DNA of 64,000 bases, from IMG/VR virus record IMGVR_UViG_3300031772_000001, positions 1 through 64,000 of that record. One strand, given 5' to 3'. Position numbers and translations under genes: made by a program. Numbering within the stretch: the stretch's first letter is position 1; every line of letters starts with the position of its first letter. This document shows, in pieces, positions 1 through 64,000 of this stretch. Under the pieces are notes generated by a model. The model was not told the DNA's origin, did no database searches, and saw nothing but the letters and a program-made list of their open reading frames with translations. The stretch is from a virus.

Positions 1-126
1 CTGTATCAAAGATCGAAACATTTCCAAGATTCTCTTGAACTGATAGCTGCTCAAAAGTGGTAACTGTATCAAAGATCGAAACATTTCCAAGATTCTCTTG
101 AACTGATAGCTGCTCAAAAGTGGTAA
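1..126. repeat. Exact 63-bp tandem repeat (2 copies visible) encoding a 21-aa unit
   Basis: CTGTATCAAAGATCGAAACATTTCCAAG...GTGGTAA at 1-63 and 64-126. Confidence 0.95.
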
Positions 127-1351
127 CACCATCGAATACTACTATTGAAGTTGGAGGTATATCTACATCTGTATTCTCCAAAACATGTACTAACTCATAA
201 ACAACAACAGTGATATTTTCAGATTCTTCAACCACATCAAAGACAGAAACAGTATCAACTACAGATATGTAAATAACAGGATTAGAGACACTTAGATTTT
301 CAGAAACATTGACATCCTCAGATATACCTATTCTTCCTAAATCCTCACGGGCATCTATATTTTCAAAAACAGACACAGCCTCAGATACCGAAACACCCCC
401 AAGACTCTCAAACAAAGTCAACAATTCCGACACAGCTATAGAATCAGAAACAGAGATACTCCCAAGATTAAGAACAGAAACACTAACAGCATCAAATACA
501 GAAACAGAGTCATTTATGCTTATAGAACCAAGATCCTCCTGCACACTCAAAACATCAAAAACAGATACCGAGTCAGATACACCTATACTTCCAAGATTAA
601 GAACACTTAAACTCACTACATCAGAAACAGTAATAGTATCACTTACACTAACTGCCCCAAGGTCTTCCTTTACAGACAATACCTCAGAAACACTTACTGT
701 CTCAGAGACAGAGACAGAAGGCAATGGAGAACTAACACTAAGAAGCTCAGAAGAAGTTACCGTATCAGAAACTAAGATATTACCAAGAGTTTCTTGCCCG
801 ATCAACAATTCAGATGTGGTAACTATGTCAGAGACAGAAATACTACCAAGAACCTCTTGGACTGTTACCAATTCAGAAGAAGTTACCGTATCTGAAATTG
901 AAATTAAACCAAGACTCTCCTGAACTATCAACTGCTCAAAGGCAGCCACAGTATCAAAAATCGAAATATTACCAAGAGTTTCTTGTACTGATACTAACTC
1001 AGAAACAGTAACTGCGTCTGAAACAGAAATATTTCCAAGATTCTCTTGAATTGTCACCAATTCAGACGTAGTAACTGTGTCAGAAACAGACAAAAGAATT
1101 GGATTAAGACTAATAGACAGTGTTTCGTTAGTAGCAATAGCATCAGATATGCTTATTGCACCAAGGTCTTCTCTTACCGTCAATAATTCTGAAGTTGAAA
1201 CAGTGTCAGAAACTGACACCAAAAGGGGAATTGAAACAGACAAAGACTCTGTTAGGGAAACAGAGTCAGAAATAGAAACACGTCTTGAAGGACGTAAACC
1301 AACAAAGGGTACGCCAAGTACCGTTACTTTTGTAACGGCAGTAGAACCCAT
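1..1351 (-). CDS. Repeat-rich Ser/Val/Asp structural (tail/fibre-like) protein, truncated at the window edge; absent from the ORF track
   Basis: ATG at 1351-1349 abuts the upstream TAA (1352-1354). Frame reads MGSTAVTKVTVLGVPFVGLRPSRRVSISDSVSLTESLSV... with ~21-aa repeats (SVSDTVTTSELVTIQENLGNI) and no stop seen before position 1. Confidence 0.8.
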   Translation of the reverse strand, partial: MGSTAVTKVTVLGVPFVGLRPSRRVSISDSVSLTESLSVSIPLLVSVSDTVSTSELLTVREDLGAISISDAIATNETLSISLNPILLSVSDTVTTSELVTIQENLGNISVSDAVTVSELVSVQETLGNISIFDTVAAFEQLIVQESLGLISISDTVTSSELVTVQEVLGSISVSDIVTTSELLIGQETLGNILVSDTVTSSELLSVSSPLPSVSVSETVSVSEVLSVKEDLGAVSVSDTITVSDVVSLSVLNLGSIGVSDSVSVFDVLSVQEDLGSISINDSVSVFDAVSVSVLNLGSISVSDSIAVSELLTLFESLGGVSVSEAVSVFENIDAREDLGRIGISEDVNVSENLSVSNPVIYISVVDTVSVFDVVEESENITVVVYELVHVLENTDVDIPPTSIVVFDGVTTFEQLSVQENLGNVSIFDTVTTFEQLSVQENLGNVSIFDT

Positions 1352-4300
1352 TTACACTACCTCAAAAGCATCAGTATTAGCAGGAGCACCTGTGAATGCG
1401 TCGCAAGTAAAATGGCCTCTACCTCCTGTAAGACTATAAGCAGTAATAGCCTTTGCCTGACCTGAGAGATTACCGCTCCTCCAAACTATTGTTCTATCTT
1501 TCCAATAATTTGCAGTTGCATTTGTCAAACTCGAAGTCTCAAACTCAGTAGAAGTAGGTGAAAATCCGGCTGTGTCAACTGTACCTGCTTGCATAGTTGC
1601 TGCTGATTCAGATAACCTACTTGCGGCAGTAGCACTTCCTGCTATTTGATCCGTATTAGCAGTGACACGAGCCGTCACTGAACCAACTGCCTGAGACACA
1701 TTGTATCTCGCGGTCTGTGTGAGTGTTCCTGCAAATCCACCCCCTACATTGTCAATATAATCCATACACCCTCTGAGCTTAATTGACCCTCCGGTACAAT
1801 TTGAATCAACAATAACTCTACAATTACCCTCAACAATGGTATAATTACCAGTAGCCATAGAGTTAAGATTTACTCCACCATGCCAATCCCTGAATCCAAT
1901 CCTTGCTGAAGCAGCATAGACAAATACAGGATTTGTGTCTGTAGGATCGCCATCACTGCAATCCAAAGGCCAATAAGTTGCAGAAGCAATCATGGTAAAG
2001 GTTCCGGTAAAGCTACACCGGAAGAACCATGCACTATCCATCGTACATGTGCCTACCAATGAGTCATAAATGTTGGCTCCTGTTCCAGAACTTACTCCTG
2101 TGATACTCGAAGACCCGTAAATTGCAATATTGGAAATACTCTGTCCATTCAAGTCAATAGTATAGTTATCCCCTTTTATAGTGTAATTAGCAGAAGAAGC
2201 TGTCAGTTGAATAGCTGACCCATTTGCTATTCTAAAGTTCTTGATATTTAATGCAGCAGCAAGGGTTAAGGCACTAGACCAGAGATTAGTAGGTTTATCT
2301 ACTGTACCATGCACATAAGATGTAGAACCTGCGATACCATTAACAGTATCTACCCAAATACATCCGTCTTGGTATCCTGCTGCAAGCTGTGAGTAAGGTG
2401 TGGCACACTTCAAGTCAAATCCAGTAGAGCCTTTTGTAAGAAGCATACCATTTCCAGCACCGGCACCAGTGGCATTTATACCGTGACCGGCAGTGCCTCC
2501 TGTAGCAGTAAGCCCATCCCCTGAAGTTGACGTACCAGATATACCAGATCCAGATGTTGCGCCGCCTACACAAGATACTCCGATACCAGTTGCTCCACCT
2601 GTAGATAAGATACCGGCACCAGAGCCATTACCAGCAAGTGACATCCCCACACCATTACCACCACCGGCAGATACGGTTATTCCATTGCCTGAAGTTGTAC
2701 TTACATACAATCCTGCTCCAGAAGTTGAACCACCTGAAATAAGCATACCGTAAGTAGCATTTGTAGCACCTCCAACTGCCGCTATTCCTGCTGTGGATGC
2801 TGTAGTTCCAGAAGTACCTACTATCCCATGCCCACCAGTACCAACACCAGTTGCTGAAATTCCTGCTCCCGCTGTACCGGCTGTAAAGGTTGCAGCAGAT
2901 CCAGAAGTTGCAGATACAACAAGTCCCGTACCTGAAGTAGATCCACCTGCTATAGTCATTCCATTAGTCGCGTTTGTAGCACCACCAATTGCATAAATTC
3001 CAGCGGTTGATGCTGTGGTTCCAGAAATTGCATAAATTCCATGCCCACCGGCACCAACTCCTGTACAAGATAGACCTGCACCAGATGTAGCACCAGCAGT
3101 AATTTTCATCCCTCCACCAGTAGTACCACCGATGCTATACACCCCCGAACCTGCTACGTTACCTACAGTGTAGATACCATGAGCGCCAGAGGCACCTCCA
3201 CTGCATATCAATCCGGCTGTTGTTGATGAATTACCACCAGTAGCCGCTATACCACCTCCGGCAGTATTCCCAAGTGCATATATTCCGTTTGCTAAAGCTG
3301 CTCCACCAGCCGCATAAATACCTCCAGTTATAGCACTGTTTCCACCAACTGCCTTTATTCCGTTACCTGCACCATTACCAGTACAGATAAGCCCCTGCCC
3401 ACCTGTCCCTCCTAATGCAGCTATACCACCAGAGGCTACGTTGGCACCTCCAGTAGCACTAACACCATGACCAGTACCAGTACCAAGGGCAAGGATAGCA
3501 CTTGAGTTAGTTGCTGATGTAGATGCACTAATTCCCGAAGCTCCATCTGTCGCACCACCAACCGCAGATATACCATGACCCGCTGTATTTCCAAGTGCAT
3601 AAATTCCACAAGCTAGTGTAGTACCTCCAGTACATTTTAGACCTGCTGTGGTTGCTGAATTTCCTCCTGTTGCAATAATCCCATTACCTGCGGCTGCTCC
3701 TGTAGCTGACAACCCATGACCGGCAGTACCACCTGTCAAAGTCATTCCATTACCAGAAGTTGACGTTGCTTTTATACCATCACCTGAAGTCCCTCCACCA
3801 ATTGCGAGAATACCGTTTCCGGTTGTTGCTGATCCTACTGCATAAATACCATTATAAGAAGTACCTACTCCTGTTACACTAATCCCATGACCTGAAGTAG
3901 CTCCAGCAGATATAGTCTCTCCATTGCCTGTAGCTCCTCCCGTTATCTTAAATCCTGCTCCTGTACCGTTTCCGGTAGCATTCAATCCATTACCATTCGA
4001 TCCAGATGATGTAAGTACAAGTGCATCCCCACCCGAATTACTTATAGTCATCTGTTTAAGGGTAGCCGATCCCGCAGCACCGTCCGCAAGTAGATTACAC
4101 TGTACCTCAAAATCTGCTTGAGCTAAATTTGTAGCCCCAGATACTGATATGAGAAGTGAGTTTGTTGAAGCAAATCGAGCATCTGCAATATGAATCTCAT
4201 ACACACCTTTATGATTGGTTGCATCTACTTCTTTGAATCTGCATTTGGTAGCAGTTGGAGCAGCATAAGTTCCAAGAGTTGCAATTGTTTCTATTGTAGA

Positions 4301-4477
4301 TCCTGCTTGCGTATAGGTTGTGGCAGACGCTTCAGCTATCTGAATTGTACTAATTATTAGTCCGGCTGAGGAACTTGACAATCCCGTAAGACCTGCACCT
4401 GTAGATACTGAAGAGTCCATTAACTTGACTCTTAATACTACACTCGTAGGTGATACACCATAACAGAGCTTTGCCAT
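1352..4477 (-). CDS. Gly/Ala/Thr-rich repeat protein, probable tail fibre/adhesin
   Basis: 1041 aa with dozens of ~15-aa GxGIxAxGGxT-type repeats flanked by non-repetitive domains; tail-gene context. Confidence 0.7.
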   Translation of the reverse strand: MAKLCYGVSPTSVVLRVKLMDSSVSTGAGLTGLSSSSAGLIISTIQIAEASATTYTQAGSTIETIATLGTYAAPTATKCRFKEVDATNHKGVYEIHIADARFASTNSLLISVSGATNLAQADFEVQCNLLADGAAGSATLKQMTISNSGGDALVLTSSGSNGNGLNATGNGTGAGFKITGGATGNGETISAGATSGHGISVTGVGTSYNGIYAVGSATTGNGILAIGGGTSGDGIKATSTSGNGMTLTGGTAGHGLSATGAAAGNGIIATGGNSATTAGLKCTGGTTLACGIYALGNTAGHGISAVGGATDGASGISASTSATNSSAILALGTGTGHGVSATGGANVASGGIAALGGTGGQGLICTGNGAGNGIKAVGGNSAITGGIYAAGGAALANGIYALGNTAGGGIAATGGNSSTTAGLICSGGASGAHGIYTVGNVAGSGVYSIGGTTGGGMKITAGATSGAGLSCTGVGAGGHGIYAISGTTASTAGIYAIGGATNATNGMTIAGGSTSGTGLVVSATSGSAATFTAGTAGAGISATGVGTGGHGIVGTSGTTASTAGIAAVGGATNATYGMLISGGSTSGAGLYVSTTSGNGITVSAGGGNGVGMSLAGNGSGAGILSTGGATGIGVSCVGGATSGSGISGTSTSGDGLTATGGTAGHGINATGAGAGNGMLLTKGSTGFDLKCATPYSQLAAGYQDGCIWVDTVNGIAGSTSYVHGTVDKPTNLWSSALTLAAALNIKNFRIANGSAIQLTASSANYTIKGDNYTIDLNGQSISNIAIYGSSSITGVSSGTGANIYDSLVGTCTMDSAWFFRCSFTGTFTMIASATYWPLDCSDGDPTDTNPVFVYAASARIGFRDWHGGVNLNSMATGNYTIVEGNCRVIVDSNCTGGSIKLRGCMDYIDNVGGGFAGTLTQTARYNVSQAVGSVTARVTANTDQIAGSATAASRLSESAATMQAGTVDTAGFSPTSTEFETSSLTNATANYWKDRTIVWRSGNLSGQAKAITAYSLTGGRGHFTCDAFTGAPANTDAFEVV

Positions 4478-4481
4478 AAGT

Positions 4482-5600
4482 TCACCTCAATCCTGTTGTT
4501 CCTGTAGGATATGCTAATTCATTTCTCATCTGCAATAAAGGCCATTTAGCAGAACTTGCGGGGACAGGTGTACCCACAGTAATAAAAGTGGAAGGAGAAT
4601 CTTGTGAGTTGTATGATGTACTTATCCAACTAGCGGATCTGACTACTGAGGATACCCTGTGCTCATCAATTCTTCCCGGCCAACCTGTATCAAAACCATC
4701 TACAGATTGTTTCCACGCATAACGATTCTGTGTAATGTCCCTTGACCAAGAAGTATCCTGGGCGACATACGCCCCATTTCCGTATGATTTTATGGTAGTT
4801 GACGCATTATCATACGATACAGTTATATGTCCCCAATTGGACGATGATGTATAAAACACCCCCGTATTAAATGAAGTAATATTGCTGTCGCCATTGACCT
4901 TGAACTGATCATCATCCCCGTTACCCCAGAGAACAAAATCACAGCTATATCCGGCAGTGCCACCACCCACAAGTCCACGTTGAGTATCATAATATGTAAT
5001 GCTTTGCCATACTTCAACGGTTATTGTAGAAGGATTTGCAAAGGAATTACTCGCAAACCCAGAATTGTAAAAATATGTTGTAGTATTCTGACATTTACCT
5101 ATTTTGCCATCTTCTTCAGTTGACCCCGTTCCAAACTCAGTTCCTGTATGTCCATTGCCTGTTGCATCGGTTAATGTCGTTGTACCGTCCCCATGCCATA
5201 CCAGCATGAAACTATTTGACCATACGGCATTCCTTCCATATGTGTCAGTGACAGCAGGCATTGATGCTGAGGAATTATTGTACCAAACGTAGATGACAGT
5301 ATCTACAGTTGAAGATACTGAAGTTACCTTAACCCAAATTTCAGCTAAACCATTGGCGGGATTATTGTCTCGTGTGAACGAGACTACTTCCACGGGGAGT
5401 TGAGTAGCGCCAGCGGAATCTGAGGAAAACCTAATATCCCCGCCGTCTGAATTGGCAGGGTAGCTGCCATCAGCATCGAACATCTCGGAGGGAAGATTAC
5501 CTACAGTAAATAAAACAGGGAAGTTAGATTGATCTGCACTTACTTTAGTGTGATCAATTGTTAATGAACATCTGCGGTTCCATCCTGAAGGGAAAGCCAT
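4482..5600 (-). CDS. DUF2341 domain plus LamG/concanavalin-A-like lectin domain protein
   Basis: NFPVL...DGGDIRFS...EIWVKV...IYVWYNN (DUF2341-like); WGHITVSYD...GRIDEHRVSSVVRSASWI (LamG-like). Confidence 0.8.
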   Translation of the reverse strand: MAFPSGWNRRCSLTIDHTKVSADQSNFPVLFTVGNLPSEMFDADGSYPANSDGGDIRFSSDSAGATQLPVEVVSFTRDNNPANGLAEIWVKVTSVSSTVDTVIYVWYNNSSASMPAVTDTYGRNAVWSNSFMLVWHGDGTTTLTDATGNGHTGTEFGTGSTEEDGKIGKCQNTTTYFYNSGFASNSFANPSTITVEVWQSITYYDTQRGLVGGGTAGYSCDFVLWGNGDDDQFKVNGDSNITSFNTGVFYTSSSNWGHITVSYDNASTTIKSYGNGAYVAQDTSWSRDITQNRYAWKQSVDGFDTGWPGRIDEHRVSSVVRSASWISTSYNSQDSPSTFITVGTPVPASSAKWPLLQMRNELAYPTGTTGLR

Positions 5601-5607
5601 GTCTTAC

Positions 5608-6177
5608 TCATGCGGTAAATAAAGTTGTAGCCAGCCAATCAATATTTGAATTTACAAGATTCTGCACTACAGAATCCGCTACAGCGCCTCCGGTAGATTG
5701 AATGGTAGAGTCCTGACTTATCAAAGCCATAAAGTAGCCAATATAATCATCAAGGCTATTAGCTAGGTCTGAAGCAAGTTTTGATCTTTGACTATGATAT
5801 GTGGTATCTGCTGACTCATTGCGAATATCGTATGAAGCCTTCAGCATAGCCCCTTTTGTCCGATCACGCAATGGTCCTGAATTGTAAAGTTTGGAAATGT
5901 TAGATAGTGTTGAGGTTATTACTAGTGAATGATCTGCTTCAGGGGTTTCCACCGTCCGCATGTAATATGCGGCTTCATCTCCAAGTCCCTCATGATAAAC
6001 ATAAAAACCAACACTATTCCAGAGTCCTGTTGGCCTAGATTCATCAGAATCTTTCCCAACCTCAAAGAAACTAACCCGATACCAAGTGACTCCATCCGTT
6101 TCCACTTGCTGCACTTCAGGAGTGCGGACTACAAGATATTTTCCAGATAGTTGAGCCAGCAGTGCAGCCTTATTCAT
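5608..6177 (-). CDS. Hypothetical protein
   Basis: 189-aa ORF tightly packed in the operon. Confidence 0.7.
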   Translation of the reverse strand: MNKAALLAQLSGKYLVVRTPEVQQVETDGVTWYRVSFFEVGKDSDESRPTGLWNSVGFYVYHEGLGDEAAYYMRTVETPEADHSLVITSTLSNISKLYNSGPLRDRTKGAMLKASYDIRNESADTTYHSQRSKLASDLANSLDDYIGYFMALISQDSTIQSTGGAVADSVVQNLVNSNIDWLATTLFTA

Positions 6178-6192
6178 ACATTTTCCCTCTCA

Positions 6193-7641
6193 TTAAATTT
6201 TTGAGATAAGTTCAGCAGTCACCCAATCGCACGTAAACACATCAGAATCTGTAGTCAAATCCACTTGTAACGTGAGAGCTTGATCTTTATTTGTAGCCAG
6301 TGATCCTCCCGACCCATAGGCGCGGTCAGCATCGTGCCATAGATACCCATCTATATTTGTACCAGCAAGATAAATATGGCCACAAAGAACTATTGGTGTA
6401 TTACCCGTTGCTGCAAGTGCTACTACAGATGTACCGTTCCAGCACAACCTAAAAGTTCCGTTCGCACTACCTGTTGTCCTTCTAACACCGGCCTGTAACC
6501 TCAGTATCCTATTATCTACTAAGGTATAAGCTGGAACAGTTATTGTTTTCAGTATTTGAAATCCAGCACCAGTTGCAGTTGAAGCTGTAGTAGAAACCGC
6601 TATCGCCTGTACAACCTCTTTGTAGTTTATTTTCCAAGTTTGCGCGCTTGCCGTAAAATCAAGAACAAATTCAAAACGATCCGTAACTCTGTGGTACAGG
6701 TTAGTATTGGTCACATCATTTATTACTGACGGTGATAAGGACCAACACGCCTCTGTGTTCAACTTCAATCTTTTCCACCTATTGACTGAAGCACCAGATC
6801 CATAATTTTCGTCGGAGGTTCCCCAAGCATCCAATGACCACATCAAGGAAGATAGATACCCAAAGTTAGATAGCTCTTGTCCTACAACACTAGCATTGGC
6901 TATAACTCCACCGCCTGCTACATTTATCGGATATGAACGCCTAAGACTAACAGCCTTCGCCCCGCGAGCATACCAGTCAGTCTTAGTCTCGTATCCCCCA
7001 GAACCAGAATAAGCTGCTGTGTTTATTGCAAAACTTTCCAAAAGAATCCAATCAATTGATCTCAAATGTGAGGAAACTAATGTTGGATTATAAGTAGAGT
7101 TTGGATAGCTTACATCGTTTGCTATGCCTAACAAGTGATCGGTGTTCCAAGCGTTAGCAAATGCCAACTTTGAGTATGTCCGACTATGCACATAGTCCAA
7201 CATAGTATTAAACTGCGCCCTGGTTACAGTATAGTCATATCCTGACTCATCCATGAACACACCATCAACTTGTAGTGTATTCCACTGATCTACTTTTGTC
7301 TGAAAATTTACCAAAGTTTGGTTCGCAATGACATAACCAAAAATCAAGCATTTTGGATTAAGAACTTTGATTCTGGGTATTATTATCTGGGTATTGACAT
7401 AATCAGGATGTGTAGGGGATTGTATAGTGTCACCAAAAACAATAAGATCATACTTAGCAAAATCCTGTGCCACAGCTTCATTATACCAAGCATTTTGAGC
7501 ACTATTAAAACTATTTAGATAGCCATAGTAAATCAAAAGATTCTTAGGTGAAACCTCTTGTTTTTCCAGAGTATTTACCAAGTTAGATATAGTTTGTATA
7601 TCTTGACTCATCTGTCTATTTAGATACTTTTCACTTGGCAT
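6193..7641 (-). CDS. TIM-barrel glycoside hydrolase-like protein (GH114/GH135-like) with C-terminal beta domain
   Basis: FAKYDLIVFG...IFGYV...VDGVFMDE...WILLES pattern. Confidence 0.55.
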   Translation of the reverse strand: MPSEKYLNRQMSQDIQTISNLVNTLEKQEVSPKNLLIYYGYLNSFNSAQNAWYNEAVAQDFAKYDLIVFGDTIQSPTHPDYVNTQIIIPRIKVLNPKCLIFGYVIANQTLVNFQTKVDQWNTLQVDGVFMDESGYDYTVTRAQFNTMLDYVHSRTYSKLAFANAWNTDHLLGIANDVSYPNSTYNPTLVSSHLRSIDWILLESFAINTAAYSGSGGYETKTDWYARGAKAVSLRRSYPINVAGGGVIANASVVGQELSNFGYLSSLMWSLDAWGTSDENYGSGASVNRWKRLKLNTEACWSLSPSVINDVTNTNLYHRVTDRFEFVLDFTASAQTWKINYKEVVQAIAVSTTASTATGAGFQILKTITVPAYTLVDNRILRLQAGVRRTTGSANGTFRLCWNGTSVVALAATGNTPIVLCGHIYLAGTNIDGYLWHDADRAYGSGGSLATNKDQALTLQVDLTTDSDVFTCDWVTAELISKI

Positions 7642-7650
7642 AGAATTCCT

Positions 7651-7854
7651 CTACTTAACTGTTCTTCTCTTCGATTTAAGATCAGAAATATCCCACACTC
7701 TCATACAAATAACCTTTCCCCCATGATCACCTGCATACCAACAATCTCGAAGCTCTAAATCACAGTTCCCGTACTCTACATTATGCTTTTTCTTATGATA
7801 ACATTCTGTCTTATCTGTGCATTTCTTATAATAAGAACAACGAAACTTTGTCAT
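7651..7854 (-). CDS. Small Cys-rich hypothetical protein
   Basis: Fills the gap between genes, same strand. Confidence 0.55.
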   Translation of the reverse strand: MTKFRCSYYKKCTDKTECYHKKKHNVEYGNCDLELRDCWYAGDHGGKVICMRVWDISDLKSKRRTVK

Positions 7855-7857
7855 TCA

Positions 7858-8637
7858 CTATGGATACTGCCTTCCAGTTTGCCTATCAATATGTCTACAA
7901 AAGATAGAAGTATCACAAAGAAACGGATGCTCCCGTTTTGCAACTTTCTTCCACCCTGTTTTTTCAAGAACCTTGTTCTCAAGTAACTGATCAAAGAAGT
8001 AAAGATCCTGAGTCCCGGCTTTTCTAGAAAAAGACATACTCTCGGGGTCTAAGAATACCTGCTGAGGTGTCTCAAACACCTTATGAAGCACGGTTCCATC
8101 ACACGCCTTATACTCAGCCGTATGCTCCCACATCCACTTCAAAATCGAAGTATGAATGAGCAAACAACCCATTGGAAGACCATCACACCAAACTTTATCC
8201 CCTATCTTCCAATCCGTATATGACCCATTACCCCGACCCCTAAAAGTCAAAGGAAGTGTAGGTGAAGCCTTCAAGTAATACAAACCAGAGACTACCGGGA
8301 TAGTCTCTTTCTTAGTATATTCAAAAAACCTTAAAAAAAGATCGGGCGGTATTAGTACATCATCTTCAATAGTTATCAGCCAATCAACCCCTAATTCCAA
8401 GGCTTTCTTAGTGATGCAATTGTAGGCATCAGCAATGTTATACCCTATAGCCGTATATGCCAAATCAAACCCAGACGCTTCCCAATTCATCGGAATGATC
8501 TGGGCAAATCTGTTGTGACACCACTCGTAACGCACCCATCCTTCAGTGGGAGTAGCTATAAGAGTCCTTTTCTTCCACTTCTTCTTGCAATATGACAGAA
8601 TCTCTCTTGTCCCGGTTGTCTTTTTTGTCTCTTTCAT
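7858..8637 (-). CDS. Glycosyltransferase, GT-A fold (GT2-like)
   Basis: IATPT...DWLITIEDDVL (DxD-like)...VVSGLY...GLPMGCLLI...QDLYF...CRHI. Confidence 0.75.
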   Translation of the reverse strand: MKETKKTTGTREILSYCKKKWKKRTLIATPTEGWVRYEWCHNRFAQIIPMNWEASGFDLAYTAIGYNIADAYNCITKKALELGVDWLITIEDDVLIPPDLFLRFFEYTKKETIPVVSGLYYLKASPTLPLTFRGRGNGSYTDWKIGDKVWCDGLPMGCLLIHTSILKWMWEHTAEYKACDGTVLHKVFETPQQVFLDPESMSFSRKAGTQDLYFFDQLLENKVLEKTGWKKVAKREHPFLCDTSIFCRHIDRQTGRQYP

Positions 8638-8788
8638 CCCTAGTTATCCTTCCGATAGCTAATAAAACTACCTGCTCAAGCAATGGATTCTTGCTTAAAC
8701 AGGATGAACAAGTGTAAACAGAATTCACTAACACCGGACCAACATCAACACTCTTTCTACAAAACTGACATTTAATACTTGGCATATC

Positions 8789-9274
8789 CTACTCCTCAAT
8801 CTTGCGAAGTGCAATCTCAAGGGTCGCGTGCTTATCCCACGAAACCTTCTCACCCTTCCAAGGCTTAGGTCTATAAATCTGATAAAGAGGTTGATCTTTT
8901 ATGAAATATGTAGGTGTAGCTTCATTCCAGGGAGAAATATGAGTTGGGTCTTGATAATACCCAAAACTTGTTGCATAAGGGGTCGCTATCATTAACAACC
9001 CGTCAGGAACAAGAACCCTCCAACACTCATTCATTAAGTCAATCTGAAGCCACGGTTTAATGTGCTCCACCAAATGACTCATCACAACAACAGCACAACT
9101 ACAATCTGGCAAAGGCCACGGAAATACCTCTGCATCATGCACTATGTCAACACCATCAACCTTACGCTTGTCCATCCCTGTGAATCCTTTTTGCTTATTG
9201 AATCCACAGCCAACATCAAGACGTAACTTCTGCTTAACTAAGAGTTTCCTTAGTCCTGATTTTTTCGCAGACAT
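8789..9274 (-). CDS. Class I SAM-dependent methyltransferase
   Basis: LDVGCG motif I; SHLVEHI; ECWRVLVPDG; DPTH. Confidence 0.85.
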   Translation of the reverse strand: MSAKKSGLRKLLVKQKLRLDVGCGFNKQKGFTGMDKRKVDGVDIVHDAEVFPWPLPDCSCAVVVMSHLVEHIKPWLQIDLMNECWRVLVPDGLLMIATPYATSFGYYQDPTHISPWNEATPTYFIKDQPLYQIYRPKPWKGEKVSWDKHATLEIALRKIEE

Positions 9275-9533
9275 TGATACTTAGCCCTCCAGACGAATCA
9301 GACTGTTTAGAGACTTCTTCCTGCACAGGGTACTGCACAGGTCCACCTGTCCCTATATTATACGCTTCATTCATCATTTCTGTAAAGACAAACGTATCTT
9401 TACTTGACAAACAAAATTTTCTTCCCCAAGGCTTACCCTTATAGGTAAACTGCTTGATAGGAGAAAACGGACTTTCTAAAAAAGAAAATGGAGATTGCTC
9501 TCCATTCTCTCGAACATCCAAATTGTCAGCCAT
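9234..9533 (-). CDS. Hypothetical protein
   Basis: Operon packing. Confidence 0.5.
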   Translation of the reverse strand: MADNLDVRENGEQSPFSFLESPFSPIKQFTYKGKPWGRKFCLSSKDTFVFTEMMNEAYNIGTGGPVQYPVQEEVSKQSDSSGGLSINVCEKIRTKETLS

Positions 9534-9545
9534 AACCTTCCAATC

Positions 9546-10028
9546 TTATGAAAACCTCAACTGGTAAGTCGCACTGATAGCTTGGTTACTATTCCATGCA
9601 CTTGAGTTGAACGTCTGACCACACGCCAAAGTTCCACCAGAACTCGTGTTGAACAATCCAAGATTCTGAACACTCGGAGTACCACCGGGATTATCACCAC
9701 TTGCCCATGAAGCAGTACACTGAAGCGTACCAGTCGATACAAGAGAATTGGAAGTAGTCTTACGTGTTCCCGTCTCACCCTGCAAGGAAGTATGCGAGGC
9801 GTTAGGGGCAGTACCGGTTCCAATACCCATGTAACTGATCTGCTTACTTCCACCAAGACCACCAACCGAACCTACGATGTAATTCTGAAATCCATCATTG
9901 ACAACTTGGTTCTCTTGCCAACCAGAGTCACCAACAACCACAGTTTTTCCACCCCTAACCTCACCAATAGCAACACGGAAAAAACCATGTACCTGGATGT
10001 TAGAACTTACACTTCTCTTCTTTGCCAT
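9546..10028 (-). CDS. Phage tail/baseplate-associated structural protein
   Basis: NQVVNDG...YMGIGTGTAP...LQGE...LGLFN pattern resembles tail-fibre attachment domains. Confidence 0.55.
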   Translation of the reverse strand: MAKKRSVSSNIQVHGFFRVAIGEVRGGKTVVVGDSGWQENQVVNDGFQNYIVGSVGGLGGSKQISYMGIGTGTAPNASHTSLQGETGTRKTTSNSLVSTGTLQCTASWASGDNPGGTPSVQNLGLFNTSSGGTLACGQTFNSSAWNSNQAISATYQLRFS

Positions 10029-10095
10029 ACTAACTCCTTCAAAAAAATGTGTCTGTCAATATCGGATACTGTTTACAGATTTACCATCTGCTAAA

Positions 10096-11064
10096 CTAAC
10101 TCAACATCGAATTTGAAACCACATTCAACTCAAGCTCGGCAGGTGTAGTAGCTGCAAGAGCCGAAATCCGAAGAGTACCAAAAACCCGACCATCAATAGA
10201 CACATTCTTTTCACCTTCACTCTGAACAGAAACTCCAGAAGAAACAAGAACACCAGCATCCGCACCACCCACAAAATTATCAAGAGCACTGATAGCAGCA
10301 TTAACAACACCAGCCGAAACATCAGTAAGAGCAGCAGAAGCCGCCTTACCAACAGTACCCCACGCTGTCCCTGACGCTACACCAGCAATCACTTGAGCCA
10401 CTGTTGACGTAGCAGCCTTGGAAATAGTCACACTATTCTTAGCCCACGCAATTGTCTCAGAACCCGCTGCAACTGTGTTCTGCATAACCACAGTATACTC
10501 ATTGTAAACTTGACCACCAAGAAGAGCAGTAACCGAAACTTTGTTCTTCTCACCATAAGCCTTAGAAGGATTGAAATTGTTATTGCTTTGAGCAAGAACA
10601 AGAGAAACAACACCACCAAAAAGATGCTTAAACATCAGGACAGGATTTACAGGAAAACCCTTTCCACCCTCTTTTTCAAGATTAAGGTCAATCGAAGAAG
10701 GGGCAACACCAACAACCGCATCCGGCATCATACGGATAGCAGTCAAAGCCTGAGCAACAACAGCAGTACCACCAGCAGCAATAGCAGCAATAGTTCCCCA
10801 AGGAGTTCCAGTTACAGTAGCAGCAAGAACCTGAGTAATCGTTGACACACCACCCTGCACATTGATCGTGCAACGATTCGGTGTCCAAACAATCGTCTCA
10901 TGTGTCGCTACTACTGAATTAAGAACCTCCACACCAAAGTCATTCTGCACCTCACCAACATCAATAGCAGTAATGCTCATAATGTTGACCACAGGAAACT
11001 CACCATACGCCTTAACACCAGTAACCACAGGAGCCTGAATAATCTTGCGAATAACGGATACCAT
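10096..11064 (-). CDS. Virion structural protein with internal duplication
   Basis: ETIVWTPNRCTINVQGGVSTITQVLA..GTPWGT vs ETIAWAKNSVTISKAATSTVAQVIA..GTAWGT. Confidence 0.55.
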   Translation of the reverse strand: MVSVIRKIIQAPVVTGVKAYGEFPVVNIMSITAIDVGEVQNDFGVEVLNSVVATHETIVWTPNRCTINVQGGVSTITQVLAATVTGTPWGTIAAIAAGGTAVVAQALTAIRMMPDAVVGVAPSSIDLNLEKEGGKGFPVNPVLMFKHLFGGVVSLVLAQSNNNFNPSKAYGEKNKVSVTALLGGQVYNEYTVVMQNTVAAGSETIAWAKNSVTISKAATSTVAQVIAGVASGTAWGTVGKAASAALTDVSAGVVNAAISALDNFVGGADAGVLVSSGVSVQSEGEKNVSIDGRVFGTLRISALAATTPAELELNVVSNSMLS

Positions 11065-11085
11065 ACCTGCCTCCTAAAAGTTAAG

Positions 11086-11571
11086 TTATTTCAGTGCTTT
11101 AACTACACTCGAAACTATGAAAGGCAACGTATACAAAGCATTATCAAGATGCTTGCAAACCGTTCCTTCAAGATTCGGATTTCTTATCTTGGGTATTCTC
11201 TTTTCTTTCTTACCAACCACCGAATCAAGCTGAGTCAAGATATATCTGTACCCGTAATAGAGAAATGAAGGACAACCACAATCTACTTTCAAGTCCCCGT
11301 ATATTGCCAACCTCACCCGATCAATCAACTTCAACTTATCATCTGGTATATCTAAAGCAACCTGCAAATCAACCAGTTTTATCTTCTGTTTCCACTTTAA
11401 TCCAGTACCCGGATAGGTCTGGGACTCAGTAGAAAAAATCAAAGAACTACTCTTCTTATCAAACTTTACAAACTTAGTTCCCGAAGGCAACTTCTTAGAT
11501 CGTGCTCGTATCTTAGGCTGAACTGCACCCCTCAAATCCCCGTAAGTAAATTCCAGCAAAGACCCGCTCAT
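11086..11571 (-). CDS. SWIM-type zinc-finger protein
   Basis: VDCGCPSF...GTVCKHL (CxC...CxH). Confidence 0.7.
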   Translation of the reverse strand: MSGSLLEFTYGDLRGAVQPKIRARSKKLPSGTKFVKFDKKSSSLIFSTESQTYPGTGLKWKQKIKLVDLQVALDIPDDKLKLIDRVRLAIYGDLKVDCGCPSFLYYGYRYILTQLDSVVGKKEKRIPKIRNPNLEGTVCKHLDNALYTLPFIVSSVVKALK

Positions 11572-11612
11572 TCAAATTGACCTTCATAGTAGTTTATCAC
11601 ATTAACACATCA

Positions 11613-11924
11613 CTACGACTTATTTATCAACTCATCCAGCTTCTTAATCACCGCCCCAAACCCTTCCTCATCTTGCTTTCTTCGCTCATTATCTTCTATT
11701 TTTTCACGTATCCACTTCACATCTGTTGTAACAACAGTAATACTCTCAACAAGTGCTGCATGGGAACCACACACAAAACCATTCGTCTTCTTACTTGGCT
11801 TTTCAGAAGAATCTTCTCTTTTACCTTTCTTAAAAGCCTCAATAATCTTCACAGTACCTATTCCTCCTCCAGCAAGTAAAGCACCAATTCCGGCACCTAC
11901 TTGCCCAAGATATGATGCATCCAT
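11613..11924 (-). CDS. Small protein with N-terminal hydrophobic segment (possible holin/membrane protein)
   Basis: VGAGIGALLAGGGIGTV followed by a charged coiled segment. Confidence 0.4.
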   Translation of the reverse strand: MDASYLGQVGAGIGALLAGGGIGTVKIIEAFKKGKREDSSEKPSKKTNGFVCGSHAALVESITVVTTDVKWIREKIEDNERRKQDEEGFGAVIKKLDELINKS

Positions 11925-11979
11925 AATATTCCTCTTAGATGTAATCCCGAAGATGCTGTATCAAATCTAAATACGCAAA

Positions 11980-12369
11980 TCACGGAGTAGCATCACGACC
12001 AACAAAAATAGTCACAATCGCATCAACAGATATGTGGCTATTTGAAAAGAATAACTTATCAGGATCGGCACCAAGAAGTCCAACCTCCCCGGCACCAACA
12101 AGCAACTGCATAGAATCAAGAACAATCGGAGAACCACCAGCAGTATGCGCTTTATAAGAAAGACCTGCGGGATACTGATTAGCCTTGATAGCAAGAACAT
12201 GAACAGCAGTAACAAGACCTGTAAAAAGATCCACTTCCATGTCAGAACTTCCGTGAGGAACTGACACCTCAACCTTGTCAATAGCCTCACATGTAATGTT
12301 CTTCTGTTCCGAAAGAGAAGAATCTCCGAGAATCTGCGTGTTCTGAGAAACAACTATAGTATTTGGCAT
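11980..12369 (-). CDS. Hypothetical (likely structural) protein
   Basis: GGAGG RBS; beta-rich 129 aa. Confidence 0.6.
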   Translation of the reverse strand: MPNTIVVSQNTQILGDSSLSEQKNITCEAIDKVEVSVPHGSSDMEVDLFTGLVTAVHVLAIKANQYPAGLSYKAHTAGGSPIVLDSMQLLVGAGEVGLLGADPDKLFFSNSHISVDAIVTIFVGRDATP

Positions 12370-12384
12370 AAGTCCTCCTATTTG

Positions 12385-13701
12385 TTAAAACTCAATTCCA
12401 TTTTTACGGGCATTTTCTACTACTTCCAAAATCTCGTCCACAGAGTCTATGTTTGACCCAACACGGTAACCTTTAACCAAACCACTATTTTCTTTTATCT
12501 TACTAATACATTCCTCAACAGTATCACCTAAAACAATCATAAACCCAACAGGATCAGTTGGTCCTGTCCCAGGTATCACATAATCAAGTCCGTTTACCCG
12601 ACACCTCATCTTCAATTTAACAATTTTTCTTATTGTCTCATCTTCAAAGTATATAGGATTCCAAACAAGCTCAGAGGAATTAGTAAATACTGCTACCTGC
12701 ATGGCATATTTACTTCTGTACTTTGGCTCTGTAACAATTCCCTTTGAACCATACCAAATAATCTCCGCAAGGTTCTCCACCCACTCACACTGAATCTCAG
12801 AATTTGGAGAACCACAACGACAAGTACAATCTATCAGGTAATTATTTCCATCTTCACCCATTCTAACCTCAGTAGCAAACCACCCCCTATACCCATAATC
12901 GGAAAAGACAGGCTTCAACTTGTCCATACTTTCCTTCATGGACTCATGCAGCTTATCATAAGAAACATGCGTCGTTATGTAAGCCTTATCCTTTATCTCA
13001 AAACCCATACCCATCTGTGAAGCATACTCACCATCTACCACAAAAGCATCAACACCACACTCAACTTTTGACTTTATAGGAGACTCAAGTATGTAATCAA
13101 CCTTACCATCTAACTTACGAGCAACCCCAAGATCAGACGCAACTTTCAATAAGAAATCCTCTGACTTTTTATGACTCTCTATGTGGTGTGTCTCAAAAAG
13201 ACCCCTCCACCACGACACCTTCAAGTATAGGTCTGAATTTCCATTCTTTATATGGTCAACAACATCGTCAAAATTAGTAAAATACTCTGCTTCAGATACA
13301 GGCAACCCTATTTTCTTGAATACCTGTTCTCTTGTCTCTATTCGGAGTAGTTCTAACTTCTCTCCATCACGACTCCCCCAAACCCGCTTCCCAAGGGAAA
13401 TAAGATGTTCCTGCAAATCCCCCATATACACATCTGGAAAAACAAACAAATCTACCTCATTAAAGTCATACCCCTTATCTGGACACTTGTAAAACATCTG
13501 ATCAATAACAGTAATTCCAGACAACCCCTCTCCAATCATCGACTTTTTAACATCTGGAAATGAGGAGTAATTAGGAACCCAATAAAACACCTTACCAAAA
13601 TCCCTCGCCAACCTTTCAGCAACAAATGTAAAAACCCCTGTATCTACTACAAGAACTTTTTTGTCTTTAAGATTGTCCACCACTAAATCCTTATGTAACA
13701 A
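12385..13701 (-). CDS. ATP-grasp ligase, PurD (GAR synthetase)-like
   Basis: KLELLR...IGLPV...LYLKVS...ILESPI..VECGVD...GYRGWFATEVR...IDCTCRCGSP. Confidence 0.7.
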   Translation of the reverse strand: MLHKDLVVDNLKDKKVLVVDTGVFTFVAERLARDFGKVFYWVPNYSSFPDVKKSMIGEGLSGITVIDQMFYKCPDKGYDFNEVDLFVFPDVYMGDLQEHLISLGKRVWGSRDGEKLELLRIETREQVFKKIGLPVSEAEYFTNFDDVVDHIKNGNSDLYLKVSWWRGLFETHHIESHKKSEDFLLKVASDLGVARKLDGKVDYILESPIKSKVECGVDAFVVDGEYASQMGMGFEIKDKAYITTHVSYDKLHESMKESMDKLKPVFSDYGYRGWFATEVRMGEDGNNYLIDCTCRCGSPNSEIQCEWVENLAEIIWYGSKGIVTEPKYRSKYAMQVAVFTNSSELVWNPIYFEDETIRKIVKLKMRCRVNGLDYVIPGTGPTDPVGFMIVLGDTVEECISKIKENSGLVKGYRVGSNIDSVDEILEVVENARKNGIEF

Positions 13702-14233
13702 AGTAAGTAATTATCCTTTTCAATGCCTCACGAACCTTAACCAAACTCTCCATATCTAAGTTTATGTTGGCGTGATACTTGCCAACAACCGGAATACACA
13801 AACTAAAAACCCTACACCCTCTTTTACTCCAAACACACGACTCATCATCATCCACCGCTACAGGCTTATACTCGTACTGTAAATCCTCAGAATCCAAAAA
13901 ATCACAAAACTGCTTTATCGAAAGCTCATCCCAATTGTAGAAATTCTCAATAGAAAAGTCTTTTCCGTCTGACCTGCCCAAATCAATAACTATAACAACG
14001 TCATTCTTAGAAACAGAAGGAAGATCATCAACCCCAAACTCTTCGCCCTGAGAATGCACAACCTTCAAAGACCCACTCTTACACAACAACCTCAAAGCAG
14101 GATTATCATACACCGTCAAGTACGAAACCAAAACCCCAAGAAAATTATCCAAAAGACCTTGATGTACGCCGCCCTCAAACGTCAAATTTCCGTCATTACG
14201 AACCTTATCCAAATGAGCACTAAGAATAACCAT
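13691..14233 (-). CDS. Zn-dependent peptidase, M20/M28-like
   Basis: SAHLD...LLDNFLG...QGEEFG...VIDLG...YHA metal-ligand pattern; start at MVILSAHLD assumed. Confidence 0.65.
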   Translation of the reverse strand: MVILSAHLDKVRNDGNLTFEGGVHQGLLDNFLGVLVSYLTVYDNPALRLLCKSGSLKVVHSQGEEFGVDDLPSVSKNDVVIVIDLGRSDGKDFSIENFYNWDELSIKQFCDFLDSEDLQYEYKPVAVDDDESCVWSKRGCRVFSLCIPVVGKYHANINLDMESLVKVREALKRIITYFVT

Positions 14234-14260
14234 AGATACCTCCCATAACATTAGAAACTA

Positions 14261-14443
14261 TTAAGACTTATGAAGACCTTTAACAATCTTCAAAGACCCT
14301 GCTGGCAAAGACTTTACTGGATCAGAAGCAACAACATCCTTTTTATCTTTCTTTTCTTCCGCAACAACCTCTTTAAGTACAACTACAGGGGGTTGTTGCT
14401 CCTCTGGTAGACTCTTCTCGTATATCCTTGATAAGAGATTCAT
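14261..14443 (-). CDS. Small putative head-internal protein (N-terminal LLxxIYE motif)
   Basis: MNLLSRIYE. Confidence 0.65.
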   Translation of the reverse strand: MNLLSRIYEKSLPEEQQPPVVVLKEVVAEEKKDKKDVVASDPVKSLPAGSLKIVKGLHKS

Positions 14444-14457
14444 AGACTAAACTCCCA

Positions 14458-14991
14458 CTACTTCGAGTAGTAATCAGTTGCCCCTGTCCGCGTAGACTCC
14501 TTCTTACTCAACTCAAGACTCTTCACAACACCCATAGCCACATCATCACTCTCTGTCGTGAAAACTGCTCCCTCTTTATCGGCCCCACGCTTCCAGAGAG
14601 CATCTATACCCTTCGCTTCCATCTTAGCTTCAACATTAGTCAACCCTCGAAGATACCACACCTTATCCTGCTTGTAGACCTCAACAGGATTATTGCCTTG
14701 CTCATTGACCTGCTCTTTAGGCTTCTCCTTTGACTCCTCGTACATCTTAACCATCAAAACCCCCTTGAAAGATTCTGTCTTAGTTGGCATTGCCGCCGCC
14801 CCCAAAGACTTTTTCAAAACAGCAAGCGTCTTAGGATCTTCCTTATCCGGCTGCTCCAACTTTGTCATTATATTGGAAAGCAACTCAAAAGGAATACTAT
14901 CATCTGCCCTCTTCTGGGTCATTCTCTCAGTAACAACACTAAGCAACGTGTGAAGTACGTTATTCTCTTTTGGGGTCAGGGACACATTCAT
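14458..14991 (-). CDS. Putative head-internal protein (internal motif)
   Basis: KTESFKGVLMVKMYEE. Confidence 0.65.
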   Translation of the reverse strand: MNVSLTPKENNVLHTLLSVVTERMTQKRADDSIPFELLSNIMTKLEQPDKEDPKTLAVLKKSLGAAAMPTKTESFKGVLMVKMYEESKEKPKEQVNEQGNNPVEVYKQDKVWYLRGLTNVEAKMEAKGIDALWKRGADKEGAVFTTESDDVAMGVVKSLELSKKESTRTGATDYYSK

Positions 14992-15356
14992 TAGAAACCT
15001 CCGGGGTTATGTGATGCAGCATACGCCGCTGACGACCTCTTTGGTGACTGATCTAAGTTAGTATAGTCAAATTGAATATCCGGCTTCTTCTTTAGAATCT
15101 TCTTACTTTCTTTGGAATCATAAAACTCACCTGTGTCCGGCTGAGTGTCGTACATCTTCTGAAGCAACGACACGTCAACACCTTCGTTCTCAGACTTGTA
15201 CGCCAAGTTTGCTATTCGTATTTTCAGAATGTTCTTTCCATTTACTATAGGCTGTCCATGCACATCCTTACCAATTTCCTTAACAGTAACACGACGATTT
15301 TTGAACTTTCCAGTAAAAATCGTATCCCCTACCTCAATTGGAATAACTATGCTCAT
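14991..15356 (-). CDS. Putative head-internal protein (internal motif)
   Basis: ENEGVDVSLLQKMYD. Confidence 0.65.
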   Translation of the reverse strand: MSIVIPIEVGDTIFTGKFKNRRVTVKEIGKDVHGQPIVNGKNILKIRIANLAYKSENEGVDVSLLQKMYDTQPDTGEFYDSKESKKILKKKPDIQFDYTNLDQSPKRSSAAYAASHNPGGF

Positions 15357-15487
15357 AACTACTTCCACACTTACTGTTTTAGTTCTTGTGTAATATCAGA
15401 GTATCCATCTGATATTTTCCTCATACACTTAGCCAATGCCTTACTCTCCACACCTCTCTGATCTTCCCCCTCAGCAATCACCTTTAC

Positions 15488-16630
15488 TTGAGGTGTGTAC
15501 CCTATCCGGCCAAATGCCTATCCTCCACAGTTTATAGTGGACAGACTTTTCTGGCAGGGTTCTTTAGCCGCCCTGTGCAAAATGTTAATGGCTGCGTTAT
15601 AATCCGCGTCCATCTCCACTTTACAATCAATACACTTGTACCGCTCGCCCACACGAGACTCCTTGTGTATTGATCCACACACTGAACAAGTCTGGGAAGT
15701 GTAAGCTGGATTGACCTTTGTAAGAAGAACACCGTTCTCCTCACAAGTTCTCACCAGCTTACCTATTGCCGATAAATAGACCCAATACTGCAACTTGTTC
15801 ATAAACTTTGTCGAAATTCGATGATCCTTCTTAGAATTTCTTTTGACGTTCTTTAGGTCTTCTATAGCAAGACTGTTTACGTTTGACAGGTCTAACTCGT
15901 TCACAACTCGGTTAATTTCATTGTCCCGGAATCTCAAACTCTGCTTAAAATTCTTAGAGTTCCTTACCTTCTTTGATATGTCTGTACAAACTTGCTCAAT
16001 ATCGGTCCCTAAAAACTGACCATCGGAAGTTGAAAGCAATTTCTTGTAGCCAATATCAACTCCCAAAGACTTACCTGTAGATTTTATTACAGGTGCCTCT
16101 TTCTCAAAAGTCAAAAACACAAAATACTTGCCGGATTCGTCTTTGGTTAATTTGATGTTCTTCTTACGCTTCCAATCAGCATACTTCAAATAATGCTTGT
16201 GATACTTGATTGGTAAGTTTATTGTGACTGCTCGATGCTTACCATCCTGAAAATAGGGCAATCGAATATGAATAAACTCATCAAAATGACCATCTTCTTG
16301 TACTTCAATATCAAACATCCGGTCATCCAACGAGATTGAAGTATTTTGTATCTCTGGCTTTGATTTTTTCTGTTTCTTCTGATTGGACCTGATAATCTCA
16401 GATGCTTGCTTATATAAAATTTGTTTCCAAGCAGAATAAGTAAAAAGATTTGAAGGACAATCCTTAGAACTGAGAAACTTCTTCAGTGGAAGTTTCTTAT
16501 CCCAAATTTGATCTATATAAAACTGTAAGTCAACCTTATAGTCTTGAAATAACTGGTCTAATTGCTTAGACTTAGTACCAGTTTGATACTTCAAAATGTG
16601 TTTGGTTGATCTTAACATAATTATCTATGT
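15488..16630 (-). mobile_element. Solo IS200/IS605-family (IS1341-like) TnpB element
   Basis: Right end ends in TCAA (15491-15488); inferred left junction follows TTAT (16634-16631); removing it restores a short ORF; no tnpA in the window. Confidence 0.65.
15518..16618 (-). CDS. tnpB: RNA-guided endonuclease TnpB
   Basis: RuvC-I GVDIG, RuvC-II AIEDL, VNPAYTSQTCSVCG and CIDC zinc finger, RuvC-III DADYNAAINIL. Confidence 0.93.
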   Translation of the reverse strand: MLRSTKHILKYQTGTKSKQLDQLFQDYKVDLQFYIDQIWDKKLPLKKFLSSKDCPSNLFTYSAWKQILYKQASEIIRSNQKKQKKSKPEIQNTSISLDDRMFDIEVQEDGHFDEFIHIRLPYFQDGKHRAVTINLPIKYHKHYLKYADWKRKKNIKLTKDESGKYFVFLTFEKEAPVIKSTGKSLGVDIGYKKLLSTSDGQFLGTDIEQVCTDISKKVRNSKNFKQSLRFRDNEINRVVNELDLSNVNSLAIEDLKNVKRNSKKDHRISTKFMNKLQYWVYLSAIGKLVRTCEENGVLLTKVNPAYTSQTCSVCGSIHKESRVGERYKCIDCKVEMDADYNAAINILHRAAKEPCQKSLSTINCGG

Positions 16631-16655
16631 ATAATTTATCACAACACCCCTTACT

Positions 16656-17234
16656 TTAGTCCTTCAGCAAATCCTGAATTTCATCCTGAGAATGTCCAGC
16701 AGCCTTCATGTAATCCTGAATCTTCTTCTCAGACCAACCACCCTTATTCAACATGAACAAGTAAGCAGCCTTCAAGTCCATCCCACCCATAATATTCGCC
16801 GCCATCTTACTCATCTTCAAAGTCTTGAGCGCAATCTTCTTTTAATGCCCTTCAGGAACACCCTCTTCTACTTTACCTTCGGTAATCTTCAACTCTTTAA
16901 GAACTTTTGTCAAAATCTCCTGATACGCCTTCATTAAAGCCTTTGCCTGCGGCCCACCCTTCTTCATTATCTTATAAACTTCCATTGTAAATCTTAATTC
17001 TACATTTGCACCTCTACGCACACAATCAACTCTTGCATCACCAACCTTACTAAACAGCTTATCATATTTTGGCTCTTGTTGCTCATAATTTACATTATAC
17101 GCAATATCATCTTGAGGATTTACTTCTTCTGGTACACCTCTAATAACAGCACCAGCAAATCCCCAATCCGATTTCTTTACTTCTATTCCTTCACTTACCT
17201 TCCTGTTTTCATACATCTCTTCAAGTAAGCTCAT
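16656..17234 (-). pseudogene. Motif-bearing putative head protein split by an in-frame TAA at 16842-16844
   Basis: MSLLEEMYE...VPEGH*KKIALKTLKMSKMAANIMGGMDLK...DLLKD*; the frame stays open for 61 codons after the TAA. Confidence 0.55.
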
Positions 17235-17244
17235 AAACACACTC

Positions 17245-17502
17245 CTACATGTAAAGATGACCTAATAACTTCTTTGATTTCAATTCATAAATCCCAACAA
17301 ACCCTGTGTCCATTCCTTGAATATACTTAGCAAACTTCGTTATAAGATCATCAAAACTATCTGTAAAATCCCTTGTATGACCACGCTTTTCTTTGAACTC
17401 CTTTTCATCGTCAGGATCGTGTACTTCTTGTGATGCACCAATAAGAGCATACTTCTTCTTAGAAATTTCCTTCTCGTACATCTTGGTAAAAAGACTATCC
17501 AT
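17245..17502 (-). CDS. Putative head-internal protein
   Basis: MDSLFTKMYE. Confidence 0.7.
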   Translation of the reverse strand: MDSLFTKMYEKEISKKKYALIGASQEVHDPDDEKEFKEKRGHTRDFTDSFDDLITKFAKYIQGMDTGFVGIYELKSKKLLGHLYM

Positions 17503-17510
17503 AACAACTC

Positions 17511-17912
17511 CTATGACAAGTATGAATTTAATTCATAAGGCTTAGGTGCCTGACTGTTCTTGTAAATATCAAGAACCAAAACACTATTCTTAATCTCTGC
17601 ACAAGTAGGCGCATCCTTCCAAAGCCGCCGCACTAAGTCAATCCGCAACCGTACCGTTTCACCAGAAGACATCGCCCCATTAAACGTCCCTACCCACTTC
17701 TCATCACCAACCACAGGAACAAGACCCAACTCCTCTAACGCTGCCAACACAGTAGTCGTAATATCGCCCAAAGACTTATAATAAGACTCTTTTACAAGAT
17801 TAGAATACTGCCTACGAATCCGAGACGGAAGAGACTCAGACCCCTCTATATGGACAGTCTCACCACTGCCCATCAAGGACATGCCCTCGTACATTCGTGT
17901 AAGAAGACTCAC
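17511..17912 (-). CDS. Putative head-internal protein
   Basis: GTG start, (M)SLLTRMYE. Confidence 0.7.
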   Translation of the reverse strand: MSLLTRMYEGMSLMGSGETVHIEGSESLPSRIRRQYSNLVKESYYKSLGDITTTVLAALEELGLVPVVGDEKWVGTFNGAMSSGETVRLRIDLVRRLWKDAPTCAEIKNSVLVLDIYKNSQAPKPYELNSYLS

Positions 17913-18235
17913 TCTAAAACCTCTTTCCATTCAGAGTAAAGTAATGTTACCCCACTCTTCTCAACAGCACCAAAATCAATATCATCCCAATTCCGAATAT
18001 TAGCGTTTGGCCTTACTTTTTTAATAATCAACTTCCTTAACTCATTAGGAACCCCTCCTTGATTATTAAAAATTCGTATGTAAGGATCGGTTGTTATACT
18101 TCCAGAAATTTGTGCGGACCAAGAGTAACCACCAAAATTCTTCTTTAACCACTGCTTCAACTCCTTAGAAAAGTCAGTATAAACCTTCTTTTCTTTTGAA
18201 GAAACTTCCTCATACATCTGCTGAAGCAAGCTCAT
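17909..18235 (-). CDS. Putative head-internal protein
   Basis: MSLLQQMYEE. Confidence 0.7.
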   Translation of the reverse strand: MSLLQQMYEEVSSKEKKVYTDFSKELKQWLKKNFGGYSWSAQISGSITTDPYIRIFNNQGGVPNELRKLIIKKVRPNANIRNWDDIDFGAVEKSGVTLLYSEWKEVLE

Positions 18236-18236
18236 A

Positions 18237-18518
18237 TTATCTCCCGAAAACATTTTTACCCTTATACTGAAAGAACACTTCCATCTTATCTGTCAAGGTC
18301 TTGATATTGTCCTTGATTCTATCCTCTAAGTCTTTGGCAACAACCTTGGGATCTTCCTTTTGACGCTCAACACGATCCACAAACTCCTTCTCCCAATCCT
18401 TAGAGTTAGACGCTATTTTCTTTGAAATAGAAGCACCCGAAGGAAGCTCCAACACAACAACTGCCTTGTCCCTCTTAGGGAATGTGCTTACCTCATACAT
18501 CCTTTTCAAAAGAGCCAT
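18237..18518 (-). CDS. Putative head-internal protein
   Basis: MALLKRMYE. Confidence 0.7.
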   Translation of the reverse strand: MALLKRMYEVSTFPKRDKAVVVLELPSGASISKKIASNSKDWEKEFVDRVERQKEDPKVVAKDLEDRIKDNIKTLTDKMEVFFQYKGKNVFGR

Positions 18519-18520
18519 GA

Positions 18521-19072
18521 CTACACCTTACTTCTCTGAATCTTATTCAACCTATCATTCGACTTCTTAACCCTTTCAGCATCCCCGGACATCCTCGCCT
18601 TCACCACAGAAGCCCTCGCACGAGCAACTTTTTCAGATTTACTACTCACGGCTTCAATAACCCTACCACCCTTACCACGCTTCTTTTTCTTATACTCGGG
18701 GTCAATAGAATCTGTTGAAGGGTAATAAAACTGCTTTCCAGCAGAACCAACTGACCCCGCAGTAGTCAACTCATACATCGCCACAATCAATGGGAAAATG
18801 GATCTTTCGTTCTTTTCTCCTCTTGCCTTCTCAAAAGCAACCGGAGAGTAATCATGTGTCTTGAGCCATGACTTAGCCTCTGCCGGAGTAAACTTGTCTG
18901 CTGAGAACCTAATAGACGCTACCGTTGTCCTCCCACCCTTCTCACCCTTCTTTGCCCTTAGACCATACAGCACACTTATCCCCGGCTTAAAAGCATCCGT
19001 CTTCCAACGATAGCCCTTAAACTTCGTGTTATCTATCGTTGCTGAATGATAATTTACAAAACCACGAGGCAT
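18521..19072 (-). CDS. Putative head-associated protein (internal motif)
   Basis: SIRFSADKFTPAEAKSWLKTH domain; KNERSIFPLIVAMYE. Confidence 0.65.
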   Translation of the reverse strand: MPRGFVNYHSATIDNTKFKGYRWKTDAFKPGISVLYGLRAKKGEKGGRTTVASIRFSADKFTPAEAKSWLKTHDYSPVAFEKARGEKNERSIFPLIVAMYELTTAGSVGSAGKQFYYPSTDSIDPEYKKKKRGKGGRVIEAVSSKSEKVARARASVVKARMSGDAERVKKSNDRLNKIQRSKV

Positions 19073-19084
19073 GAAAACTCCTTC

Positions 19085-19390
19085 TTATGCGGGTATGATA
19101 TACCCTACCTTCTTCTTATCATCCCAAACTGCAACCTTCTCACCCACATTTGAAAGCATATAACACTTTTCCTCAGACTTTATTTCACCCTTATGAAACC
19201 GATCTAAGTCTTTCTTGGAATAAAAGCAATGTGACTCAGAAGCAGAGAAATACTTCTGCTTTTCAAGAAAGTCGTCAAACTTCTTTCTATCTGTAAACTT
19301 CACTACCTTAGAATTAGCTGAAAGAAGTTTTACAACATCAGGAATAATTGGATCAATGTAATCCTCATAAATCTTCACAAGTAAACCCAT
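19085..19390 (-). CDS. Putative head-internal protein
   Basis: MGLLVKIYE. Confidence 0.7.
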   Translation of the reverse strand: MGLLVKIYEDYIDPIIPDVVKLLSANSKVVKFTDRKKFDDFLEKQKYFSASESHCFYSKKDLDRFHKGEIKSEEKCYMLSNVGEKVAVWDDKKKVGYIIPA

Positions 19391-19402
19391 AACAACTCCT
19401 TC

Positions 19403-19855
19403 TTATTTCTCAATTATCTCGTACTTTCCAGACTTCTTCTCTTGATCCAACTTGTCTTTTGTAATAACCTTCTTAATTGACTTACCAGAAATCGGAAACA
19501 CATAAGTCACAGCATATTTACCGTCACTACGAGGTAAACTACTCACATAAAGAGTAGACTTCCCTGTAGGAACATCACCAAAACCTTCGTACATCTTGAC
19601 AAGTAATCCAGTATCAACTGCCTCTACCTTTTGAACTCTTGAATTCCAAAGCCTCAACTCGGACATTGGATTTTTAGGAATCTCTTTGAAAATATAATAC
19701 CACTCGGAACCAATCGCATCTGTTGTTACTCTGTCAACAGTAACAGGGGATTTATCCACAGCACGGGGAAATACTAACTTATCACCTTTCTTATACAACG
19801 GCTTCCCTTTTGGGGCTTCAACCATATTACCCCAAATATCCTTAATCTTCATCAA
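19403..19855 (-). CDS. Putative head-internal protein (internal motif)
   Basis: KVEAVDTGLLVKMYE. Confidence 0.65.
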   Translation of the reverse strand: MMKIKDIWGNMVEAPKGKPLYKKGDKLVFPRAVDKSPVTVDRVTTDAIGSEWYYIFKEIPKNPMSELRLWNSRVQKVEAVDTGLLVKMYEGFGDVPTGKSTLYVSSLPRSDGKYAVTYVFPISGKSIKKVITKDKLDQEKKSGKYEIIEK

Positions 19856-20196
19856 AACGCCCCGTGAATCTTAGCATAATCCTCTGGGGACAAAATCTTC
19901 TTTGCCTGATCCATTGCAACTATCATAAACTCTTCTCTGGCTCTTTTTGCACCCTCAGACAAGTGACCAAAATAATCAGAAATTGTCTCTATTGCGTCAA
20001 GAGCCTTCACCATCTTAGTATCTTTCAGGATCTCTTTTGCGAGAATCTTCAAGCTCTCGGTGTGCATATTCTGATCCGTTGCCTTCGCAATCTTTTTCAC
20101 AATAGCATCAAGATCCATGACCTTAGAACCAGACTTCACAGTCTCATCAACTACTTTCTTACTCTTTGTGTACATTTCTGCAAAAAGACCTGACAT
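19852..20196 (-). CDS. Putative head-internal protein
   Basis: MSGLFAEMYT...VVDE. Confidence 0.65.
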   Translation of the reverse strand: MSGLFAEMYTKSKKVVDETVKSGSKVMDLDAIVKKIAKATDQNMHTESLKILAKEILKDTKMVKALDAIETISDYFGHLSEGAKRAREEFMIVAMDQAKKILSPEDYAKIHGAF

Positions 20197-20221
20197 AGTT
20201 ACTCCTTTACTTATCCTTTTG

Positions 20222-20818
20222 TTATGCTATGGCAAGACCCCTTCGTGCCTGTCCATCTGCAAAAGCCTGTCGCATTTTTTCCAGTTTTCTCTTAGCATCC
20301 TCATAAGTCTTAGCCGCAAACGTAGACCTTGTTTTCTTATCTGTAAATGCAAATTCCTTTAGGTCTTCCCACCAACCATTAAACAAAACCCCAAGCCTAT
20401 CAGCTATACTCTGACCTTCTTTTTTCAAGTCATCAGGTAGCTGTTCTTCTGTGATAAAATGACAAGACTCAACTGTTGTCTTCCCGTAAGGTGCGTAAGC
20501 AGAAGACCCAACCCCTGACGCTGTAGGACTTGTACCTACAAAACCTCTCCGGTCACTCGTAGCACCTGAATAATCAAATCCAGCAACACTACCCTTCATC
20601 TGAAATCGTTTACCATCCCTGTAAGCCGATACTATCTTACCCTCTTTACCTTTTGCCGAAGACACCACATAAGTCCCATCTTGAAACTCATAAGTATACA
20701 CATCCTTAACAAATCCTGTACTTGACTCTTTTGCCTTAGCATCAGCATCCACTTTTCTCTTGAACCCTGTCAAGAAAAGTTCAGAACCAGATTCGTATAT
20801 GTCAACAAGTAAAGTCAT
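20222..20818 (-). CDS. Putative head-internal protein
   Basis: MTLLVDIYE. Confidence 0.7.
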   Translation of the reverse strand: MTLLVDIYESGSELFLTGFKRKVDADAKAKESSTGFVKDVYTYEFQDGTYVVSSAKGKEGKIVSAYRDGKRFQMKGSVAGFDYSGATSDRRGFVGTSPTASGVGSSAYAPYGKTTVESCHFITEEQLPDDLKKEGQSIADRLGVLFNGWWEDLKEFAFTDKKTRSTFAAKTYEDAKRKLEKMRQAFADGQARRGLAIA

Positions 20819-20819
20819 T

Positions 20820-21074
20820 TCAATTCTCATAAATACTAACCAAAAGACTTACAAAAGACTCGTCTTTTGGACCGTACATATTTCCATACAAAATCTTGTT
20901 GATTTCCCACCTCACAGCCTGTCCCCCCATACTACCAAGATCACCCTTGTCTGGTGCCTCCCCTTTTCTTCCTAACTTTTCCCACTGCCATCTTCGGGTT
21001 GCATAATCCTTTTTAGCAACATTTTTGATCCTACTAATGTACTTCAACATCTCTTTTTCTTTAGGCTCATGCAT
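20820..21074 (-). CDS. Putative head-internal protein (C-terminal motif)
   Basis: KDESFVSLLVSIYEN*. Confidence 0.65.
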   Translation of the reverse strand: MHEPKEKEMLKYISRIKNVAKKDYATRRWQWEKLGRKGEAPDKGDLGSMGGQAVRWEINKILYGNMYGPKDESFVSLLVSIYEN

Positions 21075-21092
21075 ACATCACCTCAACTTTTG

Positions 21093-21120
21093 AAAAGATG
21101 GGGGCACTTTCGTACCCCCC
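21093..21120 (-). terminator. Possible intrinsic terminator
   Basis: GGGGGTAC-GAAA-GTGCCCCC followed by ATCTTTT. Confidence 0.5.
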
Positions 21121-21134
21121 CACCCCCACCCAAC

Positions 21135-21338
21135 CTAATTGATCTTGACAACACTCTGCACAGCAAGAGCCGCCTGAAGTGTGTTCAAAGCACTCGAAAC
21201 ATCAGATGCCAAAGTCTGTACCCCACCAAGAGTAAGCGTGCTGATCGTAATTGACACAGCATCAACACCCACCGCTCCGGCATTCAGAATTTGAGGAACA
21301 TGTGCCTCTAAATCCTTACGCGATTCATACAAACTCAT
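21135..21338 (-). CDS. Small structural-like protein
   Basis: GGAGG RBS then MSLYES. Confidence 0.6.
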   Translation of the reverse strand: MSLYESRKDLEAHVPQILNAGAVGVDAVSITISTLTLGGVQTLASDVSSALNTLQAALAVQSVVKIN

Positions 21339-21378
21339 AACTACCTCCAAATTTGAAATTATTCCAGACACGAGAACA

Positions 21379-21771
21379 CTAAGAGGCAGGTATCTCTCCC
21401 CACTCTTTTGACTTCATCAAAGCATCCATAACAGAACGGGCCTTCTGGGAAAGTTCCGGGTTTTGCCTGGAATTCCAGCGTTCTATGTTGGAGATCGCTC
21501 TTGTCATTGCCGGTTTACCCTTTTTCTTTGCTATCTTGATAAAATGAGAAACAAGGTCTTTAACCGGCCACTCAGACCAAGAGTTTGCTGGCAACTTCGT
21601 GATACCCGGAAACTTCGCCTTCACCATAACCTTTTCAGAAAGAGTTAGCTCCTCAGAGACTTCAAACTGACCCCAAGCATCAACGAAGTCGTTAGCCGCT
21701 TCAAGAAGTTTCTTGATATAGCCTGACCCACAAGACTCTATCGCCTTTGATCTTTTTGAAAAATTCACCAT
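21379..21771 (-). CDS. Hypothetical head-region protein
   Basis: ORF with xxE sites (AIES, LLEA, TLSE). Confidence 0.6.
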   Translation of the reverse strand: MVNFSKRSKAIESCGSGYIKKLLEAANDFVDAWGQFEVSEELTLSEKVMVKAKFPGITKLPANSWSEWPVKDLVSHFIKIAKKKGKPAMTRAISNIERWNSRQNPELSQKARSVMDALMKSKEWGEIPAS

Positions 21772-21787
21772 AACTATTCTCTCCAAC

Positions 21788-21839
21788 TTGAAAAAAGGCT
21801 GTCAAGGAATATTCCCAAACCCTGACAGCCTTTTCCAAG
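21788..21839. terminator. Intrinsic terminator (possibly bidirectional)
   Basis: AAAAGGCTGTCA...TGACAGCCTTTT inverted repeat. Confidence 0.7.
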
Positions 21840-21858
21840 CACCCACCCCTTGTATCAC

Positions 21859-22392
21859 TTACTCGTCACCCTCATCATCGCCCTCATCATCACCCTCATC
21901 ATCTTCCGCTTCAGCATCAGAAGTCCACTCAACGTACTTATCCATCATCTCCACAAGAGCCTCTTCCGCTTCCTCTGTAGACTCCACAGTCACACCCTCG
22001 TCAACGTCATCACCATTGTTTGCATCAACGGCATAGACATCCATCGCACCATCATACGCCTCAATGATGATAGACACGTCTTCAGATTCATCAGAAGAAA
22101 GAACAAGAAAAGGCTCATCACTGTCATCACGGTCTGACACTGACCAGCCACTTTCCTTCGCCAAAGACTCAACAGTATCAAACCAAGCAGTCACGTCATC
22201 AGTCTCAAGCTGCTCACAAGCAGATGCAGTATCGCCCGATCCATCACCAGAATCATCACCAGAGTCATCACCACTTCCGGGGTCATCACCAGAAGGGTCT
22301 TCTACACCCTTCTTCTTTTTTCCTTTTGCTTCATCGAGGACAGCAACACCGCCTTGCTTTATGTCCTCATATATATCAATAAATACTGACAT
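21859..22392 (-). CDS. Highly acidic head-region protein
   Basis: MSVFIDIYE; Asp/Glu-rich tracts. Confidence 0.7.
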   Translation of the reverse strand: MSVFIDIYEDIKQGGVAVLDEAKGKKKKGVEDPSGDDPGSGDDSGDDSGDGSGDTASACEQLETDDVTAWFDTVESLAKESGWSVSDRDDSDEPFLVLSSDESEDVSIIIEAYDGAMDVYAVDANNGDDVDEGVTVESTEEAEEALVEMMDKYVEWTSDAEAEDDEGDDEGDDEGDE

Positions 22393-22417
22393 AGTGCCTC
22401 CAAGATACAGGTACGAG

Positions 22418-22576
22418 TTACTTTGTGGTACTCACTTTGTCTGCTCCTGATTTAGCGTGCAAAGAGACAGAAGCAGAAGGAGACTTCTTTTCTCCCATAA
22501 TCCACGAATCTTCGTCTGACTTGGGATTACCCTTCCGGCTTGCAATAATCTTTGCACGTTTTGTTAAAAAACTCAC
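22418..22576 (-). CDS. 52-aa hypothetical protein below the ORF-track cutoff
   Basis: AGGGAG RBS, GTG start, (M)SFLTKRAKIIASRKG...STTK*. Confidence 0.5.
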   Translation of the reverse strand: MSFLTKRAKIIASRKGNPKSDEDSWIMGEKKSPSASVSLHAKSGADKVSTTK

Positions 22577-22593
22577 GCAATCTCCCTACAAGC

Positions 22594-22637
22594 AAAAAAG
22601 GGAAGGCTTGGGCTTATTAAAACCCAAAACCTTCCCT
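22594..22637 (-). terminator. Intrinsic terminator
   Basis: AGGGAAGGTTTTGGG...CCCAAGCCTTCCCTTTTTT. Confidence 0.7.
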
Positions 22638-22646
22638 AATACCCGA

Positions 22647-23297
22647 CTACTGCTTGTCTTCAGTACCCTCAGTACCCTCGTCACCTTCACCCTCAAGGTC
22701 TTCCGAAACCTCATCAAGATACTCACAATACGAATCAAGGTACTCCTGATCCCGTTCGTCAATCTTACCCTCATGTGCTATCACAGACTCAACAACCTGC
22801 ATCACAGGAGCAATGTCGTTGAGAACAATCGAATACAGTTCGTCATTCTCAAGACCCTCTGCCACACACTCATTCAGATGTGTCATCAGAGATTCCTTAA
22901 TCTCCTCATAACTCTCGTCTGTGAGCTTCGGATTCTTCTCATCAGAGAGAACCGTCTCAAGAACTGCACGAACATTATCAATAGCACTCTCACCATACCG
23001 ACGCTTACGGGTCTTCAGAGCACGCTTCGCACGAAGACGAAGTTTCGACTTCGGAGTACGCCGCATTGCCTTCTTCATAGCACGGGCAAGAGCACGACTC
23101 TTGTACACACCATGCGAACGACGACGAGCCGCAAGACGACGCTTCCGACGCTCCGACGCAGTAGGCTTACGCGAAGCCTCATCAAGCCCATCACTACCCT
23201 CAAGAACAGGTTCCGGGGCAGCAGGAGCAGCAGGCTTTGACCCTCGACCCGCCATGATCGACTCAAGGATCGCCGCTTCGGTAGACTTTCCACTCAT
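22647..23297 (-). CDS. Prohead core protein-like (T4 gp68-like basic tract plus acidic domain)
   Basis: ERRKRRLAARRR...RLRAKRALKTRKRR basic tract flanked by xxE sites; lies downstream of the portal gene. Confidence 0.55.
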   Translation of the reverse strand: MSGKSTEAAILESIMAGRGSKPAAPAAPEPVLEGSDGLDEASRKPTASERRKRRLAARRRSHGVYKSRALARAMKKAMRRTPKSKLRLRAKRALKTRKRRYGESAIDNVRAVLETVLSDEKNPKLTDESYEEIKESLMTHLNECVAEGLENDELYSIVLNDIAPVMQVVESVIAHEGKIDERDQEYLDSYCEYLDEVSEDLEGEGDEGTEGTEDKQ

Positions 23298-23329
23298 AAC
23301 AGTACCCTCCATGTAAAAAGTTTTGAAAA

Positions 23330-26275
23330 TTACTTTCGATCTTCAGGAGACAAGAACACACCCTTCAAGAAATTCACAGCACTTACCTTCTTTCCTTCAA
23401 AAAGATTACCCATCTTCTCATAGGTTAGTGACCTGAAAACATTGAGAGACGGAACCCTTCTGAGGTCATTCTCTTTGACCACCCTACTGAGGCAGGAACT
23501 AAAAGCAAGAACCGCTTTGTTGAAGTCCATATTTTCCGGCAAAAGTTTTCGGATATTTCTATGCAAATCAGTCCGCTTCAAAACCTCCGCTCGAAGATTA
23601 CCCAAGATTTCCTCAGACAAAACCTTCTTTGCCACACCCTCATAATACTCTGGTGTTGCCTTCTCATAAGCATCAATTGGTGTCAAACTTCGATCATACA
23701 TCTCAGTCATAAAAGCAGAAATCTCTTCGTGATCCTTATGAGACAGGGACAAATTCTTTGCCCTCATCACATTCAAAGCAGAATAGAACTCGGGGTAAAT
23801 TTCAACAAACCGATCATACAAACCCTCACAAACCTTGCTGTCTGTCAACTTATCAAACTCAACAAGCAACGGGCTTATAGCACAAAGAGTAGCATCATCA
23901 AGTTTTGAAAACTCCTGCAAAGCATCTGTATCAACCTCTAAGTTTTCTGAATACTTTTTGATGTTTGCTACAATCACACCTTTATCTGCATCCCCAAACT
24001 TATACACAAGAACATTCTCTACAATAGCAGGAATATTAGAGTTTCCTAACAAAGAATCCGCTATCTCTATACCCCTAAACTCAACACCAAAACGCTTACA
24101 AGATTCAGTCAGCTTCTCAATTCGCTTCTCTTGATTATCCTCGTTTATATGGGAGTTGTTCAAAAGATGAAAAACTTCCACAATTGCGGAATCATAAGAC
24201 AAGCTCTCTTCCACTTCCAAAGCAGAGAAACCGCATCGGCCACACTTACCACCAAACCCTTCACAAGCACACCTTGGGCAAATCATACTCTTTACCCCCA
24301 CCCCAGAGGAAAGAACCTGCTCAAGATCGTACCCACAATCCGTACAGTGCTTTGGATAACGCCCACGATACTTCGGAATCAACATCCCGCACGAAGGACA
24401 CTGGCCCTTGTACTTGATCTTGTCAAAAGCAGTCTGCATCCCCGGAGTCATGCCTTGCTCATTTGTCTGCTCATCCGTCTGCTCCCCAAATCTCTTAGCA
24501 ACCTTTTCTATTGCATTCAACATCCTCTCTTCTTTCTTTGCACACTCAGCACAGAAAAGACCAAACGCCTTATTAGAAAGTTCACCTTCTTTACCACACC
24601 TCGCACATTTACCTGTTTTCTTAGAAGATCCTTCTTCTATCTGCTCCCAATTCATATTATTTGCGAGATACTGAGCATGAAGATCATTTACTACCTTCAT
24701 ATCCTTAATACCAAACTGTTGTGAAAACTGAGTAAGAGTCTTACCAGTATCTTTCAAGTCAGAATGATCCTTAAACCAATCAAACATCTTTCGTGTGATA
24801 TTCACACCAGACTCATTTACCTGCTCATTCTGGTCAATAACACTGCCTTTCTTATGAAAAGGAGGATACGTCACCAGAGCATCACCTTCTTTGTTGACCA
24901 TGTAATAACCAGCCAACGTACTATCTTTTACCCTACTCTCATATCCCATCTTCTTAGCAAGTGCATCAAACTCTTTCAAAGTAATATCTGAGGCAATTAC
25001 CTTCGCTTTTCCAGTATCAGTTGTTTCCTTGTTTACCAAAGCAACTGACACTTTAAGAGTTACTTCTACTACCTGCTCATCAAACTTTTTATCCATCGGT
25101 ATAGCTGCATCAGTCCTTACCCCGGAAGGGGGCTTTTCTCTTTTCGATATAAACCAACTATCTCTGTCCTTCCCCTGCCACGCAATAACACCCTTTGGCA
25201 ATTTACCAGCATACGATTTTACAGCCTTGTATGTCACCAAATATGTCCCACCATCCATGATATTCTTTATCATCTTCTCTAAATCATCTGTATCCTCAAT
25301 TATTACATCCTCTTTTATCTCTGACATCTTCTTTACATTCGTAGCCCAATCAGGCAACTCACCTCTCACCAAATACCAAGTCTTATCCCCGTTCTTTTCT
25401 TGAAACGCATGAGTATCTTGGGGAACCTTACCAATAAACTGTTTCAGGTCTTTCTCACTTCCGATCTTAACAATAGCACTCTCTAAAGACACCAAAATAC
25501 CTTGCAAGTCTGTACTAGCTACCCGCTCTACCACTACCTGCTCACTAACTCCCTCTTTCTTAGTCTGTGATTTAAGCACGTCTTTCAAAAAATCTATAGC
25601 CTTAACAGCATACCCATCAAATATCTTTCTTGTTCCTTTGAAAAGAGCTACCTTTCCAACCTTATCAATATTGCTTCTCTCAAGAGTAGCCTTGAAAGCT
25701 GTATTGTACTCAGTAATGTACTTATCAAGCTCTTCCTCGTCTACCTTACTCTCACCCACCACAGAAGCCTCCGGCTGTACCAAGTGCTCCCCACACTCAG
25801 GACAAAACTTAGGATACCTGCCTGGGTAAGTAGGAACCACAAACCCGCAACTGTCACACTTCTTCCAAACATTACCCTTAGAAACACTTCCGTAAACAGC
25901 CTTTCCCATACCCGGAGTCATCTGCTCATTCAATTTATCCAAAACAACACTGGCAACAGTACAGATTGTTGCTGCTTCCTTTGTTGTAATTACTGATTCC
26001 ATGTACTTACGAAAAAGAGAATCAAGAAATATTCCCAAATCAGAAATTCCTGATATGGAATCCTTATCTACACCCTTGACTTTTTTCATTAAGTCAAGTA
26101 TACTCTTAGAAACTTCTTTTGCTTGGGATTTTACATCGGAAGGGAAGTCAACAACAAAATCTCCAAGAGCCTTCAGGAACTCGGCTCCCTTTTCGAGATC
26201 AGAAATTGACTTCACATACTGCGAAGGAACCGACTTAGAAACGGCATCTTCAAATGCATTCTGTTGACCTAACAT
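23330..26275 (-). CDS. Large modular head-region protein with several zinc ribbons
   Basis: Duplicated MTPGM...CxxCG...YxGRYPKxCxxCG module; many xxE linkers; start taken at MLGQQ. Confidence 0.7.
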   Translation of the reverse strand: MLGQQNAFEDAVSKSVPSQYVKSISDLEKGAEFLKALGDFVVDFPSDVKSQAKEVSKSILDLMKKVKGVDKDSISGISDLGIFLDSLFRKYMESVITTKEAATICTVASVVLDKLNEQMTPGMGKAVYGSVSKGNVWKKCDSCGFVVPTYPGRYPKFCPECGEHLVQPEASVVGESKVDEEELDKYITEYNTAFKATLERSNIDKVGKVALFKGTRKIFDGYAVKAIDFLKDVLKSQTKKEGVSEQVVVERVASTDLQGILVSLESAIVKIGSEKDLKQFIGKVPQDTHAFQEKNGDKTWYLVRGELPDWATNVKKMSEIKEDVIIEDTDDLEKMIKNIMDGGTYLVTYKAVKSYAGKLPKGVIAWQGKDRDSWFISKREKPPSGVRTDAAIPMDKKFDEQVVEVTLKVSVALVNKETTDTGKAKVIASDITLKEFDALAKKMGYESRVKDSTLAGYYMVNKEGDALVTYPPFHKKGSVIDQNEQVNESGVNITRKMFDWFKDHSDLKDTGKTLTQFSQQFGIKDMKVVNDLHAQYLANNMNWEQIEEGSSKKTGKCARCGKEGELSNKAFGLFCAECAKKEERMLNAIEKVAKRFGEQTDEQTNEQGMTPGMQTAFDKIKYKGQCPSCGMLIPKYRGRYPKHCTDCGYDLEQVLSSGVGVKSMICPRCACEGFGGKCGRCGFSALEVEESLSYDSAIVEVFHLLNNSHINEDNQEKRIEKLTESCKRFGVEFRGIEIADSLLGNSNIPAIVENVLVYKFGDADKGVIVANIKKYSENLEVDTDALQEFSKLDDATLCAISPLLVEFDKLTDSKVCEGLYDRFVEIYPEFYSALNVMRAKNLSLSHKDHEEISAFMTEMYDRSLTPIDAYEKATPEYYEGVAKKVLSEEILGNLRAEVLKRTDLHRNIRKLLPENMDFNKAVLAFSSCLSRVVKENDLRRVPSLNVFRSLTYEKMGNLFEGKKVSAVNFLKGVFLSPEDRK

Positions 26276-29200
26276 GGAGTAATTTTGCCCTTTCCTGTAT
26301 TGCAGGAACTCGAAGGTCACTGTGAGAAGGTTTATTGACCCTCTCTTTAATCCAAAACCCAGAACCCACTAAATTTCGGATTTTTTCGGCTCTTACTTTG
26401 GTAGTACCGCTACCGTTGGAGCCATCACCTTCTTCTTGAAGTATATCAAGTTCTGACTCAACACCCTCTTCTTCACCTTCACCCTCCTCGCCACTCCCAC
26501 CTTTTCCTCCACCCTTACCCTCCTCATCCCCTTCATCATCGCCGCTTGGCTTTCCCTTCCTTCTTGGAACCGGAACAGAACCACGAGAACCAAGAGCATC
26601 AGACTTCGAGGAAGAAGACTTATTTCCTAACAACTTATCAATATCAAGATCGGGAAATGCAAATATCTGCTTGAATATGTACTCAACATACATCTTCTTG
26701 TTGATAATTCCTTCCATCTCCCCAGACAAACCAAGCATAGACGTAGCAATACCAATCTTTCTTTCCGTGTACTCCAAACGAGAATCTTCCTCTGCCGAAG
26801 AAATTGGAACCATCCCAATAGACAAATCTTCAACACTTATATCCTGACTGTACTTGTAAGACAGGTGAATTTGAAATAGCCGATACATCCCCTCAATAAG
26901 TGCCCTCTGCACCTTCTTGACCATACGAGCATATCGAATATCCAAACGAGTAAGAGTCTGTGAACCAGAAAACCCCGGTATACTTTCAGAATTGTGAACA
27001 AACACACCACAAGAGAGAGAGAAGTTGTGGTTGTCACTTTCAACAGTTAAATCATAAGCATCTTCAACAACATCAAGATATTCTACATTTACAACTCTAT
27101 GATTGTAACAATTTGCTGCCATCTTCCTTTCAGAAATCATCTTACTATTTGCTTTAGCTCGACAAACCCTCTGGCATCTAACACAGCAAAACCTTGGTGT
27201 CTGTAAGTATGAAGAAATGTCGTTGTAAGGAACCTTCTTCATAAACATCTTCCCACACTCATCACAACAAATCTCAAACTCCTGTGGGTGATAATCACCC
27301 CACCTACCCTGAACCATCTTACCCTTCCAAGAAGCAAACTCAGGACTATCAGGGGAAATAGTCTTCATATAATTAAAGGATTTTCTTCTCCCCTCCTGAA
27401 TAGCCTTAATTATTCCCTGCCTTGCTTTCTCTCTATACTCAGGATTAGCCATCGGGTTATTCTCACCCTTCTGGTAATCCCTGTTAATACCCATCAAAGA
27501 CTTTGATACTTTTGCACCAAACCCATCCGGCTTCTTTCTCCCTTTTCCCAAAACAGACATTCTTTTGGAATACTCAAGCCTCTCCTCTGAAGACATAGCC
27601 TCCCGTCTCTTCCTTGCTGAAACACTTCCCAAAGACCTGCCCATATCTAAAACACTTGCCATCTCTGGATGATACTTAACAAAATGCTCTCGCCTATTCT
27701 CACAAATTGCCAGATTTAAGGCATCATTATTACTCTTGACTTTATCTCTATGATGAACAACTTGCTCAGAAGATAGAACCTTCCCACCATTCAACAAATC
27801 TTCTGCAACAAGACGGTGTACCCGAACATAATGCCGATCCTTATTATCAATAATTCCATAATATCCCTTCTCTGCCCCAGACAACTCAAAGTAATATAGA
27901 GGCATTAAAGATTCCCCAGAGACAAGTTTCTCTGCCTCTTTGTAAGACCCATCTCTTAACATACACCTATGGTCAGGGGTAACGTCAAAATATTCTCCGT
28001 TATCAAGATGCACCCTAACATACTTCGCATTAAGTCGCGTCTTGTTAATATCAGAGATATTCGTGGCGTGAACCCTGCCATCCTTATCACTTGTAAAAAT
28101 TGTCTTGCCCCTGAAATATTCCTTATTCTCAAACATCTCCCTAATAGTAGGTGTAGTTCCATCACATAACCGAATACCAGTGTTTCCTCTCAAACACATT
28201 CCTAAAAATGCGCCGGGGATGCGGATAGCTGCAAGTAGCTTATCCCGAATATACTCAATATCAACTATGTCTTTTATGTTTACATCACCACCAACCGTCT
28301 CAACTCGCATATCCCCTTTTGTACCTGTATAGGGAATAAAAACCTCGTCATTATACTGCAAAGGATTGTACTTCATACGATAGAAATTCACAGGAATATC
28401 TATTGCCTTCTTCTGCATAAATTTCTGCTCAAGATCCTGAATCAAATCCCTACGCTCATCCTTTGTCATACCCTCAGTATTTACATAAAACACACGTATA
28501 AGGGGAGATCGGGCAAGACGAGCAAGAGCAAGAGAGACTTCAAGCAAATTCAGGATACGATAAATCAATCTTGCGTTCTGCAAAATTGACGTACCATACA
28601 TCGAAGTAAGAATCTTTTCAACTAACTTACGCTCACCCTTCGGAACATCCCCACGTCTATTTGCATCAATCATCCTACGGGAAGGAGATTTCTGAGGATC
28701 ACCGCTATCAACATCCCAAGTTGACTTATCAAAAGGTTTTGTATCCTTTGTCTTATCTCCATACTCAGCAGGCTCATCCTCGGCCTCCCCTGTCTTATCC
28801 TCCCCCTCCACAGACTTTTGCATTTCATCTTCCCACATCTTGACCTTTACAGACTCAAAATTGGGTTTGAAGTTGTTGATGAAATGCACATACCCTGAAG
28901 AGTCCATTATCTCTTCCTTACGGGCAGAAATATCCTTCTTGATAAAACAAGCAAGTTTTCCGTCTATGTCAATACGATAAACACTTTTTGGATGTTCCGA
29001 CTCACGAATATTAGTGATCCCTTCACCCTTCTTAGGGTAAACCCTTAACATGAAATCACCATACTTCGCAATATTATAGGTCCACCCCCAAACCTTATTC
29101 TCAAAATCAATTGTTGAAAGAAACTCTTGAAGTTCGTGGCCGTACTTATGCTTTCCACCAATCCATAAAGTACCATTCATTTCATGGGAGTATTGTGTAG

Positions 29201-29483
29201 CATCATCAACAACTAACTCCAAAGCAGATGAAATAATTGGATCTTCTTCCATCTGATCATAATCAGAATACCGAGATTCACGATCTTTTTCCAGTTTCGT
29301 AGCAGCAGAAAACAACTCCCAAACACGACCCTCATTCATCAAAACTTTTACAGTATTCGTTGCCTTATCATCAACAACATACACCTCATTTGACTGACCA
29401 TTTTTTGCATCAGCCTGAAGAGCCTCAAGAACAATATTCTCGTTGACTCTTAACCCACCCTTTTCAAACAGACGAACAGACAT
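26250..29483 (-). CDS. Portal protein (T4 gp20-like) containing an intein
   Basis: YDQMEEDPIISSALELVVDDA; KYGDF; LARLARSPLIRVFYV; DIEYIRDKLLAAIRIP; LTRLDIRYARMVKKVQ. Confidence 0.9.
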   Translation of the reverse strand: MSVRLFEKGGLRVNENIVLEALQADAKNGQSNEVYVVDDKATNTVKVLMNEGRVWELFSAATKLEKDRESRYSDYDQMEEDPIISSALELVVDDATQYSHEMNGTLWIGGKHKYGHELQEFLSTIDFENKVWGWTYNIAKYGDFMLRVYPKKGEGITNIRESEHPKSVYRIDIDGKLACFIKKDISARKEEIMDSSGYVHFINNFKPNFESVKVKMWEDEMQKSVEGEDKTGEAEDEPAEYGDKTKDTKPFDKSTWDVDSGDPQKSPSRRMIDANRRGDVPKGERKLVEKILTSMYGTSILQNARLIYRILNLLEVSLALARLARSPLIRVFYVNTEGMTKDERRDLIQDLEQKFMQKKAIDIPVNFYRMKYNPLQYNDEVFIPYTGTKGDMRVETVGGDVNIKDIVDIEYIRDKLLAAIRIPGAFLGMCLRGNTGIRLCDGTTPTIREMFENKEYFRGKTIFTSDKDGRVHATNISDINKTRLNAKYVRVHLDNGEYFDVTPDHRCMLRDGSYKEAEKLVSGESLMPLYYFELSGAEKGYYGIIDNKDRHYVRVHRLVAEDLLNGGKVLSSEQVVHHRDKVKSNNDALNLAICENRREHFVKYHPEMASVLDMGRSLGSVSARKRREAMSSEERLEYSKRMSVLGKGRKKPDGFGAKVSKSLMGINRDYQKGENNPMANPEYREKARQGIIKAIQEGRRKSFNYMKTISPDSPEFASWKGKMVQGRWGDYHPQEFEICCDECGKMFMKKVPYNDISSYLQTPRFCCVRCQRVCRAKANSKMISERKMAANCYNHRVVNVEYLDVVEDAYDLTVESDNHNFSLSCGVFVHNSESIPGFSGSQTLTRLDIRYARMVKKVQRALIEGMYRLFQIHLSYKYSQDISVEDLSIGMVPISSAEEDSRLEYTERKIGIATSMLGLSGEMEGIINKKMYVEYIFKQIFAFPDLDIDKLLGNKSSSSKSDALGSRGSVPVPRRKGKPSGDDEGDEEGKGGGKGGSGEEGEGEEEGVESELDILQEEGDGSNGSGTTKVRAEKIRNLVGSGFWIKERVNKPSHSDLRVPAIQERAKLLHVRSTECI
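26991..28196 (-). mobile_element. Intein (402 aa) with HNH homing endonuclease in the portal gene
   Basis: GM|CLRGNT...TPDHRCML...VHHRDKVKSNNDALNL...GVFVHN|S. Confidence 0.9.
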
Positions 29484-29528
29484 AGAATTCCCTTTTTGTT
29501 AATTAACACTTACAAGAGACAACCACTG

Positions 29529-29762
29529 TCACAGAGGACTAAGATTCACACTCAACTGAGTATCAAGATAATTCAACAGCTTTAACATGTTATCCTTATT
29601 TGAAAACACAAAAGTATTCGCTATACCACTAACACTAACGATCTTTAGACTAAGCCCGTCCAAGACCTTGTAATCATCAATCCCGTCTATGTCAAATCTG
29701 ACTCCTGCTGTAATATCTTGAGCACTTTGATTATCTGTAACAATCCTTACATAACGTGACAT
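29529..29762 (-). CDS. Hypothetical protein
   Basis: AGGAG RBS; lies between the terminase and portal genes. Confidence 0.6.
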   Translation of the reverse strand: MSRYVRIVTDNQSAQDITAGVRFDIDGIDDYKVLDGLSLKIVSVSGIANTFVFSNKDNMLKLLNYLDTQLSVNLSPL

Positions 29763-29772
29763 AAAAACTCCT

Positions 29773-32298
29773 CTATATAGAAGAAAACAAACCGTGGTCT
29801 ATCCCACCATAATCACCCGACTCTAAAACCTTCACCAACTTCAACTCTTTCCCTGTCTTTGGATCAATCCTCTTAGGCATAACCCAACTATCATCAGACT
29901 GAGCTTCCTGTCTCAACCCAAGTGTAAACACTATATCCCCAACAACCTCAGCATTAGTACGGCCAGCAAAATAAGAAGGATCAGCTTCAACAGCGTTCGC
30001 ACAAGCGGCAACAAGAGCATCACTACAACCCTTGTCCCCTCTTGTACCATCATCATTTACATCAGGGTGATCTACCTTCTTAGATTCTACGAAATGATTA
30101 AGGTTAAAAAACTCCCGCTCCAAAATGGAGTAGTTGTACATAATAAGTCTATCTTCATAGATCAAATCCACTACTTGAAGATAAGCAGAGTCATCCTTAT
30201 CAACAGACCTTCTCGCAGCATTAAAAGAGTTTGCTGTAAATATCTGAATTGTATCTTCTGATTGGTACTGATCTAACGAAATCTTCCCAAACCTCATACC
30301 CATCTGCCGAAGTTCAAAGATAAACTTACGGATTTTAGTGAATGAAATCCTATCAGGACTCTTGGGGGCCATCACAGACAAAACAATATCAGTCTCCAAT
30401 TTTGGTATTCTCAACATCGTATTCGGGTCTTCGATCATCTCCGCTATGTGAACAATAGCAAGACCCAAAGTATCATGTGTTGTTGCATAGTCAAGGTGAA
30501 CATACCTCAATGCTTCAGGGTGACGTATTAGCCCCTTGTAACTCGCCTTCCCACTCTCAATCACTTTGTTAAACATCAATTCTGGTAGAAAATAATCTAT
30601 AAGATGCTGTGTTGTTTTCAGGGATATTGTAAAAGTCTCTTTTGTAAAAGGATGTCTTATCTCTGAAGAAATACACTTCTGCCAAGCATACTTCGAGGAA
30701 AACAACTTACCAGACGGTGATATAGACACACCAGCAATATTCCTCAAAGCTCCATACACATCATCTATAAAGTTTTGCTTAAAGTCCATCGGAACTGCTA
30801 CGAAATTATCTATAAACTTAGCTGGTAACTTTACCATAACATCAGACACAGCTTTATCCGTGTCCACACTCTTACCATCTGCAATCATCTTATCCCTAAT
30901 ATCAATAATCTTGGCTCTTATAGCATCAGAACTCATAGGAATAAGACCATTTACAGACGTAACAATAAAAGCATCTTCATTTTCAGAACCCTGAAATACA
31001 AAGAACCTATCATTAGAGTAGTTCCCCGGCTTAACATCCCAAAGAGTCGTAATAAAAATCGTCGCTGAGTTGTACTGTCTGGCTTGCCTAATTCGAGAAG
31101 AAACAAATGAAGACTGAATTGAAGCAGACGAAATAATAGCAGAAAATCCAGGGTCATAACCCTTCATCATAAACCGAGACATACGACGGTCTGTAACTTC
31201 CCTGTAAATCTTAGCCGCCTTTGCAGCATCACCAACTGAGGCACCTGAACCACCCCTACGGTAGAAGTCAGCCTCATCCATAATACACCCAAACAAGTTC
31301 GTTGATATAACAGAGAGATTATCAGAACCCGGAAGGATTGCTATACGTTGAGGAAATTTGAGGATGGACTTGTATGTTCGGTCACGCGGGAACTCTTTTC
31401 GGAAGTACGGTATTGAATCCACCATCGACCTAAACTGCCCAAACCCAACTCTCTCCGCATGTGTCATGTTAATTGACAAATATGCAAACACTATGTCCGT
31501 CATGTCAGACAAACCAAACAATCTCTGAGGATAGTCATAACAAGACAATTCATAAAGTTTTCTAAGCCAACACACGAAAGCGAAGGTAGTCTTACCTGCA
31601 CCTATTGAATTATGAACAAAAACACCAGAGGAAAGAGCAAAGTTATGGTATTTCTCTACCTCAAAATCATACACATCCTCTTTTTCCTCCAACTTTCTAA
31701 CCACCACTACTCTTACAGGACAGGTTAAAAAACTCATCAAACCATCACCCGCCAAAAGCTCTTCCGCACTTCTATAAGAACCATCATCCAACATCCACAA
31801 ATGATCAGGAGTACATCGTTCTTTACCTCCATTACTAAGAACTACCTCTACAATATCTTTTTGCAAACCTGTTTTTCTACATCTACTTGCAACACCAATG
31901 CCATAATGACCATCCAAAGAACAAGATACTACATCAAAAACATGACCAGATTCAGCTAACTCTTTTATTGTTCTATCCCGAAGGTCATATAACCGTATCT
32001 TAGTAGAACCAACAAAACATCCAGTAATTATAGTTTCAGGTTTTTTAGAGTCTATATAAGTTGGTAATGCTTCCTTCCAGTACGGATACAAGTCTTTCGC
32101 AAGTGATCCCAAATAATATGTGTAATTTACCCACTTATTAACAGGTACAATCTCTTTTACCTGAGTAGCTTTTAATACACCAGTCTCTTCAGAGATTGCA
32201 CGACCCAACAAGCTCTCAATAGCGGAAAATTGAGAATCACCTATACCCTCAAAGAACTTTAGGGTTTCAGGAGAGATTTTTTCTGGGATCTCTGACAT
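29773..32298 (-). CDS. terL: Terminase large subunit containing a mini-intein
   Basis: Walker A TG|SIGAGKTT after splicing; Walker B CIMDEAD; RNase H-like YVHLDYA...ISLDQYQS...KVDHP...KGCSDAL. Confidence 0.88.
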   Translation of the reverse strand: MSEIPEKISPETLKFFEGIGDSQFSAIESLLGRAISEETGVLKATQVKEIVPVNKWVNYTYYLGSLAKDLYPYWKEALPTYIDSKKPETIITGCFVGSTKIRLYDLRDRTIKELAESGHVFDVVSCSLDGHYGIGVASRCRKTGLQKDIVEVVLSNGGKERCTPDHLWMLDDGSYRSAEELLAGDGLMSFLTCPVRVVVVRKLEEKEDVYDFEVEKYHNFALSSGVFVHNSIGAGKTTFAFVCWLRKLYELSCYDYPQRLFGLSDMTDIVFAYLSINMTHAERVGFGQFRSMVDSIPYFRKEFPRDRTYKSILKFPQRIAILPGSDNLSVISTNLFGCIMDEADFYRRGGSGASVGDAAKAAKIYREVTDRRMSRFMMKGYDPGFSAIISSASIQSSFVSSRIRQARQYNSATIFITTLWDVKPGNYSNDRFFVFQGSENEDAFIVTSVNGLIPMSSDAIRAKIIDIRDKMIADGKSVDTDKAVSDVMVKLPAKFIDNFVAVPMDFKQNFIDDVYGALRNIAGVSISPSGKLFSSKYAWQKCISSEIRHPFTKETFTISLKTTQHLIDYFLPELMFNKVIESGKASYKGLIRHPEALRYVHLDYATTHDTLGLAIVHIAEMIEDPNTMLRIPKLETDIVLSVMAPKSPDRISFTKIRKFIFELRQMGMRFGKISLDQYQSEDTIQIFTANSFNAARRSVDKDDSAYLQVVDLIYEDRLIMYNYSILEREFFNLNHFVESKKVDHPDVNDDGTRGDKGCSDALVAACANAVEADPSYFAGRTNAEVVGDIVFTLGLRQEAQSDDSWVMPKRIDPKTGKELKLVKVLESGDYGGIDHGLFSSI
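31609..32019 (-). mobile_element. Mini-intein (137 aa, no endonuclease) inserted in the terminase Walker A motif
   Basis: TG|CFVGST...CTPDHLW...VYDFEVEKYHNFALSSGVFVHN|SIGAGKT. Confidence 0.92.
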
Positions 32299-32929
32299 CT
32301 TTGTAGTTCTCTACTGCGTCAAGAAACTTGTTTATATCTGTCTGAAGCATCAACGGAAGAAACTTTTTGATTTTCTTCTCCGACCAATCCCACCACTTAA
32401 CCTGAAGAAGCCTCTCAATAATCTTCTCATCAAACCGCATCCGAATTACCTTTGCAGGATTACCACCCACAATTGCATACGATGGAACATCTTTGGTAAC
32501 AACTGAGTTTGCTCCTACAGCCGCACCATCACCTACTGTAACACCGGGAAGTATAGTCACCGAGTCACATATCCAGACATCATTTCCGATAACCACCGGA
32601 CCCTTCACCCGACCGTGCCCACTAACCCCTTCTGCCGCATCCCAAAGAACAGGGAAAGGGTAGGTAGTCACCCAATCAGTTCTATGATCTCCACCAATCA
32701 TCACAGTTAAACAATCAGAAATAGAACAAAAAGAACCTATGGTCAAGCTACCGCCGTACTCCAGCCTACCCAAGATACTCGTGCGTCCAATATATGTGTG
32801 TCTCCCCACAGAAACCCAAGGACACCGTTGTTTGAAAACATCTGTAAAAAGCACAGCATCACGACGGCACTCTATGTTGAACTTCTGCCGATCCTTCTTG
32901 TCCATTCTATCAATCTCAATAGACATCAC
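32267..32929 (-). CDS. Hexapeptide-repeat O-acetyltransferase (CatB/Vat-related)
   Basis: IGSFCSI...HRTDWVTTYPF...IGNDVWI...VTKDVPSYAIVGGNPAKVIRMRF...WWDW. Confidence 0.88.
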   Translation of the reverse strand: MMSIEIDRMDKKDRQKFNIECRRDAVLFTDVFKQRCPWVSVGRHTYIGRTSILGRLEYGGSLTIGSFCSISDCLTVMIGGDHRTDWVTTYPFPVLWDAAEGVSGHGRVKGPVVIGNDVWICDSVTILPGVTVGDGAAVGANSVVTKDVPSYAIVGGNPAKVIRMRFDEKIIERLLQVKWWDWSEKKIKKFLPLMLQTDINKFLDAVENYKDVRDPRKNLS

Positions 32930-33142
32930 CTTTACCTCTTAATTCCGCGCAGCTTATCCACCAGTGCCAGCATCTCCTCACTCGGCCTCTGTACCTCTCC
33001 TACCTGCACATCCTCAACTAGAGGCTTCCTACGAGGCTTATCCCCGCAACACCCTACTGGCCCCTGCTTCGCAAACCCACCCCCATGAGTCCTCAAAGGA
33101 TTGTCTCTGTTCATACTACTAACTCCTTGTTTTCCCTCACAA

Positions 33143-33445
33143 TTACATCACCTCATCAGTATCTCTCTGCACGTCTTCTACCTTTTCATAAGTAGCTAAA
33201 AATATGTCATTTCGGCAAGGATAAAATTCTCCTTTTACATCACGAATAATGTAATCACCAATATTAGCTACAAAAACACCTTCAAGTGTAGTTATTTTGA
33301 ATTGACCGTCTGTTGGATCAATACCATAACCGCAATCCAAAAAACTTCCCTTATTCGTTATACCAAGAAACTCGTATAACTCATCAAGACTATATTGTGT
33401 TAGCTGAACCGCCTCAATAATAACTGGCTTTTTTCGATACTTCAT
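33143..33445 (-). CDS. Conserved phage hypothetical protein
   Basis: KYRKKPVIIEAVQ...ITTLEG...GDYII...GEFYPC..DIF..TYE. Confidence 0.8.
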   Translation of the reverse strand: MKYRKKPVIIEAVQLTQYSLDELYEFLGITNKGSFLDCGYGIDPTDGQFKITTLEGVFVANIGDYIIRDVKGEFYPCRNDIFLATYEKVEDVQRDTDEVM

Positions 33446-33469
33446 TTACATTTTTACCTTTCTTGGTTT

Positions 33470-33528
33470 CAGTTTACTAACTCTTCGGTTTTCAGGATCA
33501 ATGCTGTAAACCACTCGACCAACTCTCC
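33470..33528 (-). pseudogene. Truncated tRNA-Ser(TGA)-like remnant (5' half only)
   Basis: GGAGAGTTGGTCGAGTGGTTTA...CCTGAAAACCGAAGAG; mispaired anticodon stem; no T-arm or 3' acceptor strand. Confidence 0.55.
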
Positions 33529-33535
33529 AAGTAAA

Positions 33536-33623
33536 TACGGGGGATGGGACTCGAACCCACAGGCTCCCTTTCGGGAAAAGCGAATTTTAAGTTCGCCGTC
33601 TATGCCAATTCGACTACCCCCGC
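33536..33623 (-). tRNA. tRNA-Leu(TAA)
   Basis: GCGGGGG acceptor; GCGAA-CT-TAA-AA-TTCGC; long variable arm; GGTTCGAGTCC. Confidence 0.92.
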
Positions 33624-33628
33624 AAAAA

Positions 33629-33708
33629 TACGGGTGAAGGGACTCGAACCCCCACGCTTTCGCATCAGATTTTGAATCTGAGATGTCTACCAATTCCATC
33701 ACACCCGC
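33629..33708 (-). tRNA. tRNA-Leu(CAA)
   Basis: GCGGGTG acceptor; TCAGA-TT-CAA-AA-TCTGA; GGTTCGAGTCC. Confidence 0.92.
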
Positions 33709-33713
33709 AAGTA

Positions 33714-34109
33714 TTACTCATAAACTCTCTTTTTTCCCACCCACGGAATCCCACCCGCCTTTACAAACTTCTTAGTAGACACCTCAGAGTCAAGTGTTTC
33801 CCTGACTCTTGGAACCCAAGCCTCGCCAGACCGCAACTTCATATCCCCGTCTGTCCAACGGATCATAGGAACTTTTCTAACCGGATGCAATTGCTTCTCA
33901 TCCATCTCCCCACAACGTATCAACCTACCATGCCTGTCATACACCCGAAAACAAAGGTCTTTTTGTGCAGAACTCCATTTGAAAATCTTTGCCCTCGCCA
34001 CACACTCTTCACATCCCCGCTCAGATGCCGAACGGTAGATTGTAGTCCAAACACCACTCCTATCCAAAACATCAAGAGACCACCTCCTTCTCAGTTTTTT
34101 GACATACAT
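33714..34109 (-). CDS. Hypothetical protein
   Basis: ORF on the coding strand. Confidence 0.55.
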   Translation of the reverse strand: MYVKKLRRRWSLDVLDRSGVWTTIYRSASERGCEECVARAKIFKWSSAQKDLCFRVYDRHGRLIRCGEMDEKQLHPVRKVPMIRWTDGDMKLRSGEAWVPRVRETLDSEVSTKKFVKAGGIPWVGKKRVYE

Positions 34110-34277
34110 AAGAGCACTCCGGTAATCTTACCAATTTAGGGTAGTATGTTCCGTGACTTACAGGCTTACCATATTTCAAACAAATATGAAGACTCTTGTT
34201 CTTTGGAAACCTCTCTCTGCCACTCTCTTCAGGTGACACATAACCACAAAACTCGTCACAAAAACACGCAGTCGATG

Positions 34278-35114
34278 TCATACCGTCACCCGACTTCTCA
34301 CAATCCCCATAAAATGCACACCCTCACCATCCTTGATTGACTTACAATACTTTATCCAAGCATCAGTTGTTGTACTGTAAAAATGATCCTTAATCTTGTT
34401 AAACATAATATGAAAAAAAGGCTCCTCAAGTTTCATAGGCTTGCCAGCATGTTGAAACCCTGCAAACTCTGGTGGAAGATACTGTGTAAACTCATACCCA
34501 TGATGAATATTGATGTAGTTTATGGGAAGACCGTCTACTTCATCACAAAATTCCTTAGTACCAACACGAGGAGCACCATGAGCTACACAAACACAAGGAA
34601 GTCCCAGATTCTTAGCCTTATCCCTTGCTGACAAAATAGTAAGTGCTCCACCCCGCGAATGTCCAGTATCGAGAATTGGAGGAAGATTATTTTCTCTCCA
34701 AATCTCCCCAAGACGTGTCTTCTTGTCTGCCATCATGTGCGTCTTATCATAAGCATATTTTTGAAGATACTCTTGAAAGGTCTGCTTATAGTACAGCCAA
34801 GACTTGTAAAAATCACAGTGAATATAGCCAGCCTTCGTACTACCATCACCAACATACACCAAATATTTCTCTGGACTTGGATCTTGTAGAGGGAACGCAT
34901 CAAAATCACCTATCCACGCAGCAAGATCCTTTGTTCCTCGAAAAGAGAAAACTATCTTATCTGGAAACTCCGCTATGTATGCAAAATCTTTATCATTCTC
35001 CAACGCCGTGTAGATTGAATTTTCAAATTCTGGAAACTTGTCAATAGGAGGACGCTCGTGCATCCCATGACTTGCTGCCTCTGCATACATCCACGACTTT
35101 GCAAAACTATCCAT
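34278..35114 (-). CDS. Lipase class 3 (alpha/beta hydrolase)
   Basis: VFSFRGT; TGHSRGGAL nucleophile elbow; HGAPRVG. Confidence 0.85.
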   Translation of the reverse strand: MDSFAKSWMYAEAASHGMHERPPIDKFPEFENSIYTALENDKDFAYIAEFPDKIVFSFRGTKDLAAWIGDFDAFPLQDPSPEKYLVYVGDGSTKAGYIHCDFYKSWLYYKQTFQEYLQKYAYDKTHMMADKKTRLGEIWRENNLPPILDTGHSRGGALTILSARDKAKNLGLPCVCVAHGAPRVGTKEFCDEVDGLPINYINIHHGYEFTQYLPPEFAGFQHAGKPMKLEEPFFHIMFNKIKDHFYSTTTDAWIKYCKSIKDGEGVHFMGIVRSRVTV

Positions 35115-35125
35115 AAATCCTCCTG

Positions 35126-35782
35126 TTACCTTTTGACAAGTCCAAGAAACTTCTCTAACAACTCCTTCTTGGCTTCTCCTTGTATCCCGTAAGGATGAAT
35201 TATGAAAGCATTATCCAAAACATCACCATCATAATCCCTTGAATGTTTATTAAAAATATCGTTCTTCCACACACAAACATGACTCTTATTTTCTTCTTGA
35301 TTACAAAAAAAGTCTATGGCTCTCTGCTCACAGCCATCATGTAAGTAAGAACAACCCGGACATCTTAACTTACATGGATCAGAATAACCAACCTTCCCAT
35401 AAACATCCCTCAAAAAAGACTCTGACCAAGAACAACTCTTTACAAAGAAAACCCCTGCATTAACACTGCCATTATCAGCCCTTACTCTACTATCACGATC
35501 TCTTGTAATAACAAAATCATTTTCAAAAAACTGCTCCAACCTCATACCCATATCAACAATCACCGCATCAGCGTCAATCCACACTATACCATCGTATATT
35601 GGGGTATAAGTTTGTATAAGTCGTATTTTACTCCAAACCAAAGGTCTATCGGTAACTACACTACTACCGACAGATATTAGTTTATATTTATTCCTTTCAC
35701 AATACTCAAACTTATTCCCAAGAGTCTGCAATGCGTAATCACTAATCTCATGTGTATGCATCGTCAAAACAGCAATTTTCAT
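35126..35782 (-). CDS. Glycosyltransferase, GT34-like
   Basis: NKFEYC...WSKIRLI...VWIDADAVI...VNAGVFFVK...EQRAI...FIIH. Confidence 0.8.
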   Translation of the reverse strand: MKIAVLTMHTHEISDYALQTLGNKFEYCERNKYKLISVGSSVVTDRPLVWSKIRLIQTYTPIYDGIVWIDADAVIVDMGMRLEQFFENDFVITRDRDSRVRADNGSVNAGVFFVKSCSWSESFLRDVYGKVGYSDPCKLRCPGCSYLHDGCEQRAIDFFCNQEENKSHVCVWKNDIFNKHSRDYDGDVLDNAFIIHPYGIQGEAKKELLEKFLGLVKR

Positions 35783-36360
35783 CGTATGTACGGAATCCTG
35801 TGGTAAGGTGCGGGTATTCTTTCCGGTCCTATCAAAGAATATCTTCGTAGGTTCGACAAATGGTAATGATACAACAGCACTTTATCACAAGGGTTCTTTA
35901 CAGTATACCCGACCTTTACAAACTCATAAGCAAGTCTTAGATCACACCCAAATATCCCTTGAGTAAAGTCACAAAACAAATTCTTCTCATCCTTCAAAAA
36001 ATTCCCTCTGAAAATCCAACAATCCTGCCTGTCCGTCATAATATCACCAGCAATAAACGGAACAACACTCAAAACATCCCTTCTCGAAACACACCAAACC
36101 TCATCATAAGTGATGTTAAAAATGTAAGGCAAAGAACTGTGTTCAAGCCAGCAATCTGAATTTATTATTACATTTATATCGTTTGGGAGAGAAACCTCTT
36201 TTATCAAGTCAAAATACTCCCTAAAAGTAGGTCTTCCGTCTATCAACTGTATTGAAGCAATATCTGGAAGACCAACCTGAGTTTGTTGGTAAGAATAAAC
36301 CAACTCTGCGTCACGAACAGGGTCAGGATCAACATACAGGTTGTAAAAAATATTGATCAT
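35779..36360 (-). CDS. Glycosyltransferase-like protein
   Basis: RPTF...IINSDC...VSRRD...QDCWIF...GCDLRLA...HYHLSNLR; ATGA overlap with the upstream gene. Confidence 0.55.
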   Translation of the reverse strand: MINIFYNLYVDPDPVRDAELVYSYQQTQVGLPDIASIQLIDGRPTFREYFDLIKEVSLPNDINVIINSDCWLEHSSLPYIFNITYDEVWCVSRRDVLSVVPFIAGDIMTDRQDCWIFRGNFLKDEKNLFCDFTQGIFGCDLRLAYEFVKVGYTVKNPCDKVLLYHYHLSNLRRYSLIGPERIPAPYHRIPYIR

Positions 36361-36581
36361 GTATGGAAATCTATGGTTGATGGAATAGACATCCAATGCG
36401 TGACCTTCCATGAAGAATCGTCTTCGCGGTCCCCGCACCAATCCGACCACCCAACCTCTTTTTGATACTTGACCTGAAAAACAACCTTCTGTCGGTGTTC
36501 TGGAAGTCCAACCTCACATAATCCAAGTACCCACACATTATCATCTGGCAACCAACCCTCTACCTTTATCCACGTATGCAT
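36357..36581 (-). CDS. DUF551-like small phage protein
   Basis: WIKVEGWLP...VTHWMSIP. Confidence 0.7.
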   Translation of the reverse strand: MHTWIKVEGWLPDDNVWVLGLCEVGLPEHRQKVVFQVKYQKEVGWSDWCGDREDDSSWKVTHWMSIPSTIDFHT

Positions 36582-36585
36582 AATC

Positions 36586-36852
36586 TTACTTCCTACCTCT
36601 CTTGCTTTTATGAAACTTCAAAGTCGAAGAAGCATCTTTACTACTTAAAGCATACTCAGGTGGAACTTCGTTGTCGTGAAATGACCTTACAACAAATGTA
36701 TAATGATTCTCTGGATCTTTAGGAACCCTGTACTTAAACCCTACAAGAGCCACATCACACTTCTTATCCTTTGGGTCTGAAATATCCGGGGTAAGTAAGA
36801 AAGATCCCCAATGATCAATCAAATCTTCAGCAACGTCAACGATAATCCTCAA
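36586..36852 (-). CDS. Hypothetical protein
   Basis: GGAGG RBS with TTG start. Confidence 0.6.
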   Translation of the reverse strand: MRIIVDVAEDLIDHWGSFLLTPDISDPKDKKCDVALVGFKYRVPKDPENHYTFVVRSFHDNEVPPEYALSSKDASSTLKFHKSKRGRK

Positions 36853-36870
36853 TAGACACCTCCTGTAATT

Positions 36871-36971
36871 AAAAAAGCCCGTAGGATAACTGGAAGGAAA
36901 AACGAGTCCCCACTAAACTCGTACCAGAACCTTACGGCAACCGGCTTCCAGTAGATCAAACCCTACGGGCT
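36871..36971 (-). ncRNA. Structured intergenic RNA (multi-stem, closed by a terminator-like stem and U-tract)
   Basis: AGCCCGTAGG/CCTACGGGCT and ACTGGAAG/CTTCCAGT nested stems enclose two hairpins; followed by TTTTT. Confidence 0.55.
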
Positions 36972-36974
36972 ACA

Positions 36975-37441
36975 CTACTTTCTTTTTTCAGTTTTCGTAG
37001 AACAACAACTCTTAGTTCCATCAGGGAACTCGTAAGTAAGCGTTCTTTCTAACAAATCTACCTTTAACTTCTCCCCTGTCAAATTAAAGTACATTGTCAT
37101 AAGTCTTATCATGTGTAAACTCAACTCCCTTACCAAGTCACTATCCGTCGTAAGCTCAACTCCCTTACCAAGTCACTATCCGTCGTAAGATCCGAATTGA
37201 TAATCTGCGTCAAAGAAACTACATCCCCGACAATTTTCTCTTGTTGCTCTCTCTGATCCCGCTGATTAACGGGTGAAGGCCGCACAAGATTTACCGTATT
37301 CAAAAAAGAAGACAATTCCACATCACTTACTTTCTTCTCTATAACTTCCTGTCCCTTATCTCTGTTCTTCCATGAAAAAACAAGCCAACGTGCAACATCA
37401 ACTATACAATCAGACAAACTTATTCTCATACTCTCCTCCAA
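36975..37441 (-). pseudogene. Hypothetical gene frameshifted by a 35-bp tandem duplication
   Basis: Removing one copy gives a 143-aa ORF ending ...KSCCSTKTEKRK* at 36975. Confidence 0.7.
37120..37189. repeat. Exact 35-bp tandem duplication
   Basis: CTCAACTCCCTTACCAAGTCACTATCCGTCGTAAG x2. Confidence 0.95.
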
Positions 37442-37444
37442 TCA

Positions 37445-38197
37445 CTATACCATTCCAGCAATATCCGACAAATACAGCTTCCCACTCTTAGCAAGCAACT
37501 CAAGTATCCTCTTTCCTATTACGTTTCTCAAGGGTGACTTTATAAACTTGAAAGCAACCTTAGTCATCTCTATATCAACCCTCTGCTGCTCTTTACCATC
37601 CAATTTCTTACTATTATCTACAATCAAAAAGTTTTCCCCTCCAAACAACGTCTGAAATCCTCCTATATTTCCCTGAACCTGATTCCATGCCTGTTTTACA
37701 AAATCCTCTGGAACACTTCTCTCCCTTTCTTCATTACGCTCAATAGCTACCTCCAAAGAGGTATTTACAAAAACCATGTATGTATCATACCCTATCCTCT
37801 CCATAGTCTCTTTCTGCTTTGTAATCTTCGCTAAATCCTTACCAGTACCGTCAATCACCAAAGGTAACATACCATTCACCCAATAACCCATACGAGTATC
37901 AGTAAGACGCTTCGCAGCCTCCCTTGCTGACAACTGCTTTGCATGAATCTCTTTGTTTGAAGGGTCTATGTCAAACGGAAGATTCTCTTTTTTCAAGTTT
38001 CTCTCAAATACAACATCAGAATTTACAAAATTAGCAAATCCAGCAAACATTTTCTTAGAGTAGAAGCTCTTGCCACTGCCCGGTCCCCCCGCCATAAACA
38101 CACACTTGAACAAGTTCGCATCGTTTATGCTCTCTTTAATCTCATTATCCTTAACATCGTCTTCATACATATCTCTAAGAAGAGCTTTTACTGCCAT
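37445..38197 (-). CDS. P-loop kinase (zeta-toxin/AAA_33-like) with N-terminal LLRDMYE motif
   Basis: MAGGPGSGKS; VNSD; VIDGTG; MVFVNTSLEVAIERNEERER. Confidence 0.8.
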   Translation of the reverse strand: MAVKALLRDMYEDDVKDNEIKESINDANLFKCVFMAGGPGSGKSFYSKKMFAGFANFVNSDVVFERNLKKENLPFDIDPSNKEIHAKQLSAREAAKRLTDTRMGYWVNGMLPLVIDGTGKDLAKITKQKETMERIGYDTYMVFVNTSLEVAIERNEERERSVPEDFVKQAWNQVQGNIGGFQTLFGGENFLIVDNSKKLDGKEQQRVDIEMTKVAFKFIKSPLRNVIGKRILELLAKSGKLYLSDIAGMV

Positions 38198-38212
38198 AAG
38201 TTTCTCCTGTGT

Positions 38213-38948
38213 TTAATTGATTTCTGAAAGTAACACCTTCATCTTCTCTTGCTTACCCTGCATTAACTTCTCATAACAATCATCACACACCACGTCACAC
38301 TCCTCTACAGGCTTATCAAATTCTTGCTTCATCTCGGCAATCGCCTCTTCGTCAGACCACGCTTTTTCAAAAGTACCTCCGCAGACACAACACTTGAAAG
38401 TATTGTCAGGCATAATTACTTCTCCACTCTTACGCTCAAGTTACCATTACACTTAGGACATTGAACCACAAACTCTCTTGTGTCTGGCTTATCAACATGA
38501 TTGACGTTATAGATACCAAACTCGAAGACAAGAACATTCAGGACAATCAAACGTGCGGATATATGAGGATTATGGTCACTTTTGTAAAGATCAATCTGAG
38601 ATTCAAAGTTTACAAAATTGATCCCATCCTTAAACTTACGAATAACATAGAAAAACGCAAGCTCCCAAGCATAGTTCTTAGATATTTTCGTTCCTATGAC
38701 CACCGTTCTTTCCTTCCTTATTCTTGTTCTTATCTCTTCATCAACGAATGGTCAAGGCAATATTTCTTCCTTCGTACAACACGAAATTCAGCGGTGCATC
38801 CTTCCCACTGACACCGCCTCATAGAAGTATATCGTCTTTTGCTCTGTATTTTAGTTTCTTCTATGTAATACTTATCTATGTACTGATGTCCTTTACTTAC
38901 TATCTCATCAATCCTTGACATGACACACCACTTACTCAAACACCACAA
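38213..38948 (-). other. Three small Zn-ribbon hypothetical genes (38213-38413, 38416-38703, 38730-38948)
   Basis: CxxC-type pairs; packed on the coding strand. Confidence 0.55.
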
Positions 38949-39191
38949 GAAAGCATGTTACATAGCTTTGATCTTCTACTTTTCTCTCTGCTTCCAAACA
39001 AGCCTCGCAACGCATTATCCACCCGTTTATCTGAATCAACTCGGTGTAAGATTTTTCTTCAAAAGGGAAAAGTCGGCACACAGAAACTGTCCAAAAGTCT
39101 TAGTCCCAAAAAATTTGCAAAACTTGTTAGGCTCACTGACGTTAAAGCACCACAATTAAGATCAAACCGTACTTCTATCATAGAAATCCCC

Positions 39192-39512
39192 TTACTTTGA
39201 TCCCACTCTCTGCTTTCCGCACATAGGACAGAATTTTACACCGTTATCTGTTGCTGTACCTTCAGAAAAACACCACTTATCCCCACACTCCGTATCATAA
39301 GAGTCTGTTGTAGAGTCGTATATCCAATGACAAGTCTTCTTTGGCTTCGCACACACCTCTCCTTCCACTATGATCTCACCTCTTGGACGAACTGGAGGTG
39401 GAGGAGGTGGAGGAGGTGGAGGAGGTGGAGGAGGTGGAGGAGGTGCCGGAACTTTCTTCATTCGCTCCAATTTCTCTGGTGACGGTAAGGATCGTGGCGC
39501 GTTTGTAGTCAT
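39192..39512 (-). CDS. Poly-Pro (17 P) plus zinc-ribbon protein
   Basis: CCT/CCA codon run at 39393-39443; FCPMCGK. Confidence 0.65.
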   Translation of the reverse strand: MTTNAPRSLPSPEKLERMKKVPAPPPPPPPPPPPPPPPPPVRPRGEIIVEGEVCAKPKKTCHWIYDSTTDSYDTECGDKWCFSEGTATDNGVKFCPMCGKQRVGSK

Positions 39513-39934
39513 TTCTCACCCACTACCTTCAACAAATCATCCATTGTCTCTCTGTCAGCAACAACTACAAAAAGACGCAAAAGATGGTCTACAGCATCTT
39601 TAAGTTCTACCCACTTAGCTTTGAACTTAACATAAAACTTCTCTGGTAACTCATACTCAGAATAGTTAATCTGCTTTTGCATATCAAAAATCTTTGTCTT
39701 AACAACAGCTTCAACATCAGAAACAAGTGAAGGTGAAACTACTAAACGAACTCTTCTATTCCAATACTCTACCGCTTCCTTCTCAGAGTAAACCAACCCA
39801 CCACACGTAGCTCCACAATCACACTGCACTCGAAAATCACCAAGATCGTCAAGCTCCTCGTACATCTCAGGAGTACCGCCACAAAAAGGACAAGGCAGTA
39901 ACCCCTCTACTGGATGGTCTGTCTTAACACTCAT
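39509..39934 (-). CDS. Lar-family (restriction alleviation-like) zinc-ribbon protein
   Basis: LLPCPFCGG...VQCDCGA...EAVEYWNRR. Confidence 0.7.
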   Translation of the reverse strand: MSVKTDHPVEGLLPCPFCGGTPEMYEELDDLGDFRVQCDCGATCGGLVYSEKEAVEYWNRRVRLVVSPSLVSDVEAVVKTKIFDMQKQINYSEYELPEKFYVKFKAKWVELKDAVDHLLRLFVVVADRETMDDLLKVVGEK

Positions 39935-40714
39935 TGAAACTCCTTCCACACATAACCATGATTCTCTGTGTCAGGATCTACCTTCCACTTCTCATGTTCT
40001 AACCTACCATCATCCTGGTCTTCATTCTCTCTTATATCAGGCTCTTTACCTGCCCCATGAAGAAAATTCTCGTCATCCTCGTACCCCATATACTACGTTC
40101 TTTCTCTCTCAAAGGCACACAAGCAGTTTACATAAGACACTGAGTTATATCCTTTAGAACGAAATATCGGCCAGAACTTCTTACCATCAAACTCTGTTAT
40201 CTGTTTTATCTTCTTTGGTATGTGCAACTCCCCATACTTTTCACCTTTTGGTATAGGAACACCATTCACCTCACACTGAGTATACCTCACCGCTTTCATG
40301 TGCAAATAGCGACGTTCAAACTCCTGCTTAGGCATCTAACAGCATTCTCCTCCAACGCTCAAGTGCAGCTACGAATTCCTCTTTTTTATCTTTACCTCTT
40401 CCACAAGCAACATCTGTCCCGTTAATAAAAACCACTCCCCACGGGTCAACGTCAAATAATTCCATGACTCTCTTAATCAACTTTTCGGGGTCTGTTGGCA
40501 ATGCTTCAAAGTATGATTATCAAACATGTACCAATAATTTCTTTTTAGAGGACTCTTAGCCTTGCTAACCTCACGAATGAAAAACTTTGCCTGCTCAAGA
40601 CCTTTAATGAAAGAGTCCTGATCAATACCCTTTGGGGCCATATTAGCTTTACACCACTCAATTTCCTTATCTACAGCATCAAGATACTCCTGCATATTCT
40701 TCCTCCATTATTTC

Positions 40715-40918
40715 TCAACCTATAGTGTCAAGCCGTGTTTTGGGCTTTAGCTGTTGTACGAAGTGGCGCAAATTCCGCAGTGTCCGCCACGCCTTATCCA
40801 ACAGCGTGTACCAATGATAAACTATGAATGCACGCGGGAATCCTGACCAGAAATGCCACTTACCGCAATACGGATAGTTACAGAACGATTTACTTTCAAT
40901 AATGAAACCTCTCCACAT
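40715..40918 (-). CDS. Cassette ORF 1, hypothetical
   Basis: Crosses the core at FVQQLK. Confidence 0.5.
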   Translation of the reverse strand: MWRGFIIESKSFCNYPYCGKWHFWSGFPRAFIVYHWYTLLDKAWRTLRNLRHFVQQLKPKTRLDTIG

Positions 40919-40977
40919 AAACTTCTACTTTCCGGCGCGGCCTATAAATTCAGGCTTTGCGCCATTTTGTACAACGT

Positions 40978-41214
40978 CTACGCAATGGGCGATAGTTTGC
41001 CCCTACAATTACACTGGCCTACCACGACCACATGTATGCCATCGGTGTCCTCAAAATAATGAGGGCAAATTTCGGCCCTTGCGGTGTTGGGTGCCGGTTT
41101 GTCAACCACCACGCGGTTGGCCGCGCTCCAACCGATCTCCGCACTCACCATATCTATCTGATAATCACCAGGCCCTTGCGTCTTCCACCACTCACGGAAT
41201 GTCTTCGCGGCCAT
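40978..41214 (-). CDS. Cassette ORF 2, hypothetical
   Basis: GGAGG RBS; MAAKTFREWW; crosses the core at APNTA. Confidence 0.65.
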   Translation of the reverse strand: MAAKTFREWWKTQGPGDYQIDMVSAEIGWSAANRVVVDKPAPNTARAEICPHYFEDTDGIHVVVVGQCNCRGKLSPIA

Positions 41215-41270
41215 ATCACCTCCAAAGTTGACAAACTGGCATCCCAACGTCTTGCGAAACGTGCGCCGTG

Positions 41271-41486
41271 CTACAGATTATAGTGGCACACCATACACGC
41301 TTCGCCGAGCGAATACCGCCCTGCACGCTCACCACAGTTCGGACATGGCGCACTTTTGCTGTTGGTTGTCTGTTGAGCGAGTACAGCGGTTTTCAGAGTT
41401 TGCCATGCTTCATCCGCAAGAACGACATTACCTACATGTATAGCACAATTTTTCTCGATAGCATCAATAGCCTCGATTGGCGTCAT
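41271..41486 (-). CDS. Cassette ORF 3, C-terminal zinc ribbon
   Basis: AGGAG RBS; crosses the core at TTNSK; CPNCG..CMVC. Confidence 0.65.
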   Translation of the reverse strand: MTPIEAIDAIEKNCAIHVGNVVLADEAWQTLKTAVLAQQTTNSKSAPCPNCGERAGRYSLGEACMVCHYNL

Positions 41487-41555
41487 GGCATACTCCTATA
41501 ATAAATTTTAGAGCGAAATTGCAAACAACGTTCCGGCAAATTGCCGAAGTGTGCA

Positions 41556-41780
41556 TCACATTTTGGCATTTGCCTGTTGTGTGCTGTTTTTTGCGCCACC
41601 GCTGCTTTCAGAGGTTGGCGGGGATGGAACGAGCATCCAATGCGTTATTTTGCAATTATACTCGCAATGGCCAGCAATAAAATCCTGTGCGTGAATAGTC
41701 TCGATACTGCCGTTGTCAAAATGAACTAATATCGGGCCATCGTAATCCGGGACAACACCTTCACCTTTTTTGTACCACAT
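41556..41780 (-). CDS. Cassette ORF 4, DUF551-like
   Basis: GGAGG RBS; ITHWMLVPSPP; crosses the core at STQQA. Confidence 0.65.
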   Translation of the reverse strand: MWYKKGEGVVPDYDGPILVHFDNGSIETIHAQDFIAGHCEYNCKITHWMLVPSPPTSESSGGAKNSTQQANAKM

Positions 41781-41832
41781 AGCCAACCTCCTATAATTTG
41801 AAAGCGCAAAAAATTGCATACAACGTTTTGCT

Positions 41833-42090
41833 CTATTGCGACGTGCGTGACAACCACTTGTCAACCTTATTACGGTAGCACTCCGAACAACGCGGAGATT
41901 TGGTCCGCACAAAAACGCACTCTCCGCATGGCGTAATAGCGCTGTTGGGTGCCGTGGAATGAGCATCCGCCAGATAGTGGCCACAGTCGCTGCACAAAGA
42001 ATAGTTGCTGTCCCGAACTATGCATACATCTCGCTTAATGCAATCAAGTTTTTTGTGGCCACCTATAACCTCCAAGCGAATGAATGGCAT
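41833..42090 (-). CDS. Cassette ORF 5, Cys-rich hypothetical (start uncertain)
   Basis: Crosses the core at APNSA. Confidence 0.5.
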   Translation of the reverse strand: MPFIRLEVIGGHKKLDCIKRDVCIVRDSNYSLCSDCGHYLADAHSTAPNSAITPCGECVFVRTKSPRCSECYRNKVDKWLSRTSQ

Positions 42091-42104
42091 CCCAACGATC
42101 CGCG

Positions 42105-42329
42105 CTACTGGTTCCGTTGCTCGATCTCACGCAGAAAATCACAAAACCTCATTTTTTGCGCATCAGACCGAGAAGAAGACAATGCCAGTTTGCGCACGAG
42201 AGCAATGGCATCTATAGCGCTGTTGGGTGCCGTTGTTGACAATTCCTCCGGTTTGGAGGCGCAGCGATCGCACGAACCTGCCGGTATGCCGTGCTGACAC
42301 CACCCGTTGAGCAATACGCTATCATTCAT
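42105..42329 (-). CDS. Cassette ORF 6, hypothetical
   Basis: GGAGG RBS; crosses the core at APNSA. Confidence 0.65.
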   Translation of the reverse strand: MNDSVLLNGWCQHGIPAGSCDRCASKPEELSTTAPNSAIDAIALVRKLALSSSRSDAQKMRFCDFLREIEQRNQ

Positions 42330-42396
42330 TTTGCGCCTCCTCGGCATATCGACTTGTCAACTATGGCATCCCAACGTCCGAGCAATGTACGCAGTG

Positions 42397-42609
42397 CTAC
42401 TGCTTGTGACAAATCGGAACTCCGGTACAGCAACAACTTTTGATAGGATACTTGCAGCTCGCATACAGAGAGCATTGCGTACTTGCTTTGTTGGTGGATG
42501 TAAATCTTTCCACCATAGCGTTCTGTGCGGCATTCCAGACGTTGCTATACTTCTCCATATCTCCGCCGCCGCCAACGTTGCTCCACCACTGCTCAAATGT
42601 CATTTCCAT
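42397..42609 (-). CDS. Cassette ORF 7, hypothetical
   Basis: MEMTFEQWW; crosses the core at STNKA. Confidence 0.65.
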   Translation of the reverse strand: MEMTFEQWWSNVGGGGDMEKYSNVWNAAQNAMVERFTSTNKASTQCSLYASCKYPIKSCCCTGVPICHKQ

Positions 42610-42672
42610 GCCGCACCTACAATTCCAAAGAAAGGTTTATTTCCACCAACGTTTGCGCAACAGCCGAAGCCG

Positions 42673-42936
42673 CTACGCCCCCTTGCTACGCTTACGCGGT
42701 TTTGGCTTTGCGCTGTTGTTTGTTGTTGCCGTGCGCTCAACTGCTTTCTGCGCGGCGGCGATTTCGCTACGTAACGATTCAATAGCTTTGTCAACGCCGT
42801 GACCAAGGTTGTCCTTTAACATACTGTCGAAAAGCATAGAATACACTTGGTCGGTGATAATGTTTTCGGCGTTGACATAAGGATATCCAAACTCACGCAT
42901 ATTGCGGATAGCCGCAGAAATCAATTTATCTCGCAT
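42673..42936 (-). CDS. Cassette ORF 8, hypothetical
   Basis: AAGGA RBS; MRDKLISAAIRNMREFGYP; crosses the core at TNNSA. Confidence 0.65.
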   Translation of the reverse strand: MRDKLISAAIRNMREFGYPYVNAENIITDQVYSMLFDSMLKDNLGHGVDKAIESLRSEIAAAQKAVERTATTNNSAKPKPRKRSKGA

Positions 42937-42987
42937 ACATTCCTTTCCGCCGCGCCTATAATATGGTCGCACGGCAATTGCAAACAA

Positions 42988-43275
42988 CTACCTCAATAAC
43001 GCACTCTCAAACCGTAGACATTTCTCTTTTTCTCTCCTTAATTCCTTTACTTCCCGAAACTTACTTGCATTATCAACCTCTAACCAAGTAACCCTCTGTT
43101 GTAACCTGTCAATCTCTTTTCTTAACCAAGCAACCGCATCCGAAGTACCATTACGCTTATTATCCTTACTCTCACTCTCATTCTCACTTGTAAGTCTTTT
43201 TGCAATTCCGAGTAACCAAGTGTTATCCCTGAGATACACACGCGAATTTACAACAACATCAATGCCCCGCACCAC
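42988..43275 (-). CDS. Hypothetical coiled-coil protein
   Basis: Its TAG stop overlaps the first GTTG of the cassette array. Confidence 0.55.
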   Translation of the reverse strand: MVRGIDVVVNSRVYLRDNTWLLGIAKRLTSENESESKDNKRNGTSDAVAWLRKEIDRLQQRVTWLEVDNASKFREVKELRREKEKCLRFESALLR

Positions 43276-43477
43276 AAACCTCTTTCAATTCAACTCTCTT
43301 ATTCCATTGCGTCAAGGCAGGATAATGCATAACAACCCCACATCCACTACACTTCACAACCTGCTCATTCCCTACATCATTCTGTATCGACTCCCAATCT
43401 ATATACGCTTTCCCGCCACAAAAAGGACATGGAAGTAACTTCTTCTTGTCTCTATCGTTAATTAAACCTTCCCACAT
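43259..43477 (-). CDS. Second Lar-like zinc-ribbon protein
   Basis: LLPCPFCGGKA...KCSGCG...QWNKR. Confidence 0.65.
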   Translation of the reverse strand: MWEGLINDRDKKKLLPCPFCGGKAYIDWESIQNDVGNEQVVKCSGCGVVMHYPALTQWNKRVELKEVCGAGH

Positions 43478-43871
43478 TTCAACCTCACAAAATAAAACAC
43501 TACCCACCATAATGACAATGATGACAGCAGTACCCGTTCTTTACAAGATGGTCACACTTAGGACACCTGTGGGTCACTACCCAAACTCTATAGTCAGCAT
43601 TATCCCTAAGAAGCTGATCAACCTGAAGTTCAAGACTCTCAATTCTGGTATCCTTTGACTGTCCCGGCAAACACTCAGCCATACCTATCAGCCTTTTATC
43701 TTACTTTTAGATAAATACTCAGCTACTTCACGCCTTTCAGCCTCAAACTCTTCTCGCTCACTCAAATCAAAAACCTTGATCCCGTCCCGCGTCATTATTC
43801 TATACCCCTGACCAGCAGGACAAGACACGTCCTCCCAACCTATTTTACGTTTTTCAATCATACTTTATACA

Positions 43872-44129
43872 CTACAACGAAACGGCTAACAGTTGCCGCA
43901 GCTTATTAACTACATAAGGTATAAAAATTTCACTCTCATTTTCATAAATACCAGAAAGCTCATTCATGTAAGCGGCAATTTCATCTCGTAGATGTTTCAG
44001 GGTATTCTCTTTGTCTTCTACCAACTCAAGCATCACACATTTTGCCTCTTCCAACATAGGGTTTGGCGCGTGATGCTCAATCAAAGTTGTAATAACAGAC
44101 AGTGCCTCTTCTTTTGTCATCCGGCTCAT
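43872..44129 (-). CDS. Hypothetical protein, possibly a decayed cassette ORF
   Basis: Ends within a degenerate CAAC...GTT hairpin. Confidence 0.55.
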   Translation of the reverse strand: MSRMTKEEALSVITTLIEHHAPNPMLEEAKCVMLELVEDKENTLKHLRDEIAAYMNELSGIYENESEIFIPYVVNKLRQLLAVSL

Positions 44130-44172
44130 ACAACCCTGCCTTTCATTGGTTTTACTTACAGCATCCTATATG

Positions 44173-44520
44173 TCAATGATAATCCTTCTCATCCTGCTCC
44201 CATCCATCCTCAGACCTCAACTCACTTTCCTCCACACCCAACGCCTCAGCCGCTTCCTCGTATCCCCAAGGGTATTGATCTTGCCTGTACCGCACACCCC
44301 CACGTCTTTCCAACCCATGCTTAAATACCCTCGAAATAAACTTCTCCCCCGATGCACCTTCTACCAGTGCAAAATACACAAAATGCCCTACGTCCAGTTT
44401 TACCCGGTATCCTGTCCTCCATTGAAGCTGGTGTGATTGTATTGCATCAACCTCAGATGTACCTTCATACTCAAGCCACTCAGACAAATCAGGCTTCACA
44501 TACCTGAATTTGAAAATCAT
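44173..44520 (-). CDS. Hypothetical protein
   Basis: ORF with a G-rich RBS. Confidence 0.6.
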   Translation of the reverse strand: MIFKFRYVKPDLSEWLEYEGTSEVDAIQSHQLQWRTGYRVKLDVGHFVYFALVEGASGEKFISRVFKHGLERRGGVRYRQDQYPWGYEEAAEALGVEESELRSEDGWEQDEKDYH

Positions 44521-44548
44521 ACTTACACCCCATCCTACTCATATACCA

Positions 44549-44851
44549 TCACGCATCCGTAACTTCAACTCCAGGAAATGCCTCAACAAATTCTACGCGC
44601 CGCTCGGTCAGATTTTCCCAGAACGTCACCGCCTCATCTACACACAACGGCTCTATGCGGTCCTGTTCGCCCTGCCATTTCGTCAGATGCACCGCGAAAT
44701 ATCCACCCTTGAATGTACGATACAGGAAAGTCTGCCGTCCGTGCCGCTCGAAGTTGTGGCCGTCCCAATAGTCATTCCCGGCGATCAACGTAGCAGATTC
44801 AGTGTTGTACTTCTTGCGGTCGATAATCTCGGTCATGGATACTGGCTTCAT
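44549..44851 (-). CDS. Conserved phage hypothetical (early) protein
   Basis: KKYNTESATLIA...LYRTFKGGYF; directly downstream of a promoter. Confidence 0.7.
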   Translation of the reverse strand: MKPVSMTEIIDRKKYNTESATLIAGNDYWDGHNFERHGRQTFLYRTFKGGYFAVHLTKWQGEQDRIEPLCVDEAVTFWENLTERRVEFVEAFPGVEVTDA

Positions 44852-44934
44852 ACTCGGTACTCCTTTGGGGTCTTTGCCCCGGTTTGTGTGTGGTCTGTGC
44901 CACTATGCTACTACAACATCAGAATCAAAAATCT

Positions 44935-44977
44935 TGTCTTACACCTCTAATATACTAAACATAATCAGCAAAGTCAA
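44935..44977 (-). promoter_or_regulatory. Sigma70-type early promoter, copy 1
   Basis: TTGACT-17nt-TATATT-AGAGGTGTAAGACA; AT-rich upstream. Confidence 0.8.
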
Positions 44978-45130
44978 CAGAAAAATAAATTAAATTAAAT
45001 CTACGAAGCCACAACACCCCTATCAGTATCAGTCGCCTCTACACCCGACGGGATCTCAGATCATTTTGTAAATAATCCTCAAACAGATCCAACTTCCAAT
45101 CATTTTCTGGTGATAATTCTTCATCTTTTC

Positions 45131-45343
45131 TTACCTGTGGCAATGCGTATTCATCCACTTCGCCGTATCCACCCACCCTTCAACAGTCATACTGGTAAGG
45201 TATAGGGTAAACACAGATGTCTCTGTCCACTTCTCAGTCACCCCACCCGCGAAATACCAGTATCCCTGCCCCTTTACCACCTCTACCCCACGAAACCCTG
45301 CTTTCTGGAGTGCGAGATTCACCTTTTTTACAGTTGTACGCAT
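45131..45343 (-). CDS. Small early hypothetical protein
   Basis: Downstream of promoter copy 2. Confidence 0.65.
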   Translation of the reverse strand: MRTTVKKVNLALQKAGFRGVEVVKGQGYWYFAGGVTEKWTETSVFTLYLTSMTVEGWVDTAKWMNTHCHR

Positions 45344-45384
45344 CCCGGTCCCCTAATTCTTTTGAATTCTCTATCGAGCAAGCC

Positions 45385-45591
45385 CTAATAGTCTAATTGC
45401 CAATTCTGTGCGGCCTCGTAAGCTGCCCCACCATCACGCTCAACATCACGCTCAACATCACGCTCAACACTTTCCTTAGCAATCAGTGAGGAATACCAGT
45501 TGGCTTCTGCCTCAGTCTCAAACCGAACAACCGTCCCATCATCAAATCGAACATACCATCCAGACTGTTCCTGCTTAACAACACTTTTCAT
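45385..45591 (-). CDS. Small early hypothetical protein with a 12-bp x3 repeat (VERD)
   Basis: AAGGAGG RBS; CATCACGCTCAA x3 at 45432-45467. Confidence 0.65.
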   Translation of the reverse strand: MKSVVKQEQSGWYVRFDDGTVVRFETEAEANWYSSLIAKESVERDVERDVERDGGAAYEAAQNWQLDY

Positions 45592-45641
45592 TCTCTACCT
45601 CCTTAGTCTTATCAACTCTATCTTATCTTTTTTCTCTCCCC

Positions 45642-45684
45642 TGTCTTACACCTCTAATATACGCTATTTCGCCGGTAAAGTCAA
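45642..45684 (-). promoter_or_regulatory. Sigma70-type early promoter, copy 2
   Basis: TTGACT-17nt-TATATT-AGAGGTGTAAGACA; -10 to +1 region identical to copy 1. Confidence 0.8.
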
Positions 45685-45845
45685 GTTATTTCTAATAAAA
45701 ATGCAAGTAATCCTCGCTGTTTACTGCAAATAGCAACAACATCAATGAGTTACAGAGTTATTTTTTGTGGTTTTGCCGTATTTTTGAGCTATGTCCAATG
45801 ATCTTACACCATCTTTCTGCATTACATCACATATTACTGCCCTTA

Positions 45846-46118
45846 TTACTTCTTGTCTACATCACCATCAGCTTCCTTAATAACATCCTCCAAATCCTCA
45901 CCCTCTACATCTGAAATAACATCATCTGAATCCTCCACCGGCAACGGCTCATCAAACGCTACCGCAAATGCAATATCTACCGCCTCCTCTATACACCCCA
46001 ACATCTCATAGTAATACCCCGTGTGCCGCTTGACAAACCCCGTTACATCTACCCACTTGTCAAACCTGTGACACGCCTCCCGCTTCGCATACTCTACTTC
46101 CCCACGCTTACATCCCAT
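45846..46118 (-). CDS. Hypothetical protein
   Basis: ORF with RBS. Confidence 0.6.
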   Translation of the reverse strand: MGCKRGEVEYAKREACHRFDKWVDVTGFVKRHTGYYYEMLGCIEEAVDIAFAVAFDEPLPVEDSDDVISDVEGEDLEDVIKEADGDVDKK

Positions 46119-46156
46119 ACAATACCCCCCTATGATACCTGATCAACGCTACATCA

Positions 46157-46192
46157 ACGGTAATCTGATTGACGGTAATCTGATTGACGGTA
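46157..46192. repeat. 15-bp intergenic tandem repeat (~2.4 copies)
   Basis: ACGGTAATCTGATTG x2 plus ACGGTA. Confidence 0.85.
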
Positions 46193-46318
46193 GTTTTTAT
46201 CAAAAATCAACATTTTTTGACACTAGACGCCCCACCGTTTTTACGACCCCCGCCAACAGGCCCCATAGGGTAAGTCGTCAAGTATATTTTTGAAAAAGAA
46301 TAGAAGAACTGTCTACCC

Positions 46319-46648
46319 TTACCGTTCCCCCACCGTAGCATCAACAAGACACTCCCTTATACACTCTTCAGGATGATAACCTATCACCCTATCTACCTGC
46401 CTACCCTCTTTGTAAATCACCAATGTAGGCACTGCTGTTATGTGATGTAACTTAGCTTGTTCAAAAAACCCTTCGTGATCCTCTACATTTACTTTATAGA
46501 ATTGAATTGAAGGAAACTCTTTTTCAAACCCCTCTATTATAGGGAGAACTTTATTACAAGGAGCACACCATCCTGCATGAAACAAGATCGCCACAATACC
46601 CTCACCATGTGTCACCTCATCATACTGCAACTCTTTTAATAATCTCAT
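46319..46648 (-). CDS. Thioredoxin
   Basis: FHAGWCAPC; FYKVNVE; ITAVPTL. Confidence 0.9.
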   Translation of the reverse strand: MRLLKELQYDEVTHGEGIVAILFHAGWCAPCNKVLPIIEGFEKEFPSIQFYKVNVEDHEGFFEQAKLHHITAVPTLVIYKEGRQVDRVIGYHPEECIRECLVDATVGER

Positions 46649-47310
46649 GGTGTCACCTTCCTTACTTCCTTCTTGTGTTCCTTACTTTCAGCCTTCTTGC
46701 CAAACATGTGTGTGGACATCAAATCCGCGCCATGTATCAAAGCTGAAAACTTTGTCATCCCACTACCATCACTCATATAACTGTACGGGCTTGACAAGTT
46801 ACAAGACCAACCTCCGTGATGGTGTGCAACCGCTTCTATTTGAGTGTCACTTAAAATTATCCCATGTAAAGCACAAAGCTGAGTTACCTTTGCACTTTCA
46901 TCAGGATATGTAATACCGTCTGCTACTTCCCAAATCTGTCCACCATATTTTGCTTGCCTTCTGTAATCACCCTCCGGCATATCCTTGTACCTGTATAATT
47001 TGTCAAGATCATGCACATAAGCCACAAGTATTACATCGTCCAATGTAAAATCAATAGGATTAACTGCAAGTTTTTCACAATAGGCTGTTACATTATAGTA
47101 ACTCTGAATCGCCAACATCATCACTTCCTTTACATGATCCACATACCCACCTACCCAAGCGTGATGATGCCGCTTTGACGCGGGCCAATAAATAATCCGA
47201 TCCTTCAAACTAGAATGCATCAACGGCAAACTCTCCCTCAACTCCTGATCTAAAATCATGTTGAGCATCTGCGTAATCTGATCGTAACTACTCAGTACCG
47301 TATCTGACAT
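46645..47310 (-). CDS. HD-domain phosphohydrolase (YhaM-like)
   Basis: HHHAWVGGYVDH...VHDLDK...AHHHG...IHGADL. Confidence 0.8.
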   Translation of the reverse strand: MSDTVLSSYDQITQMLNMILDQELRESLPLMHSSLKDRIIYWPASKRHHHAWVGGYVDHVKEVMMLAIQSYYNVTAYCEKLAVNPIDFTLDDVILVAYVHDLDKLYRYKDMPEGDYRRQAKYGGQIWEVADGITYPDESAKVTQLCALHGIILSDTQIEAVAHHHGGWSCNLSSPYSYMSDGSGMTKFSALIHGADLMSTHMFGKKAESKEHKKEVRKVTP

Positions 47311-47324
47311 CTGAAACCCCCTTA

Positions 47325-47525
47325 TTACTTTTGATTCAGTTTAAGATAATCCCTGCACTGCAACAACGCCCCAATCAACTCCTCAAATGTCAGACTGTCT
47401 ACAATCTCATCCTCAATGTTGTGCTTATTATCCCTAATCAACTGCTGATAACAAAACTCCAAAGTAACCTTCACCGGCTCCTTTGGACGATAACTCTCAA
47501 GTTCAACCTGACTCCTATCCCTCAT
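47325..47525 (-). CDS. Hypothetical protein
   Basis: GAGGGGG RBS before MRDRSQ. Confidence 0.6.
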   Translation of the reverse strand: MRDRSQVELESYRPKEPVKVTLEFCYQQLIRDNKHNIEDEIVDSLTFEELIGALLQCRDYLKLNQK

Positions 47526-47551
47526 AGAACCCCCCTCAGTTTTTGAACAAA

Positions 47552-47650
47552 GGCGCGGATCAATGGGCGGCTCCACTCAGTACCCCGTAAAAGGATAAAC
47601 GGGGCACACTAGGGTTGCTTCCGCTTCACCCACCCCCACCAACCCGCGCC
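47552..47650 (-). ncRNA. Candidate structured ncRNA (three-way junction)
   Basis: 16-bp closing stem with four G-U pairs on the minus strand; inner GGGT..GC-GGAA-GC..ACCC and GTGCCCCGT..ACGGGGTAC hairpins. Confidence 0.55.
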
Positions 47651-49326
47651 AACTACTACCTTTAATACTACGCTTTTTGGCACTTAACAATTAAGTTAAA
47701 AGCCTTAAAATTAAGCAGAATTTGACCCTCTAAAGAACTCGTGCTCCAGCAACTGCTCTCCTCCAGGCTGTGGCCCCCACCCCTCCAAAATCATAAAAAC
47801 TTCATCCAGCCGACACCCACCACCCTAAGTACACACTCGCTTCCGACTCAATCCAGCAAATCGCAGCTACAACAAGGCTTGGCTATTTAACAACAGACGT
47901 ACTTAACAATGTCGCATAATATACATTACGTAAACTTAACAGGGGATGCGTCTCTAACCCCATGATATATCTGGCTTAAATTGCTTCCGTTTGTCAACTT
48001 TTAGACTTTTCGTTAAGTTAAAATAACCCTAATTTCGCAATGTTTACTTAACGACTGTACATTGCGTGTTATTACTGCTATTTTACCGCAAACCAGAGTA
48101 AAACCACCCAAAACCGTCTGGAACTGGAACCTCACGGCTTCGCACAACACCGCAAGGGCGAAGCCTCAAAACCTGACCCCACCACCCTGACCCCACCACC
48201 CTGACCATGACCTCACATCCAAAACCATGTTAAATGCCGTTAAATAGACCTAGTTTTGGTTAACGCCAACACCAAACCGCTAGCTCTCTCAAAACAAACC
48301 CACTGCCCAAATTTCGCCAAAATCGCCATTTCCAAAAACCCTAAAAGAATTTCTGATGAAAAAGGGAACCGCCGTCGCTTTGAACCCTGTACTTGTTCAG
48401 AAAAAATAGTGCCCTAATTTCGCCAAAATCGCCAGTAGGTAAATTGTGCAGTACGATAATTTTAATGCTCCCATTTAACAGCACTTAACCGATAAACTCG
48501 ACCAAAAACCCCCACCCCGTCTTAACCACGCTCTGCATACCAAACTTTCTTAAAGATTCATCCAGACACACCTACCTGAGTCCACTGTGGCTCGCCTCCA
48601 CCATCAGGCTCCGCTCCTTTCAAATCTAAATAAACCTAAAATTTACGCCCGGAACTCACCCCCACTGCCACTTCCCCGTTCCCTCCACCATCAGGCATCA
48701 GGCTCCCGACCCCCTACCGCCTATATCGAATCTTAAAAAGAACACTGTCCAATCCCCCACCAAGGACCACTGGCTCGATAACAGTCTCGATCCCTCTGAC
48801 CTGTGCATACCCTATTCCGGCCTGCATCAAAGTCCATCTATCAAGCCGGGAAACCGTCACAACCGCTGTACAACCATCCAGAACCAGCATCAAAGCCATA
48901 AGGACCACCAGCCCTATTGACTTTCGCCTGTAGGAATAGAACCCTCTAACCCCACTCAAAGCACACTCCCTCTTATATCTATGATTTCTTCTTAATTCCG
49001 ACCTTGTTGACTTTTGCCTATAGGAATAGAAACCTTCACCACCTTTTGACCCTTACCAAACTTGACACGCGAGAACTCGTAAACCTACTTAACGTCTTTT
49101 TGAAAACTGGCATTGATTTTAACCAAGTTAAATCAAAAATTAACTAATATTAACTTGACAAACTCGAATGACAAATGATAAATAAACTCCAAGACCTGTG
49201 TACCAACACCAACTTCTCAAAATCCTGTCATAATCCTTGACATAATGACTTAACAACCCAAATCTCCGTCCTTACATCATGCTTACCAAATCAATTTTCA
49301 GTGCTACACCACAGACTTTTCAAATT
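47651..49326. other. Long, mostly non-coding region with dispersed repeats (candidate origin/packaging/regulatory locus)
   Basis: ACTTAAC x7 plus one reverse copy; several paired direct repeats; no convincing gene. Confidence 0.45.
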
Positions 49327-50043
49327 CTATAGCTTCCCTTGACCTTTCTCGAAATCCTCTACTCGCACACCCTTCTTGCTGGACCCCACCGACGAACCTG
49401 TCCTGGCCTTCTTTACCTGTCCAAGCATCTCTTTAACTGCCTTCAGACCTTCCTCGTCCAATGACCTCACCAGATTCACCAACTCATCACGTTCTGGGTC
49501 TATGATAATTTCCTTTGCCTCTACAGAGAATCTTCTTGCAAACTCCAAGAAGTCATTTACGGTATTTTTTAGTCTTGTATGATGTGTAAACAACTGAGCA
49601 TCACTTAATCCATCTATATTCCTGTCAATTAACAGCTTGTCCTCTACTCTGTGAAGCTGCCCAAGCAATCCATTCAGGTTTGTCATCCGCTGCATTATCA
49701 CATAGGCAATGTAATAACCCATCTTATTTGAAATATCAGCCATCATCTTAGCCAACTGACTCGGCGGCACCGTCTTCTCGCCCCGCATCCACTCGAAAAT
49801 CTCCTTCGGGATCACCGAATTCTTCGCAAGCTCCTCCGTTGGATTAGGCTGCAACTCAGGTTGCTGCCCCGCTGGCTTGAACTGCGTGTCTTCTGGGCTA
49901 ACTTTTTCAAAATTTCTATGTTCCTGCAAGCTACGACTTACCAAGTTCGATATGCCCTCAGATGCCTCTGTAAACCTCGGCTTCGGCACCACCGGCCTCC
50001 CTGCCCTCCCCAAGCTCGTTCTACGCGATGGAATCAATGACAT
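49327..50043 (-). CDS. Hypothetical helical protein
   Basis: AAGGA RBS before MSLIPSRR. Confidence 0.65.
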   Translation of the reverse strand: MSLIPSRRTSLGRAGRPVVPKPRFTEASEGISNLVSRSLQEHRNFEKVSPEDTQFKPAGQQPELQPNPTEELAKNSVIPKEIFEWMRGEKTVPPSQLAKMMADISNKMGYYIAYVIMQRMTNLNGLLGQLHRVEDKLLIDRNIDGLSDAQLFTHHTRLKNTVNDFLEFARRFSVEAKEIIIDPERDELVNLVRSLDEEGLKAVKEMLGQVKKARTGSSVGSSKKGVRVEDFEKGQGKL

Positions 50044-50205
50044 ACTACAATTTCCTTTTACAAAAAGAATATATTTCGCCTTTGTCAAACAGACTCTAAC
50101 TCATTATCAAATATCATGTATATTCTATTTACTTAACTCCGATCTCACACTACTACTTCCCAAAACCCCAACAACCTCTCATAAAAAGAGATACTACCAT
50201 TGCTA

Positions 50206-50796
50206 CTACTGCAATAATTCCGTAGGCAACACACTCTCTGTCGGTCCAATACTGTCGCCACATGTAAACAACTCCTTGAATTGGTTCATACACGTCCTGA
50301 CCTTATCCGTTATGATCCTCAATTTCTCTACTGACTTTTTATACTTTTTAGATGCAGCTTCATAAGCCTCATCTGTAAACTCATTCTCCTTTATGTAAAG
50401 ATATATCTTAGAAAACTTCTTTAACTTCAACAAGTACCGTATATCCGGCACCTTCATTGAACACCCATTAAACATCGACAGAAATAAGATGGTTTCCCTC
50501 CCAAACAATGAATACAACTTACAATAAAAATCATTCTTTGAAAATCCTGATAGCAAACTTACCATCACTATCAGGTCATTCTCTGTGAAGGATGAGGAAA
50601 AATTAAACAATGACTTGTTCTTGTTATGTAAATTATCCCCCTCACTACTATCCCCACTATTATCTACGTCTGCATCAGTTATCTCCGCAACTAATTGTTC
50701 TAATAACCGCTGACTTGATTGAGAACCAATCAACTCCGGTCTTACGCTCATGTCTACTACAGTGTCCGGTGTCAAGCTCGCTGTCGTGTCTGCCAT
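50206..50796 (-). CDS. Hypothetical protein, possible Mor-like transcription regulator
   Basis: FLSMFNGCSMKVP followed by a helical HTH-like tail. Confidence 0.35.
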   Translation of the reverse strand: MADTTASLTPDTVVDMSVRPELIGSQSSQRLLEQLVAEITDADVDNSGDSSEGDNLHNKNKSLFNFSSSFTENDLIVMVSLLSGFSKNDFYCKLYSLFGRETILFLSMFNGCSMKVPDIRYLLKLKKFSKIYLYIKENEFTDEAYEAASKKYKKSVEKLRIITDKVRTCMNQFKELFTCGDSIGPTESVLPTELLQ

Positions 50797-51388
50797 GACT
50801 AATCATCTCACTTTCATCTGGAAGAAATGACTGTATTCCACAAGTTGTAATTCCCATTTTATTAAATCTCTCAGATATTGTTTCATACCCCACTGTCAAG
50901 GCACTACGCGCAGCATGACCATCATCCCCTTGCTCATCATCATCCATCAAATAATCAAAGTCTTCGTCAGGAGTCAACTTCTCTCTCCTGAGTTTCCTTA
51001 GAAAATTCCCAATCTCGTTCCTTGCCGTCGAATAAACTATAATTACCAAATCAATATCTGGGTTTATCCAAGGTTCCTTCAGCTTTATAAACGCTTTACA
51101 ATACCCTAATGAGAAAACTTCCCTAATATCAAGATGTGGATTCCTTGGCAAAAAATGTCTTCTTATTACAAGGGAAACAACATCTGAAATCGTAGCCTCC
51201 AACAAATATTTATCGTACTTCTCACCCCTCACAAACAATGAAAGATTCTTATCTGATATTCTCTTCTCCCACCCCGGCCTCTTACTCTGTGCATACACCC
51301 CCGCTAATCCTGTTCGCATAACAAAACACTCCCGATTATCTGTGGTGTAACAACACTTGACAGAATACCAGTAGTCACCAGCAGACAA
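50675..51388 (-). CDS. Possible sigma-factor-like protein (region 2); start uncertain
   Basis: DIREVFSLGYCKAFIKL...IVYSTARNEIGNFLRK resembles sigma70 region 2. Confidence 0.4.
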   Translation of the reverse strand: MSAGDYWYSVKCCYTTDNRECFVMRTGLAGVYAQSKRPGWEKRISDKNLSLFVRGEKYDKYLLEATISDVVSLVIRRHFLPRNPHLDIREVFSLGYCKAFIKLKEPWINPDIDLVIIVYSTARNEIGNFLRKLRREKLTPDEDFDYLMDDDEQGDDGHAARSALTVGYETISERFNKMGITTCGIQSFLPDESEMISHGRHDSELDTGHCSRHERKTGVDWFSIKSAVIRTISCGDN

Positions 51389-51871
51389 TCAGGCAAAGAA
51401 TACCAAAAAAGGAATTAAAACCAACCAACTTGACAAACACAAAAAGTAGCAGATATACCAGCAGATTATACAAGCAAAAATTTACAAAAGAAAGTCAACG
51501 CGGCTCAAATAAAAACCCGAAGAATTATTATAAGTTAAGATAACCATTTTCTTAAAAGTCATTTTTAATTATTGACAAAACGCAACAATAACACGGTTTA
51601 TGGCACAAATTCCGGTTGTTAATCTTTGTTCTTCTTTGTTCTTCTTTGTTCTCTTCCATCCACACTTTTCCTTATTCTTCTCATCTTTAATTAACCTCTA
51701 TCCCACCTGTAAATATATGTAATCTCTCCCCAAATATCAAGTACCCAAAACCCGTGTACCAACATCAGATTTCTACATCCCTTACTATCACCTATCCTTT
51801 CCCCTTATCATAACCGTACTATCTTACCTTCTCTAATCCTATAGCCATATCCTCTCTCCCTATACGTACTC

Positions 51872-52699
51872 CTACCAGAATATCCATCTCTTCTTTTCTT
51901 TCTTTGTCTTTATCTTTGTTACTATTTCAGGTTTCTTCTTTGTTAAAGCATTAACATAGAAATCCTTCCTTAATTCCTGTAGGTATCTCTTTTCCATTCT
52001 ACTCAACTGCTCTTCCTCTGTACCCTCCTCTACTCCATTCATTACTCCATCTTCTCTGTTCCTCTCTCTACTCCCTTCCTTCTCCGTCTCTATTCTGCCT
52101 GAAAGAGAAGACTCGATTTCAGATCCATACACTTTCTCAAAATGTATAGGTATAACACCACTTTTTTGATACATTTTAGGGACAGGTTTTGAAGTCACCT
52201 GACTGGCTGAACCACTGGCTGAACCATCTACCTGACCCGCAACAGCCGCAGATGAAGATGAACCATACGGCATAACAAACATACCATTCTGATTCTTCCT
52301 TTGTAAACCCGAATCTGCCGAAAACTCGTATACCGCCTTATACACCTGAACTGTGTATCCACATAAATCCGATAACATCTTAACAAATACTGATATGCTT
52401 ATACTAGAATAAACCCTACACTTATGCGTGACATCATCAAATACCACCAAACCACCCTGAGTATTTTCATATACAATTATGGTAATAACCTGAGTTGACT
52501 CAACCATCTGACCACCATTAGGTATTTTTATAGTTGACAAATCAGAAATACTACCCCCAATATCCAGTTGTATCTTGTCAAGATCAAATAGCCCCCTTTG
52601 ACCACCTTGACCACCCTTTTCATCCTTTTCAACAACCTGTGTAATAGATACATCGTATAAAATAGGATGATCCGTTGATACAACTTGCAAAATATACAT
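51872..52699 (-). CDS. Hypothetical protein
   Basis: 275-aa ORF with RBS. Confidence 0.65.
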   Translation of the reverse strand: MYILQVVSTDHPILYDVSITQVVEKDEKGGQGGQRGLFDLDKIQLDIGGSISDLSTIKIPNGGQMVESTQVITIIVYENTQGGLVVFDDVTHKCRVYSSISISVFVKMLSDLCGYTVQVYKAVYEFSADSGLQRKNQNGMFVMPYGSSSSAAVAGQVDGSASGSASQVTSKPVPKMYQKSGVIPIHFEKVYGSEIESSLSGRIETEKEGSRERNREDGVMNGVEEGTEEEQLSRMEKRYLQELRKDFYVNALTKKKPEIVTKIKTKKEKKRWIFW

Positions 52700-52987
52700 T
52701 GCTAAAACTCCGTTTTGTCAATCAATAGTTTGCACCGCACCATGACCTTGAAAAAATACCCCAAAACCTGCCCACATATACCCCAAAACTACCCATTCTT
52801 AATACCAAAAATGAATTGATTTTCCAATTATGTAAGCCATACTCATAATACAAGAAAACCGCATGATATGTCTACAAACTTGAACCTAATTTGATCTAAA
52901 TTTGAACCAGATCCAACCAAACCCCAACCCCACATAACCCTCTAAAAGAAAATGCCCCGAATTAAATCAATAATCCAAAGGCATAAC

Positions 52988-54307
52988 TTAACTTTGCTTT
53001 TTGATTCCTGTTACTAACTCAGAATCTAAACGATCCGCCAACCTATTCTCATACTCCTCAATTATAAAATCAGCCAAAACACGAAAATCATCAGCCCTAT
53101 CTACAATACCAGCACGAAACTCCAACACAGCCTTATCTAATACAATCCGAGAAGCCGCACGTATACCCCTATCTATACCAGCACGATAAGAATTATTTAT
53201 CTTTTCATCCAAAGCATCAGTTGTAAGACCACATACAGCCGAAGAATTAGGTCTTTTGTCAACCTTAAAATACCCAGACCCCTCATCAGGACCACCCTGA
53301 CCCTTACTCTTAACAACCTCCCCAACCTGTTTTACAACGTCACACGTGTTAGGATGAGTAAACTCCCGTACCTTCGGAATAGCCCCTAATATCTTTGAAC
53401 TCTGCACCCGAACAGACTTATTACTTTGTGCCCCCTGAGAAACCATCTTAGCCGTCTCAATCACCTGACCAACCTTACTCCCATCCTTTGACCCACCCTT
53501 TGACTCACCCTTTGACTCACCTTTTGTCCTTACCTTTGACATCCGTTGAATCTCATCCTCAGTAGACTCACATACAGCCGCACAATCCTTCTCGTACTTC
53601 TCCTTCAATCGCTCCAACCGCTCCACAGCACTACCAACCGCCCTGTCAACCTTACCCTTATCAACCAACGGAACACTACCATCCTTGACTGATTGCTTGA
53701 CTGGCTGCTCCACCGGCATACCCGCTATCATCTTTGCCCTGACCCTTGCACGCTCCTCTACCTGCTCTGGAGTAAAACCCCGCCAACCATCACACACATG
53801 CTTTGCAGTAATACGCCTCTTACCACACATCTTAACCCCACAATTACTACAATCCTTTACATCCGAAAACATGTCCTGTGACATAACTCCACTCCCTTTG
53901 TTTTGTAAAGAAACATCACCAACCTTATCACCATTATTATCACCCTTATCAACACCATTTACTTTACTCTGCATAATACTCCTCTCGTGAATCCTAGGAA
54001 GCCCCATCACAACATGATAATCAATAGCCTTCTTCCTGCCAAGCATAACAACATCCTTTTTTATTTGCTTAGTTACATCAACATCATTTAGAACAAAAAC
54101 CTTTTTGACCTTACTTTCTATTACTCGATCTACTGCATTTACATTCTCCACTGCATTTACATTCTCCACTGCATTTACATTCTCCACTATCCACCTATCA
54201 CACACGCTATTGAAAACACGCCATCTCTTACCACACGAACTAACCCCACAATTACTACAGTGTCTACTCACAAATATTCTTTCATCCAACTTCTTTTCCT
54301 TTGGCAC
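52988..54307 (-). CDS. Low-complexity protein with a duplicated CSNCGVxxCGKR zinc motif and short tandem repeats
   Basis: VENVNA x3; KGES repeats. Confidence 0.65.
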   Translation of the reverse strand: MPKEKKLDERIFVSRHCSNCGVSSCGKRWRVFNSVCDRWIVENVNAVENVNAVENVNAVDRVIESKVKKVFVLNDVDVTKQIKKDVVMLGRKKAIDYHVVMGLPRIHERSIMQSKVNGVDKGDNNGDKVGDVSLQNKGSGVMSQDMFSDVKDCSNCGVKMCGKRRITAKHVCDGWRGFTPEQVEERARVRAKMIAGMPVEQPVKQSVKDGSVPLVDKGKVDRAVGSAVERLERLKEKYEKDCAAVCESTEDEIQRMSKVRTKGESKGESKGGSKDGSKVGQVIETAKMVSQGAQSNKSVRVQSSKILGAIPKVREFTHPNTCDVVKQVGEVVKSKGQGGPDEGSGYFKVDKRPNSSAVCGLTTDALDEKINNSYRAGIDRGIRAASRIVLDKAVLEFRAGIVDRADDFRVLADFIIEEYENRLADRLDSELVTGIKKQS

Positions 54308-54754
54308 AACATCATCCTTTTTACTTCTTATTCTTCTTAACCTTAATCTTAGACTTCACTGCCTTTCTTTTTGCCTTCTTGAAAATCCACTTACAGTAAT
54401 CAACATAATTCAAGTTACCACCCCAATATCCCGAATACTAGCAATGATAACCCCTCGCCTTGTGCCATCTCTTACACGTACCACAACATCTCTGTGTAGG
54501 CATCTTATTACTCATACGCTTATTTGCCCCCAAAACGAAAGAAGGGCTTTTCAGCCCTTCAAAATAACCATCAAAATCTTTTCCTCATCAATTCCCTCAT
54601 TCCTACAAGTAAAGCCATCAGCGGACCAAATAACACCAACAACATCACCGAAGATAAAACATGAAACCATGACCACGGATACTCAACATCCCAAACATCC
54701 CTCAAATACGCAATCACCAAAAGTAAACTTATTACAAAGTAAATCACCAATAGC

Positions 54755-55243
54755 CTATGATGCAACATCAAAAAATGTAGTATCATTCTCTGCTCCTTTT
54801 CTATCTCTCCGATCCTCCAACATCGAAAAATTCTGTGACTTCATTCTTTCAAAAAATGTCTGATCCTTTAGATGATCATACAAATACGGCATAAACACCT
54901 CTATAAACTCCGCTTGATCCAATTCAATCAAGCTCATCTGCACATCAATCCAATCCGATAAAAGCCGCCACGCCGTCCTCTCTGCTTGTGCGGCAATGCG
55001 ATCCAATGTACCCTCGTGCAGCTTCTTAATCTCCTTCTTCAGCCTTTCCTCCACCCTATCAATACGCGCAGGCAATCTAAATGACATATCACGATTATTT
55101 ACAAATATCACAAAAGCAACACCAACAAGTTTCCCCTTCTCTGCCATCTTCACAACAGTCTTCGCACCAGCAGCTATAAGCCGGTCCTCAATATGCTGCA
55201 CTGACTTACTTGCGGAAACCATCGAAGTGTAATTCTTTATCAT
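54755..55243 (-). CDS. Conserved phage hypothetical protein
   Basis: MIKNYTS...FRLPA...QAERTAWRLLSDW. Confidence 0.7.
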   Translation of the reverse strand: MIKNYTSMVSASKSVQHIEDRLIAAGAKTVVKMAEKGKLVGVAFVIFVNNRDMSFRLPARIDRVEERLKKEIKKLHEGTLDRIAAQAERTAWRLLSDWIDVQMSLIELDQAEFIEVFMPYLYDHLKDQTFFERMKSQNFSMLEDRRDRKGAENDTTFFDVAS

Positions 55244-57230
55244 CAAGAACCCTTTGTAATAAGCAACCTTTTCTTTACCCAAGAAGATACTTCTTTTTCT
55301 TTTGCTTCTGCATTACTCGCATCTATAACAGTCTGCTTCTCCCACCACTCATCAACCTCCTTCGGCACAACAATACCTGCCGCTTCTGCTTCATGCAAAA
55401 CATCAAGTATCTCACGAGGAGGAAGAATATCACAAAGCATTTTCTTTTAAGCTCCAATCCCATTACCAACAGAAGTCAAAACATCAATAGCCCTCTTAAC
55501 TTCCTCTTGTTGCTTTAACACTTCATTAAAATCATCTATATCTCGAACAGAATCATACCTTTTCATAATAAACTCCAACTCGTCATACCTATTCTGAAGG
55601 TATCTAATAGTATGTGGGAATTTCTTGTAATTCATATTTTCCTCTACAACTCCCAAATAAACATGTCCGTACCAAATCGCCTTCCTAAAGTCCCCAAATA
55701 AATTGCTTTTTGAACAGGAGTAACTACGTCCGGGTGAGAATCACTAACACTAAACAAATCAAAGGATGGGTGACTATCTGTAGACTGATTTTCCTTGATA
55801 GCATACTCTGTAGCAACTGCCTTTGAACCTACAGTGTAGATACTGCCAGTAACATTATTCCGAACAAGATACAACATACAAATCCTCCTTTATATTGCCA
55901 GCCAATTACTAATCTCCGTAACAACTGCACTTATCTCCCGAACATCAGCATCATCTACCCTATCCAAAAAATAAAAAGCCTCACAAATAGTCTGCCTCAA
56001 CTCAGCAACCGTAAGCTCTGAAACCTTCTTCTCAACACCATCAAAAACACCAGCAATTACTTCAGTTGGCTTATACCTCAAAGGTATAATAATTCTCTTT
56101 TTGATATTTTTCATAGTTAATCCCTCTTCCTTCTCAGAATCTTCTTGACCTCTTCAATCTCCTGCTTGTTAGGACTCCTATACTGATCATCCAACACCCA
56201 CGCATTCCCATTCTCAAGATCAAAACATCAACCATCCAGCACCACAACACCAATCACACTCGTAGGGAACCTTACACCCACAAGCAACAGTACATGCCTT
56301 ACTCGGCCCCACCGTATGCGCCGCACCATAATCCCGCTCACCCCAAAGTAAACTTGCCTGCTGCATCACAAACCCATAGCCCAACCTCTCACAAATCTGT
56401 TTTACCTGTGCAGTATGCAGCTTATTCATCCCGTCAATCCGACGCTGCAACGCCTCACTCGCCTTTATTTCTTTTTCACTTCTCATATTGTAGGCTCCAC
56501 AACAGGGACAATAATTGTAGCTTCACTTACAGCAATGCTAAGACCTTCAACAACAGGCTCAATAACTGGCTCGATAACTGGCTTAACCTCAGCAAGAACT
56601 TCCGGGGCAACTTCTTTTACAGTTTCCTCAACCACAACAGGAGGTGGAGGGTACATCTCATCCCAATTTGACGGCTTCACACCAACAACCTCAATGTCCT
56701 TCTCCTTGTAACCGTTCTTCTTCAGCCACTCCAACGCACGCTCCGATACATCAACAATGGTAGGAAAATCCTTACCACGATGAATCTGTGACACATGCGC
56801 GTAACCCCACGGAGTAGTCAACGTAACCGTTGTGGTCTTAGGCGGCAGCTTCTCTTCCTTCTTAGCCATTATTTATCTCCCTGTTCCTATTACAACGTGA
56901 TACAATCCCCACAGAACTGTCAACACAAAAGCCAAAAAATACGAGTCATCCTTACAAACCATAGACTGAATGCCTGTGATGATCCATGACAGGATCACCA
57001 CAGACAAACCAGGATGATTTAACATCGCCCTAACAACATCAAACACCTCACTCATCCTTTTTCTTTTCAAAAACAGGAATACCCTGACAACTCATCTCGT
57101 GCTGCACTCCCTCATGCACCACATGCACCGGCCTACGCTCACCATCAGGAAATTTCAAAAAAGAAACATCCTCCTCCGGGGTGCAATCCCGTTTGCAAAA
57201 ACCACAAATTACTTCTTGCTTGGACATCAA
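55243..57230 (-). other. Run of ~8 small hypothetical genes
   Basis: Abutting or overlapping ORFs: 55243-55440, 55447-55656, 55644-55877, 55890-56114, 56220-56486, 56483-56869, 56873-57070, 57048-57230. Confidence 0.55.
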
Positions 57231-57242
57231 AACCCCCTGTTA

Positions 57243-57878
57243 AATCACCATTACCATACCTGAAATCACCATACAACACCAATACTGGACTCCACATCAC
57301 ATAATTCTACTGCACATCACCACACCTTTACGTCACATGACATCACCCGACCGCACGTTACTATACCATCACCTAACTGGACAAAACCGCACGCCACTCC
57401 ACCGCACCGTCACATGACCACACCGAACGCCACTACACCATACCATAACTATACGATACCGCATAACAACTGCACCCCACCAACACTGAAATCCACTGCA
57501 ATCTACTGTACCAATACCTAACGTCACGCAAAGACACCTTATCTTCACCCAACCTGACAGTAGATAACTCCACGGAACGACACCAAACCAATACTGAACA
57601 TCACTCCAACAGACCGGACCCCACCCAACACAACTCAACCGTTACCGTACTCGACGTAACCCCACAAAACTCTACCATCACCAAATTGTACACAATCTCA
57701 CCGAACTCCACCGTCACATCATTGTACAGTAGATAACTCAACCATCACAATATCGTAACGAAACTCGATGTCACTTAACCCAACTTCACCATAACAGCAC
57801 GGAACGATACTGCACCCCACCGCACCAAACCATACCCTAACAGCACGGTATCACACCCCACGACACCCGACCATTACA
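57243..57878 (-). ncRNA. Pentamer-periodic (NNN-GT)n non-coding array, putative guide-RNA array
   Basis: Minus strand reads e.g. GGT ATGGT TTGGT GCGGT GGGGT GCAGT ATCGT TCCGT GCTGT TATGGT GAAGT...; starts right after the RAMP gene stop. Confidence 0.8.
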
Positions 57879-58583
57879 TTAAACTACTTTTGTCAAGGTG
57901 TAGTCATACCTTCCGTACATGCCTGAGTTACGCCACTGACCAATACCCATATACCGGGAAGAGTAATCCAGCAACGTCCTCAGCAACTCCTCGGTCAGTG
58001 TGAACCTTGGTGTCTCCAAGCACTGAATCTGACAATCAAAATGAGCACCCTCCTCAATCATCTCACTCCGCAACAGAAACACACGCGGCCCATCCTTACC
58101 TATCACACGTACTCCACGCTCCAGAAACCCAATCGGCTTATCTGTAATGAGGGGAATCCTTCTGGGATTGACATTAACTGTCCGTGTCACGTTGGCAAGA
58201 AAAGCAGTTACTTTCTCACCAACCTCAACAACATCATCACCATCACTATCATCACCCTTTTTCTTCTTCTTAGTCACCATCTTACCCGTTGCCAAACCAT
58301 TCAACGTAGACGCGGAATCCTTCAGGGCACCCTTCACAACATACGTATAGAGAAGAGGGTTCCCGTCTGCATCCCGATGAAAGCACGTAGTGCCCTTCTT
58401 CACCTCATCCGGCAACGAATCAATTTCTTCTTGAACCTGCTGCGGAGTAAGGTGTGGGTTCTCTTCCAAAATCTTCTTTATCAGATAGTCAAGGGCAATG
58501 GAATCATTGCCAGGCTGACTACCAAGAACCTGAGAATTGAACACCACACTCAAATCGTACACAGACTCTTTCAACAAAGACAT
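57879..58583 (-). CDS. Stand-alone Cas7-like RAMP-fold protein
   Basis: N-terminal strand LSVVFNSQVLGS; PLLYTYVVKGALKD (RAMP PxxxxxxxKGxxR-like); C-terminal Gly-rich loop GIGQWRNSGMYGRY. Confidence 0.75.
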   Translation of the reverse strand: MSLLKESVYDLSVVFNSQVLGSQPGNDSIALDYLIKKILEENPHLTPQQVQEEIDSLPDEVKKGTTCFHRDADGNPLLYTYVVKGALKDSASTLNGLATGKMVTKKKKKGDDSDGDDVVEVGEKVTAFLANVTRTVNVNPRRIPLITDKPIGFLERGVRVIGKDGPRVFLLRSEMIEEGAHFDCQIQCLETPRFTLTEELLRTLLDYSSRYMGIGQWRNSGMYGRYDYTLTKVV

Positions 58584-58690
58584 ACACCCATCCTTTGATT
58601 AAAGTTAAAATAACACCCATCCAATTCAGACATCCTTATAGTATACGTTATCCTCACCAAAAAACATCAGCTTGTCTTACTGCTATTAAT

Positions 58691-59278
58691 TTAGGCAACC
58701 AGAGACTCCTCAGACTCATCAACCGCCGGACCACGCACCACCACATAATCTGAAAAAATGTCCTCTATGATCTCAGCCGTAGTCCTCTTGTCATACCAGA
58801 CGTTCAATTCAGTAATACGGTTGTTGCACTCCTTGGCATCATCAATGTATTTCTTAGCCTTACTTAACGCACCACACCCCAAGGCATCAAAAACTTTCCT
58901 CAAAATCGTCGCAGCAGTGTCTTCACCATCAACAAGAACTGTGTTTTCTTTTGAATCTAAAATAAATTCATGGAAAACTCGCTTTGAAAAGACAGGCACC
59001 TCCGACTTTGGCAGCTTCCGAAGATAGTAAAATTCCCGCATCAAGCGTGGAAGATCGGCCTCCCGAACAGACTCCGGGGATAAGCTATACTCTGGCATCA
59101 CCGAATCATCACGCACGAGCTTCTGTATCATCACAAGATATACCTTGTCACCAACGGCAATCTGTGACCAAAAAGGCTTCTGATTCAGTGCCTCAAGCAC
59201 CAAATCGTCCTCAGCAATCAGCATGTACTTCTTATCATAAGACAAGAACCTCTTCTTGAACAACTCAAGATCCTGCAT
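58691..59278 (-). CDS. Hypothetical protein
   Basis: 195-aa ORF. Confidence 0.65.
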   Translation of the reverse strand: MQDLELFKKRFLSYDKKYMLIAEDDLVLEALNQKPFWSQIAVGDKVYLVMIQKLVRDDSVMPEYSLSPESVREADLPRLMREFYYLRKLPKSEVPVFSKRVFHEFILDSKENTVLVDGEDTAATILRKVFDALGCGALSKAKKYIDDAKECNNRITELNVWYDKRTTAEIIEDIFSDYVVVRGPAVDESEESLVA

Positions 59279-60083
59279 TGATTACCCCACTTCTTAGAAC
59301 ACGAATACGTTCTTCTGCTACCTGACAATACTTCTCTTCCTTCTCAATCCCAATAAAATTTCTTTTGGTATTTATACAAGCAATCGCAGTTGTTCCTGAT
59401 CCTATGCAATTATCAAGAACAACATCATTTTCATTTGTGTAAGTACGAATAAGATACTCAAACAATGCTACAGGTTTTTGGGTTGGGTGAAGCCCCGCCT
59501 CCCTCGCATGATATGCTGTTGAAAATTCTACAACAGAACGAGGATACCCGACATCAGTACCTACAGAACGAAAAACCCCTTCCGTAAATTTACCACACGT
59601 CTCAGTCATCACTGTTTTTTGTGCTGCTCTATGACTTGGCTTTACAAAAAATTGTGGGTTATATGGAGGAACACCATAACAAAAAATAAGAATATCCTCA
59701 TGCTGTCGAAGAGGACGCTTTTTTGCATTTAAGAACCCGACAGTATTAGACTTTCTCCAACACATATCATACTTAAAGTTTGAGACATTGCTCATCACTA
59801 AAGCAGAAGTAAATGGCTGTGACGCAGTTAGTACAATGACACCATTACAGATTCTCTCATACTCCTTCCATAACGGCTCAAATGGAATAACTGTGTCCCA
59901 TTTACACTGTGTAGTTCCATAAGGCAAATCACATAACACCATATCAATACTCTTATCAGGTATTAATGGCATTACCTCAAGACAATCACCATGAATTATT
60001 GTATTTATTTGCAACGCACCATCTCCCGTTAGATACTCTCCCCGGCCACGGTGAAGTTGTATTGCCAGCCCTTCTCTGTCCAC
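59265..60083 (-). CDS. DNA amino-methyltransferase (N6A/N4C, beta-type order); start may be downstream
   Basis: IHGDCLE...LCDLPYG...HPTQKPVAL...VLDNCIGSGTT...GIEKE. Confidence 0.92.
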   Translation of the reverse strand: MDREGLAIQLHRGRGEYLTGDGALQINTIIHGDCLEVMPLIPDKSIDMVLCDLPYGTTQCKWDTVIPFEPLWKEYERICNGVIVLTASQPFTSALVMSNVSNFKYDMCWRKSNTVGFLNAKKRPLRQHEDILIFCYGVPPYNPQFFVKPSHRAAQKTVMTETCGKFTEGVFRSVGTDVGYPRSVVEFSTAYHAREAGLHPTQKPVALFEYLIRTYTNENDVVLDNCIGSGTTAIACINTKRNFIGIEKEEKYCQVAEERIRVLRSGVINAGS

Positions 60084-60478
60084 ACACCAGCAATCAAAAT
60101 ATTCTTAACAGTCGCAGCAACAGAAGAGACATTCAACGAAATCTCATAAACTTCCGGGTCCATACTCACAGTTGTTTCTCTGTCAACTATCACAGAGTAA
60201 AGATACGGTCTACGGTTGTCTGGGTCAATCCAATTAAAGCTGAAAGCAAAACTCTCACGCCCATCCTTGTGTGTCCGTCGTATTACCTTCACCTTATCAA
60301 AGTAATACTTGAAACTCTTATCCATCTCCTCCCATGTCAACAAAGTCATATAGCTCATGTGATGGACAATATCATCACCATCGGAAATATCACATAGAAC
60401 ATCAGTATCCATATTATCCTCTGTTCTAAAAGAACTGTTCGTCTCCATTCTCACTACATACGATATGTTCAATCTCAT
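60029..60478 (-). CDS. Hypothetical protein (start uncertain)
   Basis: ORF on the coding strand. Confidence 0.5.
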   Translation of the reverse strand: MRLNISYVVRMETNSSFRTEDNMDTDVLCDISDGDDIVHHMSYMTLLTWEEMDKSFKYYFDKVKVIRRTHKDGRESFAFSFNWIDPDNRRPYLYSVIVDRETTVSMDPEVYEISLNVSSVAATVKNILIAGVWTEKGWQYNFTVAGESI

Positions 60479-60911
60479 CCTCCAAGTTCGGTAGGATCAT
60501 CCTGGCTTGATGACACCCATACTTGCAGAAATCACACTCCTTAATCCACTTCTCCCAATTATCTGACAGAAGAGATACAAAACTTTCTGGTGATCCCCGG
60601 TCACGAAACCGCTTGAGGAAATCTTCTTTCCTACATTCATCTGGGTACACCAGATAGAAAAATATGCAAGAGTCCAACAAAGCATCACGAACTTCCTTAT
60701 GGGAAGAAACGAAGATGAACTCGTACTTCCCAATATTCTCCTTGATGTGCTGGATATAATTCGCTGGAAAATCTGGATGACGTACTTTAAGTCCAAATTC
60801 TGTAGTCCAGCTAAACAAAGAAGAATCCGAATCCAAAGTTGTTTCATGGTGATTCTTATGATAATAGCTTTTTCCAGTACCAGGAAATGCAGATATTATT
60901 CTAGTTCTCAT
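60426..60911 (-). CDS. Small P-loop NTPase/kinase
   Basis: IISAFPGTGKS; LDSDSS. Confidence 0.75.
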   Translation of the reverse strand: MRTRIISAFPGTGKSYYHKNHHETTLDSDSSLFSWTTEFGLKVRHPDFPANYIQHIKENIGKYEFIFVSSHKEVRDALLDSCIFFYLVYPDECRKEDFLKRFRDRGSPESFVSLLSDNWEKWIKECDFCKYGCHQARMILPNLEDEIEHIVCSENGDEQFF

Positions 60912-61102
60912 GTTATCTCCTTTTTCACCTTATCAAGTTCCGTCTCAAACATGTAGACATTCTTTGCTTCACCATTCAAAAAGTACCTTGTCTCGTACTG
61001 CACCCCAGACTTTGAAACCCAGACAGAAACAATGACTCCAATAGTGTCAAGCTCTTTTATTTTAACCCTCTCAAACAAATCAAATGCTGTCTCTACCCTC
61101 AT
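60908..61102 (-). CDS. Small hypothetical protein
   Basis: ATGA overlaps on both sides. Confidence 0.6.
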   Translation of the reverse strand: MRVETAFDLFERVKIKELDTIGVIVSVWVSKSGVQYETRYFLNGEAKNVYMFETELDKVKKEIT

Positions 61103-62211
61103 CGTGCAGCCGTCCTATTCCGGTCAACAAGTGATCCACTGGACTTCTGACTTCCTGAAGACATTGCAGGGGCACCATTCCTGAACTGATTATAGACCAA
61201 CCACAACAACGCCTGTAGTGTGGTGTCATTCCTGAAAGAATTAACTGCCCAATCCTGCATCAAAATAGTGAAAAGTTTGAAAATGTCCTGATTCCAAACA
61301 GCACTGACCTTCTTGTAAAGATCCTCAAAGTAAGAAGACCTTATCTTATTGCACGAGATACTGTAGATCAAATTGTTTACAACAAGATATATGTCGTTCT
61401 TAACACACTCCAACATGCATGTAACCAACTCAGCTATTGTCTCAGCAACCACATTCTCATCTGCCACTCGTACCGCCAGCAGGTAATCAAGTACCTTACT
61501 CTCCGCAGACCTGACAGAAGCAAAAAACTTGTCCTTGTCCTCCATCATCGCATACAGATCAAGAAACATGACCGAATCCCGAACGTGCCCCTTACTTGTT
61601 ATTGCTATGTAATAAAGAATCTCGTCAGATATTGTGATGTTTTCTGACTTCACAATCCTTTTCAGATTCTCGGTAATCTCCTCCACAGTCAACGTGCGAA
61701 ACACCAACTCAACTGACCGAGAACGAATAGTATTCTCAATCTTCTCCACATCTGTAGAACAAAAAATTACAAACATGTTCTCAGGTAAATCTTCCAGCAC
61801 CTTTAACAACTGTCCTTGTGCTGGTTTAGATATAAGATGTCCCTCATCAAACACAATCACACGCCAATCACACACTGTAGACGCAGTAAAAAACACCCCC
61901 TTCATTTCCTTAATAGCATCAACATTACCTACATCTCCTGAATCAAACTCTTGGTAGAACGGGACAAACGAAAGATCCGATTGACAAATATCACAAATAC
62001 CACATGGCTTCTTTTCTGAATGTGATTTACAATTCAGACCACGAGCAAGCAAACGGGCAGATGTTGTTTTTCCTGTTCCAAAATCTCCAGACATAACAAG
62101 ACATCTTGGCGCATTGATAGGATTCCGTATGATGGACCTAAGAATCTCCACAGGAGCATCTTGCCCGTAAAGCTCATCAAATATTCTGGACCTATACTGC
62201 TGTGTGAACAT
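61099..62211 (-). CDS. dnaX: DNA polymerase III gamma/tau-like clamp-loader ATPase
   Basis: QYRSRIFDELYGQ; GDFGTGKTT; LNC...PCGICDIC; VFDEGH; LLKVLED; TIRSRS; GHVRD. Confidence 0.88.
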   Translation of the reverse strand: MFTQQYRSRIFDELYGQDAPVEILRSIIRNPINAPRCLVMSGDFGTGKTTSARLLARGLNCKSHSEKKPCGICDICQSDLSFVPFYQEFDSGDVGNVDAIKEMKGVFFTASTVCDWRVIVFDEGHLISKPAQGQLLKVLEDLPENMFVIFCSTDVEKIENTIRSRSVELVFRTLTVEEITENLKRIVKSENITISDEILYYIAITSKGHVRDSVMFLDLYAMMEDKDKFFASVRSAESKVLDYLLAVRVADENVVAETIAELVTCMLECVKNDIYLVVNNLIYSISCNKIRSSYFEDLYKKVSAVWNQDIFKLFTILMQDWAVNSFRNDTTLQALLWLVYNQFRNGAPAMSSGSQKSSGSLVDRNRTAAR

Positions 62212-62856
62212 CTACTTCCCCACCAAAATCTTATGTACCGGACAAGAGGAAATACCAAAAACCATAGCAGCGTCATGTGGCTCACTCACAATCGTAAAAT
62301 TACAAGAACAAGTGTCTCCTCTCTTGACAGACCCTACAAGATCGTGACCGTCAACAGCGACTATTACAGCCCTTCCGTCCTCGTGAACAAGAAGACTCAG
62401 CTTCACCTCATCACACGCATGAGAAAACATCCTCACCGCATCTTCAGTAAGACCAATCTTTTTTCCAATGTCCCAAAGTATCTCATCAGATCCATGCACA
62501 TACACGTCAACGTAATGCATAAGTCACCTCGAAGATTTCGGCAAATCTAAGTTGTATCTTTCTAAAAATTTCTTCTTCCATACCAAGGCAAGTTCTGATC
62601 CCGACTTCATCTCCCCTATCGCCTTCTGCAACTCATCAACACAAACAGGAACTTCCCCACCCAAAATCTTCAGCTTCTTCTGGGCTATGAAAAGAACAGT
62701 ACAGAACGGCTTGTTCAAGACAACTTGCTCACCAAGATCCCCACCATAAACGGCCAAAAATGCCAGCACCCAAACACAAAACTCAGTTGAGTACATTGGC
62801 GCACCAACAGTATCAAAAGCGTCACTGAGATCCATCAAAAGTGCAGAATTATCCAT
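62212..62856 (-). other. Two hypothetical genes (62212-62520, 62524-62856)
   Basis: Operon packing. Confidence 0.6.
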
Positions 62857-62859
62857 AGA

Positions 62860-63282
62860 TCACCCCTTAACAAGAACATCCTTGTTCAAATGAACCACAA
62901 AACACCGTATCTTTAACTTCTCAAAAACTCCGACTGCGTTCTTAACCCCACTCGCCTGAAAAGCCAGATCCAAAGCATTCTTTTCAAGAAGTAAGATAGA
63001 CCTGACCAACCTACCCATCGGCGTATTAAGTAGCTCTACCTTAACGGTGAAGTCATCCAAAATCTCCTCTATAACACACACCGCACTCGAAAGACCAAGC
63101 TCAGAATTGATATAACACACCCGACCAAGCCAGTTCTCTTCGTTTTTTATCTCATCCCTAAATAAATAGATCGCCTTCCTTAGAACATCCTTCGGTATAC
63201 CATGCGTGTCCTTTATGTGAAACTCCGCGTACACCTTCTGGTTTTTCGCAAACAACACACTTTTAAGGGTTGCCCTGTCCAT
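62860..63282 (-). CDS. Possible degenerate homolog of T4 gp21-type prohead protease
   Basis: IKNEENWLGRV and VELLNTPMGRLVRSIL resemble gp21-family RALGELGH and ILxTPxGxI; catalytic residues not evident. Confidence 0.35.
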   Translation of the reverse strand: MDRATLKSVLFAKNQKVYAEFHIKDTHGIPKDVLRKAIYLFRDEIKNEENWLGRVCYINSELGLSSAVCVIEEILDDFTVKVELLNTPMGRLVRSILLLEKNALDLAFQASGVKNAVGVFEKLKIRCFVVHLNKDVLVKG

Positions 63283-63288
63283 ACATCT

Positions 63289-63492
63289 TTATACGATTTT
63301 ACTTCCACTCTCTGTCAGTAGGTTCCCTTGAGGCATCGTGTGGACGTTAATGTGACCCCCAATAGCATCTATCACACACCGAGAAATCACACCATCCTTT
63401 TCAACCTCAATCTCAATCTTGTCTGATAGCTCCGAGTCAATAACCGAAAAATTGTTTTGGTCTTTGTCTTTCGTGTACAGTGTAACCTTCAT
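63289..63492 (-). CDS. Hypothetical protein
   Basis: GAGG RBS. Confidence 0.6.
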   Translation of the reverse strand: MKVTLYTKDKDQNNFSVIDSELSDKIEIEVEKDGVISRCVIDAIGGHINVHTMPQGNLLTESGSKIV

Positions 63493-63504
63493 ACCTGCCT
63501 CTCT

Positions 63505-63549
63505 AAAAAATGTGGCTGTGACACTAATAGTATAATGTCACAGCCACAT
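63505..63549 (-). terminator. Intrinsic terminator
   Basis: ATGTGGCTGTGAC/GTCACAGCCACAT 13-bp stem plus a T-run. Confidence 0.8.
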
Positions 63550-63568
63550 CCCATCACACCACCAATCT

Positions 63569-64000
63569 CTATGCTGACAACCTACTCTTTGCCCAAGCAT
63601 AACTTCCCTTCTCACAATTCTCTCTTACTGCAAAAAGGGTTGACGTTTGACACAGAAAAGTGAAAAGGTTCACCCAATTCCACACTGAATCAAGTGAAGG
63701 TATCCCGGCACTCACAAGATTCTCTTCGTTTGACTTGATAGCCGCTCCCTTAACACGAGCATCCTTAATAACTCTACGAGGAATCATCTTTGCCTCTTCT
63801 GCCTTATCACACACCACCTCGACAGGCTCATCTACCTTCTTGGCATCAGCTTCCTCAACAAACTGCTTCATACCGGCACCATAAATATCACAATCCCTTG
63901 CACGGGCCTGAAGAACATCCGCAATGAATGTTGGTGTTGCGTTCTTTGTGTCAATCTTGTAGGTCTGGCAATGTGTAGCATTTATCAAGCCATTCTTACA
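63569..64000 (-). CDS. 3' part of a hypothetical gene, probably entering from the right edge
   Basis: Open frame up to the window end. Confidence 0.5.
   Translation of the reverse strand, partial: CKNGLINATHCQTYKIDTKNATPTFIADVLQARARDCDIYGAGMKQFVEEADAKKVDEPVEVVCDKAEEAKMIPRRVIKDARVKGAAIKSNEENLVSAGIPSLDSVWNWVNLFTFLCQTSTLFAVRENCEKGSYAWAKSRLSA

What the first reader, a model, noticed from the sequence alone, without database searches (positions are those of the whole stretch)
57243..57878. Higher-order punctuation and reused blocks within the pentamer array
Seen: the 5-nt phase is broken about 16 times by a 6-nt unit, mostly NN-YGGT (AATGGT, TATGGT, GATGGT, GACGGT, AACGGT, ATTGGT...). This splits the array into ~15 segments, mostly 5-9 pentamers long (~30-50 nt, the scale of a crRNA). 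Exact blocks are reused: ACAGTAGATAACTC at 57557-57570 and 57726-57739, and TAACAGCACGG near 57792 and 57838. Inference: the hexamers mark processing sites or guide boundaries, and guides diversify by in-phase recombination rather than spacer acquisition.
Basis: partly seen in the sequence, partly recalled or inferred. Interest (0 to 1): 0.72.

Follow-up and report, generated by a model that had tools for sequence, protein, structure and literature searches.

The report
Guide-RNA array of a phage VIPR system
The pentamer array is the guide-RNA array of a phage VIPR system, an RNA-guided DNA-silencing system described in 2026 preprints, and its 6-base interruptions are conserved joints between short guide modules that related phages gain, lose and shuffle whole.

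Summary
The punctuation is real and far from chance. On the minus strand, 57243-57878 reads NNNGT pentamers, with 17 hexamers and no tetramer. Fifteen of the 17 hexamers are NNNGGT. Their spacing is regular (13 of 16 gaps are 5-10 units; permutation P about 1e-4).

The reused 14-mer and 11-mer sit where stated. A 14-mer that long turns up in 15-19% of shuffled arrays, so block reuse is marginal.

The array starts at the stop codon of a 234-aa gene whose model folds like Cas7/Csm3. At least 554 viral loci encode relatives. In 73 of the 80 fetched, a 5-nt-periodic array follows the gene, with the same share of hexamers (about 1 in 7).

This is VIPR (bioRxiv 10.64898/2026.04.26.720920): a Vipr RAMP protein plus pentamer-repeat vrRNAs. 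That preprint mentions "staggered" arrays offset by 1 nt but did not test them by RNA-seq.

New here: in related phages the hexamer-bounded modules are the units of gain, loss and shuffling, and the joint maps to the invariant GG.

Whether the RNA is cut there is untested. No target was found under any pairing rule tried. Other notes of this scan flagged the same stretch before.

The parts
57879..58583 (-). vipr gene: 234-aa single-RRM RAMP (Cas7-like) protein, the presumed partner of the array RNA
   Evidence: AF2 model has pLDDT 89. Foldseek top hits are type VII Cas7, Csm3 and Cas7-11 (E about 1e-8, TM about 0.5). hhalign to the SUSP1 Vipr gives E 9e-5 and probability 59%, with the G-loop aligned (GIGQWR against GVGDWR). 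It is the only copy in the genome.
57243..57878 (-). vrRNA array: about 121 units of NNNGT (xGY/NN in VIPR terms), 17 of them hexamers, starting at the vipr stop codon and ending at the ribosome-binding site of the next gene
   Evidence: It is the only strongly 5-nt-periodic stretch in the 167,660-bp genome (one weak window at 43261). No terminator-like site lies between vipr and the array. No Rfam family matches, so no hammerhead.
57834..57839 (-). First internal GG junction hexamer (TAGGGT). The other 16 hexamers lie at 57788-93, 57747-52, 57741-46, 57710-15, 57674-79, 57638-43, 57587-92, 57536-41, 57510-15, 57479-84, 57463-68, 57442-47, 57406-11, 57365-70, 57324-29 and 57278-83.
   Evidence: Coordinates. 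GG enrichment and regular spacing. 57747-52 (TATTGT) and 57463-68 (TGTTAT) are atypical; the second can be re-read by eye as TGCGGT one unit later.
57589..57639 (-). Example of a long module (GG junction to GG junction, 51 nt, 10 variable dinucleotides), used for target scans
   Evidence: Scans gave no match.
57538..57588 (-). Second long module (51 nt). It holds one copy of the 14-nt block GAGTTATCTACTGT (57557-57570); the other copy is at 57726-57739.
   Evidence: Scans.
57048..57230 (-). Small downstream ORF (60 aa, cysteine pairs) directly after the array; a possible accessory gene, but not conserved in relatives
   Evidence: no family hit. No homologue beside vipr in any fetched locus. 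A terminator-like hairpin lies at 57086-57074.

Best explanation
This is a VIPR locus (Viral Interference Programmable Repeat) in a complete 168-kb T4-like phage: a vipr gene followed by a "staggered", tail-less vrRNA array.

Inferred from the published SUSP1 system: the array is transcribed on the minus strand, probably together with vipr. One Vipr protomer binds each pentamer. It holds the conserved G-Y and exposes the variable bases, which pair with double-stranded DNA of a competing mobile element and silence it.

Shown here: the hexamers are joints between successive guide modules. Each module runs from G-Y through n pentamers to N-N-N-G, so two modules meet as ...NNNG|GY... . This adds one base and shifts the 5-nt phase by +1. 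Modules are 6-10 units in this phage and 5-7 in the large gut-like clade. They are the evolutionary units of the array: related phages gain, lose and reorder them whole, with the break in the GG.

Inferred, not shown: each module acts as a separate guide, released by cleavage at or near the GG or simply delimiting one Vipr filament.
For: - Protein: Cas7/Csm3-like fold. The G-loop aligns with the experimentally characterised SUSP1 Vipr: W217 and R218 match its W178 and R179, and Q216 replaces the G1-reading D177 (residue roles from 10.64898/2026.04.26.720927). This replacement fits the loss of the first G in this clade's repeats.
- Gene-array linkage: at least 554 viral loci encode relatives. 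In 73 of the 80 fetched, a 5-nt-periodic array lies just downstream. vipr is the only gene shared by all of them.
- Repeat: N-N-N-G-Y, with three low-information positions. This is one of the alternative consensus forms (YNNNG) listed for VIPR.
- Punctuation across the family: 479 hexamers, 2960 pentamers and only 6 tetramers in non-redundant contexts. G at hexamer position 4 is 92%, against 28% at the matching pentamer position.
- Module length peaks at 5-7 units; only 6% are 4 units or fewer.
- Modularity: the same modules recur in different orders and contexts.
- Junction mapping: with an unrelated upstream neighbour, hexamer base 6 stays with the downstream module (identity 0.98, background 0.67). 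With an unrelated downstream neighbour, bases 2-3 stay with the upstream module (0.98 and 0.97, background 0.82 and 0.36).
- Clean indels between near-identical arrays are 26, 124 and 154 nt, that is one or four whole modules.
- Literature: staggered vrRNA arrays with a 1-nt offset are described in fig. S18 of 10.64898/2026.04.26.720920.
Against: - No RNA data: transcription, processing and binding by Vipr are all inferred.
- No target was found. The two longest modules gave no perfect 18-20-nt match under the 1-nt-skip rule in IMG/VR or GTDB genomes. Five unrelated, chance-level hits came from JGI metagenomes.
- Nothing matched in the phage's own genome or in the two large relatives fetched whole, under five pairing rules.
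- A widespread gut-clade module gave nothing under the NNN rules, and only random hits under NN with a 1-nt skip.
- Modules here carry only 12-20 variable-dinucleotide bases (10-14 in the gut-like clade), fewer than the 18-32 of the tested type II vrRNAs.
- No conserved vap accessory gene.
- Sequence homology to the SUSP1 Vipr is weak (probability 59%).
Confidence: 0.85

Rival explanations
1. It is a VIPR array, but the hexamers are not guide boundaries. The whole tract is one long RNA coated by a continuous Vipr filament. The extra base about every 6-7 units is a slack or register-reset nucleotide, needed once per helical turn of the filament or per two turns of target DNA.
For: The SUSP1 Vipr filament has six subunits per turn free and five when DNA-bound, close to the modal module of 5-7 units. 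Seven units at 3 bp each is 21 bp, about two DNA turns (inference). No tail, ribozyme or terminator separates modules.
Against: Module length varies from 4 to 10 units within one array, which a structural ruler would not allow. Modules move independently between phages and keep their identity in new contexts. The tested type II vrRNAs run 12-15 repeats with no hexamer, so a filament does not need slack.
Confidence: 0.1
2. The array works as DNA or as a protein decoy, not as a guide. It could be a periodic binding platform for the RAMP-like protein or a host factor, with the 5-bp and 36-bp periodicity serving DNA geometry. Or it could be a C-rich antisense Rho-loading tract.
For: No target was found under any rule. 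The plus strand is C-rich and G-poor.
Against: The partner protein has the RNA-binding RAMP fold and G-loop of Vipr and Cas7. The variable positions evolve fastest (0.108 per site against 0.025 at the G), as expected for programmable bases and not for a fixed binding site. The array strand always equals the gene strand in the parsed loci. Homologous systems have been shown experimentally to be RNA-guided.
Confidence: 0.04
3. It is a degenerate or novel CRISPR-type array whose hexamers are vestigial repeats, served by a solo Cas7.
For: Cas7-like fold; modules of crRNA-like length; cassette-like gain and loss of modules.
Against: There is no repeat-spacer structure: the only recurring element is a 6-nt junction with three conserved bases, and the "spacers" are themselves 5-nt periodic. 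No Cas1 in the complete genome. No other cas gene was conserved beside vipr in 74 loci.
Confidence: 0.01

Closest known systems
VIPR systems (Vipr protein plus vrRNA), bioRxiv 10.64898/2026.04.26.720920; structures in 10.64898/2026.04.26.720927; biology in 10.64898/2026.10.15.759431
   Same: A phage-encoded small single-RRM RAMP protein with a G-loop. An adjacent non-coding tract of tandem pentanucleotides with conserved G-Y and hypervariable bases. No CRISPR array and no Cas1. The repeat consensus (YNNNG) is one of those listed for VIPR. The continuous array with 1-nt offsets matches the preprint's description of "staggered" arrays.
   Different: No 3' tail or pseudoknot after each guide, and no per-guide promoter, unlike SUSP1 type II. 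The first G of GGY is degenerate except at module starts. Modules are shorter (6-10 repeats here, 5-7 in the gut-like clade, against 9-16). No recognisable vap gene. [quoted passage not shown]
Class 1 CRISPR-Cas backbone (Cas7/Csm3 on crRNA)
   Same: The RAMP fold. One protomer per fixed number of guide nucleotides. A thumb that breaks the guide into short paired segments. A multi-guide precursor array whose units are gained and lost as cassettes.
   Different: 5-nt rather than 6-nt periodicity, with sequence-specific recognition of G-Y in every unit. No long repeats, no Cas6-type hairpin, no Cas1/Cas2. The published VIPR target is dsDNA read with gaps, not a contiguous protospacer.
TRAP-type RNA recognition (11 GAG/UAG triplets spaced by 2-3 nt around a protein ring)
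   Same: An oligomeric protein reads a short conserved motif repeated every 5-6 nt, with tolerated one-base variation in spacing.
   Different: An unrelated fold. TRAP sites are 11 repeats used for attenuation, not programmable arrays. This was considered only as an early analogy, from my own knowledge.

Membership tests
VIPR | Vipr protein: small RAMP with one RRM core, a glycine-rich loop and a thumb | tested here: met
   AF2 pLDDT 89. Foldseek hits to Cas7, Csm3 and Cas7-11 at E 1e-8. The invariant C-terminal G-loop GxGQWRNSGxG aligns with the SUSP1 Vipr G-loop (hhalign E 9e-5, probability 59%).
VIPR | Adjacent intergenic tandem pentanucleotide repeats, GGY/NN or a related consensus (NNNGG, YNNNG, NNNNG) | tested here: met
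   About 121 units of N-N-N-G-T directly after the stop codon. The alternative consensus forms are quoted.
VIPR | Protein-array linkage conserved across relatives, mostly in viruses | tested here: met
   At least 554 viral loci. 73 of 80 fetched loci have a downstream array scoring above threshold. There are 2332 cluster representatives in the protein library.
VIPR | vap accessory gene beside vipr ("typically" present) | tested here: inconclusive
   No neighbour of the window's vipr has a homologue beside vipr in any other locus. vipr is the only gene shared by all 74. A lineage-specific small accessory gene cannot be excluded.
VIPR | vrRNA is expressed and co-purifies with Vipr | not testable with these tools
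   No RNA or protein data are available. There is only indirect support: same strand as the gene and no terminator between them.
VIPR | Variable dinucleotides match a DNA target with one skipped base per repeat | tested here: inconclusive
   No perfect match for the two longest modules in IMG/VR or GTDB genomes. Five chance-level metagenome hits. Real modules scored no better than shuffled ones against the own genome and two relatives.
VIPR type II (SUSP1-like) | Each vrRNA is 9-16 GGYNN repeats followed by a conserved structured tail of about 40 nt | tested here: not met
   The SUSP1 locus was read directly and shows 15 GGTNN repeats plus a tail. The window array has no tails, and the modules abut at GG junctions.
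VIPR with hammerhead-interspersed arrays | Hammerhead ribozymes between vrRNAs | tested here: not met
   No Rfam match at E of 1 or below in 55000-60000.
CRISPR-Cas | Repeat-spacer array and an adaptation module (Cas1) | tested here: not met
   No direct repeats beyond the 6-nt junction. Cas1 (PF01867) is absent from the complete genome, while the same search found it in 7 of 14 control genomes.

The most novel reading that the evidence does not exclude
In this tail-less "staggered" class of VIPR, the GG junction would be the only signal that divides a long precursor into minimal guides of 5-10 repeats. It would be cut or capped by Vipr itself or by a host RNase, without a Cas6, ribozyme or pseudoknot. 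The clade would also read its guides by a modified code: the G1-reading Asp is replaced by Gln, the first G is free, and purines are tolerated at the Y position in the gut-like clade. That modified code could explain why the published 1-nt-skip rule finds no targets here. If so, this is the simplest known multi-guide array and a second dialect of the VIPR code.
Probability: 0.3. Interest if true: 0.6.

Novelty: new member of a known kind. Interest (0 to 1): 0.4.

Why it matters
VIPR is a newly described RNA-guided DNA-recognition system. The preprints propose that it predates CRISPR, and they note its appeal as a very small programmable platform. Only the type II architecture, with one promoter and one structured tail per guide, has been dissected in detail.

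This locus and its relatives (at least 554 viral loci) show a different architecture: many short guides strung together with a single extra G as the only punctuation. If the GG junction really defines guide ends, it gives a minimal rule for encoding multi-guide arrays. It would also give a natural record of how phages swap guide modules without an adaptation machine.

For the scan itself, the main value is that a striking "non-CRISPR guide code" finding is now placed in a known family.

Tried and rejected
- Rfam scan of 55000-60000, both strands: nothing.
- Pfam and PHROGs on vipr and nine neighbours: only a DNA methylase, a clamp-loader and one unnamed PHROG. Nothing matched vipr.
- blastn of the region against GenBank phages: only the methylase matched. 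tblastn of Vipr: four unannotated human-gut phages; SUSP1 was not reached by sequence.
Loci were fetched with the search for related loci instead.
- Coding reading of the array: rejected. A 5-nt period cannot be codon-based, and only short ORFs (89 aa or fewer) cross it.
- Early analogies were set aside once the RAMP fold and the VIPR preprints were found: a TRAP-like ring binder, a reverse-transcriptase template, Chi-site clusters and a Rho loading site.
- Target searches, all negative or at chance level:
  - all modules against 0.9 Mb of loci plus the genome under 12 rules (only the trivial period-5 rule rose, probably unmasked array remnants);
  - self and near-self matches;
  - three whole large-phage genomes, cross-wise;
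  - five viral-contig scans, one metagenome scan and one genome-contig scan;
  - no convergence of other modules on the loci retrieved.
- The two metagenome hits that encode the same nonapeptide have unrelated flanks, so they are chance.
- Global alignment of all array pairs was too noisy to place breakpoints. The strict version left only three events.
- Raw breakpoint offsets cluster at hexamers but are phylogenetically redundant. The deduplicated junction test was used instead.
- RNA folding of the array: MFE -177 kcal/mol, z -2.7 against mononucleotide shuffles, weaker than the vipr mRNA of equal length. No evidence of a defined structure.

Full report
**1. What is in the sequence**

Genes around the site run on the minus strand. 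Read on that strand, 57243-57878 is a G/U-rich, C-poor tract. Identity is 0.48 at lag 5, falls back to 0.22-0.30 at lags 1-4 and 6-9, and reaches 0.49 at lag 36.

A dynamic-programming parse that tracks the phase gives 104-105 pentamers NNNGT, 17 hexamers and no tetramer. Position weights:
- three nearly uninformative positions;
- then G (88%);
- then T (98%).

Hexamers read N-A-Y-G-G-T. Fifteen of 17 have G at position 4, against 36 of 105 pentamers at the matching position (P = 7e-6, with a parse that gives no bonus for that G).

Gaps between hexamers are 9, 8, 1, 6, 7, 7, 10, 10, 5, 6, 3, 4, 7, 8, 8, 9 units. This is far more regular than random placement (CV 0.36, permutation P = 1e-4). 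The modal 7-unit module of 36 nt explains the lag-36 peak.

**2. The reused blocks**

On the minus strand the 14-mer is GAGT-TATCT-ACTGT, in phase in both copies.

When the columns or the units of the array are shuffled, a longest repeat of 14 or more appears in 15% and 19% of trials. The count of repeats of 11 nt or more (5) is only modestly above the 1.6-2.1 expected (P 0.02-0.06). I treat block reuse within this array as marginal.

**3. Context**

- The array begins at the stop codon of a 234-aa ORF (57879-58583, minus strand) and ends at the ribosome-binding site of a 60-aa ORF.
- No terminator-like site separates the ORF from the array.
- No Rfam family matches.
- The genome is a complete 167,660-bp phage with terminal repeats. 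It has one copy of the gene, one strongly 5-nt-periodic tract (plus one weak window at 43261) and no Cas1.

**4. The protein**

Pfam gives nothing. A 25-sequence alignment shows an invariant C-terminal G-x-G-Q-W-R-N-S-G-x-G motif. The AlphaFold model is confident (pLDDT 89). Its best structural matches are Cas7 of type VII, Csm3 of type III-A and Cas7-11 (Foldseek E about 1e-8, TM about 0.5). The "solo Cas7/RAMP" idea in other notes of this scan is therefore borne out.

**5. The gene-array pair is a family**

At least 554 stretches of IMG/VR encode relatives, and a profile finds 2332 cluster representatives.

In 73 of the 80 fetched loci, a 5-nt-periodic tract of 150-1330 nt lies downstream of the gene, on the same strand. 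It usually starts within 10 nt of the stop.

The repeat is N-N-N-G-Y throughout. The last base is T in the window and its closest relative L001, and C (or A) in a large clade whose GenBank relatives come from human faeces.

The share of hexamers is the same everywhere, 12-16% of units. Non-redundant contexts give 479 hexamers, 2960 pentamers and 6 tetramers, and position 4 of the hexamer is G in 92%.

Hexamer-to-hexamer length peaks at 5-7 units (481 of 638 internal segments). Only 6% are 4 units or fewer. A second bump lies at 13-14 units, where a junction has probably decayed.

**6. Identification**

A full-text search found bioRxiv 10.64898/2026.04.26.720920, which describes VIPR systems:
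- a phage-borne ancestral RAMP (Vipr);
- vrRNAs made of 9-16 YNNGG repeats plus a 3' tail;
- variable dinucleotides that pair with dsDNA while skipping every third target base;
- targets that are competing phages and satellites.

The methods list alternative repeats, NNNGG, YNNNG and NNNNG. The text and the fig. S18 legend describe "staggered arrays", in which vrRNAs derive from positions offset by 1 nt and the end of one marks the start of the next. This architecture was not among those confirmed by small-RNA sequencing.

Three further preprints cover structure, biology and language-model recovery of VIPR arrays, including non-canonical motifs such as WGT/NN.

I read the SUSP1 locus directly (KT454805). 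It has GGTNN repeated 15 times and then a structured tail, with no hexamers. Its 195-aa Vipr aligns with the window's family at E 9e-5 and probability 59%, with the G-loops in register.

In that alignment, the SUSP1 residues W178 and R179, said to stack on G2 and contact Y3, are conserved (W217, R218). D177, which reads G1, is an invariant Gln in this family. That fits the degenerate first G of this clade's repeats. This is an inference from two points, not a test.

**7. What the hexamers are**

Writing each array as a string of hexamer-bounded modules shows that related phages share modules in different orders and numbers. For example, one array equals another plus four extra modules in the middle.

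To place the joint without assuming it, I took cases where the same module body sits next to unrelated neighbours, counted once per context:
- With an unrelated upstream neighbour, hexamer base 6 is unchanged (0.98, background 0.67), while base 3 drifts (0.59).
- With an unrelated downstream neighbour, bases 2 and 3 of the following hexamer are unchanged (0.98 and 0.97, background 0.82 and 0.36), while base 6 is near background (0.80).

The break therefore lies in the invariant GG. A module is G-Y, then n pentamers, then N-N-N-G. In VIPR notation this is a canonical GGY start, then xGY/NN units, then one trailing base. The "extra" base is simply where two complete modules abut.

Clean indels between near-identical arrays are 26, 124 and 154 nt, that is one or four whole modules.

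Among near-identical modules, the two bases after Y change most (0.108 per site), the third less (0.073) and the G least (0.025). This is what programmable NN positions would show.

**8. What could not be shown**

I found no target. The searches were:
- Perfect-match scans of the two longest window modules (18-20 specified bases, 1-nt skip). They returned nothing from IMG/VR or GTDB genomes, and five unrelated hits from JGI metagenomes.
- A widespread gut-clade module. It returned nothing under three-base readings and only scattered hits under the two-base reading. The other modules did not converge on those loci.
- Modules of the window, L001 and L019 against each other's complete genomes and their own. 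They match no better than shuffled modules.

Exact-pattern scanning is much less sensitive than the mismatch-tolerant search used in the preprint, so this result is inconclusive. Transcription, processing and binding are all untested. No vap-like gene is conserved.

**9. Verdict**

It is supported for "boundaries", untested for "processing sites", and only half supported for "recombination rather than acquisition".

The system was described in 2026 preprints, which also mention the staggered architecture. This is therefore a new member of a known kind.

The additions here are:
- the family-wide constancy of the punctuation;
- the narrow module-length distribution;
- the mapping of the exchange joint to the GG;
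- the Asp-to-Gln correlation with the relaxed repeat.

Noticed in passing
L007-L080 arrays (for example L020:5615-5999): In the gut-like clade, 30% of pentamers end in A instead of a pyrimidine (NNNGA), yet the unit just before each GG junction ends in C in 97%. This conflicts with the purine-excluding Y pocket described for the SUSP1 Vipr and hints at a position-dependent rule within modules.
   Followed up: partly
P0026, P0027 (protein library): Two Vipr-like proteins of 458 and 432 aa match the family profile twice, so they are tandem double-RAMP fusions. They could be a step towards multi-RAMP effectors.
   Followed up: no
L066, L072, L075; L057: In three loci the array starts about 600 nt after the vipr stop. 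L057 has a vipr homologue with no array within 2.6 kb downstream, only weak 5-nt-periodic stretches at 4541-4720 and 7601-7780.
   Followed up: no
L002:5612-5700, L003:1918-1960: A GC-rich hairpin sits between the vipr stop and the array in these two loci. The window has no such element.
   Followed up: no
window 58200-58290 (Vipr residues about 105-135): The window's Vipr carries a lysine- and aspartate-rich insertion that is absent from most relatives. A 9-nt tandem repeat is reported at 58216-58256.
   Followed up: no
window 43261-43360: The only other window in the genome that passes the lag-5 periodicity filter, and weakly (0.42). It lies just beyond the integron-like cassette row noted by other reports of this scan.
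   Followed up: no
window 59265-60083 and 61099-62211: An N6/N4 DNA methylase and a clamp-loader-like AAA+ ATPase lie upstream of the VIPR locus. They are ordinary phage genes.
   Followed up: no
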